A DNA stretch of 64,000 nt from Oikopleura dioica (Eukaryota; Animalia; Chordata): the NCBI GenBank assembly GCA_907165135.1, contig OU015567.1, forward strand, positions 6,200,001 to 6,264,000, in the 5' to 3' direction. Positions 1 through 64,000 of the stretch are shown here, in pieces. How positions within the stretch are numbered: the first letter of the stretch is position 1; every line of letters starts with the position of its first letter. Under the pieces are notes generated by a model. That model ran no database searches. It saw only the letters and a list, made by a program, of their open reading frames with translations, and had not been told where the DNA came from. The position numbers and the translations under genes were made by a program.

Positions 1-1212
1 TTTTACGATGCTTTTTTCCGATGTCTCTTTAAAATGAAAGTTTCAGTTTTTCGTACCTAATTTAGCTTTGACTTGAGTAGCAATTTTTTTGAGCAATTTG
101 AGTGTAAATTTGTGGAATAATTCGGGAGAAAGGGCGTCGGCATGAGATTCAAAAACTTGCAGAACTTGAGCTCCGGCGCGGGCTTGTCCGACGAGAAAGT
201 CGATGCAGACATTCGTCAGTGCGTCCAGCAGCTTTTCGCTGGCCTCTGGGAATTGATACAGCCACTTTTTCGCCTTGAAAGAGCTTGAAAGCTATTCTCT
301 GTTTCTGAACTTACCTTTGAGTATGTTTTGGAGCCGCCACCTTCGACCATGTAAGCCATGAGCGTCCAAGGGGCTCCGACAAAGCCAAACAGTGGCTGTT
401 TACCGCCAATGGTTTTGCGCGTCAGTGTGATTGCATCGTAAACGTATTGAAGAACTTTGTTAACGTCAGGTGATAGGTTAATTTTGTCTAAATCTTCGGG
501 CGCGTCCAGCGGCGAAGTAAAAGTTGGCCCTTTTCCGGGAACCATAACGCATTCCATTTCCATTGCCTAAAATTTCAAACTGAAGCATCCTTCCGTATTA
601 AAAACTTGACTTCGTTCCGTACATAAAAGATAGCTGTCTCTATTTAAGACTACAAATACGTAGAAGCGTTCTGATCTCCCCAAAAGTTACATAAACGAGC
701 CTTGTGAGACACATCTATCGACATTTATTTATGAAGATATTCACAAATGGAGACTTAAAGGTGTTCTCTAAGAAATACTTCAATTTGCTCAACTATCGTG
801 AGATATCTCATAATTATGAAAATGTAAGATAATTACACAGATACAAAATAATAAATAGATAAGTATAAATAGATAGAATGTTATCATTTCCCACCGAGAC
901 GTCTAACTAATAGTAATGCTGTGTTACCATTTTCGTATTTTTAAATGCGCGTACCTGTGGAATCACCATAATATCAGAGAAGATGATCGACGCATCAAGA
1001 TCAAATCTTCTCAGTGGCTGCATGGTAACTTCACAGGCATGCTCCGGATTTCGGCAAATTTCGAAGAACTCGTGTTTCTTTCTGTACTCCCTGAACTCAC
1101 TCAGGTATCGTCCTGCTTGTCTCATGATCCAAATCGGAGTCCGATCGACTTCCTCTCCTCGGCACAGTCGCAACACACGGTCATTTGTCAGCTCAGGAAA
1201 ATCACTGCTCAT
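1..1212 (-). CDS. UROD: Uroporphyrinogen decarboxylase, 3' end runs off the window
   Basis: ATG at 1212 preceded by TTCAGA. Exons 1212-955, 566-315, 273-57 and 26-<1 are joined by GT-AG introns of 388, 41 and 30 nt. Motifs [26 protein letters not shown] and [21 protein letters not shown]. Confidence 0.96.
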
Positions 1213-1757
1213 TCTGAACAAATCCGGGTTTGGAAATATAAATTTCCCAGAAAACAAACTGTTGTAAAACTGCATGGGTTCTGAGCCTCAAATTTATGAT
1301 TATTATGAGGCTTATCTTCTGAGAGACAAAAGCGGATAATCCGAAAATGAACGCAAATTCCAACATTTTTTACTACACGAATAAATGTGAATAATTGGAA
1401 GATAATCTGAACAGGGATGCTGATTTTTTTCGCTAGGGCGCGCGTCGCTTTTAAGCGGGCGCAAAAGTCTTTCGCCCGAGCGCAAATTTTGTTTCGGCTG
1501 GCGCTCTCCCGGACGATTTGAAAACTGCGCCAGGGATTATCGCGCCGATAAATTTTTGCGACGCCTGCGCGGGTGGACGCCGCCGCGGCGATATGATTTT
1601 TCGCTGATGATTCAGCTTTTTCCCTTTCAGTTCATTCTTGAAAATTCAACCCACATAGAGTCAAAAGAGCCTTCTAAGATGTGAAATAGGCCATCAATGA
1701 TTTCAGGCGAAAGTGATAATTTCAAAAAAATTTTTGCGGGTCCGGAAATCATAAAAA

Positions 1758-2308
1758 ATCTGAAAGTGTAGTTTTCTTCAGCTCGTCGAGACGAGTCGAA
1801 TGATGGGTCAAACTATTGATGACTCCAAGGATTAACCGGTTAGCTGGCAATTTCCCGGAAAATACATTTCCCGTCGCCGTTTTTGTTCTAGAAATGCTAG
1901 AATGACAAAAAAAGCGGGAAACTGGTCCTTGAAGTTAGTTCTTGTGTGGGTGAAAAAATGAGAATCATATCTCCAACCATAAGATGCTTATCACCAAAAT
2001 TCTATTTTCTTATGAAAATGGGACCGAAAATTAGGAAAGTGCAGCAACAACGAAACACATGCAAAATTTAGAATTTTTATCGTTCAAAAAAGTTTCGCTA
2101 TATATTTGACCAATATCTTTTTGCCCACAGTAGAACTGACCATAAGGATCAGTTTCCGGGTTAGGGTTAGGGTTTCTAGAACAAAAACGGCGACCGGAAA
2201 CGTATTTTCCGGTAACCAGACGGTTAACCGGTCAATCCTTGGAGTTATCAAGAGTTTGACCCACCATTCGACTCGTCTCAACAAGCTGAAGAAAACTGCA
2301 CTTTCAGA
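1758..2308. repeat. ~135-bp imperfect inverted repeat pair inside the hAT element, with (TTAGGG)2 at the inner edge of the right arm
   Basis: The 1758-1893 arm (tctgaaagtgtagttttcttcagc...gccgtttttgttctagaa) is the reverse complement of ~2169-2308 (ttctagaacaaaaacggcg...gctgaagaaaactgcactttcaga). gggttagggttagggtt at ~2153-2169. Confidence 0.85.
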
Positions 2309-2815
2309 ATTAGTTGTCCTGTGATGTCCTTTGAATCGGTCATTAGGTCGGTCATTAGGTATATTCGGTCCATAAATAGAGTTTCCTCATACTGCAGCCG
2401 CGGAGCGGACATTAGTTTTTTGATGAGCCAGAAAATATGCTTGACTTTGGTACCGGGTACCAATTTGGTTCCGGCACCGTCCGTCTCACGGAGGTTTTGG
2501 GAAGAGTTTCATCAGTTTTTCCCTTTTTCTCACTTCTCACAATGACTGTTTTCCCTCAGTTTCAATCAGAAACAATTCCAAAAATAGAACGGACCGAAAA
2601 TGAATCACAAGAAACAGCAATATGGGAAACCATCAATTCAACCAAGTTGGGGATTAGCGCTTGTGAGGACTCGGCGCATCCATCGTTTCCTCAATGTGTA
2701 GGCCTCGGACGTAAAACTAGCGATTTAACTTTACCACTTAAAATCTATCCTATCCTGCTAATTTTGATTTCATAATTAATTTCTTTAAATTGAATTATGA
2801 TTATATTTTCAATTT

Positions 2816-2931
2816 GATCGCCGTCTGCCCAAGATCGCCGTTTGCCCAAGTCTCCGTCTGCCCAAGTTGGGCAAACGGCGATCTTGGGCAGACGGCGACT
2901 TGGGCAAACGGCGACTTGGGCAAACGGAGAC
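2816..2931. repeat. Palindromic minisatellite: 3 forward + 4 inverted 16-17 bp units
   Basis: Units g(a)tcgccgt(c/t)tgcccaa at 2816, 2833 and 2850; inverted units ttgggca(a/g)acggcga(t)c at 2867, 2884, 2900 and 2916. Confidence 0.92.
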
Positions 2932-3549
2932 CACTCCGCCCAGACGCAAAAATCTTGCGCCCCGCCGTTGAAGCAGCGCAAAAATCCATAGTCTGCTCCG
3001 CAGCGCCACTCAGAGCTAGCGCAGATTTTTTTCGATTGCGGCGAGTCCAGGCGCAAGGGTTTTTAGTCCGCTTGATGATTCACTAAAGCGACGCGCGTCA
3101 AAACGAAAAAAATCAGCATCCCTGAATCTGAAGAGTATGCCTTATAAAATCAAATTATCTCACCTACTGTGTAAAATCGTTTCATTTCTCATAATTGTTT
3201 TATTTTCGGATTATCCTACTTTTTACAGGTATTTCTTGATGGAACTCAAACTAAAGAAACGGCTTAAACTGATCATAAAGCTCAGGTTCAGTAGCCACGT
3301 GATATACTTTCTCTTGAAACCAGATGATAATGGCCTACCTAATTCATAAAAAATAAATATTGCTCATCCGTCATCAGTCATTTTTGTTTTAAATTTCTTT
3401 ATTAAAGAATAGAACTAGACCTGACACCTTCAGTTAGCACATGTCTGCATAATACTATTATGCATTGTAACAGTAACACTTTTTTGTAAATTAAATAAGA
3501 CAGTAACTGGCGTGGGAATAAAGTAAAGAGCAAGCACAAGTATGAATTT

Positions 3550-6035
3550 TTAGCTTTGGCATTTTTTCAAGAAAATCTCTTCGACAACTTCTGGCTCCGC
3601 GAGGGTTGATATGTCGCCAAGTTCAGGGGCAATTTGCGCGAAATCTTTCGCCTCAGAGGACGCCAGTTTTCGCAATATCCTTCGCATGATCTTTCCAGAG
3701 CGCGTCTTTGGCAAACCACTGACGATGATTGTATCTAAAGAGGAGTCGTTGAGAAATGATCGAGAAAAGGTGAGTGTACCTTTGGGAACGGCAAATTTCG
3801 CGATGACTTTTGCCACGTGCTTGTTCGCGAGCAATTTATGCTCAGAGTTCTCCTCGACTCCCTCTTTGAGAATGACGAATGCATAAGGAACCTCTCCCTT
3901 GGTCGCTTCCGGAATGCCAATAACAGCGGCCTCCGAGATAAAGTCCAATTGAGTCTGAAAATTTTTTCTTACTAAAAAGCAATACTTAGCACATACCAAG
4001 CAGTCCTCAATCTCCGCCGTTCCCAATCGATGACCAGAAACGTTGATAACATCGTCCATTCTGCCTGTGATCGTGTACTCTCCATCTTGATCTCTGTGCG
4101 CTCCGTCGCCAGTAGTGTAGACATCGTCGAAAACATTGAGGTAAACGTTTCGGAATCGCTCGTGATCGCCGTGAATCGTTCGAGCAATGCCAGGCCAGGG
4201 CTTCGCGATGCACAAGGCTCCGTCAACTGAGTTGCCTTGCACGGTGTTTCCGTCCGCGTTTTTGAGAACGGGCTCGATTCCGTAGAAAGGGCGCTGGGCT
4301 GAGCCTGGTTTGAAGGAAGCTCCAGCGTCGCAAGGGCTTAAATATACTTCTTGCTTCAATCTAATCACAACTTACACAGGAGTAATCATATTCCCTCCAG
4401 TCTCCGTCTGCCACCAGGTATCGGCAATCGGAACTTTCGAGCTTCCAACCTTGTGATGCAACCATTCCCAAGCTTCAGTATTAATCGGTTCGCCAACACT
4501 GCCGATTCGTTTTAGCGAACTTCGATCATATTTTTCGATGAATTCATCGCCGTGCCGCAAAAGTGATCTGTACGCAGTTGGAGCACCATAAAACTAACAT
4601 TATTAGTTATATTACTATTAAAATCAAATTTCAAAGAAAATAGGTCAATCAAATTTGCACATCAGAGTAAATAATTCTCAAATATTTGATCTTGACACTC
4701 CTAGGGTAGGTGTTATTTACTGTACCTGCGTGAGTTTATGTTTGTCTACAGTAGCCCAGTAACGCCCGGGATCCGGGTAAGAAGGAATGGACTCAAACAA
4801 CAAACTCGTCGCTCCGTTTGCAAGTGGCCCGTAAACTGTGTAAGTATGGCCAGTAATCCAGCCAATATCAGCGACGCATCCAAATCGATCACCAGGTTCA
4901 CAGTCAAAAACAGCAGAGGTTGTTACAGCCGCGTAGAGAAGATAGCCCGCTTGCGAGTGAACCAAACCCTTTGGTTTACCAGTCGAGCCAGAAGTGTAGA
5001 GCAAGAACAGTGGATCTTCCGCGTTCATCGGCTCGCTCAGGCAGTTTTCCGGTGCAGCCGCCAATGCTAGGTCCAAATCGACGTCCTTTTCTGTCGTTAA
5101 TTTCTTGGCCTCTGCATTTCGAGTTCCCACAAGCACAGTTTCCACCAAATCCAAGTTTTCGATCGCCTCGTCGACGACCGATTTGAGGTTGATATATCTC
5201 CCTCCTCTGTAAGTTCCATCCGCGCATATGACAACTCGGCAATCGGCATCAATTATTCTTTGCCTGAGAGCATCGGCAGAGAAGCCGGCGAAAACGACGG
5301 AATGAATCGCGCCAATTTTCGCACACGCAAGCATCGCCGCGACTCCAAGAGGACTGACGGGGTAATAAATCGCCACCCGGTCGCCCTTCTTCACTCCCTT
5401 CGATTTCAAGACGTTGGCAAATCTGTTGACCAAGGAATGAAGTTGGGCGTATGTGACGATTTCCTCATTTCCGGGCTCATCTTTTTCGTAAATTAGAGCC
5501 GCTTGGTCGCCACGATCGGCCAAATGCCGCGTCACACAGTTGTCAAATACATTTAACTGGCCGTCCGCGAACCAGGAAATGCGTCCTAAAGAATGAATTC
5601 ACTCAGACATAAGTAGCAAGATTCTACTTTTGGCTTTGATTGAAATATTGTGAGATAAATGAAATGAGTTTGGGATGAGAGGAAAATTAGATAAAAGATA
5701 TTTTCAACTTTTTACAGTGCCAAAATTCAACCTGGATCAAATAATAAATTAATAAAATGTCCCGAAGTAATATAGAAAATCTTTGATGTGCATCTGCTAA
5801 AATTTATGCCACATAAAACTTCATAAAAGTTGGAGTACTCACCATCTTTGAAAGAAGAATCAGAAACTTCGGTAAAGTCCTTCTCCCAAAGCAGCCTCGA
5901 TCTAGCAAGTTTTTCCCAAAACTCATCATTTTTCTCGATTGAATACTTGTAAATCTCACTGTATCCACCGAGCTCCTTGAATTCGGCAAGATTTCGTTTT
6001 GTCCTTCTCAGAAGTTGTTGCAGCCGCCCTCTCAT
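3550..6035 (-). CDS. ACSS1: Acetyl-CoA synthetase, probably mitochondrial (Arg-rich N-terminal leader)
   Basis: Exons 6035-5843, 5585-4726, 4593-4376, 4336-3997, 3954-3780 and 3734-3550, all GT-AG. Motifs [42 protein letters not shown] and [16 protein letters not shown]1 versus ACSS2 is inferred from the leader [14 protein letters not shown]. Confidence 0.93.
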
Positions 6036-6087
6036 GATTGAAAATATTAATTATAATTTCTCAATCAGCTTTGTTTGTCCTTTTGAT

Positions 6088-6294
6088 TTACAAAAGGAAG
6101 TAAAGCCCTTCTTTTCTCTTTCTCAATGAACTTCTTTGAAGAAATTCGTCACGCCCTCTGGCGTAGAAGTGGAATACCCAAACAGTGTGCTGTAGATACC
6201 CTTCGTTGAAAATCCACCTCAGCAAAAAAGAAAGTTTACGAGCGTTTTCGCACGAAAAAAGAAGTAGGACAATGGCGCCATAGACAAAGTTCAT
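6088..6294 (-). CDS. Possible small uncharacterised ORF between the CCDC50-like gene and ACSS1
   Basis: 68-aa ATG ORF that fills the gap in a same-strand gene run and ends 53 nt before the ACSS1 ATG. No family recognised. Confidence 0.2.
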   Translation of the reverse strand: MNFVYGAIVLLLFSCENARKLSFLLRWIFNEGYLQHTVWVFHFYARGRDEFLQRSSLRKRKEGLYFLL

Positions 6295-6556
6295 TCAAGC
6301 CGAACATGAAATCAAGGAAGATTAAAGACAAGGAAAAGAAAAGTCTCTAGAATAGGCACGACAATTTATTGGAATGTGAAAGGAGAGCGATAGAAAGAGA
6401 TCGATAAATTTCATTGATTTCATTGGGAAAGAACTTTGTTAGAGGACAACAGTTGTTAAAGAATTTTATGTTAAATGAACTTGTTACAATATTTTCGAAT
6501 CTGAACTGGAATGATAAAGATTTGCTTTGAAAAATGAGCGAGTTTCTTCTTCTTTT

Positions 6557-8680
6557 CTACATAAGGGAACAGTCACTAGATTGCTTTTTCTTCGGTTTCC
6601 GGCTTGGTGCCTTTCCATAGAGCATTTGATGGACATCTGGTTGCGGGTTCTGGCCTCGTTGGGGGTTCCCAGGTTGGCGGGCTTGCTTGGTATTCTGCGC
6701 TTTTGGAGGAAGGGGATGAGCTCGACGAGATTTTGCCTGAGCTTGAGACATTTGCTGACGAGCACGCTGCTCTCGACGAACGTCTTTTTGATGCTTCTTG
6801 TGCCTGCGAAAGAAAATTAATGAACAAAAGGTTGCTTATTTTATTAATTAAACATTTCACAAAAAATCAAACAATCAACGACGCAATAGTTTCAGCAAAA
6901 ACGGATGCAACTTCTAACAAAAATCGGCAAGGCTTTCTGATTCATTTTTCGAAGATATTTTCTAAGTGAGAGGAAAAATTCTACGTGGTCATTATCTAAC
7001 GGTCTTCAAATATTTGTTCAAGTGGACACTCCTTTCGATCCTCCGGTCATATTACCTTTGAGCTTCGCGCTCGGCGAGTTGAACAGCTGGTGTCTTTTGG
7101 TAGACACCTGGTTTGATTCTCACAGTCATTCCTGGACCATCGGCGCAAACTGATTCCGAATCAAGTATAGAATCCAAGCTTTTTACCCTAAAATTATTCT
7201 AAAAAACGAATAAACGCTAAAAGAGCTACCTTCTCATAGGAGATCTTTCTTTTGGATTGTAAAACTCTCCGAAAGACTCTGTCGACTGTCCCCCATCACT
7301 ATCTCTTCTTCTATTTGCCGCTTCTACAGGAAAATAAGCAACAGCAGCTTCTGGTCTCGATTGATACTGTGCAGGAGCTTTGTATTCTCTTCTTGGGCTT
7401 CTGAACTCTTTCGAAATATTTTCAGCTTTTCGACCACCATTTACATTTTGCGGTCTTTTCTGATCTTTTCTTCGATCTCTCTCAGATCGTTCTTTCGAGT
7501 TCTTGGGCAAATGTTTGGACCTCGGTGGCTTAGAATGATTACTGTAACTCTTCCCTTGCTGCCTCGGTTGTTTTTCATGACTTATATTTCTCGGCGCGAT
7601 ATACTGTCCTTCTGTACTGTTGTAATTGCCCCTGTCAATTTCAATCTGCTGAATCGCCAGTAGATCCTCTTCATCCACCCTCCTGCTATTTCTGTTTTCA
7701 TATTTCTGGTTGTACTTATTGAAATCTTGCTCCATGATCACTTTTGCCAGGTGTCGATCTTTCGCTTCCGATTCTTTCAATTTCTTGAGCTTGATTTTTT
7801 CTGCTTCAGAAAGTTTGTAAGCCATTTCTTCATCCTGCCCGTGCGGGCCATTTTTTCGTCGATTTTTCATTCTTTGCTCTTCTTCTAGCGCAATTTTTCG
7901 AGCGTATTCAGCGTCACTAACCTAGGCTCGGCAACCAGTGTAGAAAAACTGAGTCAGGCTACTTCTTCTGACACTTGGCTTTTATTGAAGCTCTTTCAGT
8001 AGCCGTACTCAGGTTTTCTACATAGCTTGCCGAGCCCAGTCCCTGGCCGTCATTTTAGCAAGCTCTTCCGCCGCCTTGAATTGCTCCATTTCCTCTTTTT
8101 GAATTCTTTCTGCAGCTTCTCGATCTCGCTTTGCGATTCTTTCTTTTTCTTTCATCTCCCGCTCGCGCCTCGCGAATTCTTTCTGTTCTTCTTCGTAGAG
8201 TTCTTTGGCCACTTCTTCGCCGTCTCGTTCGTTTTGCTTGAGCTTGACAAATCTGTTCACTTCTTGATCTTGGATTTGGTTGGCGATTTTGAAGTCTTTC
8301 TCCGCAATTTCTTTCTTGACGTAAGCAGGAATATAGCCCATTTTCAGCGCTCGATCTTCCTCCTGCGACTAAAATTTCGGATTCAGGAAAAAAGGCTATT
8401 GAAAGAATGAATTACTTGAACTCGTTTTGCAAGTTGAATATCGTGAGCAACGATTCTTCGCTCGTTTTCGTTGAATTGCTGGACATCGACATATTCTGAA
8501 GTTGAATGAAAATTTGCTACTACAATCAAGAAGATATAATTATGAGGAATATTCCTCATAAAAGACTGTACCTTGCTCCTGAAGCCTGTACGCCAGTTCG
8601 GCATCCTCCCCAACTCTAAAAATGCCGGCGGCCTCTTCAACATTTTTCGGGATGTTCGCGGGCGTTCCGCTGCGCTCCAT
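6557..8680 (-). CDS. CCDC50: CCDC50/Ymer-like coiled-coil protein with repeated MIU-like motifs, ending in CSLM
   Basis: ATG at 8680 after TTTTAG. EDAELAYRLQEQE and RRIVAHDIQLAKRVQ match the CCDC50 N-terminus. Repeats DREAAERIQKEE, DAEYARKIALEEE and DEEMAYKLSEAE. Phase-consistent exons lead to TAG at 6559-6557. Confidence 0.75.
7922..8039. mobile_element. 118-bp MITE interrupting CCDC50-like coding sequence (intron-forming)
   Basis: 41-bp ungapped TIRs, 34/41 identical (ctaggctcggcaa... / ctgggctcggcaa...). Degenerate 8-bp flanks tcactaac / tccctggc. The TIR start is shared with the element at 51991-52603. Confidence 0.88.
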
Positions 8681-9013
8681 TCCAAATTCGCTAAAATCTC
8701 TGATCTTCGATTATTCTTTCCGCTGATTTTCTCGATTTTCCGCGATTTTTCCTTTTTCTCGATCTCTTTTTTTTCACTTTTTCGCGAGGGCGCCCGATGA
8801 TTCACCTTTTTCACAATTTATTGAAATAATAAAAAAGCCCTTGACTGACCTTTTTAGCTTTTTTGAATTATGCTTTTCAGATTTTTTCTGACAAATTCGA
8901 CTTCGCGTAGGCAAAGAGAAGAATTTAATCGATTTGGGAAGGAAAAAACTGGAAAAGTAAATTTCGTGGAAGAAAATTTCAAATAATGATTGGCAAATTG
9001 GAATAAGAAGAAA
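8681..9013. promoter_or_regulatory. Candidate bidirectional promoter between the CCDC50-like gene (-) and MLH1 (+)
   Basis: 333-bp gap between divergent ATGs. Function is inferred from position only. Confidence 0.55.
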
Positions 9014-11681
9014 ATGCCGATTAGAAAATTGAGTCAGGATGTCATTAACAAGATCGCCGCTGGTGAAGTCGTGCAAAGACCTGCTAATGCTATCAAGGTA
9101 ATAAATTTAATCACAATTGATATTTCCAAGTTATTTTTGAAAAGCGCGCGCTTTATTGTCATTTTGAATTATGCGCCAAGCGCCTACGTAATTTCTTCTT
9201 CCCGTCATCGCCTCGGTATCTCACTTATTTTTCTTTTCAAATAGGAACTGATCGAAAACTCCATCGATGCTGGAGCAAAAACGATTAAAGTCAAGACGAA
9301 AAAAGGCGGCCTGGAAATGTTCCAAATCGAAGACGACGGCTGCGGAATCCCCATGGAAGATCTTCCCCTCGCTGGAGTGCGTTTTGCCACCTCGAAATTG
9401 CAAGAATACACCGATCTGAAAGATATCGGATCTTTTGGCTTTCGTGGCGAAGCGTTGGCCTCTATTTCTCATGTCGGCCATTTGACGATTACTTCCAAAC
9501 CCGTTGCCCAGGAAGTTGCTTACAAAATTCAATTCGATGGCGGGAAACCCAATGGAGAAGCGATTCCTTCAGCTGGTAGAAACGGGACAGTGATTCATGT
9601 CAAGGACCTTTTTCATAATATGGGAATGCGGCAGAAATCATACAATGCGAACGAAGAACAATTTAAGGAAAAAGTTGATCGATTCTAGCGCCCATCCTAA
9701 CCCAACATAAAGATATACAAAAAGATAACTCGTGTATAAGACGACTTTCTGCGTCAGAAAAGATGCGCAAAGCGTGTTGTTGTAAAATCACTGAAAATAG
9801 ACATTATTGGAGATTGTAATTATCATTTCCCCCTGGAAGGCACCTTGGCTGACGCAGATGTAAATCTTCTCCGTTAGTCTAAATAGTTTATACATCGAGA
9901 AATAGACATGTCGATATTAAGAAAACTTTGAGGACACCTTGCCTGGCGCAAGCTCATATAACCTTATCCTCTAATTATAGATATCCCAAGGTGTTTAATT
10001 ACTCTAAGATTTGAGATTCCAAGGCGTAAGATAACCCTAAATTTGTTCAACTTGATTACAGATAGCTGAGGTAATCCGGGCCTACTCTATCCACTACGAG
10101 AATCTGAACTTTTCCCTCTTCCGAATCGACAAGAGCCAAACTCAAGTTCGCTCTTGGAATCTTCCCGACAGAAAAACCATCATTCAGCATACTTATTCGA
10201 AGGAAGTCTCAAGCAATATTCTCACGACGAAACTTTCAGATGAAGAGATTGGAGTCAAGGGAGAAATCTTCTTCACGTCTTCTGGATACTCCGGCAAGAA
10301 GTTTATTCTCTTGATTTTTGTCAATAACAGATTGATTGAAAGTAAGCAGATAAAGGAAAAGCTCATAAAGGATCTCTGAAATCATCAACGACTATCCGAT
10401 TCTGAGCTTCAAAATCAGCAAATAATGGAAACCGTTTATGAAGAATACCTTCCTAAAGGCGCACGCCCGTGGGTTTATCTCAACCTCTCCATGCCTGGAA
10501 AAAACATCGACGTAAACGTCCATCCGACAAAGATGGAGGTGCAGTTTCTCCACGATGAGCGAATTTACGAAATGATCAAGAAAAAGATGGATATGTTTCT
10601 GATCCCGACAAAGGAAGACAGAACAATGACTGTAGTTCCCACATTTTTGAGCAATCATGAGACTTCTGTGATTGATCTGAATGAGTCGCGCAATTCAAGA
10701 AGATCTGATCCAAATTCGTCCGATTATCAGGTACCCTCGGCTTTCTCTACATTGACCTTAATCTTTCAAGCATCAAATGGTCCGAAACGATTCTTCCTCG
10801 CAGAGAATCGACAGTTTTCTTGCCATCATTGATGCCATCCGCGGCAATAATAAAGAAAATGAGCCTCGCCAACCCAAATCGTCGACCCCAAAGAAAGAAA
10901 ACGAAACAGCATCCCCGATTTCCGAGAACAAAAAATCGCTAAAGAGAAAGTTCGAAAAGAACGAAACAATCAACGGGCGGGCGAAACGAAACCGCTGCCA
11001 GCTGACTTCGATGCTCGAATTGGAGAAAGAAATCGAAGGAAAAGTCGACTTGGACTTTAAAAGTTTTCTGGAGAACTGCATCTTTGTTGGTTTCGCGTCC
11101 TCTTCGAACATTCTGGTGCAGCATCAGGAGAATCTTCTATCTGTCGATTTTTCGCACCTTTCAGAAGATCTTTTCTACCAAATAATCGTCAAGGATTACG
11201 GCAACTTCGATGTGGACGAGCTCGAGGATCCAATAGATCTACCCGCGATTCTGCAAATTTCTAGCATCGACCCGTTAAAGTGGGAGAGGCTTCTTCATTC
11301 GTTGAAAATAATGCGAGAAATGCTGCTCGATTACTTCGGAATTCAAATCGACGAGGATCTCTATCTCCGTGGAATGCCCAAAATTATCGACGACTACCGC
11401 CCAGAGTTCAACAAGATTTACAAGTTCTTTGAATACCTGCAAGACACAAACTGGAAGCACGAAGGGAAATGCCTCAGATCCGTTTCAAAAGCGCTCGCAA
11501 AGTTCTATTCTTTCGCTCATTACGAGCAAGACGAGCTCGATTATCTAAAAGAAGTGATGGAGAACACGATCTTTCCAATCTACAAAAGCGACTTTTTCTG
11601 CCTCAATTATCTGACGACTTTTCAGAGCCTGTAATGCTCACTTCACTGCCTGCTCTTTATAAAGTTTTCGAGCGCTGCTAA
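9014..11681 (+). CDS. MLH1: DNA mismatch repair protein MLH1 (apparent frame break near the C-terminus)
   Basis: MPIRKLSQDVINKIAAGEVVQRPANAIK|ELIENSIDAG, DDGCGI, FGFRGEALASISHV, DVNVHPTK, HQMVRND and C-terminal LYKVFERC. Includes GA-AG introns. The FERC tail is out of frame after a T5 run at 11593-11597. Confidence 0.95.
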
Positions 11682-11749
11682 ATACAATTTTTATTTATTG
11701 ATAAAAATTCTCGTTCCTCAATTTTGCCTCATTGAAGATTGAAAATTTT

Positions 11750-13004
11750 ATGCCGCAGCCGAGTATCAGTTCGTTTTTCATGAAAACCAACAAAAAGGAA
11801 GTCCCCACAACTTCCAATTCCAAGAAACGAAAGTCATCTGCGATGGAAGAAGAGGAAAAGATGGAAGTCGAGCCTGTCAGAAAAGTGTCCCGAGAAGACC
11901 CAGAAGTCCTCCCAGAAAAGGTGGAAAATCGAGCAAAACTTGAAGCGCTCTTTCCTGGCTTGAAAGTGATGCATGATTCCTGGATGAAAGCGCTTTTGCC
12001 AGTGATGGAAGCGAAGTCATTTTCGGATCTAGCGACGTTCGTCAATGGTCGATACAAAGCTGGTACCGTCTATCCGACGAAGGAGAACATTTTCAAATGG
12101 GCAGAGCGACCATTGAAGAGCATCAAAGTTGTGATCCTCGGACAGGATCCTTATCACGGCCCGAACCAAGCGCACGGGCTTTCATTTTCAGTCCTCCGGC
12201 CAACTCGTCCGCCACCAAGGTGAGTTTTGACGGACATTCTCCAATTGTATTTACAATATTTTGTATTTATGATATTCTCTGGTCTTTATTAATGGTAACG
12301 TTTGAAGTTCAAATTGAACACTGGTGAAAGAATTTCTTTCAAGATTTCTTTGACGTTTTATCGCTCAAAAGCACAATTGTAACATTTGTGCAAAACTGCT
12401 ATTGATTTCAATAATATTGAACTAGTGGTATCAATAAAAATTATATAACTTCAGCATTTGCATCTTGATCAATATATAATTCTTTTTATCTTTAAGCCTT
12501 TTGAACATGTATAAAGAGCTCGAGCAAGACGACAACATCCCTTTCACCCGGCCTAGTCATGGCGATCTCTCAAAGTGGGCCGATCAAGGAGTACTTCTTC
12601 TCAATGCGGTACTCACTGTTGACGCGGGAAAGGCCAATTCGCACCAGAAAAAGGGTTGGGAGAAATTGACAGATGCAGCGATCAAGGCAGTTTCTATGCA
12701 CTGTGACAGCGTTGTTTTTCTCCTCTGGGGAGCGAAGGCGCAGGAAAAGTCAAAAATTATAAATGTGGTTAGAGAGACTTCAAAAAATCAAACCCGTAAA
12801 AATTTTTTTCAGAACAAGCACGAGATCTTGAAGCAAGTCCACCCCAGTCCTCTCTCTGCTCACCGAGGATTCTTCGGCTGTCGTCACTTCTCCAAAGGTA
12901 GAACTTCTCCGCGCAATCAAAGTTTTCAAACCGCTTTAGCCAACGAATTTCTCGAGAAACGAAAGCTTGCTCCTATCAAGTGGCATGCCATATCCCACAA
13001 TTAG
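11750..13004 (+). CDS. UNG: Uracil-DNA glycosylase, family 1
   Basis: [24 protein letters not shown]|[23 protein letters not shown] and [19 protein letters not shown]. Introns are 12220-12496 plus two short in-frame ones. Confidence 0.97.
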
Positions 13005-13297
13005 GGCATTCTAGGGCCATTTGCACTGTACCTTTTTAGCACGCACTTGCACACGAACACTCGCCACCACAGCCCTGTTTTACTGTTTTACATCAGTTCT
13101 CAACCTCAACCTTGCTTGACAGTTCCACACTGCCTTATTTTTATCCACTGACAACCCGAAGCAGACTGTACGGGAATAATTTTGTGTATCTGCCAGTTTC
13201 AACCTTTCAAGTTTTCGCACCACGCGAAAAGCATATCATAATAATCCATTTTAATAAAAACGACAATTACCTCAATTTTCTTGGTTCAGATGAAAGA

Positions 13298-15762
13298 ATG
13301 GAAAATGTGTACCCTCCACAAGGCTTCACAACTGTCCATACTCTCCGAAACCACCCCGGAGCTTACACCATCCGAAATCGAAGAACAAAAGCAAGGGAAA
13401 ATCAAAATGCGCGAAATTCGGGTGCCAAGCTAACTCTCCTGGACCCGCAACAGCTCAACCCTTGGAAACGGCACCTAGAATTTATCGAAGGAAAATGCGG
13501 CCAAGCAGTGACCGCGTATTTCAGATTTTTAAGAAAGTTGATATTTCTCAACGCTGGGTTGAGTTTAATCGTTTCCGGGGGGATAATTCTACCGTATATT
13601 TGCATGCGCCTTTCTGGTAAAATATCTGCCAACGAGGAGAAACCATGTGAATATCCAACTGAATACAAGGATGATAAGTTCGTCGACTACGTTTTGTTCC
13701 TCTTCAATGGGCAGATATTCATGGAGAAAACCTTTGTCTTTTACGGCTTTTACGAATCGTCATCAATAGATGAAAGTGGTTTATCAGACACCTTGTACAA
13801 CAACCCGGTTCTTTATCTAGCCACAGTGTTCTTCATCTACCTCTTTTCTTTGATCGTCATCAGTGTCCAAGCTGGCAGGAGCATGGAGGCTCAAATTGTG
13901 GGAAAGTCCGGACAAATGTTTAAATATTCGAAACTGATCTTCGGCTGGGACATGAACATATCGGATCGGGAAACTGCAGCGATCAAGAAAAAGCTCCTGG
14001 CGATGAAGATCAAGAATGAACTGAAAGAGGACAAGCTGATCGCGGAACAGGAGAATTGGAACTTTTTCGAAAGAATGTATGTTTACTTCATTCGAGTCTT
14101 CACGACGATTGGCAATTTGGCCGTCTTGATCGGCTCTATTCTTTGTGTCGTTCTCGCCGCAACGAAAGGAAAAGAGCTAGAATCGGAAAACAACTTCCTC
14201 AAGTTTCTCTACTCGTATCTTGTTTCTATCACGATGGGTGGAACTTCTATTATCTGTCCAATCTTCTTCAAGATCCTCACGTCCTTCCAGAAGCTCAAGG
14301 CTGAAACGCGAATGAATCAAGTAATTGGTTGGCGAGTCGCCTTGCGTTTTCTGTCGATAACAGCTGTTTTTATCACAATTTTCTTGGAAATCTCCAAATG
14401 CCACGATCGAGAATTTCTTGAAGCTGCTCCGATCGTCACTAATTTAAACGAAACGACAACTGAATCAACTCATTCAGTGAACGATAGGCACTTTTCCTGT
14501 ACTTGTGAGAATCCGCTGTATACTTGTTGGCCGACAGTTCTTGGTCAGGAATGCTATCGACTAACAATCGGTTGGCTTCTCGGTCAATTAGGGTCTGTTT
14601 TCTTTCTTGCTGGAACGAGCAAATTGCTCAAGCGCTGGTTTGGGTGGAGAATTCCATTCGTCTCCACTTTTGATATTACCGATAATGTTCTGAAAATCGT
14701 ATCCTGGCAAACGATTGCTTGGTTAGGCGTTTTCTACTGCCCGATTCTACCAATTTTGATTTTCCTCATACAAGTGCTGGTTTTTTCCGTAAATAGATTC
14801 GCGGTGGTGGATATTTACGAGCATAATGACGACAATCAGTAAGTGATTATGCTTCTTCCACCTTGTGATTAAAAGATATTATCAACAAATGATGAGATTT
14901 TAAGCGCTTTGCACCTTGTAATAAACATAATCACAGTGAAAGGGGCAACTGGTGAAGCCAATTTAATATTAGTTCTAGGGTATTTAAATCTTATATAATC
15001 CACGATAATCATCAGACAAGCCGGCTCTAAGTGTCTAAATTTCAGCTATAAATCCTCGAACGCAGATGTGTATTTTACGGTACTCATGGTTATTGGATTT
15101 TATCTGGGAACCTTGATGACCCTGTCTCCTCTGATTCTCTTTTCGCCCAGCTCATCTTGTGGCCCTTTCCAAGAATATCAAACTTTTGCCGAACCATTTA
15201 TGAACTTCATCGAAAGTTATTGGCGATTGGAAAGGCTCTGGAACTTTATTTCTTCCAAGACTGTTTTGTATTCGATCATTCTTATCTTCACGTCTATCTG
15301 CTTCTTTCTTTACGGTTAGTTACTCCCCTTCCTTGCTTTTTCTCAGTCCGTTTTTTTAGTCAAATCGTGTGGACTGAACGAGAGAATAAAAGTCCTTGAA
15401 GACCAGTTGACAAAAGAAGGCGAGGATCAGCAATTTCTCATGCTCAAGAGAAGGAACGAATCGCAAAATTCGCAAAATCAACGAAACAACTCTTCCAATG
15501 TTTCAAGGCGACGACCAGAGATAATCGAGCGAGCGGATCAAAGTAAGCCTCGGTTTTCTTTCTTGATTTAAAATTTTAAGTGCGCGAAACGGCATTCTCG
15601 CGGCCTAAAAACTCATCGCAAAATTCTTCTAATAATCAACGACAATCATCTGAAAGATCTGAACGAAGCTCGCATCCGACAGAAAGAGAAAGAGCGAGAG
15701 AAATTCTTGAAAATCGATCTTCCGCGATGATGACAAGAGAGTCAATCATAAGCTGGACGTGA
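13298..15762 (+). CDS. Transmembrane channel-like (TMC4-8 type) protein
   Basis: PWKRHLEFIEGKCGQAVTAYFRFLRKLIFLN, CWPTVLGQECYRL, FDITDNVLKIVSWQTIAWLGVFYCP and PSSSCGPF. Phase-consistent GT-AG exons run to TGA at 15762. Confidence 0.9.
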
Positions 15763-15895
15763 AATCAACTAATTTCTGTAATTTATCTGTCTTGTATATT
15801 TCTGTATTCGAAAAACATTCCAAGCTGCCAAACATTGTAAAGTCTTTTATCTTCTCCAATTACTTTTCTGACCTCCGGAAATTTAGAAAAAAAGT

Positions 15896-18407
15896 ATGAA
15901 CCGCATCTTCGGAACGGGAAAGCCAAAAGCACCACCACCAAATCTAAATGACTGCGTGCAAAACCTTGACTCCCGAGGCGACTCGATCGACAAGAAGATC
16001 GCCAAGCTCGATGCCGAACTTGTCAAGTACAAGAATCAGATGAAAACGATGCGAAAAGGCCCTGGCAAAAATGCTGTCAAGCAAAAGGCCATGCGAGTTT
16101 TGAAGCAGAGAAAGATGTACGAAAATCAACGAGAGCAGATTTCAAATCAGTCTTTCAACATGGACCAGGTTTTGAAAGGCATATTCGGTCATTTTGGTTA
16201 TTTTTTGTTAGGCTAACTTTACGATTCAAACGCTCAAGGACACGCAAGATACTGTAACTGCCATGAAAGCAGGCGCCAAAGCGATGAAAAAGGAGTACAA
16301 AAAGATCAACATCGACAAAATCGAGGACCTCCAGGTCAGTTTGACATAAACAGCTAATAGTTGTACTCTTCCTTGATATCAATCGATTTTCAATTTGGAT
16401 TTGACGGGTATTAAAATCGTCAAGTTATGTTCTTATACTGGTTTATTTGGTAATATGAAGTAATCAGAATTGAGAATAAGGGTTGAAAAGTTGAGCAGTC
16501 CAAACGATTAAACAAAAATAACGATCATTGCAAATGACGTTCTGGGGAATCACACATCGTATTTGACTATTTTGAGGAGAAACAAACAGAATCGTATGTT
16601 AGTGGAAAAGGAAAAGATTATGTTTTTTTTCTGTTAGGTAAAATGAAGAGAACTCGTTTCAAAGTTCTTGTGGCGCTTTTTGAAGCTCTCGGAAAAGCTG
16701 GTCCAGGGCAATCTTTGTCTGGTCGTTTGCCCATTTGACCTAAAATATATTTTATTGACCCCTGGATATGGGGTAGTGGTTTGTTTACCTGGCAGCGGCC
16801 GAGGACTTCGGCGTCTCGTACTGTCAATCGTTGTTTGAGAATCTAAAGGTCATTTTTAACAATCAGTACAAATGCAGACATGCATGATTGTTACGCGTGA
16901 TAAAGGAACTTGCCTGCATGATATCTTCATCTGTGCCGGCGATGGAAATCGCTGGAGGGCATTCATCCTCGTCCAGATCAATCTGACCTTCGGAGATCTT
17001 GCCAGTAGCTGGGGTCATGTCCCAGCGACGGATAGGGTTGAGTCGGCCGGAATTGCTTTCTTTCAAGACGTTGATGGAAATAGGCCCTGAAATTGGGATC
17101 AGTAAGTGTTCAAGATTGACAAGAAAATCGCTGTAACATCTTTCAAATTAGTTATACAACTAATTTTATATTTTCAGCAGCAGTTACCTTGATAATTTTA
17201 TTTTAAATTCTAATTGCGAGAATTCAATTTAAGCAGATATTTTTGAATACTAAATTGTTCTAAATGTAGAAAAGAAATATGAATTTTGAACGATATCTTA
17301 TATAAGCCGGTTTTTCAAATATAGTAAGCTTTTAAAGCTGTGAAAATTATTTCTAAAAGTAAATCGCCAGATTCAGATCGATCAAGTGCTAATTTGATTA
17401 GATAACATAATATTTTTTGCTCTTTGTACTTGGATACGACTTACCATTTATCTTGCAGGAGAGCGCATCGTTTTCGGCCAACGATGCCATGGTTCTTGAT
17501 AAGCGTCGGAATTCGACATAGGTCGACTCGCGTGCACTTTTAGTATACTGTCGGACAACGGTTCTGCCAATCATCTCTTCTTCTTTTTAAAAAATCTTTT
17601 TAAAATTGAAGTTTGTCCCTGAGCTAGAACTGGTGCTTGTCCAAAGTGAGGTTGTTCGGGAGAATCTCTATCGTCTCTTATTTACGTGGGTCAAACACGC
17701 CCTGAAGGTCCCCACTTATTTCCTCCTCCTGGAGTTCTGCCGAGTTAATTAATCAACTTTTCTTAGTACTTTATCTGATGACCTAAAAATCAGCAGATAG
17801 ATCTGTCCCGGACACGCCCAACTATCTCTACCCTCTTCTTTTTTGTTTAACGAGGCACATGTGATCGATTTCTTCAGCAGAAAAAGCCCTAAGCCCTCGA
17901 TATAAACCTTTGTTGCGCAAACCACTGTATTAATACTGTGGTCAATAATTCACCATTTGAAAGTTAAAAATATTCTTCTTAGGATGAACTGGAGGACATG
18001 ATGCTCGATGCAAATGAGATCCAAGAAGTGATGAGCAGAAGCTACGGCATTGGAGACGACATTGACGAAGCCGACCTTGAGGCCGAGCTTGATGCTCTTG
18101 GAGACGACTTTCTCGCCGATGATGGGCTTCTGGATGATATTGCTACACCGAATGCACCGAGGTCAGTAGGGTCAGTGGGTTACTACAGAAGATCGTAAAC
18201 AAATAGCTTTCAAGTCAGGATTTTAGCTGGAGTCCAAACATAATCGTAAAAAAATAAGACTGGCCAAATCGGACCGCTCTTACGTTTTTTATCGATTGTC
18301 CAAAATATGTTATTAAATTGTTCTTTAGCACCGAGCCCGGTCTCCCAGAAGCATCAGGAGAAGTGGACGAATTCGGACTCCCAAAAATCCCCGAAGCCGC
18401 CAAATAA
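15896..18407 (+). CDS. CHMP5: ESCRT-III subunit CHMP5 (Vps60)
   Basis: [39 protein letters not shown]|[25 protein letters not shown] and [10 protein letters not shown]. Long intron at 16336-17982. Confidence 0.96.
16659..17574 (-). CDS. Nested antisense gene, ~145 aa, SCP2 sterol-binding-domain-like
   Basis: Four phase-consistent exons: 17574-17445, 17086-16914, 16842-16789 and 16739-16659 (438 nt; one GC-AG intron with GCAAGT donor). KINGPISINV...[15 protein letters not shown]...[34 protein letters not shown] resembles the SCP2 pattern. Confidence 0.7.
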
Positions 18408-18664
18408 GAAATTCATTCCCATTCAAAAACGATTCCATTCGGAACTTTCATTCTCCTCCTTGCTATCAGTACTTCTCTGATTCAAAATTCTTAAGTCTCG
18501 ATTCTCTACTTGTAAGATTCATGCAATCTTTTCTTCTTTATCTTTCCCCCCCATTCTCTTCACTAATATTTACTAAACTTGTACTAATCAAATGGATAAA
18601 ATACTATTTTCGATTTATAAAACGATTTGTAATAAATTACTCTATTTAGAAAATTGGGCCATTT

Positions 18665-20030
18665 ATGGAAGCAATAACAAAGTATGCGTCTGAAAACAAG
18701 TTAGAATTTCTGCTGTTATCTACTGCCTCTGCGATCCTTCTCCAGCAGCTGATAGAGAACAGAGATTATTTCCTCGGGTCAGTTCTAGTCCAGCAATAGA
18801 ATATTAAAATGACCCTAGGTATGATCAGTTTTCCTCGAAGCAGATTGTTTCCGGGCTAACAAATTACTCGCAGCTCTGTTATGCAAATTCCATGCTCCAG
18901 CTCATCTCGACAATGCCTGAATATTACAATTACTTCAAACAACTGCGGGAAAAATATATCTCCCCCGAAAATAATCAAAAATCTGCCAAAAATGCGAAAG
19001 TGCTACAAACGATAATTGAAACCATCGAGCGGATAAATCGCATTTGTCCTGGTACTTTCTTATTTATTCCGAATTAATTACTGATTCTGTTACTCTAGCT
19101 GGAAGCTTCTTCGATGCGTCAACAAAGCTAATTGGGTTACTAGCTTCTGATTCAAAATGGGCGACGTCTCAGCAGGATTGTCTTGAATTATGGACGAGAA
19201 TGGAGAGCGCGATTGAACTTGAGTGCCACAGATCCATCAGTAACTTTGGTTTTTTGAGCTATAAGAGGTATATTAATCTGCTTGATTTGCACTGTCTTCA
19301 AAGTTTCTTGAAGTTCAAAAACCGCTGATCCTTTCAAATGGCCGACTCATTTCTCGACGCTCCGAGAAATGGTCTGTTCCGTCTGCGGAAAACGAAAAGA
19401 CTCGCGGGTCGAGAAGCTTCACATGTTGACCTTGGAGCAAAAATACTCCGCAAACAGCCTCGAACGCACGGACCTTGAGACGTCCCTGGAGCACTATTTC
19501 AAGCCCGAAACGTTGATCGTCAATTGCGAGGGCTGCTCGACCACTTCTGATCATGAATCTGGCGGGCAATCGTCCGTGATGCCCAGCTTTGACTCTTCGC
19601 CTGAGATTTCCCTACAAGACAGTCTCCACAAAAAGTCCCTTTCCTTCGCCTCTCTTCCAAAGTATTTGTGCATACAAGTCACCGCCTTGTGGGATCCAGT
19701 GTCTGGCAATTCCTTTCGTAACCTCCGCCCGTGGAGGTATCCGGATTGCCTCGATTTATCAAAGTATTGCTTTCTTCAACAGTTCGAATCTCAGAAATCC
19801 AATTTCAATTCAAAAATTTATCATCTCGAAGCAGTAATCGTTCACGTCGGTTTTGATAATTGCGGTCATTACTACACTCTGCGGAAGATCGATAACGCCT
19901 GGTACATGGTTAGTCCTTTAGGTTGAAATCAAGGAAAAAAAAGTCTTTTTAGTGTAATGATGCGCTTATTCAACGAGTCTTGACTGGACTAAACCACAAC
20001 GGTGCCTACATTCTTCTTTATACGAGATAA
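18665..20030 (+). CDS. USP30: USP deubiquitinase with an N-terminal hydrophobic anchor, USP30-like
   Basis: N-terminal FLLLSTASAILL, Cys box GLTNYSQLCYANSMLQ, QQDCLEL, His box VIVHVGFDNCGHYYTLRK and terminal AYILLYTR. Orthology is inferred from the anchor. Confidence 0.75.
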
Positions 20031-20116
20031 ACTTCCAAAACTGCAAACAACTGCTCCTGAAATCTCTCCTGAAATCCTCGAAATGCGTCTCGAAATGATA
20101 ATAGGCTCTTTTAAGA

Positions 20117-21560
20117 ATGAGTTTCTGTAGCCTTCTTGACGAGACGGACGATGATCTTGTATGTCATATTCAAAACGTCCGATGCAAATTGCGGCCCTTT
20201 GATTATCTGAAATAACATCCTCCTGATTCGGTTTCTTCCTCAGTCAAAGTCATCTCAATGTTCGGTAATTATTAAACTCACTTGGCTAATTTTGACTTGT
20301 AAGATTTGAATTGTTGAAGCTGGAAACAACAAGTTTAATAATCTATAGACCAGAAGTTATTTCAAACTCCCGAGAGGCCATGTAGTTGATGTAGAAATAT
20401 ATTGATAGCGACACTTGCTGTCTCCTTCTAAAATATCTAGCTCATTTACCATTTGTGCCAATAGGCGGATTTCTGCGCCTAGGCCAAATATGATTTGAGT
20501 TAAATTGGATTCCGATCCTAAAACGTGCCACTCTGTAATGAGGTCGCACTAAAGGGTGCTCGGGGGAAACAGAGACGCAATCCTCATTTCCTTGACGCTT
20601 TTTTTAAAAAACTAGAGAGATCCTACTCCAGTTTTCAATAGAGTGAATAGAGAAAGAATGAAAGTGAACTCGTCCGAATTTGAAACAGATTCTCAGGCGA
20701 ATGATTCCAGGAGCTACTATTATTACGATTATGGTAGCTCTTCCTGAATATACTGATGGTTGATCGTTATTTTAAGCGTATCCTGTGGCGAATTGCACTG
20801 ACACTGTTTTTATGTTTCCGACCTCATTTTCGACCCTCTGTAAAAAAGGGATGAGTATATCCTGAGATTATCTTAACCCCCCTACGCCACAGAGTAGACC
20901 TTCAGCTCTTATTTGAGCCCTTTGGAGACGCTGTTCGATGATTGTACTTCGAGAACATCGACTCCCAAAATGAGGGTAAAATTGGCGAAATCGGGTATTT
21001 CCGAGTTGATGACGTCATTTGTGAAAGAACACGTGTCAATGACATTTGCTCAGTGTCCCTACGCCATAAAGCAGACCCTAAGCTACATTTTGGTACCCTT
21101 TGGGACTCTCTGCGACTTCTCTGGTCGGAGAACATAGACTCCCTAGTTGTCGGAAACATAAAAAAAACAGTGTCACTGATACACTGTGTGTTCTCGACGA
21201 AAATGGACTCTCTTTGTTTTGGCTTGTGGGATTTATATTCATAGTCGTCTGCATGCTCGCCTGGGTAAAGAATAAAGTTCAGGAAAGTACACTATTACCC
21301 TGCAATTTCAGACCTTTCAATACCTCAACAATTGGCCTAAAAGAATGCAGAAAAAGTTCGACCCAAACGTCAAAATGCACTTGATCGAGCGATCAATTCT
21401 TTCAACAAGGCGGTTTTCTAACTTTGCCTGTCGTCTTTCCAGGCTTTCTTCTAAAGCAAATGTGTTACCAAGGTACAATCAAAGGCTTTATTATTCACGA
21501 AAGCGACTTGTTTGATGGTCGGTTTTTAATTTTTGATTTAGAAGCTGTTCCAAAATATAA
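20117..21560 (+). CDS. Uncharacterised multi-exon single-pass membrane protein (model uncertain)
   Basis: Exon-like segments with splice sites and a TM segment LSLFWLVGFIFIVVCMLAW followed by a basic tail. The best model contains an in-frame TGA at 20939-20941. Confidence 0.35.
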
Positions 21561-21841
21561 ATAATTAGCAACATCGGATGAAATACAATTTTGTTTCGCG
21601 GAAAAGTTCAAAACAATGAAAAATATTTTAGCAAAAGACGGGAAAGTGACGTGCCAGGTCCAAATTACTCTACACGCGACACGATCAAGAGCAATTCGTT
21701 TTCATCCTCGAAAGCAGCATTTATTTGACAGTTTTAATCCTCTTACGATCCATTTATTTATTGACCCCTGTTGTTCTTTGACATCTGCATTGCTTTAAAA
21801 CGAGTTCAGAATCAGAGTTTCCTCCTTGATTTTAAATCTCT

Positions 21842-23247
21842 TCAACAAATTTCTGAACCCCTAGCGTACTCCGCAATCTGATCCCAGTACTGTTTCGAAA
21901 GTGGATTTGCCGACAATGGATAGTCGATCAAATCACATGACCACATTCCAAGCCCAGCCAGTCCATGAGCAGCCGCCATCTTGTATTTTTCTGCCAAAGT
22001 CGCTTGAAAAAAATAAAAGACTTGTAAAAAAATCTCCTTTTTCAAACCTGGTGTGTCAAACCAGCGCTGTCGGTAGTGCCCATTTTCTCGGGTGGAGCAG
22101 TAGACTGTGTGCGAGTCACTGTCGTAGTTGACTCCGTCAAGTGCGTTTTCAGAGCAATTATGAAGAGCATTCGATAATGAATCAATCAATCTATGGGCAA
22201 AGTCCACGACGCATGGAGGGATGGGATTCTAAATGGCTTTGGTCTAACCAAAACAGTTAAAACTTACATGGTGCCGATTCATGTAGACACAAGGGTATCG
22301 GTAGCTGGCCCAGTGAACTCCAAGAACGAGCTTTTCTTTTGGAATTCCCATTTTGAGATAATTCTCGACCCCTTCTGTTATCTTGTCCAACGGAGAAGAG
22401 GCAGAGGCCGTTATTATATTATCCTGGCTATCGTATCCCATTATAAAGAGTGTGTCCATGTGCTCCGCCATTTTGTCCCACAGCTTGCACCTGCCGGATA
22501 GACAAGCTAAAGGCTTAAGAGTTTAAAGTTTGTACTCTGTAAGAGTTTGAATAATTAAACCTTTGGGTCAAACGGCACCGCCATCGACAGGGAGATGTCG
22601 GGTCCAAGGTCAAGAAGGGCTTCTCTTGTTTCCTTTATTAATGAGACTGTTTACTTGGGTTCAACTGGGAGGCTCAAGGACGAAACAAATTAACTTAAAA
22701 AATGTGCTGTAGAACCATTCCGTATGCTTCTTTAGTCTCTTCGTCAAAGATTGGTCCTTCTGCATCGAAAACTGCTCCATCGAAACAACCCTCATCGACA
22801 GTCTTTATCGCTTTAAATTTTCTGATATCATTACAGTAAATTTTACCGTGCGAATGAAATCGACAAGCCTTTTTCTATAAGCCTGGTCATTGAGGTCAAC
22901 AAAGTCAACATGCTCATTTCCAACGCAAAATTCAACCCTAAAGAATTCCCTGTGATTTCGTTGATTTCAAGGGTTGGTACCTTATTCCACTGTCGTGAAA
23001 AAACTCAACATTCTTTCGTCCCCACTTATTTAGGATGCTTACAGACTTCAAGATCTGACTTAATTTAGTTCATCCTTTCCTGGGCGATAGTTGTTATGTT
23101 TTCAAGCGGATATAGATGCGGGTCCAAATGCAGAGGCCAAGCGTAAACTTCAAACTCCCGTCTCGCCTGTCTTTTGCATTTCGAATCTACGCTCTTGGCG
23201 TTTGCGTTGCGAATCAGGAGATTGAATATCAAAATCAGAATCAGCAT
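21842..23247 (-). CDS. CTBS: Di-N-acetylchitobiase (GH18)
   Basis: Signal peptide MLILILIFNLLIRNANA, GH18 motif FDGAVFDAE, DTLFIMGYD, KLVLGVHW, QRWFDTP and GLAGLGMW. Confidence 0.85.
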
Positions 23248-23593
23248 AAATTTGAAGTTTTCGATCTTCATTTTTCACACCTTTTCTCTTCTTCTATCCC
23301 GTGACTTTTGGCAGTCTGAGACAATTCAATATTTTTTCAGCAGCAGTCTTTTTTTCTTCGTTATTTGAAAATCGCGACGTCTAGAGAAAAAAATAGTGGT
23401 TACTCCCCCTTTTTCTTCTTCGTATTTACTCGGCCAATAGCAGAATTAGCCTAGTAGTGGGTGAGTGTCACTATTCTTCAAAAGATATTATTTACTCTGG
23501 GTGGATTTCTAATGGTTTTCTTTGTTCAGACTAACAAAACGAAATCGGTGCTCGAGCGCGGTGCTTGGGTTGGTTTGTTGGGAATAAAAAAAC

Positions 23594-24715
23594 ATGAATA
23601 CGGAAGATTTGAGGATGAGTTTTCTCGCCTCGCCGGATTGGGAAGATCGGCTGAGGAGAACCTTTCTATATCCGGGGACGCAGTGCTTGGACGACGTTAT
23701 GCCGCTTGACATCTCAGGTAGATCAGAGGAATAATAGAAAGGGATTAAACCGCTCCTCGTAGAATTCTGCGTCGAGCACTTTCGAGAGCTCGCGCCAAAA
23801 AACGCTGGAAAACTTGGACCTCGCATCGCCACTCGATTGATGCGAAATACGGCGCTCTGTCCGTCCGCGATCGTCGCCGCGCTGATTTACCTCCAACGAC
23901 TCAAAGCAAACAACCCTGAATACCTAAAGAAAGTGGAGTCTTCGGAATTATTCATCGTTTCGATGATGGTTTCCTCCAAGTACCTCTTTGACAACGGGAC
24001 TGACGACGAGTGCTACAACGATGAGTGGGCCGACTGTTTGGGATTGGAGTCCAAGGATTTGACCAAAATGGAACTTGATTTTCTCACAGTAAATTGAGCT
24101 CAATTTCGCTTTAGAAAATAATCATTTTCATTTTAGGCGATAGACTGGAGCTGCCATATCAGCAATGAAGAATTCAAAAACACCCTCGCCCAGCTTGAAA
24201 TTCAACTGGCAATGCAGACGATTCAAAAGACGGCGTTTTCACATACAACACGGCTGTTAACCTTCGTCTTATGCGTAAGATAAGCAGAACCTATCCATCT
24301 TTCATTTGCAATTTAAGTCTCCTTGTGGCAGTTTTTCAAGGACGTGTCAAAGTTGTTCTTTGTCTCTGCTCTGACTTTGCTCGGTTTTGCCACGTCGATG
24401 AATCAAGTCGGCTTGCAGTTGTCAGAAATGTCGGGCGGAAATGGGCAAAACTTGCACAGCCGAAATCTGACGACGCTAGAAAACTCTCGCGTACCGCAAA
24501 ACGGAGAAGAAGTGGACGAAAACGAGCTAAAATTTGAAGTTTGCGAGAATCCAGCAAACGAGGATGAAGACTCAATCATCATAAAAAGCAAAGAACAAAA
24601 TAACCAATATCCTCCAAAGAAAAACAACGACCAGTCCAAAGATGCGATGAAAAACTGCTATCGCTACGGTTTCAACAAAGTGGAGATTTGCGTCAAACCG
24701 CTAGTTTTACTTTGA
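23594..24715 (+). CDS. CNPPD1: Cyclin Pas1/PHO80 domain-containing protein (apparent 1-nt frame break)
   Basis: CPSAIVAALIYLQRLKANNPEYLKKVESSELFIVSMMVSSKYLFDNG..ECYNDEW and AIDW. The GVFTY motif is reached only by adding one A to the A4 run at 24225-24228. Confidence 0.85.
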
Positions 24716-25339
24716 CTTGGAAATTGACTTGGAAAGTCTAGCCTTTCTGTCTCTCTATCTCTCTAAGGTGTCGTTAACTATGAATCAGCTTTCCCAAATA
24801 TAACCTCTCTTTATGCAAATCTCACAGTTCAAAATTCCTACCCACCTTCTTTTGTCTGAAAATAATGGTTAATTTTCCTAATTTGCGAAATCAAATTTCC
24901 CACCCTCAATTCTCCGGTGTCTGAGCTCCTCAATGGACCTTTCCATATTCAATAAACTCTCCCAAAGAGCCGCTTGTATCAAGTATTCTGAATGCATATT
25001 GGGGATAAACTGGAATCGGAAAGTATTAGATCTGAAAAGCGCACCGCGAATTACTTCAAGTTTGCTTGGCCCGGGGCGCTTCCTTGCCGAATTCAGGGGT
25101 TGAAAAAAATTCTCAAGAATAGATTCCTTCTTTGAAAACAATCCAAAAGGAAAAAGAGAGGAACGAATACTTTCTCGAATTCGATACTACTAAAAGTAGC
25201 TGCTTGGGTTAAAATTAGCTGTTTCTATTGCTCGGTGAACAAAAATTGTGAATTATTAATTTGAAAACGGGTTGTATTGATCTTTGGTTGAGCAAGGTTT
25301 ATGTTTTTAGATGAATCAGAATTGAAATTCTTGCGTTAG

Positions 25340-29428
<4,089 letters not shown>

Positions 29429-30075
29429 AAAGCCAATCCAAAATCCGCTATTTATTCTCTTTCATTCGAATACTTCGCTCCAGACAATCAAGTCAAACAC
29501 TCGGTATCTTGCAATCAACATCTCAAAGAATTAATAATTACAATCGTGTGTCGAGTATCTAAATCAATTACACGTACTGAGATTATTTTTTTCGAACATT
29601 TGACTCCTTGAAACATTCTCGTTTTCCGCCATCCGAAATTTGCCTATCGCCATCAAGTGCCTTGGATTTAGAAATGAAACAGCGTACTACTTATCTAGGC
29701 ATTGAGTTAAAATAATTTTATAAAAATTTGCTCGTTTTAAAACTTTTAAATCCCATTTTCTTCCCAATATCGCTCGTTTTTTTCCTAGCCTAAGACTTCC
29801 TGCTCCAAGACAATTTGCTCGTTCTGTTCAAAACACTCAAAACAATCTTACTGTACTATAATTCTAAAATAATAATAACTGTAGCTACTGTTTACCTACA
29901 CTGTTCCTTTCACTGTACTCTTTATTTCTATTCTATAATCATCTTCAATCTTTGCACTAACTTAACTTTCTCGCTCCCGTTTGTTCGACTCTTTCTCAAA
30001 AACCCCAAAACACTGATAACTTCTCATATTTAATAAAAATTTGTTGGTTATTTACTCCGAAACAGCTGTTCTCAG

Positions 30076-30917
<842 letters not shown>

Positions 30918-32029
30918 TTAGTCATTACTTATTCTGTACTCCTAAGTTCCTTTACTAATTTTTCTTTAAAATCATTGTGCAATATAAATTTCAAAGTTCT
31001 GAAAGGCTCGAATGTATCTTGATCTTCTCAAAGATACATTCATAATTTATGCTTTTCCATTTCAGTATACACAGAAATCATCAGGAATATCTTTTCTTGG
31101 TTCAGCTTGAACCCGTTTGGAGTATACGCAGGTTTATATACAGTGCCCATATTTTATCAAATTGATGAGAAACTGAGCGCCGTCAGTGGTCAATCTACAA
31201 AGGTGTATATTTAGCGCGGCTTGAAATGAATAGCCTTTTTGATATTTTAAACTCGAGTTGAAAAGTTAAAGTAGATAAAATGGTCTCTGAAAATCTCAAG
31301 AGTACTTTCAAGGTAACCAGAGAAAAGGAAAATGGAGAAATTAACAGTTTTCAAGGAGGAAAAATTCAGAAGATATTTCATTGTCGGGCTCGTTTCTGGA
31401 ATAACTGCGTTGATTTCTATGGGCAGGTCTTGATATTCTCAAGATTCGAGAGTAAATCCGTTTGACTTAAATTCTGATTCTTGATCTTTGAAAAAGTCAG
31501 TCTGATGTTTCTCCTCGATCGGACAGCTCTTATCGTGTTTCCAGTAAGTCTGCGATGCATCCATCTTATTTCTTTCTGATTCTAGCTTTGTGTTGGTTTT
31601 GTTGGCTCTTGTACGATAACAACTATTCATAGTCTCAAAGCGTACATCTTTTTCATCGAAAAATTTCCCAAAGAAACTTCCAGGTGCATTTTCCCTCCCA
31701 TTCGTTTATTCATTTTTCAATTTTAGTGACGCTGGTGACGAAAAACAAAAAGTAAGTTGCCACTTTTTCCAAAAATATCAATTTTTGATGAGTTCCGTCT
31801 TTTGTTTTCGTTCTTATTTCTTCGTTTTTTTAGAGATCGAGCGATTTTCTAGAGGTTCCTCCACCGTCGCATGGGCTGCCAGGAAAGGGATGATTGGTTT
31901 TTCATTTTCTGGAAGTTAAAGTTGACCTCTAATTTCGCTTATTGGTTATTTTGAGCGCGGTTGTCAGCCGGAGCCGCAGCTTAGAGACAGTTTATTTTAA
32001 GCAAAAATATAAACCCTTTTTTCTTTATT

Positions 32030-33772
32030 AAAAATCATCGACCAAAAGGCGACGAAAATTGCTGATCAAAAGCCCAAGAAACGAGTGCGCTTTGGAGAAA
32101 TCAACAAGTCTTCTGCCAAAGCGAGTTAAAAATAAATATTCTGTAAATAAATTGTAAGATTTTGATAGTGGTTCATTTTTTTAACTCCAAGGCTGAAAAA
32201 TGGGATGGCACGCGGTTTTTGAACACGGTGAACATTTATCAGACCGCGACGGCGGCTATCCAGGAGCTCGAGGCGCGTGAACTCGAGGCTGCGTTGGGAA
32301 TACTTGACGGGCAATTAGAGCAAGTTGCTGAGCAAGCACGGTAGGGATTATGTCGAGTTGATTAAGTTCAATCGAGTTTCTTACCCAGCTTCGCGCAAGA
32401 AGACATGAAGGATGTCTCTGACGAGCTGAACCAGGCGAAGAGTGATTTGAGCACGCTCTTAAATCTTCCAGAAACGAGTTCTTCCAGAAATCGCAATCAA
32501 TCTTGCCCCAAATTATTGGTATTCTTCCTTGATTTCAATCAGGAACTCGATAAAAGACGAGAAAAAGGTCAACTTTGGCCTTTCAGACGAGCCTTACTCT
32601 GAAGTCGTTCGAAAATCCGAGTTGCTGGTGCAAATGATAGAAGATGAAATTCAACCACAACGAGAAAAATTTCTCCAGGAAAATTCAAATTTGTCGAAAA
32701 TCGAAGCAGATCGGGCCTCAGTGCAGCAGCAGATTCAACTCAGGTAAGAACTCGTGGACTCAATTGACTCCAATAGACTATCGTTGTTTTCTAATGCGCT
32801 TTTTGTCAGGATACTGACGCATTTTCAATATGGCGTCTTTTACTAAAGTCTTGTTTTAGAACCGATTTCGAGGCGACGATAGAAAACACATTATTGGAAA
32901 TGTTTGGCGGTGTATATTCATCCAACAATGAAGAGGAATCCCAGACAGGTCCACATCTAAATCTGAATTGTTCGCTTTCAATCCATTACGTTCTCCCTTA
33001 GCCCTCGATAATTACAAAATGCGACATGAATCCTTGCTGAATGTCGCTTTAACTTGGAAGAAAATAACGGCAAAGTTTGAATCGACTTACCGACTTTTGC
33101 AGCTCGCGAAAAAATTGATGAAAAATAAAAGCGCAGAGCGAAAAAAGCAGATGAAGCGTTCTGGTGATAGAATTTATAGCTCTGGAGTTGAAAATCTTAA
33201 GCACTTAACTATCGTTGGGAAAATGATGTATGCGTGAAAAGACGGTATTAGCTGCTATTTTGTTGTTTTAGTCAGATTCCTTGCCCATTTGCTGAAGACG
33301 ATGCAAATGCTCTGATCGCTGTTGGCAATCAGCTCTCTTGGTACAGCAGTTCGAAGAATACGATCACGACGAAGAACATTTACTTGCTCCTGCGAACACT
33401 TCAGTCAAAGCTCAAAGAATCAATAAGGTCGTCAAAAATGCCCCTATCCTACTCCATCTTATTCAGATTTAGGTGGTGTCACACGATTTACGAGGACATT
33501 ATTGAGCAAGACTTGGAAACATCTTCAGGTAAAGCCTTCTCCCTTTTCGATCTTATCGAGCGATAGATCATTTCAACACGATGAAGAGAATGATGGCGGA
33601 TCAACGAAGAGAACTGGTCTCGAAGACGATGAAACGACTCACTGGCAAAGAACTGGACGGATACGAAGCAGATTTTAATGCGTTCACAGATTTGCCCCCG
33701 AAAGTCAATCCGCTCAAAAATATCAAGTTTTTATCGAGAATATCATCTGCCTGCACAGAATCTACGATTTGA
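32030..33772 (+). CDS. Uncharacterised coiled-coil protein with a KRVRF motif; start not resolved
   Basis: Chain of short exons with splice sites (AEKWDGTRFLNT..., MKDVSDELNQAKSDL..., MKRMMADQRRELVSK...). No family recognised. Confidence 0.5.
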
Positions 33773-33833
33773 AAATTGATTTTCTAAAGTATTTATTCAT
33801 TGACAATAAATTAAGTGGGGGTAAGATCGAGTC

Positions 33834-35313
33834 TTACAAAGTTCGCGCGACGAGTTCCTTCATGATTTCTGTTGTTCCAGCGTAGATCGACTCGACTCTC
33901 ACTCCAGAGAACATTTGAGCGATGGGGTACTCGAGCATGTAGCCATAGCCGCCCCAGAGTTGCTGGAGCTTTGTGATGTTTTCGATGCACTTTTCGGAGG
34001 TGTAATACTAGAAAGCGTTGTTAGAATCTCTTGTTCGTTTTCTACAAACCTTGAGCATAGAAACACTCTGCTGATCAAGATCTCCTTCTGCGTAGGCTTG
34101 GATGTGTTTGTCAGTGATTGTTCTGAGCACCATGCATTCTGTTTTCACTTCAGCAAGAGTATGCCTAAAGAATTCATCAATATTCATCGCTCACTAATAT
34201 TCTACTGACCTGACTTGTTGATTGGCAATCAGTGGCTTTCCGAATGCCTCTCGCTCATGAACATACTCTCTCGTCAATTCGAAAGCCTTCTCAAGCTGTG
34301 CAGTGCATCCCATCGCCACAAGCAGTCGTTCTCGACCCAGATCGTGCATCAAAAACTGGAAGCCTCGGTTGATTCCTTCTTCACCTCCCAACACCGCGTT
34401 TGCCGGAAGACGCACGTCGTTGAAGAAAAGTTCCGCCGTGTCCGCACTTGCGCGGCCGATTTTTTTCAGAAGTTTTCCTTACAGGAAATTTACGAACTAC
34501 AGGATGGAAATATATATCTACCTTTTTCAAACCCTGGTAAGTTTGTATCGACCAAAAAGAGAGAGATTCCATACGCCGCCTTTTCCGCGTCTTTGTCTGT
34601 AACAGCCACAACGATCGCCATGTCCGACATATAGCCACAAGAGATGAATACTTTTGAACCGTTGAGAATCCAGTCGTCTCCGTCTCGAATAGCGTTTGTT
34701 TTAATACCCTGGACGTCGGATCCACTTCCTGGCTCAGTCATACACAGACAAGAAATAATCTCTCCATCCCTTATTCCAGGCACATACTAAAATATTCAGT
34801 TTCGAATTCTCTTCAAATTCTCTTACTCGGTCGACTTGCTCATCAGTTCCGTAGCTGCAGATGTATGGAAGGACCAGATCGTTTTGAACTTGCATCAATC
34901 CAGGAACAAGGCCGTAGATTTGCTCTTCGATTTGGATGACATTCGAATAGAAGTCCAAACCGTGCCCGTGCTAGAATAAGGATTGATTGTACCAGTAGTC
35001 GAATTCATATGACAATATCTTACATAATCGAAATTACCTTGTCCGCAGACTGTTCGATGCCAATAAGTCCCTGCTTGCCGCACTCCTTGAAAAACTCTCT
35101 GTCCAAATGACCCTGTTCCTCCCATTTCATCTTCCGCTCCATCGGAACAGACTCGTAGAACTTTCTCACTTGCTCCCTCATAATATCGTGCTCCTCCGTG
35201 AAAATCTTCCTCGAGCCAATGTCCGTCAATTTGTCCATCTGCCATGTCTCTGGTCTGTCAGAATAGGCCCTGGAGAGAGGTCTGGCAAGACGAGCCTGGA
35301 TTTTCCTGAGCAT
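33834..35313 (-). CDS. ACADL: Long-chain acyl-CoA dehydrogenase
   Basis: KLTDIGSRKIFTEEHDIMREQVRKF, CMTEPGSGSD, WILNGSKVFI, LGRERLLVA, REAFGK, WGGYGYMLEYPIA and IYAGTTEIMKELVAR. Confidence 0.93.
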
Positions 35314-36568
35314 TTTCTCTTTTAGTAAAAAGTACTTGGAAGGACGAGCCTCGACGTAGAAGAGCCTGGAAAATATCATAGTGGGCGTAAATAGAGCAAA
35401 TGTTTGTTCATGCATTTTCGGTGTACATAAGTCACAGTTCATGACTTACAGGTCAGAAGTGATCTCAAATAGAAATTTATTTGAGTCGAAAATATATATA
35501 ATATTATATAATTCAGAATTGCTTTACGAATTGTGATAGCATAAATTTTATTCTGAAAAGATCTTAAATGGAGTTTGATGGAGATAATCGCTGTTAGTAA
35601 TCGGTTTATGCGACCACCGACTGGTTGTCTTCCTGCCTTGTCGCCGCGCTGGCTAACGCGTGGGGCGGTAGCGAGCCCGCGCGCCACTTCATTCTAGTGA
35701 TCACGATCGCTCGCTCTCTAACTCTGTCTCTCTTGTCGCGAGATAAAGGTTATCACTCTCGCATTCGACAAGTCGGGTTCCTTTTAAATCAATGAGAATC
35801 CTCATCTGTTTTCCGAGCTAAATTAATCGCTCTTCAAGAAGCGTCGAAATAATGATAACCTTGTTAGTTGCACTCTTCATCCAAAAATAACAAGCTTTCA
35901 AAATTAGGCAAAATAAAGCTAGCTTAAGTATCTCAGGCCAAACTTTTTGGAAAAAGGCGACGTTTGAAGAATCTACTCCTGAAATATTGTCTGGCTTTTC
36001 GGAGTTAAATGTAACTGTCCGCCATAGTGTCTGATATAAAAGTAGATAGTGCAGGATAAAACTCATATTGAGAGAAAAACTTTTGATTCTAAATAAAAAT
36101 TTGAATACTTTCATATCGACTACAGCTAAGATCATATCTATCAGAAGTAAATAACAGGACAGTTATTGAACAAATGAAATCAGACTAAGCACTATCAATC
36201 GAATTAAAGTATCGCATACATAAGTTCAATAATAAAGGGTTGGTGGTGTCGCTTCGGTGGAACCCAGCGAAGTCTCTCTTGCGCCGCTTGCACCGCCGCT
36301 CTCCTGGTGGCCGTGTCCTGGCGCCGGCCTGTCTTTGCTAGGCGTCGAAATCGCCAGCTACATTCACACCACCATCTCCACTGATAACCACTCTAGATAT
36401 TCCGTCACCTAACCGAACAGAGAGATATCGCCGTCCTTGTCCGATAGAGCAAAAAATAGAGCTATCTCGTCTCCTGCTGCCGACAATTGCGGGACTCGCC
36501 AGATAACGACTCCCAATCAAGGTAAGAAACGACAATGCTAGATAAGATAATGGGGAAATCTATTAAGT

Positions 36569-41736
<5,168 letters not shown>

Positions 41737-43549
41737 CTAGCGGACGGTCAGCAGCACCCGAGTGCGTTGACTCCCGCTCCCGCTCCTGAAGGTTACTTGA
41801 GCTAGTTCTCTAGTCACCTTTTTCTCGAGCAATTTCGACGTCAATTCTCCGCTGCCTGGCTGCCTCGTTAAGACTCAATCTTCAATTACATTTGTGCTTT
41901 TGAAGTGTTCTATTACGTATTTCGTTTTTACCTTTGTATCAGACCACTAGCCACAACCTGAGATTATAATATTTTAATTCTAAATAATTTACTCACAAAC
42001 TTTTAAAAATAATAACTCACGTGAGCAACTCAAGTTTGAATGCAGTATGTAAATTTCAATTTCTTCCTCTTTTTTCATCCTTTCTCTCCGGAGATCCGGT
42101 GCTGTGTGATTTATCTTCAAACAACCCAAAAAGTGTTCGTTGAAAAATAAACATATCTTCTGTCAAAAAAAATATTACTCCGTAGAACACTACTTTCTTC
42201 CCGGACAAACAATTCTACCACTGTAATATCTACTGTAAATATCTGAAATGTAAAACAATTCAACAATTTTGAATAGTAGCAGCCAATAAATGGATGCTTT
42301 GTTCATATTTAAAGTAATAAAATATTTTGCCTAAAATTGAATCTTGCCTTGTTCATTTTTTTTTGCAGATATTATCAAATATCCCAGTTAGTGAAAAAAT
42401 AGCTTCAAAGACACACAAAATGTAAAAAAAATGAGTAAAAGCAGTAAGTAAAGGCAGACTGCCTCGACACGGATTTTTCCAGGTTCTAAGCTGGAATTTC
42501 CAATGCTTTCTTTTTTTTTTGTTAGCCAGAGTCTTGGTCGAATCAGCCTTGATGTCCCATCATCAGATGCAAAGATTCAATACAAAAGATTTCCATTTCT
42601 TTTCCCAGAGGCATTTTTCCCGTGTAGTTCTTTATACCTTCCTTGGAGTGTAAGGCTTAGATTCTTCTCATTCGGGAATGAATACCATTGGTCTCAGAAA
42701 GTATGACGAAAAGATTGGAGAGTCAAATATAATTATCTTCAATATTGATAGCTTCAAGGGGAAAGCCACACAAAGTGGGTCCTTCCCGATGCTAATTTCT
42801 GATTCATTCGACTGTCACTAAGTCTCACTGCGTCAGATTCAAATCTGCATCATAATCCGACTGGTACGTTTGAGCTGCGTTCACAGCTCATTACACTTAG
42901 CTGACATCCATTAGAACTTTTTATCACGTGCCAGGATCAAGCATCAATCAGCCCAAAGTGGCATGTTTGGATCAGCCGAGGCGGGAAAAGCATGGGCTTA
43001 CTCGATCTTATCGAGCCCGTTTCCGGAAACAGGAGCAGCCAGGAAGTCCCTACAGAGACGAACGAGTGACCTTAATTCTTTCCCAGGCCTAATTATTATC
43101 CAAATTTCGACTCGACTTTTTTAAAACGTAAAAACTTGAAATCCACAAAAAGGGAATCGGCGAAGGGTTTGGCGAGTTCTAATCCATCCGTTTTTGAGGA
43201 TTAATTTCCGCTCAAAGTAGGTGATAAGAGAAATTTTGAGTGAAGCTGGCGGTTGATGATGTTGCTCGCGATATTTAGGCTTCGTTTCCTTATCTTGCAC
43301 GTTGTGCCGCCTCCCGAGCAAGTGCTGTCAACACTCCAGAAAAAGAGCTCGAAAAGCTATTGACTGTAGTTTTCCCGGTGCCTAATGATATTTCATAAAC
43401 TAAAATTGTCATTTGATCATGAAAATCTCACTTTTTCCATCGATTTATAGCTATTTTTCTTAAGGGTATCAACATGATATCTTCCAAAGTGTTAAACGCA
43501 TCTTTGGTGGTGTTGGTGGTGCTATTCTTTCAGCCAATCAGGAGCGAGA

Positions 43550-46500
43550 TCATGCGATAAGATGCTAAGAGAGATAGTGCGCCGGAACAGATAGGGGGCG
43601 CTGTTCTGAAAAACCCTGCGCTAAGCCAATCAGTGAAACGTACTTCCGCCGCAGTACTTCCCTTTTCATCAGCAACTAAATCTGTTTGAATCTGTTTGAT
43701 TCCATGATCCTTTGGAGCTTCATCATTTGACCTCAAGGAGCATGGGGTCTCTCTGTTGTGTAGCAGTTTTAAGAGCGGAAGTTTTCATCGGAGGAAGGAA
43801 CTTTGTCACGTGATACCCATCGATAGTATGCACTTCCACTTCCGGTAGGGGCACTTCGCCGATCGAAATTTGAAAAGATCAGATATCAAACAGGCTACTT
43901 GAGGAGGGACCACTTAATTTTCTGAAGGTTGCATCCGCAACTAGAACTGTTCTACCAGAATTCGATCGGTTTCGCTATTTTTTCGAGCATGGCCTTTGCT
44001 GATTGTGATTATCGATAAGGTGGTGGAGGAGGAAATGAATTAGCGGCTTTCTGATAAGGTTGTGTCACACCATTACGGGCAGGTGCTCCTCGCGAGAATT
44101 CCAACTGATAACCGAAAAAAATGTCCCCAGCCACTTGACCATCCTCTGCTACTGATAACGACCCTGGACAGGAAGCACAATCATCTACAGACAGTTCTAT
44201 ACAGAGTACACAGAGTACCTTTCTTTTCAGAGCAGTTTCTTTTCGGCAACAAAGGAAAGGGCAAAATGTCGCGGATAGGTAAAACAACGGTGACTTCATC
44301 CGGCGCTCCTGTGATCGGCCGCGGAGGATAGGCTAGAATTCCGCCGTGGGGAATTTCTAACGTAATAAAGCACCGCTGATAAGCAGAAGCAGCAGTCAAG
44401 TAGTCAGAATCCGGTTCCTGCCAATTTCGCGCCAAACATAAAACCAAGCTCCATCCTGTTTCTACACCTGAAGGGGAAACATTTTTCTAGCGACGAAAGA
44501 GCCGCTTTTACAGGAAAAATGATGGTTCTTTCTCTTTTTCATTTTGGCTCATTTTCTATGGGAAATCAGATAATGCTGAGCCAGTGTTTCAGGAGCCGTT
44601 TTGGCAACAAAAATGTAGAGATATCACTCCGGAGCTGCTTCGCCGCGACTTCGGACCATCACGTGGTCCCTCTCGCAACCGCCAACCGCGGGAAAGCTTC
44701 TGTTATCAAACCAAACAAAATCGTTTTTTTTTTCTCCATTTGCGTAAATTTTAAAGATTTAACTAGCCAACATATAGGCTTATCACTAAAATAGTCAATA
44801 GAAGATCCTCCCTTAGGGCTTCTCTTGATTGAGGGGGCTCCTTAATTTTTGTAAAATTTAAAGCAGGTGCTAGGGCTAGATTCATGAGGTGCAATTTCGG
44901 GCGAAGGAGTCAAAATTTTGGAGAAATCTGGCGGCGCTTGGCACGCTGAGGAAGATAAGAAATGCCCGCAATGGTGGTTTAATTTTGGCGCAGCCGCCAC
45001 CACCAACTCCAAAGATAACACCAGAACATGTGTTTTATGAGAGGAAAGGAAAAACCCTTGTTCCCAAGCCATTACTACTCGTAAGTAGTTTTTCTCCGGT
45101 ACCCTTTTTTTTGCCCTTGTTGAGCCGCGGCTAAACACCCGCTGCGCCTTATCAGTAAACTGTTTAACTTAGGTGTGATTTCGGGCTTCTTTATCCATAC
45201 CGCCGCGCATGCCGCCCAAGTTTCCCTCCTCTCGAGCCCTATTTGAAAATATTTCCGCAAATGGAGATAACGCGGCCCACATAAATTGCTCTCCACTCTG
45301 GTGGAGACGGTGGTGTTTAGCTAACTGCCGAGAGTAAAGTACCATTTCCTATTTGGCCACTGAGATTTTATCGAAAAGAACAAACTTGACAAACAAGTTT
45401 CTTCGAGCCAGCCAACGAAGACGATTTTACTGTAGCTCAGCTTCAAGAAATGACGACTTTGCTAATTCTCGATTCTACGGTTAGATATTTTTGTTTTGCA
45501 TGCACTTTGATAAGCGCGTATAAAACAGAACTCCTCTTGATAAGTTTCTATAGCGGAAGGAACTTTTTGTTTTGGGACTTTCTTCAATTTTTTCCTTATC
45601 GTTCTTTAGCCTTTGTGATAAGGCGAAATGACCAAAGCTTTAGTCTCCCGCTGCGCTTATGACGCTAGAACTATTCGCATAAAAGATACTTTGCCTACCT
45701 CGGGTTAAAAATCCTTAGTTTAAAAAATGAATATCGGATATGTAAAAAATTTAAAATATTTAATCATTTCCGCGCTCTCTTTTCCAGCTCTGCCACTTCC
45801 GACAGGTCCTATTCCATTTTCCCAAAGCTATGATTATCGTCGACTCTATTCTTTAGGCGCTTTATCTTGCTTGTCATCGAAAACGCTAGAATCTAAAAAA
45901 AGAAAGAATGCGTGGACTGTGATTCAATCGCAATCGTGCGAGATTGAATTTGTACGAGTTGTTGAAGATAGCGTGGTTAGCTCAATTAGGAGGAGATAGG
46001 AGTTCTCGTCGTTATCGAATTGGGCGAAATCGGTGGAGATGGAGGATTTATCTTATTCCTCTAACAGCTATCAACGCTCGCCCCGCTATCTCCCCACGTC
46101 AGAACGAAAAGAACCTTCAGATTACGCGTCCAGGTCATTTATTTAGCGATGACCTCTTTCGCGAACACCCTTATCGTTCCTTGTTGATATCCTTTATCTG
46201 CGTAAACCGTCACGTAAAGAGAAGGGAACAGATAAAAAGAATGAACTTGTCGACTGATTTATTATTTAAGGGATTCGCTCGTGTGAACACTGAACATATG
46301 TACTTGCGGGGAACAAATGGGACGAAAAAAAACGGAAAAACGAACGCTCTTATCAATTTTTTATTTGGCGGTAAAGAGATACGGTGTCTAAAATTGAACT
46401 GATTGCTTAGAATGATTCATGAACTTGAGGAAAAACGGGACATTACAGTTCATTTTCTGACAAAGAAACTCTAGAATTGAAATGTCGTGAGAACGTTGTA

Positions 46501-48560
46501 CCCTGGCACAGCGGGTGACCAAAGCCGGAAGCACCTGCCGAGCAGTGCACCTGCAGGATGTTTCATTTGGCGGCCACCAAACCCCTTTTAAAACATCCCA
46601 AATTTGCATACATGCCCCTTCAAATTCACAGCAGGGTACTTGTTTACTGGCTTACTGATAAGACGCGCTCTTTTTAATGATTTCGAAAGCTGCTGATCAG
46701 TGATCACGTGACAATCAATCAATGGAAAATACTAATGCATAAAATGACGGAAGAATTAATTTCCGTGCGGCGCGTGAAAATTGCCATCTCCCGCCGAGTA
46801 CCAGCTCCGGCAAAGATCCTTATCAGCGGTCAGGGTTTGTAATTACACCGCGCAGCGGGTGACCACCTCTAATACCACCATTCATTTTTTCTTTTCGTAA
46901 AATATTCCGCTAAGGATCACGTCTGTTGTCACAATAAGGATGCACAGTGGACCAGTAGTGGCCTTTATCGCTCAATAGTTCTCGCGGTCGTCGCCACTTC
47001 TAGCGGCTCGAGAGGCTTTTCAACAGGTGAAAATTTTGGAAGCCGCAGTTTCCACTTGCGACGCTCATTCGTTTCATACTTATTCCTATCGCGAGGGATA
47101 AACTCGCGCCAGATGATCTGACTGCTCCCGTTGACTGAGCTGTTTGGTGATAAGGGACTCAGCAGGAGATCGTTTTTCAGCTTAGCCGGATCAGACTTTA
47201 TTTTTATCTCCATTTCTACAGCTCCTTGAAAAGCTGGTAGAATCGTAAACTTCATATTCCGCCAGGCTCCGGCCTGTCTAGATCAAATGTCTCAGCCCTC
47301 TAGAAAAAGAGCGCCTGGTGATAAGCGTTATCTAAACTGATTTAGATAAAACTGAGATCAGTTCCTCTCGTTACGTGAGCGATCATCGCCAAATCGCGGC
47401 AGGACATCGATAAGAGCCGCGCGATAATCTACGTCGGCTATCGCCAGTCTTGATCTCCTGCTGAGCTTATCAGAGCCCAGCTCTGTTAACCACTGATAAG
47501 CGGTAGATTACGTTCCCTTCACGTGTATCTAAGATTTTTAAAAGCAATGGGCGAAATGGAAATTCTAATACAAGAAAAGTTTCGTAACCCGGTCGACTGT
47601 CAAACTCGACGTCAAGTACCCCGCTGCGTTGATACTGATAAGAGCACGTCTGATTCGTTTCCCTCGATGATCCGGTGCTTCTTCTTTCCAAAAAGAAGAA
47701 CCACAGCCAAATTTATGCAGGATTTGCTATTTTTTTAAATTACGTAGTTTTTTCGTAAAAAAATTTCTCCTTGATTTAAAAATTTTTACGAAGGGTGTGT
47801 ATTTGTGTAGTTTTTGGTGCAGCTGGTTTGGTGGTGTCGTCCGTTTTCCTTCGATGTCGGTGCACCTGGCGCGATAAGATCTTAGTACGCGCCCGTCAAC
47901 AGCTGAAGTTTGACTGGCGACATGCCGAGCACGAAATGCTAGAGCTCATCCCTCTATCGGTATCCTGCTGAGTTTCCGACAATCTGATGATAGTTTTTAT
48001 CAATCAAAAAGGGACCATGTTGGAGACGTAAGAGCGCGGTAAATTGAATTTCCGCTGTTGAAATGTCTAAGTTTTCTGGCGATTGCTGATAACGTGTTAT
48101 CAGCGGCTGGTGATAGGTCTGGGATAAGATCGGAACTGAGTGATGGAACAGATCCATATCGTTCATGTCTTCTGATAAGAGAAAGTTGCTGGCTGATAAG
48201 AGGAATCTCTCAGTCCTCGATTAGATCAGACTCGGCAGGAGATAACTCGCCAGGATGTCGATAACTGGCTCAGACTCGGCGGGATATCCATCTGCTCACG
48301 ATAAACGTGCTGATAACACTTATCCTCAGATCGTGCCGCAACATGCTCAACCCAGAGAAAGTGAATATTACTAACACTTGTAGATAGACACGTATCTAGA
48401 ATAGTAGAACCTGCAAATTTATTCATGCAACTTTGATAAGAAAAGTTACCGATAAGAAAATTTTCTTAGAAGAGTTCTCCAAAGGACCAAAAGAACCCTT
48501 GTTCTTGACTTTCATTTAGGAAGGCCTACTGATGTTTACTGATAAGAAATTCATCAAGAA
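43550..48560. promoter_or_regulatory. Candidate enhancer field with dense GATA-site clusters downstream of the GATA gene
   Basis: Hand counts of GATAA/TTATC: 6 in 44009-44382, 8 in 45149-45621, 8 in 47149-47641 and 15 in 47873-48545. Confidence 0.7.
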
Positions 48561-48964
48561 TAAATAACCAGGAGTCCCTTTATTTTCTCAAATTCTTTAT
48601 TCAGATTTGATCCACGTTCTTTTGGAACCCTTTTGACCTTTCCCTAGAAGCAGGCCCATAGAGCAAGAGGGGAGAATAGATGGGCCTGATGCGAGGGAGA
48701 ATGTTGAGGCATTTCTTCACCTCGCCAAAAACACGAGTTCGGGCAAAGGTGTCGGACATCTTGTGATAAGGACGAACAAACCTTATCGCTAGTTTTAATT
48801 CAGCGCTGAGATTAGCTGTTACGAAAATGGATTATCCGCGGCTCAGTGCTACCGAGCGAGCCTTCTTCCATTTTGCGCATAAAATCCTTGCCAAAACTCG
48901 ACAGATAAGATATCATTATTTCGCCTCGCCTAATTTAAAACTCACTTGCTCACAAGACTTATAC

Positions 48965-49962
48965 CAGGGTGTCGAATCGCGGGGGAGCGAGAAGGGATCG
49001 CGCGAAAACGCTCACGCCCGATCCCACGAGCGAAGGGATCGCTCGGGCGCCCCTTCGAACGAGAAGGGATCGCGGCAAAAAAGCAAGCCAAAAGCCGTGG
49101 GCTAGCGCCAGAGTTCAGGCGCGAGATTTGCTACAACCGAGTCCGCACCGCCTATTCAAATTTTCCTTATTATCAAATTTGATGAATTTTCCAGATCTTA
49201 TCTAGTTTTTCCTCCTCTTTTTTCTCGAACAACAAAATCTTATTCAAATTTATTCTTTGAAATTAAATGAGTATATAATTTGTAAGTTTGTATAGATAAA
49301 ATTTTGACTTATTTGCCCGTAATGATATTCACTCTCCCTTAATATTATTTCAAAAAAGAAGTTATATCATAGACTATGATTCATAGTTATCAGTTTCGTT
49401 TATTTTTCCATCCGGAAAACTACTGAAAACATTAGCGCTTCATCTCCTCACCGGGACACTCGAAAAGCCGTATAATCTCGGTGGGTGCACACTCTGACCT
49501 ACTGTAGGGAATCAGTCGCAAATAAATCTGGGCTACCTTAAAAACAGCTCTCGGAAGTGGTAAGCTACCTGTTTGTGACAAAAATATTGAATTTACGGTC
49601 AATCAGTTTCTAGAGCTCACTTTTTGGGACTTAATCAGTTAGAAGTCGTTTATTACTCCGAGACTCAGAATATTTTTACGTATTAGGAATCAGCGGAAAA
49701 AGTTCCAAGTGGAGTCCATATTTCACTGAAATGGACTTTATTGAAACATTTTGACTGTTTACAAAGTTCGCTCGTTCTCGTAAAATTTTGATCCCTTGCG
49801 CGAAGGGATATCCCACGCGCGAAGGGATCGGGGCGATCCCTTTGTTTTTGTGAGCGCTCCCTTCTCGTTGCCTCTCGCTGCTGGGCGATCCCTTACACTC
49901 TGGGAGCAAAATGGCGCTGCGGCGCGCGATCCCTTTTCGTTCCCCCGCGATTCGACACCCTG
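48965..49962. mobile_element. Non-autonomous hAT-type element (998 bp)
   Basis: 22-bp perfect TIR CAGGGTGTCGAATCGCGGGGGA, perfect TSD ACTTATAC (48957-48964 / 49963-49970), and repeated subterminal GAAGGGATCG motifs at both ends. Confidence 0.95.
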
Positions 49963-50778
49963 ACTTATACAGTAGTTGCTCAAATTGGTGCCGCTTCTGC
50001 AAAAATGATTAAAAAAAGCAAAGAGTTGATACAAAGACCAGAAAATAATGAAAATGAATCTCTAAAGTCTATTTTTTTTCTAATTGCTACAAAGTTCATT
50101 TCATTATTGAACTGTTGTATATTATGGTATTACAAGGTCATTATCATCAGTCCTAATGAACATCAATTTTAATACGGACAATTGCCAATAGAATATATTT
50201 TGTCTATTTTTTGTCGTTTGACTTCTGAGACGACCAAAACCGTTCGTCGAGACCAGGGGTGGATATTTTGATATCAAACCAGTTTTTCAAAACTGTCGAA
50301 TCATTTATTTCATCGTTTCAAAATTTGAAATTTCAATTGAAATTTCAGGAAAAAGCCGATGCAATGACTGAAATCTACTGAAAGTGAAAAAATAGCGTTT
50401 TCAAAAGATAAAGCTTCGTGCGGAGTTTTGAAATGAATTTGAAACTGCAATAATTGACATTTCAATCAGTTTTTCTTGTTTAGCGACTTGAAAGGAATTT
50501 GAAAAATGAAATTGAAAAAATGAATCGTTGCAAATTTGAAGAAGGCGCAAAAGGAAAAACTCAGCACGCCTGCCATCCCTTTTTGACTCCCGCATTTCCC
50601 AAAATCCCGTATTTTAAAATCCTAAATTTCTGAAAATCTAGTATTTCTCAAATCGCCAATTTAGGATTCTGCGGATTCAGGATGATGGGAAATGCGAGAT
50701 TTTTTTTCTTTTGAGTTAATTGCTTTACCAAATTTTCATTGATTGATCATATAACTTTATTTTCTTGGCTTCTCCACA

Positions 50779-51090
50779 GCCAATCCCGGCTTCACCAACT
50801 TTCATCCCGGCTTCAATAACTTCGATCCTCGCTATACATACGTCAATCCTGGTGGCTCAAACAACAATTCGGGCGTCACTTTCTTCAATCCTAGCTTCTC
50901 AGATGCTAGTCCCGGCTTCTCAGTTCTTTATAATTGCTTCTTGAATGTCGATCATGGCTTCTCCTAGATTAGACTGACGTTGGTAAAACCTAGATTGAAA
51001 CTAATGAAGCCGGGATTGACGTCGAAGAACCTAGGATTGACATTAGAGAAGCTATGATTGAAGTAGGTGAAGCTAGGATTGAAGAAATTA
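50779..51090. repeat. Tail-to-tail arrays of a degenerate 21-bp unit
   Basis: aatcc(c/t)(g/a)gcttc recurs at about 21-bp spacing on + (50779-50967) and on - (50964-51090). Confidence 0.75.
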
Positions 51091-51990
51091 CGGTTCCAAT
51101 TTTCGTCGAAAGAATATTGAGCTGAGCGAACGGCTGAGCGGTCGACCGAGCTGAGCGAGCAGACTTTGAGCAAGAGGACTGTAAGCAGTGTATTTTTTCC
51201 TCAAAAAATACTTTTTCAGTTTTTATTTTGAGTGTCGACTAGTGTCGGACATAAATTTCCGAAATGCGGCTGAAGAGTGTAAAAAATCTGAGTGTAAAAA
51301 AGAAGTGTTTTGACCAATTTTTCTAATAATTTCTGTTATTTTCTTCATTTACTCACCAAAAACACTAAAGAAAGTGTTGACTTACCGCTCAACCGCTCAC
51401 TGATCTCATGTTGAGCGAAACCCGACACTGAAATTTCGGCGACCCTATAAAATCGGGTTTTTGTAGGCTATTTTCGTCGGATTTCTCGTCGGATCTACTC
51501 ATAGGTTTGATTAAAGATCTACCAAGTCAATCAAAAATGAAAAGGATCAACAAAAATGAAACAGAAATTGATCCCTCTTTAACCCAGTCAATCAAAAATG
51601 AAAGGGATCACAAAATGAAAATTTTGCGATTTTTCCTGTCGAAATTCCATAAAAAATTTTCAAATCGGGCTTGCGCTGTCGAAATTTTTTTGTCGATTCC
51701 AGACACCACCCCTCAAAATTTTGGGAAAAGATGCTGGTAAGGGGGACATATAATATATCAAAATGATCCTCAGAACACGGGGATTCTAAAAATGCCGCAT
51801 AGACACCCGTCATAAAGACTTGAGAAATCGGGGGGGGGGGGGATAAAATGACGATTTGGCGGGGTAAGGTTAAAACACAGTAAAAACAGCTCAGCCTTAT
51901 TAGGGTCCGCCCAGCTCGGGTCAGCTTAACTACCTTAAAAAAAGTCTGCTCAGCTCAGCTCAATGACCTCTGAAAAAGGCCAGCTCAGCT

Positions 51991-52603
51991 CTGGGCTCGG
52001 CAAACTGTGTCAGGAACAGACACAGGAACAGGAAAAAAAAATTCTGTCCCACATTTTACACAGGTACCGCGATTTCATTTAGACTGTTTGCAACTCTCTC
52101 TCTGGTCACAAAAATCAAGCCTTTTTTGTGACCAGTAACAGGCAGGTTTTTTTACACAGCTCAGGTAACAGGTTACACAGGTCAGGGCCTGCCTAAACAG
52201 GTCTGAGCAGGTCAGAAAACAGAAAACAGGCCCTGTGACAGGCCAAAAAACAGGATATTTCTGTGAAAAATATTGCAAAAGAAAACAAAAAGACGCGAAT
52301 TTATCGGCTATTTTAACTAGTTAACTCTTTATACCGTATATTATATAAATTATACGTCTTTCGCTATTGATTTCTTTAAACATCTTCCCTGATTTATGCA
52401 GTTCTTGACCAGATTACACAGGAACCTGTCTATGGTCAGGACCTGAGCGGAAAAAAACAGGCCTGTTTTAGTCAGAAACAGGAACAGGAACAGCATTAGA
52501 AAATTTTTTCCCCCGATTTTACACAGGTACTCAGACAGGTTCCTCAAAAACAGGAAACAGGACCTGTGACAGGTTTTTACACAGCTCAGTTTGCCGAGCC
52601 CAG
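51991..52603. mobile_element. Nested 613-bp TIR element with 8-bp TSD
   Basis: 17-bp TIR CTGGGCTCGGCAAACTG and TSD GCTCAGCT (51983-51990 / 52604-52611). It interrupts a cagctc-rich tandem array. Confidence 0.9.
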
Positions 52604-53529
52604 GCTCAGCTCCGCTCAGCTCAGTTACCTCCGAAATAGGCCAGCTCCGCTCAGCTCAGAGAACTTTTTACTCGGGTCAGATTAGCTCGGCTCAGCAAAA
52701 ATAAAGCAAAATTTGCAACTCTGCAGATAAGGGCCTTATCTTTTTAAAAAGCCGTAGCTGAGCTTAGGTAGCGGAGCTGAGAGGAAAGTTTAGCCAAGCG
52801 TAGCGGAGCTGGCAAAAATTTATGTGGCCGTAGCGGAGCTGGTCAGAATTTTCTACACTGTAGCTGAGCAAAAACTTTTTTTTCCGTAGCGGAACCGTCA
52901 GCTCCGCTATCTCCGCTACGCAAATTTCCAACTGTGGCCCCACATGTTCCAGTGTGTAGCTCAGGCTATGACGGTAATTTTGAGCGCGAGAATTTCTTGT
53001 CCCGGAAGGTCTAGGAAGTGGTACAAAGTTCGGGAAGTCGACCAAAAATTGGTCTTTTTGAAGAAAATTTTCCTTTTTTCTATAATTTATGAGCCTAACT
53101 TCACTTTTTATACCTCTTCAACGCATTGTGTCCTCCAGTGTCCTCCAAGGCTCAGCAATTTGAAATTGATTTGAAAAATGAAAAAAGATTGAAAAAATCT
53201 GTCCAGATTTGAAAACTTTTCGCAAAATGCAAAATGAAACAGTTGAAAATTTCAAAAAAGGCCCGGCGTCATTATCATTTGAAATAAATTTGCAATTGCG
53301 AAAATGAGTTGAAAAAAGGATTATCTTTTGAAATTTCAAATCAAAAACGGTTGAAATAATGATTTGATATCAAAATATCCACCCCTGGTCGAGACTCAAA
53401 GTCTACTCTCATCGCATCCAGACTTGCTGGCTCGTCTTGGTGGTGCATCCTCTCTTTGGTGGTGTTTATTCAACTGCTTCCGGAATCGCTGGCGGAGATC
53501 GTCCTCAAGCTTAGCTGGGAGGAGGTTCC

Positions 53530-54010
53530 GGCGCTTATCTCTCACGCCATCTATATCTTTCGCACCCGATAACGCAGGCGCTAGTTGCTCCCCCGCCGAG
53601 CGCAGAGAAAGATCATCCTGCCGATAATAAATTCGCCAATCAGAAGAGGGAAAGACTGATAAGAGCTTTTGATCCCCCGCTGCGCGGCTAATTGCTAATT
53701 GCCCCCTTTCCATCTTTGATTGTTTGCAAATTGGCCTTGTTTGCAAACCGGCGGTGTTTGGCCATCACAGCGGGCGATGAAAGAGGAGAGAATGTACATG
53801 AAGCCTTGGTGATAAGGCAATTCCAAAATCCGGCGCCGAATTTGATGTCCCACCGAGATGCATCGTCTGATTTCTGGGTTGTAAAAATCACTGATAACAG
53901 ATTGATAGCGCGCTTCCGAAAACTCTTCCCGCGTCAGAAAGAAAAACGAAGGCTTTGGAAAAAAGCAAAAACACTGTTTTACGGCCAGTATACTTATGTA
54001 CTGATAAACT
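53530..54010. promoter_or_regulatory. Second GATA-site cluster
   Basis: GATAA/TTATC at 53535, 53568, 53623, 53658, 53811, 53893 and 54003; Zic-like sites at 53676 and 53766. Confidence 0.6.
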
Positions 54011-55030
54011 CTCTCAACGACATGGAAAATTGGTCGTTAGGAAAATTGCTTTCTGCATAGCCAGGTGAGCATTCCCGATTATTTGTGACCCTCTACAGGT
54101 GCACCACATTTTTGCCTTATCGCGGCCGTTTTTCAAGCACTTTGCTTTTACAAATGTAAATTTACATTTTGACAGTCCTTTTTGGCTTCTGATTCAGAGT
54201 GTCCAAAACTCATTTGTCTGAAATCTGCTCTATTGAAAAAAGCTTTTAAATGACCATCAATAAGTAATTTATTTATAAAAGGAAACCACTGCCTTTAAAC
54301 ATACAGTACTAACACTTAATTACAGTAAAATAAAAACAGTCGCTACAGTCAATTAGTTCAGAGTCAGCCTCGAATTTCTAACTAGAGAAAAAATAATTTA
54401 TTAATTAAAATTCGCTAAAACTAATTAATTTTTCGTTTGCATCTACGAAGATCAGAATAGTGCATCAGCGTTCTTTCTAATTTAAAATATTCTATTAGTA
54501 AAATGAAAAATGAAGAACAGACCGTTATCGTGCGCACAACACTCGTTTACAGTAAAAGCGCCGGCGATACAGAGCTCACAGAAAATTAATTTTTGAGAAG
54601 ACGCAATATAAACGGGTGGCTTGGGGTGCGACCGACTCAGTCACCGGGAAGATAATTTGAAAATGAATTTTCTCAAATTGCTCAGCTTCTTGGTAAGTTA
54701 AAAGCAAGAGAGAAACATGCTGTTTAGTGGCTTTTAGGGGAACTTAAGGGGGTAGGGTCGACGAGAATAGGGATTTCCGTGACCTAAAATGCGGGAAAAC
54801 CTGATTTGATAGGCAAAATTTGAGTTTACTTGTGAATAGAAAAGGGTGAAAGAATGTATTGGCAAGAATTAGAAAAATTTTTGGCCAAAAAAAGTTGGTC
54901 AAAAATCCCGTCAAAGTAGGGCCATTTTTGCGAAAATCCACCAAAAATGATCATTTTTTAACAATTTTTTTAGACTCTTGTCGCGGCAAACCCATACGAA
55001 GACTTCCGAAAGCGACAGTCTTCAAGTCCT

Positions 55031-57132
55031 GTGGATATGTTTATGTCACAAAAAAGAGATATTGGAAATACAATGTACGAGTATATGCTAAATAATGGTG
55101 TCGAAAAACGAATGGTAATCGGAATAATTATCTATTTATTAGTGACCTTTTTTCAGTCGAAATGGATGAGAAACAAGCTCGCAAGACCGCGACGAGAATC
55201 TGTAAGTACAGTCACACACTTTTAATTCGATTTTAATGTTCAATCAGCGCAATATCCAAAGAACGGAGCTTCCGAAATTCCCGATGCTCATGGGCTAAAA
55301 ACCTTTTTCTTTTAGGTTGAAAACTGAATCAACCCCGTGCTGCACCAGTAACGTTTTACTGTCGCTACTGTCCCATTTCTTTATTTCCTTACTTACTTGC
55401 TTTCTTTCTTTATTATCTCTCTGCATTTATAATTCGAACTGAACAAGATTATTGAGTTGAAAATGCGTTTTTCCTTATTGGGGCAATCAAAGGTAGTACC
55501 CTTAGTTCGTTGGAGATTTTCAGTATTAGATGCCGATCTATCTGATGTTATTGAGTTGGTGGTGCTGGTCGCGATGCTGATAAGACCCTGAAAATTCGAA
55601 ATGGCGTTTTAGAGTAGTGGCGCAGGCGGCCATCTGCCCTTTGAAGTCCTTATCGGCGTTTTTACGCATTTGGTGGCACCTGCGCCCGTCGCCGCGCGCG
55701 GCCACCAACGAAAAAAACTAAGCGCAACTTGCTAAAAGTCCAAAACAAAGCCGCCGCTTTCGTCGCAAATGCAAAACGGAAACGGGCGACGAGTGCCTTC
55801 AGCTGCCCAAGACACTACTAAGCAGCGAGCGACCTTGAGGAGGGATGAAAAACACAGACGCTTGAAAGGCCTTTTTTGCATTTTTTGCTTAGTAAGAAAG
55901 TCTTGCTCTATTTTAGTCAAAGTAAACTCAAATAGCTCCGGTCCCATTTTGCAATCAAGAATTGATGCCCTTCCAATCATGTTTTCATCCACGATATCTT
56001 ATCTCAATAAACCATATGTGGAGCTTTAGCAACAAGACGGAAGCTTTAGCGTAACTTGAGCCGCGCCAGACAAAAGGCATATATGCCCGTAAGCTTTCCT
56101 GAGTATTTTACATACATAAGAATCAAGAACAGAGAGCAGAGAGAGAGAGACAGAATGTGTTTGTATTGTGACGGAGGGATTTGAGAGGAAATCTGAATTC
56201 AGTTTTTGCAAATAGGAGTAGGAATCAAATCCAATGCAAGTCCAGAGAGTTCTCCAGCAGAAGGGCCGCCAGTTTATCCCCGGTAATTTCTTATGCTAGA
56301 ATAGAGAGGTCTGATTTGATGAATAAGCTGGTCGAAGTGGGAAGAATGGTCAAAGTGCGACGGGTCTTTTGGCTGCTTTGGGAATCGAGAAAGAGTCAGG
56401 GACTGCCAACTCAGGGTCGATTACAACATATTAAAGAGCTGTATTATTCAGTATTCATCTTGTTCGTTGGATGAAGCATATTTTATCCGATGTCGGAACT
56501 TATGGCTCGGTTCATTTCGAACTCTTGCCAGAAGCAAGAAGGATTGAAAGTAATCAAGTGGGCTAGTGAAGATACGACTATTCCTGGTGAAACAATAAAT
56601 CTGCTGTCGGAGAGCGAAATGTACAGATTGTTTGATTACAGGAATGTCGTCATCTCATTTTCAGTCTTTTTTGAATACCCCGTTTGCGCATTTTGAAAAT
56701 GACGACGATGAGTCCCTATCTCGGCTTTAAAATCTGCGGCACATATCAATACACCCGCGCGCAAACTTGGAATCCAAGACGCCAAGAAAAAGCAAGCGGA
56801 GGATTTTATGGTGGTCTTGGCTTTTCCCATGGGGACATTTTGATCAACCCGAATGCGAATAAGACGAGAGAGGAAGGAACTTGTAGCGACAGGGACTGCA
56901 GTAACTACACATCTTTCTCTTGACAGCCGAATTACATATTTCAGTGATGCTGACGATAATAACGCCAATGCTTGGATTCTGTGCAATTCTGATCCTCACC
57001 GGTGTGTTTTGGGAAATCATTGAAAACAGAAGAAACCCGCCTATCAAGCGCAATAAAATCACAACTGAAGATAAAATCAAACTCAACGTTCGTTTCAAAA
57101 AAATGAAATCAAGGAAGAAAACCTATTTTTAG
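55031..57132 (+). CDS. Possible uncharacterised single-pass membrane protein (fragmentary model)
   Basis: Exon-like blocks and a TM segment VMLTIITPMLGFCAILILTGVFW with a basic tail. The frames could not be joined cleanly. Confidence 0.3.
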
Positions 57133-58069
57133 AGAATTGTCTCAGCTCTCCAAAAATGAAGCGATTGCAAATTTCAGAATTGACATGTTTTTTGTACACG
57201 ACCATTTTTGCTGTAACGAATAAAAAGTCAAGCACTTCATCGTAGGAAAAGCCAGACATACAGTAATATTTGCGATTCGTTAAAACAAATCTCGATTGTC
57301 AATAACTGCGCGTCGATTTGCCTGTCTTGAAATCTAAGAGAAAAATATTGGTGTAGAAAGATGACAGTAACTTGCTGTAATTGATCGATAGAGACTTATA
57401 CTTGTATTAGGTACGAATTGACTTTGATCAAACAGGGGTGCGATTCAAAAATGTTGTCATAACATCTCGAGCTTCAAAACTCGTTCTTACTTCAAAATTT
57501 GATCTCCAAGCGAACAGGTTAACGGTATGGTTGCTTATTTTATTTTATCATAAAAATTTTTCTGTTACAAGGTCGTACAGGATCGTCAGCGGCCAAGAGA
57601 TCAAAGCCAGCTGTGGAATATTTTCTACGACGACGAAAAGAGGAGCATCAGAATTATGTCCGTCGCGAATCCTGGGCTTGGACTGGATAACCATGATGGC
57701 AAAATGATTCTTATTCCTTATGAACATTGCCTTGGCCAAAGGTGGATGTAAGTCGGTTTGTATGAAGATTTAAGAAAATGATTAATAAAAGTGATGAAAA
57801 ATATGAAAAGTTTTTAAGCTACGTCGGAGGATTTTTGTATAATCAGACGAAAGTTCTCGCTGCTCCTGGAAACTCAAACAGGCCTGGCATTCAACTTGAA
57901 GCAATTGATCCAAATGGGCAACATGATCATCGATGGGATTTTGTTCAATGCGACTAGATACGACTTCTGTTATAAAATGTCTAATAAAACTTCGAAGAAA
58001 ACTTTAAATTTCTTGTCTGTACAGTTTTTCTGGGGCAATATACAGTTTCGCGTTAATAATACAGTATGT

Positions 58070-61000
58070 TCATTCATGGTCATCTGAGCGATGGTCGACG
58101 GTATTGTGCACGATTTCGGCCTGGCGATGCTGAAGAGAGTGTTTAAAAATTATGTGACCGCAGTGCGTTAGAGACGCTATAGAATGTGCGCGACGCTATC
58201 ATTAAAATTTAAAAGCACCCGAATAGAGGGAGAAAATAGCCATTTTTCTTTGGAAGGAACATTCTCTAAGAAGGGTTCAAACAAGGTTCAACTTACTGAT
58301 AAATAGGCGAACCAGTAGACCACGTTGAAGAGGAAGAATGTCAAGGGAAACATCACTCTGGAAACACGGTCGATGTGGCTGTCTCCTGTCATTGCTTCCA
58401 TCGCCCGCTGTCTCATTAGACGACGATTTCGACGAAGTTTCTTCACAATACTTTTACTGAAATCATTTCATAAGCGCGGGCACTATTTTTAGTCTTTCAA
58501 AAAATTTCGGGCAGAACCAAAAAATGAATTGAGTTTTTGGATGACCAATAAGATGGCTGTATTTGGCCTACCGGCCAATCAAAGCCCTGATTCATCAAAT
58601 CATTTCCATATTTTGGTGTCTGGTAGACAGGCACTTACTTATTCGCTAATTGCGTCCAAAAACTAGCTCCAGATGACCGCCCGAATCTGGACAAGATGGA
58701 GCCCGGTCTCGTGATCTTGGAGCGCGAATCATCGGAATTCGACATTTTGGAACTTGCGAAGCGTCTCCGGACTCCATTAACAGCGCTTGGCTGATAATTT
58801 CCATCAGAGTCCAGTCCCGAGTCTGAATCGTCTCCGTTGACTTCGAGTTGTTGGATGAGCGCGCGTGGTCTAATAACCGTAAAGTAATTGACAGAGGCGA
58901 ATTCTATTAGCGCGGCAAAGCAATAGGTGAAGCAAGTGACGATAAACCAGTCCATGGCAGTGAGGTAAGACACGTTAGGTATGCTGCGCCGCTCCGAGAT
59001 GCTGAAAACTACAGTAGCTGCTTACAGTAACTAACAGTTACTGACCTCAATGTTGTCAGTGACAGAACTGTCATGACACCAAAGACCATTCGCGCGGGCG
59101 TGGCTTCTTTATTCACCCAGAAAGACACCTAGTTAATCACCAATGAAACCAACCTGGCAGGAGTAATCTTACTTGTGATAATATTACAATAAGCATACAG
59201 GGCAGGTAGGTTTGGACGATAAAGTAGCCAAGGTGGCGCTTCAAGTGGAAGCTTATGATAAGTACAGAATATTTTCCGAATTGATGATCTTTTTCAAAGG
59301 ATAAAAAGAAGATGCTTGAACTTTGGCCAGTACTGAATGTACTAGTAACGTAGAGAGGGGGCTATGATTCGAGCCATCCAATATCTCTAGAATCTGAGCT
59401 GGTGGTTAGGGTTAGGGACTGGGAACTCTTCAGGGGAATCCGGGGGGCGAAACCCCCTGATTTAGGCCCAAGGTGGGGGGTCTAGGGGGCGTAGCACGCT
59501 GGGTTAGGTTTAGGGTTAGGGGCAGCTCGAATGATAACCCCCTACTAAAGTACTGTACTGATGATATCCTTTCCTATTACTTCTTCTGTCCAACTATGGT
59601 GAAGCAAGGCAAATTGAATCAGCCTGGAATTAGCGGTTGGGCAATCTACGGGCTCGCTTTGTCCGCCCAAATTGCTCTTTGTCGTCCAGTTGAAGATCAC
59701 GTCCTCAACCGTGTACCTAAAAGGTGTCGCTATTAATAATTCTCCGGGTCTCGAAAAACTTTAATAAATTATTGAAACAACCGACTGTTCTCAATGTTCT
59801 CGAACATAGCCTCCTATTACAAGCGACAAAAGAAAAATAAGACTTTAATTAATTTGTAGCAAACATAGATGGAGTGGGGCCCTGATTCAAGGAATAAATT
59901 AAATTTTAATTTCATATTATCTTTTTCGGGAAAAAATCAAATGGTACATGTTCCTTTAAAATTGATGGATTAAGGGTGTAACATTCAGTTTTCAACTAAT
60001 TTAAATATCAGCCCCTTAGGAGCTCAAATACGAGTTTCATTCACTGATAGTAACAAGTTCGTATTCAACCATTTTTCAGTTCAATTTTGCCCCCTTTTCG
60101 AGGCCTACTCACCCGTAGGATCCATAGGTCAAATTGCAGGTGTGCACATCCATAGGGAAATTAGTAACAGTCATTGGGCAGTTGGCTCTGATAGTAAGTC
60201 GCGAGGTATACAGAATATCTCCAGTGGCATTAATCCGAAGTAATCTGTTGGGCAAGGTCATGTTATGGTTCACTAGAGTGGCGGATTAGTCCCCTGATCA
60301 TCGCGATTGTCTGCAATTAGCATGAACAGTGCATCGATTTTAATGAGTTCAATTTGCTACCCTTCAATTTACAGTCAAAGGCACCTTTTTTTCTAAAAAG
60401 AACTGGACGAGTCATAGCGTCTAAGCGTCATTGCGCGCCAATTGCTTTATTACTATTTCGAGACGTTCTTTTTAAATTATTCAAAAACGATGTTATTCTT
60501 CCTTGATTCCGAAAATTATTAGTCGAAGTTTCCCTATGAATGGAAACCCTCGTTTTTCGGTTTTTGCCTGCAGTTAAGCAGGACTAATCCGTTCCTGATT
60601 TCTTTCCATTTCTAAAGAAGGCATCTGGAGTCCATATTCGATTAATCATGACATTGCTGAGGCTTTATTTTAGGTCCTCATTTATTGGTTTTTCTAATGT
60701 ATGCCTTCGCAATCGCAATATTGGCTTCGTTGATTTATCAGAACATAGCTAAATAATTCAGAAAAAAAAACAGCGAAAAAAGACGATTTTGATGACGGTA
60801 CCATTCCTGAGAGACTTGATATGGGTAGCTTTGAGTTCTCCGTTTTTGCTCATGATTGACTGATAAGCGAGTCGAGGATCTTTCCATTTCTGGCGCAGGA
60901 ACATGTCAACTGTGAATTCTCGTTTTTGATCATCCACTGGTCCGAAGCCTGAATTCTTAGTTCTACAGATTCTCCCATATAATCTGATTAAGGCCTTTTA

Positions 61001-61401
61001 TCCTCCTCTTTAGGGCAAAGTTTACCTGTGATGAAAACATCAGACTGAACATACAGGGGTTTCTTGCCAATGTCTGGCCTAAGTCGATGATCATAATCGA
61101 GTAGGATCGAGTCCAAAGTCGCTGAAACTTCTTTTGCGGTTGGATCCTTTATCTGGTGTCTTCAACAATGACTTTGCCGAAGAAGAAACGCACTATTGAA
61201 ATGCAAGTTGCAATTTATCGATAATAGAACTGTTAATCAAGAGAAAGCTGTCAGATTTGGTCAAGAAAATTATTGATCACAATATCGACTAGCGGCCCCT
61301 TTTTACAGAGAAGGCAAGGTCAAGATTTCCCTCTTTCGACACGATTCCTTTGCTTTCACCATGGAGGCCTTCCATAGCACCAGCAGAAGCCATATCCACA
61401 T
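58070..61401 (-). CDS. GABA-A receptor subunit, alpha-like (Cys-loop anion channel)
   Basis: Signal peptide at 61401, [23 protein letters not shown], Cys loop [27 protein letters not shown]2 [21 protein letters not shown]3 [18 protein letters not shown] and M4 [10 protein letters not shown]. Confidence 0.93.
59356..59543. mobile_element. Degenerate MITE-like element with telomere-like repeats in a GABA-A intron
   Basis: Imperfect inverted ends agggggctatgattcgagc / gctcgaatgataaccccct (17/19). Internal ttagggttaggg blocks and a GGGGGCGAAACCCCC hairpin. No clear TSD. Confidence 0.6.
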
Positions 61402-62848
61402 CGCATGGGTGCCCCTTAATGAATTTCCACTCAAGTTCTCTTTCGCGGCTCTTCTTTTTCTCTTTTCAACTTTTCGTCCAAGTTCTTCATCGCATCTCTC
61501 GTCCAAAATAGTTTTTCAAAATCACTTTGATTCAGAGTGATAAAAATCCTTTTCTTTTTCTTCCAAAGATAAAATATCGAAGGGAGAAAATAACGAGAAG
61601 TGAACCAGAAGGGCTGGCCGTAGATAACGTGTGTGGCGCCCTCAGCCGGGTACAACGAGCTGGGCACCCGCTCCAAGCCATTGGAGATGCATATGTACCT
61701 CACAACACGAATGCATGCAAGCAGATTGGAGCGAGCAGATAAATCGCTCGATTAACGAGTAAAAACCCTCTTCGACCTCATCATCTCAAGCTCAACAACG
61801 GGCTTAGACACACGTTCTTTTCACTACTGTATGAACTAACATTTCATAATAAAGGGAACATCCAGAAGTTTGAGGCTGCCAACAACGAAAAGAAACGAAA
61901 AAGAGCGTCAAATGTTATTTTTTGATGAGTTTACTTAGCCCCCGATAATGAGCTCTTGACCCTTATTTCTGCCCTCCGATAATCAAAGATCCTGCCAAAC
62001 TGGTCTTTCTAGCTCAATTTTATCGCACTGTAACCGGGTGAAATTTGTGTAATGAGTAACTACAGGGGACAGATTGCATTTTCTACGAGAGATGTTTACA
62101 AAGACAAGGGTCGAGAGGAGGGAGTCAGAAGGAAGAAAATAACCATGGATCCGGAGAAAAGGGCCGGTTCGCCATTCATTTGCGTGCATGAGAAAATCGT
62201 GGAGATGGTGAACCTGGGAAAGATCGGAGTTTATCAGGAGCTTGTCAAAGCAATTGCGCGAGAGCAAGAGCGCGCTCAGACACAGGTCTAAATCCAGAGA
62301 CAAGGAACTGGCTGAATACAAGCCTGCTAGAAGATCAAAGTAAGTTCATAAAAATTATTGAAAAACAAAAAATAATTTTTAATAAAAAATTAAAAATCAA
62401 TTGCCACTTTTTCATATAAGTGAGTGAGAGGGTGAATAACGAGTAGCCTAATCAGCTAGTCTTTAGTGAGTAAACTCTGGCTTTTGCTTTCTCTTTTATT
62501 GACATTAAAATTTAAGTTCACGCAGCAAAAGCCCGTACGAGCTAAATCGAGAGAAGCATATTGCCGATGAAGCTTTGAAAAAGCGCCATTCACTCAAGTA
62601 AGTACCGATAATTTAGTCCTCTTTGTCGATCCTTACTCGCCGTGTCAAGTCGTCTTTGTTGGGGTTGGACGCTTTCTTTGAACTTTGATTGATGAATTTT
62701 ATTCTTTTTTCTATTTTCTATTCAGATCTCCAACGATCCCGAATCTGAATAGTAGGGAGGGTCGAGGAATGTCCAGAAATGCGACGAGTTTGAATACAAG
62801 GACAGTGTTTGATTTTTCCATGAGACCAAAAAGGGTCGACTTCAGAAG

Positions 62849-63100
62849 ATGACTGAAGAAAATGACTTCCAAAGTGACTGTAAAAAAGTGATAAGCGAGC
62901 AAATAGAGAGCATAAGAGAGAAAATCGCGGGAATTAAAGTTCCCATTTTGAAAGAGGATGAAAATTTCAACACTGAAAAAAGAGATCAAGAAATCTTCGA
63001 CTTCCCAAAAGACCTGGATCCTGCTGAAGTCAAAGTAACAAAGGTGTGTATCATTGTTATCAGTTAATTTTTGTTGGACAGAACCCAGCGGGAGATACTA
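62849..63100 (+). CDS. Possible short uncharacterised gene upstream of the septin
   Basis: MTEENDFQSDCKK... ORF after TTCAG with a GT donor. No family recognised. Confidence 0.25.
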
Positions 63101-63226
63101 TTTGATGTGGTCGCCGCGGGCAGCGTCAGAAAACCACCCGGTGCTGCCAAATGCATATCTACTAGAATTTTACCCGAATAGTAGTAATACTCTGATTTTA
63201 ATTTATGAAACAATAAACAAGCAATA

Positions 63227-64000
63227 ATGCCAAGAGGAATCGCGAAGGGCTCGATTCTCGGCGAAGAGAAGCCGAAAAAGAATGTTGAGCGCAAGCCAAC
63301 TTTTCTATCCTTCTTCAAGGTATAAACCTAAATAAATAAACAGCCAAATTTTCAAACAGTCATTTTTCTCTATTTAGGAGCCTCCTGTTTCGTACAGGAC
63401 CATTTGCAGACCGGTAATCTGCACGGAAAACAGGTGCAACGAAATATCCTGAACCGATATTCTGACCCTCTTTTTTCAACCTTTTTTACAGATTTTTTCA
63501 AGATTTTTTCAATGATTTTTTTGTCAAGTTGAAGATCAAGTCTCTCAGACTCGCAATTAATTGAATTTTAGGGCGGCGGGTTGGAAATGATTGGCGGTTT
63601 TGTTGGCTTTGCTAATTTGCCGAATCAAGTTCATCGGAAATCTGTGAAGAAGGGTAAATGCCAGATTAATCTTTTAATAAAGCGGCAATAAAACTGCTCC
63701 CAGGCTTCGAGTTCACGATGATGGCGGTGGGCGAAAGTGGACTTGGAAAATCAACGCTCATTAATTCGCTCTTCCTGACGAATCTGTACGAGGAACGAGA
63801 GGTCCCAGAAGGTAAGTGGTCGAAACTGAAGCAACAAATGGAGATTTCAATGGTCAATACGCTTTTGTCAACTTGAAACTTGGAATTTATTAAATTAGAG
63901 TGTTCTGATTTATTAAACACGCTTTTAAGCCGCCATCAAAGCAAAACAGACAGTTTCAATAGAAGCATCGACGGTTGAAATAGAAGAACGCGGTGTTAAG
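63227..64000 (+). CDS. SEPT2: Septin, SEPT2 group, 3' part outside the window
   Basis: [19 protein letters not shown]|[25 protein letters not shown] and [10 protein letters not shown]. The start at 63227 is tentative. Confidence 0.9.

Follow-up and report, generated by a model that had tools for sequence, protein, structure and literature searches.

The window analysed here is a 64,000-nucleotide stretch of the Oikopleura dioica contig OU015567.1 (positions 6,200,001 to 6,264,000 of the forward strand), and the gene of interest within it is, judged from its translated exons, a two-finger GATA transcription factor of the GATA1/2/3 class. The exons were searched individually for Pfam and solved-structure matches rather than as a joined protein. 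The features discussed below are as follows.

39732 to 39877, plus strand: exon encoding the N-terminal GATA zinc finger (translation; Pfam PF00320, E=4.8e-17)
40792 to 40917, plus strand: exon encoding the C-terminal GATA zinc finger (translation; Pfam PF00320, E=1e-17)
41314 to 41733, plus strand: last coding exon, 140 codons, with a lysine-rich basic region and then a Pro/Ala/Ser-rich tail to S-[ST]-M-A-F-G
41734 to 41736, plus strand: first stop, TGA, putatively leaky (TGA in 11/11 distinct orthologues and in 4 more contigs)
41737 to 41747, plus strand: candidate readthrough context, CTAG followed by CGGACGG (conserved at the nucleotide level; together with the stop it makes up the 14-mer TGACTAGCGGACGG)
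41737 to 41802, plus strand: putative readthrough extension, 22 codons (coding-type substitutions, in-frame length variation, G+C of 0.64 vs 0.35)
41803 to 41805, plus strand: second stop, TAG, end of the putative extended isoform (translation; conservation boundary in relatives)
41806 to 42340, plus strand: 3' UTR with an approximate, inferred end (sister-lineage RNA coverage through the 42258-42340 bin and none past it)

The N-finger exon begins in phase 1 behind an AG acceptor and has a GT donor at its 3' side. An intron-less, cDNA-like contig of a related lineage (L007, protein P0005) shows exactly the same exon junctions. The best solved relatives of the C-finger were GATA-3 (3.6e-33) and GATA-1 (4.7e-30), both ahead of GATA-4. 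The lysine-rich basic region and the terminal M-A-F-G both lie within the exon 41314-41736, which is the last exon. In the GATA1/2/3 class the lysine-rich exon is the last one whereas GATA4/5/6 genes have extra 3' exons (PMC2857956), and because the lysine-rich exon is the last exon here as well, the gene has the GATA1/2/3-class arrangement. The genome from which the window comes has one copy of this gene end. The S-[ST]-M-A-F-G at the end of the last exon is conserved, and its M-A-F-G corresponds to the C-terminal motif of GATA1/2/3 proteins in other animals. Past the basic region the tail contains neither Lys nor Arg. The introns around the N-finger exon measure about 2.05 kb (37681-39731, inferred from an upstream open frame with a GT donor near 37680) and 0.9 kb (39878-40791), and the median intron of the O. 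dioica genome is 49 bp (PMC8008620). These long introns may hold regulatory DNA or inserted elements. Further downstream, AATAAA hexamers in the 3' UTR begin at 42146, 42285 and 42316.

Translated in the frame of 41314, the tail of the window's protein reads S-S-M-A-F-G and is ended by the TGA at 41734-41736. CTAG follows this stop directly (41737-41740) and opens a run of 22 sense codons up to the TAG at 41803-41805, which together would encode a peptide that begins with L-A-D-G and ends with E-G-Y-L-S. The earlier note had described this arrangement and had called the extension GC-rich like the tail upstream of it. Re-reading of the sequence and translation of the last exon showed that its coordinates and reading were correct, and the compositional claim held as well, with a G+C of 0.62 in the last 150 nt of the coding sequence and 0.64 in the extension. 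In the 200 nt past the second stop the G+C was 0.35, which places the step from 0.64 to 0.35 at the second stop and not at the first. Taken from a single sequence, this pattern is a lead and not evidence, because both of its elements are within chance. The 7-mer TGACTAG is not enriched in the window (3 seen vs 4.3 expected from shuffles), and at least 22 open codons are found at 40% of random window positions, so that the length of the extension alone says little. The pattern rises above chance because it is conserved in other lineages. One further property of the window sequence is that CTAGTCA at 41810-41816, five bases past the second stop, is the exact reverse complement of the TGACTAG at 41734-41740. 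A 7-bp stem formed by the two could enclose the entire extension, though it is probably a chance occurrence because it is missing in L001 and the other lineages.

Orthologues were collected by a word search with the 140-residue last exon as the query, which gave 11 strong matches to ORF fragments (52-89% identity) from marine metagenomes and run assemblies. Retrieval of the contigs provided 10 further distinct orthologous gene ends, or 11 distinct sequences including the window, and these were grouped by the similarity of their tail and extension. Group A is the O. dioica complex and holds the window and L001 (95% amino-acid identity), group B holds L002, L004 and L007 (81-88%), group C holds L008, L012 and L005 (79-87%) and group D holds L013, L014 and L015 (81-95%). 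The phylogenetic depth of the metagenome lineages is taken from their divergence only. Three closer relatives and one more contig (L046, L059, L139 and L115) were added by a scan of the JGI metagenome collection in which the stop position was a wildcard. Besides about 100 chance matches that lacked a GATA tail, the scan gave these four true tails, three of them near L001 and one matching L004, and all four carried TGA. GATA1/2/3-like tails were also found in outgroups, where they read M-V-H-A-M-G followed by TAA (L017) and M-V-H-A-L-G followed by TGA-G (L016), and nothing resembling the larvacean extension was seen after either of these two tails. As sampled, and going by these sequences, the extension is a feature of the larvacean group. 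In L016 (1803-1990) the TGA-G is followed by more than 60 open codons that are dissimilar to the larvacean extension and could reflect chance, an intron or something else.

The codon after M-A-F-G was TGA in all 11 distinct orthologues, and the second stop varied freely among TAG, TGA and TAA in the relatives with no preference. The nucleotide after the TGA was C in every orthologue; the first codon of the extension was CTA in 9/11 and CTG in 2/11, and the full CTAG was present in 8/11. Beyond this, the Ala codon after the Leu was GCG in 8/11, the next Asp codon was GAC in 11/11, and 7 distinct lineages shared the whole 14-mer TGACTAGCGGACGG without a difference. At fourfold-degenerate third positions the identity was only 0.16-0.46 for all pairs, the closest included, which means that synonymous sites are saturated and that the lineages are effectively independent at such sites. 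CTA is rare elsewhere in the alignment, being used for 2 of 55 codons in five other invariant Leu columns. The binomial probability of finding at least 9 CTA codons is about 6e-12 at this observed frequency and 1e-4 if the frequency is set to 0.25, and both values, which assume independence, are upper bounds on the significance. The check suggested in the earlier note, conservation of TGA-CTAG across lineages, came out positive, with TGA in the 11 orthologues and in 4 more contigs and CTAG in 8/11; the three members of clade D have CTGG or CTAC in place of CTAG. The extension of clade D is also short and poorly conserved, and its readthrough signal may be weaker or differently built.

The extension itself changes in the manner of a protein-coding sequence. 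The window and L001 both have 22 codons and can be compared without gaps, and they differ by 15 nucleotides in 66 nt. The changed codons comprise 7 synonymous and 3 non-synonymous ones, and the synonymous changes include switches between the Ser codons AGT and TCT and between the Leu codons TTG and CTC. When 15 changes were placed at random, 0 of 5000 placements gave 3 or fewer amino-acid changes without a stop (P<0.0002). A synonymous excess was also found for L002/L004 (P=0.004), L008/L012 (P=0.004), L008/L005 (P=0.02) and L002/L007 (P=0.036), with the caveat that gapped pairs were aligned via their proteins and that this biases the alignment towards amino-acid matches, which does not apply to the gap-free window/L001 pair. 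Two pairs did not follow this pattern, as L004/L007 had no synonymous excess (1 synonymous vs 5 non-synonymous, P=0.75) and that of L013/L014 was not significant (P=0.17). Among the sequences of the L001 group, comparison with L001 gave 6 codon differences at only 4 codon positions, 5 of them synonymous and 1 not. No indels were present in the extension of this group, and indels that are not multiples of three begin a few bases past the second stop. Across all groups the length of the extension ranges from 11 to 33 codons, and the length changes are always in frame. The earlier note had proposed a synonymous bias of the substitutions in the extension as a check and had named frameshifts or stops in relatives as the contrary outcome. 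The bias was found, most clearly between the window and L001, the indels were in frame only, and no frameshift or stop of this kind was seen among the orthologues examined.

Both ends of the predicted peptide are recognizable in relatives. The extension starts with L-A-D-G in 9/11 orthologues, with L-A-D-D in L005 and with L-P-D-G in L015, and the codons for this start carry the synonymous variants CTA/CTG, GCG/GCC and GGT/GGC. At the other end, groups B and C keep a C-terminal Q-P-(N)-F-T-S (Q-P-F-A-S in L012), which stands directly before the second stop in 5/6 of them, and the extension of the O. dioica complex ends with E-G-Y-L-S. In L005 (916-1014) the stop after F-T-S has become a sense codon and four more codons lead to a TGA; the extension of this lineage has 33 codons in total and an Ala/Thr-rich insertion mid-way. 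Amino-acid identity between the window and L001 was highest in frame 0 (19/22, vs 13/21 and 12/21 in the other frames). At the nucleotide level the extension is as conserved as the 90 nt of coding sequence before the first stop, and after the second stop the identity falls to a background of about 0.45-0.58, meaning that the drop in conservation falls at the second stop and not at the first.

These observations have to be weighed against the reading in which the stop is used for ordinary termination only, with an open frame that exists by chance and, beside it, a conserved non-coding regulatory element, for instance a site bound by a protein or a miRNA. For one sequence the 7-mer and the 22-codon open stretch are within chance, which favours this reading. 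Conservation of the first 11 nucleotides past the stop exceeds what the encoded amino acids call for, as would be expected of an RNA element, and the two pairs without a synonymous excess (L004/L007 and L013/L014) are in line with it as well. However, such an element leaves unexplained the 7:3 synonymous excess with its multi-nucleotide Ser and Leu switches, and also the in-frame length changes between 11 and 33 codons. Nor does it predict that another conserved peptide motif would immediately precede the second stop or that amino-acid identity would be highest in frame 0, and conservation, indel type and G+C all shift at the second stop rather than the first. Ordinary termination beside a non-coding element is thus considered improbable, although it is the best of the alternatives to stop-codon readthrough.

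RNA evidence came from three oligo-dT RNA-seq runs and one single-cell run that share their species label with the DNA sources that best match the window. Most of the reads were less than 90% identical to the window, their loose ends matched L059 and L139, and 26 letters that lie between the sides of one apparent joint matched L139; for these reasons the RNA is attributed to an L139-like sister cryptic lineage. The species label of these runs evidently covers deeply diverged cryptic lineages, and the reads are unsuitable for placing the transcript ends of the window strain. The sister-lineage mRNA runs from the last exon through the stop and the extension and includes about 500 nt of the 3' UTR. 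About 72 reads cross position 41730, none of the joints falls at the stop or close to it, and the mRNA of this lineage carries the stop and the extension unspliced. Among the base changes listed, none lies between 41730 and 41758, and there is no majority change at 41734-41757. Majority A-to-G editing at 41736 is excluded in the sister-lineage RNA. TGA-CTAG is likewise present in the cDNA-like contig L007. The RNA alignments contain apparent joints, one between 41597 and 41722 and three within the 3' UTR, which were considered as introns and rejected as alignment gaps, because their ends are not splice sites, other letters stand between their sides and they lie in diverged or indel-rich stretches.

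This RNA bears directly on a second alternative, in which the UGA is recoded without near-cognate decoding, either through partial A-to-I editing of UGA to UGG or through removal of a short non-canonical intron. About 11% of O. dioica introns are non-GT/AG (PMC8008620), so an unusual intron would not be out of place in this genome. For editing, the window sequence can fold a local hairpin at 41739-41778 (z=-2.36), and low-level A-to-G change at 41736 would be compatible with the base changes listed, which are the stronger ones. However, the reads that span 41730-41761, from three runs, show neither a joint nor a majority A-to-G at 41736. The coding signature starts at the codon right after the TGA and for this reason leaves no room for an intron, and contiguous RNA combined with coding conservation from the very next codon excludes the non-canonical intron. 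The hairpin is not conserved, and the conserved CUAG is a known ribosomal readthrough context and not an editing or splice signal. Taken together, editing or splicing as the source of a longer product appears slightly less credible still than a non-coding element. The same structural result applies to a conserved stimulatory RNA structure, a candidate that was rejected on the grounds that the consensus structure of the alignment has only -1.2 kcal/mol and no compensatory pairs; the window hairpin, with its z=-2.36 relative to shuffles, is specific to the window lineage.

The weakest alternative is that the UGA encodes selenocysteine and the GATA factor is a selenoprotein, which would also fit an in-frame TGA that is strictly conserved and flanked by coding conservation before and after it, but which was rejected as very improbable since searches of 41300-44000 and of 10 homologous loci with their 3' flanks gave no SECIS or relevant Rfam match at E up to 10, the wildcard scan found no lineage with Cys at the site, the site belongs to a disordered tail beyond the canonical GATA1/2/3 C-terminus where no redox motif is present, and selenocysteine insertion leaves the CUAG conservation unexplained.

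The reading that best accounts for these data is programmed UGA-CUAG readthrough of the GATA1/2/3 stop, which we consider likely and which would give the gene a predicted second, longer protein. The stop, its 3' nucleotide context and, at the protein level, the extension are all conserved, and a longer protein becomes very probable because in about a dozen larvacean lineages the 22 codons change as protein-coding sequence does. The C-terminally extended GATA isoform that was proposed from the window alone is in this way supported, as a prediction, by the conservation of stop, context and extension. In the proposed mechanism, most ribosomes would terminate at the UGA at 41734-41736 and produce the canonical protein that ends with M-A-F-G. 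A fraction of ribosomes would instead insert a near-cognate amino acid at the UGA, since CUAG makes UGA leaky in animal cells, and by analogy with other systems the inserted residue would be Trp, Arg or Cys. These ribosomes would then continue for 22 codons to the UAG at 41803-41805 and yield an isoform with the conserved C-terminal extension. Both the occurrence and the rate of readthrough are inferred. Our best guess, drawn from analogy with the readthrough form of the vitamin D receptor, is that the extension would act on the C-terminal tail of the factor by modulating its activity, partners or stability.

Experiments have validated UGA-CUAG as the readthrough motif of OPRL1, OPRK1, AQP4, MAPK10 and MDH1 (PMC4132726). 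In OPRL1, OPRK1, AQP4 and MAPK10 the stop is always UGA, CUAG follows it and some further 3' nucleotides are conserved; 12 nt 3' of the stop are enough for readthrough and structure is not needed (PMC4132726). The efficiency is 1.5% for UGA-CUA alone and reaches about 31% for OPRL1, and conservation of the extension in the vertebrate readthrough genes concentrates near the C-terminus (PMC4132726). It should be noted that most human UGA-CUAG genes show no conserved extension (PMC4132726). A 2026 preprint describes the CUAG core as shared and the flanking determinants as gene-specific. Compared with this Loughran-type anatomy, the GATA case, in which readthrough is predicted from sequence, matches point by point. 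As in the vertebrate set (OPRL1, OPRK1, AQP4, MAPK10, MDH1 and LDHB), the stop is UGA throughout, the CUA(G) directly 3' of it shows conservation of the nucleotides themselves, further nucleotides within about 12 nt are partly conserved, no 3' RNA structure is required, and the extension is short (13-30 residues) with its amino-acid conservation concentrated near the C-terminus. There are differences as well. The present case concerns appendicularian tunicates and a GATA transcription factor, its extension is much more variable in length (11-33 codons), and one GATA clade has CUGG or CUAC. The LDHB and MDH1 extensions carry a peroxisomal signal, whereas the GATA extension has no recognizable targeting signal.

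Two other systems offer partial parallels. VDRx is reported to be a C-terminally extended form of the human vitamin D receptor that arises by UGA readthrough and has an altered transcriptional response (PMC5868278). Like the GATA factor, it is a DNA-binding transcription factor in which UGA readthrough, predicted for GATA, leads to a C-terminal extension (PMC5868278). It belongs to another protein family, however, and is a primate- or mammal-level case. Viruses and retroelements that use UGA-CUA(G), such as alphaviruses at nsP3/nsP4, likewise rely on a leaky context to make a longer product as a fixed minor fraction (PMC4132726). Unlike these, the GATA gene is a cellular gene and its extension is short rather than a polymerase. 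Retroelement gag-pol junctions with UGA-CUAG were looked for in the same genome in 10 loci at the best RT matches, 8 ten-kb stretches at long RT frames and 30 of 68 CAATGACTAG sites. No such junction with long open frames on both sides was seen in these sampled loci, and a Retrotrans_gag search made for the same check had no match. Such junctions may nonetheless exist in the genome, as the sampled loci do not refute them.

Full-text literature searches brought up no account of readthrough for Oikopleura, for other tunicates or for any GATA factor. Conserved readthrough of cellular genes has been documented mainly in insects and vertebrates. We lean, by a small measure, towards the broader view that the appendicularian GATA1/2/3 readthrough isoform predates the split of the sampled lineages and is driven by UGA-CUAGCGGACGG, which is invariant at sites that are otherwise saturated. 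If this is true, no earlier recoding event would have been described in a tunicate or for a GATA factor, the vertebrate UGA-CUAG mechanism would be at least chordate-wide, and a developmental regulator would have two isoforms that differ in activity and are made in a fixed ratio. Confirmation of readthrough would show that the UGA-CUAG signal operates in the sister group of vertebrates, and a key developmental regulator would have to be given a second product in the gene models of O. dioica. The bases that stay invariant past CUAG would also become a compact system for asking how 3' nucleotides set readthrough efficiency, and since injection of O. dioica embryos is routine, the animal suits tests of such nucleotides.

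A last observation concerns public protein records. Five metagenome proteins in the database (P0002, P0003, P0004, P0010 and P0011) read M-A-F-G and then W-L-A-D-G, that is, they write W at the TGA and continue into the extension. This is because the gene caller evidently chose genetic code 4 for eukaryotic contigs; the W-at-TGA calls come from the loci L002-L006, L014 and L015, and some of them pass further TGAs. It was this translation artefact that exposed the conserved extension.

What the first reader, a model, noticed from the sequence alone, without database searches (positions are those of the whole stretch)
43550..54010. Multi-kilobase field of GATA-site clusters beside the GATA gene: candidate autoregulatory domain
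Seen: in an otherwise gene-dense window, ~13 kb after the GATA gene has no recognisable gene. It holds at least five clusters of GATAA/TTATC (6, 8, 8, 15 and 7 sites in 370-670 bp), many as CTGATAAG. A rough chance expectation is about 1-2 per 500 bp. Four more sites lie at 36383-36550 near the start. Established: vertebrate Gata1/2 autoregulate via GATA sites. Inference: a positive-feedback enhancer array.
Basis: partly seen in the sequence, partly recalled or inferred. Interest (0 to 1): 0.75.

Follow-up and report, generated by a model that had tools for sequence, protein, structure and literature searches.

The report
Conserved GATA-site field beside GATA gene
[quoted passage not shown] It is most likely that gene's enhancer array, a familiar kind of element, and whether the gene feeds back on itself through it is untested.

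Summary
Window 44000-48950 has 60 GATAA and 31 GATAAG against 12.5 and 2.8 expected. This is the strongest local 6-mer enrichment in the 64-kb window (log10 P about -20). The sites share an extended logo, T-A-C-T-GATAA-G, that background sites lack, and they are not repeat-derived.

- The gene-free span is about 16 kb, between the convergent 3' ends of a Gata1/2/3-class gene and a Cys-loop channel gene.
- 4.1 kb of it is two young transposons with 8-bp target duplications. Without them the 53.5-54.0 kb cluster sits about 0.6 kb from the main field.
- The four "start" sites lie in exon 1 (5'UTR). Two are conserved.

Conservation:
- A divergent O. dioica lineage aligns only in blocks. These hold 41 of 60 sites in 43% of the DNA.
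- Two orthologous loci from other taxa also carry non-repetitive 3' GATAAG fields, with perfectly conserved GATA cores in their shared blocks.
- Three other related loci show little or none.

Best reading: a conserved array of GATA-responsive enhancers for the adjacent GATA gene. Auto- or cross-regulation is plausible but unproven.

The scan has noted similar GATA fields on other DNA of this genome (s1-371406, s1-390171).

Verdict: a new member of a known kind, of moderate interest.

The parts
36376..42320 (+). Gata1/2/3-class transcription factor gene with seven exons. Approximate exons: 36376-36777 (ATG at 36569), 36962-37123, 37265-37418, 37484-37664, 39721-39877 (N-finger), 40791-40919 (C-finger), and 41313 to about 42320 (stop 41734-41736, then a roughly 600-nt 3'UTR with AATAAA near 42.3 kb).
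   Evidence: Two C-x2-C-x17-C-x2-C fingers. PF00320 on both finger exons, E 1e-16 and 3e-18. The C-finger exon's best solved relative is GATA-3, 4hc7. Exon map from the spliced cDNA-like contig L010 of a divergent O. dioica lineage; boundaries are approximate.
36376..36550 (+). The first ~95 nt are nearly identical in the divergent lineage and hold one GATAA plus four GATAT/GATAG cores.
   Evidence: Alignment of L010 to the window. Sites 36383 and 36541 are conserved. Site 36502 is deleted and 36546 is changed in the other lineage.
42900..43999 (.). Proximal, weaker part of the field, beginning about 0.6 kb after the poly(A) signal. It has 6 GATAA, 4 of them GATAAG.
   Evidence: Site list. Only 43600 onward was covered by laid reads.
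44000..48950 (.). Core GATA-site field: 60 GATAA including 31 GATAAG and 27 TGATAA. Extended logo T-A-C-T-GATAA-G-(A/G). Orientation 36 plus, 24 minus.
   Evidence: No repeats. No Pfam hit on the ten longest ORFs. No Rfam family. One scRNA read in 6 kb.
43753..48916 (.). At least 11 blocks that align at about 85-99% to a divergent O. dioica lineage: 43753-43870, 43993-44120, 44555-44720, 45148-45359, 45482-45654, 45980-46216, 46485-46645, 47255-47695, 47783-48005, 48086-48345, 48724-48916. Between them lies unalignable DNA of changed length.
   Evidence: tables 5 and 8. 41 of 60 GATAA sites fall in these blocks, which cover 43% of the DNA (P 7.5e-5). None of the 38 listed substitutions hits a GATAA core. 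Indels of 1-2 nt inside blocks argue against coding (table 4).
48965..49962 (.). Transposon 1: a 998-bp non-autonomous element with 40-nt terminal inverted repeats starting CAGGGTG and a perfect 8-bp target-site duplication, ACTTATAC (hAT-like). Multi-copy in the genome.
   Evidence: Contig depth rises 2-5 fold over 49000-49599, and five contigs with different flanks end at 48965 in run X6. No aligned DNA from X18 beyond 49000, and almost none from X19.
50254..53387 (.). Transposon 2: a 3134-bp non-autonomous element with terminal inverted repeats starting CAGGGGTGG and a perfect 8-bp target-site duplication, GTCGAGAC (hAT-like). It has internal 21-bp and GCTCA tandem repeats.
   Evidence: GATA content is at background.
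53535..54010 (.). Distal GATA cluster: 7 GATAA, 6 on the plus strand, with field-type flanks, plus one CCCGCTGCG motif. It sits about 0.6 kb from the core field once the two transposons are removed.
   Evidence: On its own it is only locally significant.
58291..61161 (-). Next recognisable gene: a Cys-loop ligand-gated ion channel, convergent with the GATA gene. Its 3' end faces the field.
   Evidence: PF02931 and PF02932 on three exon ORFs. Exon ORFs listed.

Best explanation
The field is a conserved array of about a dozen short cis-regulatory modules (enhancers) lying 3' of an Oikopleura dioica Gata1/2/3-class gene. Each module carries 2-10 GATA-factor sites of the (C)TGATAAG type. Gata1/2/3-class proteins, either the gene's own product or its paralogs, would occupy these sites and drive or maintain transcription of the adjacent GATA gene, together with a few other inputs such as a CAGGTG E-box.

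Shown: the motif excess, its specific logo, its non-coding and non-repeat nature, conservation of blocks and sites, and linkage to the GATA gene in other taxa.

Inferred: that GATA proteins bind, that the target is the GATA gene, and that the loop is self-activating.
For: - Enrichment: GATAAG 31 against 2.8 expected. It is the top-ranked 6-mer in the region and the strongest local 6-mer cluster in the window.
- Site type: in-field sites have G at +1 in 51% against 14% outside, T at -1 in 46% against 31%, and C at -2 in 40% against 22%. This is the classical WGATAR-type site.
- Not repeats. No Pfam or Rfam match.
- Constraint within O. dioica: a divergent lineage aligns only in blocks separated by unalignable DNA. 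Site density is 17.7 per kb inside blocks and 6.3 per kb outside (P 7.5e-5). None of 38 listed substitutions falls in a GATAA core. Two alignment break-points still keep an ACTGATAA site in the other lineage.
- Independent taxa: the ortholog L006 (same MFNGMY start and MAFG end) has GATAAG 25 against 4.9 in its 10 kb downstream, rank 3 of all 6-mers and not repeats. L008 has GATAA 28 against 10.3 in 3.7 kb. L006 and L008 share nine colinear 3' blocks, six of which contain perfectly conserved GATA cores.
- Linkage: these loci share only the GATA exons with the window, so the field travels with the GATA gene, not with the channel gene.
- Context: the gene is a two-finger GATA factor closest to GATA-3. 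O. dioica has four Gata1/2/3 paralogs, and the two examined by double in situ (b and d) are expressed in epidermal domains.
Against: - There is no binding, accessibility or reporter data.
- Three related loci lack a clear 3' field. L001-L004 reach only 1.7-fold. L005 is not significant. L007 has none downstream, although it has 11 GATAA in 312 bp of an intron.
- The field's sequence cannot be aligned to the other taxa, and shared k-mers are no more frequent than in controls. Homology of the fields therefore rests on motif content and position.
- The field is equally 3' of the channel gene.
- Site-level conservation within O. dioica rests on partial tables from one read-laying run.
- No matched control stretch was laid.
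Confidence: 0.6

Rival explanations
1. The field is a GATA-responsive enhancer array for a different gene. The GATA factor would act on the convergent Cys-loop channel gene or a more distant gene, and the position beside the GATA gene would be incidental.
For: The field lies between two 3' ends, so orientation does not decide the target. Enhancers can skip genes.
Against: The field starts about 0.6-1.7 kb from the GATA gene's poly(A) site and ends 4.3 kb from the channel gene. Orthologous loci L006 and L008 keep a GATA field 3' of the GATA gene, and no channel exon lies within 10 kb. O. dioica gene order is heavily scrambled between lineages (PMC11067885), so retained linkage is meaningful.
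Confidence: 0.13
2. The sites are read by a factor that is not an activating Gata1/2/3 protein. Candidates are a repressive or atypical GATA-type zinc-finger protein or a boundary protein, making the field a silencer or insulator rather than a positive-feedback enhancer.
For: This genome encodes unusual GATA-like factors (scan notes s1-371406 and s1-371502, unchecked). CGATAA is also enriched, 15 against 3.2. The sign of regulation cannot be read from sequence.
Against: The dominant logo, (C)TGATAAG, is the canonical site of two-finger GATA factors (established knowledge). No boundary-type motif stands out.
Confidence: 0.12
3. The span hides an unannotated transcript (a long non-coding RNA, or a gene with unusual coding), and the conserved blocks are its exons.
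For: Run X19 is only guessed to be RNA and covers the blocks. Only about 4% of the scRNA run was read, without a positive-control stretch.
Against: One read in 6 kb of raw scRNA data. Blocks carry 1-2-nt indels between lineages. X19 contigs run through the unalignable DNA between blocks and have the same profile as the DNA run X18. No Pfam or Rfam match. None of this would explain an 11-fold excess of GATAAG on both strands.
Confidence: 0.05
4. The excess is neutral: a decayed satellite, transposon remnant or compositional quirk without function.
For: Two transposons did insert into this intergenic region.
Against: No direct, inverted or tandem repeat families in 44.0-48.95 kb. Flanks of the sites differ. 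The transposons are GATA-poor. Sites concentrate in conserved blocks. The same motif excess recurs in unalignable orthologous loci.
Confidence: 0.03

Closest known systems
Vertebrate Gata1/Gata2/Gata3 autoregulatory enhancers (for example the WGATAR-bearing Gata2 upstream and +9.5 elements and the Gata1 upstream enhancer). From established knowledge; PMC2936534 is one paper on dispersed Gata2 cis elements.
   Same: Conserved non-coding modules carrying GATA sites, spread over kilobases around a GATA1/2/3-class gene. GATA factors are proposed to act on them.
   Different: The vertebrate modules have one to a few GATA sites each, spread over tens to hundreds of kb, and their occupancy and function are demonstrated. 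Here about 60-76 sites are packed into 5-7.6 kb, all 3' of the gene, in a very compact genome, with no functional data. No sequence homology to the vertebrate elements was sought or shown.
Homotypic clusters of transcription-factor binding sites and GATA-site clusters in invertebrate enhancers (C. elegans elt-2 and intestinal TGATAA promoters; Ciona early ectoderm GATA/ETS enhancers). From established knowledge, recalled and not checked here.
   Same: Many copies of one motif within a few hundred bp. The extended in-field logo, ACTGATAAG, resembles the extended TGATAA site recalled for C. elegans ELT-2.
   Different: Those examples are mostly promoter-proximal and under 1 kb. Here about eleven such clusters are strung along 5 kb downstream of the gene.
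Clusters of conserved non-coding elements around developmental regulators (genomic regulatory blocks). Conserved non-coding elements have been catalogued genome-wide in O. dioica (PMC11067885).
   Same: A gene-free span next to a developmental transcription-factor gene, filled with conserved non-coding blocks whose linkage to the gene survives rearrangement.
   Different: Classical blocks span far larger distances and have mixed motif content. This one is dominated by a single motif.
Other GATA-motif fields noted by this scan in the same genome: upstream of an atypical GATA-like gene (s1-371406) and around the first exons of Friend-of-GATA (s1-390171).
   Same: Multi-kb TGATAA-type fields at genes of the GATA network. 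The FOG note also reports CAGGTG, which is co-enriched here.
   Different: Those fields are 5' or intragenic, and this one is 3'. They are AI notes that I did not re-examine.

Membership tests
GATA-factor-responsive cis-regulatory module array (homotypic GATA-site cluster) | Statistically over-represented WGATAR-type motifs with a consistent extended logo | tested here: met
   GATAAG 31 against 2.8 expected. Top 6-mer in the region and in the window-wide scan. Logo differs from background sites.
GATA-factor-responsive cis-regulatory module array (homotypic GATA-site cluster) | Non-coding and not generated by repeats or transposons | tested here: met
   No repeat families. No Pfam or Rfam match. 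1-2-nt indels inside conserved blocks. The transposons lie outside the core and are GATA-poor.
GATA-factor-responsive cis-regulatory module array (homotypic GATA-site cluster) | Evolutionary conservation of the sites | tested here: met
   41 of 60 sites lie in the 43% of DNA alignable to a divergent lineage, and 0 of 38 listed substitutions fall in cores. GATA cores are perfectly conserved in 6 of 9 blocks shared by L006 and L008. Caveat: the tables are partial and no control stretch was laid.
GATA-factor-responsive cis-regulatory module array (homotypic GATA-site cluster) | Occupancy by a GATA factor, open chromatin and enhancer activity | not testable with these tools
   No ChIP, CUT&RUN, ATAC or reporter data could be reached.
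Autoregulatory GATA-gene enhancer | Physical linkage to a GATA-factor gene, retained in orthologous loci | tested here: inconclusive
   Clear in the window, L006 and L008. Weak in L001-L004. Absent 3' in L005 and L007, although L007 has an intronic cluster.
Autoregulatory GATA-gene enhancer | The gene's own product binds the sites and its expression depends on them | not testable with these tools
   Four Gata1/2/3 paralogs exist. Sequence cannot tell self-regulation from cross-regulation.
GATA1/2/3-class transcription factor (the neighbouring gene) | Two GATA-type C4 zinc fingers with the GATA1/2/3-like C-finger | tested here: met
   PF00320 on both finger exons. Best solved relative is GATA-3, 4hc7, 124.6 bits, ahead of GATA-1 and GATA-4. 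The literature reports no Gata4/5/6 in O. dioica. No phylogeny was built, and which paralog (a-d) this is remains undetermined.
Transposon- or satellite-derived motif array | Sites embedded in repeated units or bounded by terminal repeats | tested here: not met
   for the window. for L006.

The most novel reading that the evidence does not exclude
Dense homotypic GATA fields may be the wiring principle of the whole GATA network in this ultra-compact chordate genome. A field would sit at each network member: this Gata1/2/3 paralog, an atypical GATA-like gene, and Friend-of-GATA. All would share a GATA plus CAGGTG grammar and form a mutually reinforcing memory circuit that locks in epidermal (house-secreting) cell identities. 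Each lineage would rebuild the fields by site turnover, sometimes 3' and sometimes intronic.
Probability: 0.2. Interest if true: 0.6.

Novelty: new member of a known kind. Interest (0 to 1): 0.42.

Why it matters
O. dioica has one of the smallest and most rearranged chordate genomes, and its cis-regulatory logic is largely unmapped. This field gives about eleven short conserved blocks that can each be tested in a reporter. They have one dominant input motif and sit next to a gene family that expanded after the loss of Gata4/5/6. That makes it a compact system for three questions: whether GATA feedback loops known from vertebrates and nematodes exist in larvaceans, how motif fields persist through sequence turnover, and how regulatory linkage survives extreme genome scrambling. 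The type of element is well known, so the value lies in a clean example rather than a new principle.

Tried and rejected
1. Fetching the orthologous field from other O. dioica lineages.
   - A word search with a field ORF found nothing.
   - The JGI scan returned only short contigs or cDNA-like contigs that end before the field.
   - The last-exon search gave only a 1.6-kb contig for the close lineage.
- The third word search was not spent on a further gamble.
2. Nucleotide alignment of the window to loci of other taxa. Only GATA exons align. Shared 12-14-mers between fields are no more frequent than in control stretches.
3. A hidden gene. No Pfam hit on the longest ORFs and no Rfam family.
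4. Special spacing of paired sites. Four inverted pairs lie 5-9 bp apart, but about six gaps that short are expected at this site density (my own arithmetic), so there is no evidence for it.
5. Strand bias. 42 plus against 25 minus is marginal.
6. The nine GATAA at 61-62 kb are of background type, mostly GATAAA/GATAAT.
7. Failed calls. One search timed out and was rerun. One search failed on coordinates taken from a locus table that did not translate cleanly, and its window ORFs were rerun; the L006 ORFs were only read by eye, not rescanned against Pfam.
8. The spliced GATA protein was not assembled. Exons were searched one at a time by reference.
Full report
**Setting.** Earlier notes of this scan identify the genome as Oikopleura dioica, apparently the Okinawan lineage. 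The window has 42% G+C.

**The GATA gene.**
- It lies on the plus strand and has two C-x2-C-x17-C-x2-C fingers at 39743-39817 and 40819-40893. Both match Pfam PF00320.
- The C-finger exon is closest to GATA-3 among solved structures.
- The literature reports that O. dioica lost Gata4/5/6 and has four Gata1/2/3 paralogs. The two examined by double in situ (b and d) are expressed in epidermal domains (bioRxiv 10.1101/2021.02.10.430586). I could not tell which paralog this is.
- A JGI contig, L010, is a spliced cDNA-like copy from a divergent O. dioica lineage. It gives the exon map 36376-36777, 36962-37123, 37265-37418, 37484-37664, 39721-39877, 40791-40919, and 41313 to about 42317.
- The ATG is at 36569, the stop is at 41734-41736, and a poly(A) signal lies near 42.3 kb.
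- I searched exons one at a time by reference and did not build the joined protein.

**The observation.**
- GATAA/TTATC runs at about 3.3 per kb over the window but at 10, 11, 9, 13 and 17 per kb from 44 to 49 kb.
- Against the rest of the window, GATAAG is 32 against 2.5 expected and CTGATAAG is 11 against 0.26. A GATA word is the top enriched k-mer for every k from 5 to 8.
- Under an order-1 Markov model of the region, GATAA is 60 against 12.5 and GATAAG is 31 against 2.8.
- Over all 6-mers and all 5-kb windows, GATAAG at 44001-49000 is the strongest local enrichment (log10 P -20.4). The next ones are words inside transposon repeats.
- In-field sites have a distinct logo, T-A-C-T-GATAA-G-(A/G). 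G at +1 is 51% against 14% outside, T at -1 is 46% against 31%, and C at -2 is 40% against 22%.
- No direct, inverted or tandem repeat family explains the sites.

**Anatomy of the gene-free span.**
- The next recognisable gene is a Cys-loop ligand-gated channel on the minus strand at 58.29-61.16 kb. The intergenic region is therefore a convergent 3'-to-3' span of about 16 kb.
- The longest ORFs in it have no Pfam match, and there is no Rfam family.
- Two non-autonomous elements with terminal inverted repeats and perfect 8-bp target-site duplications account for 4.1 kb: 48965-49962 (duplication ACTTATAC) and 50254-53387 (duplication GTCGAGAC). The 8-bp duplications and CAGGG termini suggest hAT-like elements, which is an inference.
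- The first element is multi-copy, judged from contig depth and from multiple flanks ending exactly at 48965 in run X6.
- Both elements are GATA-poor. Removing them brings the 53535-54003 cluster to about 0.6 kb from the core.
- The ancestral field is then about 7.6 kb, with GATAA 76 against 19.1 expected and GATAAG 38 against 4.3.
- DNA from 54.1 to 58.3 kb is at background.

- Two runs labelled with the same species (X18, X19) hold only 7-9% of the 31-mers.
- They align in blocks of 118-441 bp at roughly 85-99% identity. Between the blocks lies DNA that is replaced by unlike sequence of a different length, for example 122 bp replaced by 136, and 378 by 200.
- This internal contrast indicates that neutral DNA between these lineages is beyond alignment and that the blocks are constrained.
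- The same mosaic appears in the intron and 3'UTR when the window is compared with the Logan contig L009.
- The listed blocks cover 43% of 43600-48950 but contain 41 of 60 GATAA sites. That is 17.7 per kb inside and 6.3 per kb outside (P 7.5e-5).
- None of the 38 listed substitutions falls in a GATAA core, where 3.1 are expected (P 0.04).
- At two alignment break-points the other lineage's loose ends still carry an ACTGATAA site close to the window's own site.
- Indels of 1-2 nt inside blocks argue against coding sequence.
- Caveats: the tables were truncated, no control stretch could be laid, and X19 is only guessed to be RNA. Its 27-kb contigs and its profile, parallel to X18, suggest it is DNA.
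- Raw single-cell RNA reads gave one read in 6 kb, but only about 4% of that run was read and there was no positive control. The absence of transcription is therefore only weakly supported.

**Other taxa.** A word search with the last exon found exon-sized ORFs on marine-metagenome contigs, and I fetched their DNA. Only GATA exons align to the window.
- L006 is an ortholog, with the same MFNGMY start and MAFG end. Its 10 kb downstream has GATAA 68 against 24.7 and GATAAG 25 against 4.9. GATAAG ranks third of all 6-mers, behind a simple ACC repeat. The field is not repeat-derived.
- L008 has GATAA 28 against 10.3 in its 3.7 kb downstream.
- L006 and L008 share nine colinear short blocks 3' of the stop codon. 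Six of them contain perfectly conserved GATA cores.
- L001-L004 show only a 1.7-fold excess.
- L005 shows none in 5.5 kb.
- L007 shows none downstream, although it has 11 GATAA in 312 bp of the intron between the finger exons.
- The fields cannot be aligned between the window and these taxa, and shared k-mers are no more frequent than in controls. What is conserved is motif content and position, as expected if sites turn over.
- No channel-gene exon lies within 10 kb of the orthologs. The field therefore stays with the GATA gene, in a species complex known for extreme rearrangement (PMC11067885).

**The 5' sites.** The four sites at 36383-36546 lie in exon 1 / the 5'UTR. The first ~95 nt of that leader are nearly identical between lineages and hold one GATAA and four GATAT/GATAG cores. 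Sites 36383 and 36541 are conserved, and 36502 and 36546 are not. L006 also has four GATAA sites 350-465 bp upstream of its ATG.

**Secondary motifs.** After masking the GATA sites:
- CAGGTG is 7 against about 1.1-1.6 expected in the field. It is also enriched downstream in L006 (11 against 3.2) and L001 (10 against 2.3).
- Five of the six window copies of CCGCTGCG lie in the field. From memory this resembles a Zic-type site, which I did not test.
- These point to combinatorial input but are individually modest.

**Interpretation.** The evidence fits a conserved array of GATA-responsive enhancers serving the adjacent Gata1/2/3 gene.
- Binding by GATA proteins follows from the canonical site type (established knowledge), not from data.
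- With four paralogs, self-regulation cannot be told apart from cross-regulation.
- Activation cannot be told apart from repression.
- The scan has noted similar fields at an atypical GATA-like gene (s1-371406, followed up as conserved) and at Friend-of-GATA (s1-390171, with CAGGTG). These are unchecked leads that make a network-level reading plausible.

**Verdict.** The element is a new member of a well-known kind and of moderate interest.

Noticed in passing
window 41722-41805; proteins P0002, P0003, P0004, P0009, P0011: The stop-codon context (TGA followed by CTAGCGGACGG) is 92-94% identical across species. In five taxa, ORF calls that read TGA as Trp continue as MAFG-W-L[AP]DG (WLADG in four, WLPDG in P0011). 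Two of them also share a later QPNFTS. This fits a conserved readthrough extension or a conserved 3'UTR element, and bears on scan note s1-336632.
   Followed up: partly
window 41737-42338 against L009: Between O. dioica lineages the GATA 3'UTR is a mosaic of perfectly conserved 20-40-nt blocks within unalignable sequence. These are likely post-transcriptional control elements.
   Followed up: no
window 36376-36470: The first ~95 nt of exon 1 are almost identical in the divergent lineage's cDNA-like contig and contain five GATA cores: GATAA, GATAT twice and GATAG twice.
   Followed up: partly
window 48965-49962 and 50254-53387: Two non-autonomous transposons with CAGGG-type terminal inverted repeats and perfect 8-bp target-site duplications (hAT-like, young). 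The first is clearly multi-copy in run X6.
   Followed up: partly
window 44080-47863; L006 5129-15128; L001 10379-20378: The CAGGTG E-box is co-enriched with GATA sites 3' of the GATA gene in three independent loci: 7 against 1.6, 11 against 3.2 and 10 against 2.3. This echoes the scan note on the Friend-of-GATA locus.
   Followed up: partly
window 45139, 45648, 46851, 47621, 53677: Five of the six copies of CCGCTGCG in the window, mostly as CCCGCTGCG, lie in the field. Two sit next to a GATA site. This may be the site of a second factor.
   Followed up: no
L007 7105-7416: A more distant relative of the gene has 11 GATAA sites in 312 bp of the intron between the two finger exons and none in excess downstream. 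GATA clusters may sit at different positions at GATA loci.
   Followed up: no
window 36778-36961, 37124-37264, 37665-39720: Several introns implied by the cDNA-like contig do not start with GT at the approximate BLAST boundaries. This is consistent with the non-canonical splice sites reported for O. dioica, but the boundaries were not refined.
   Followed up: no
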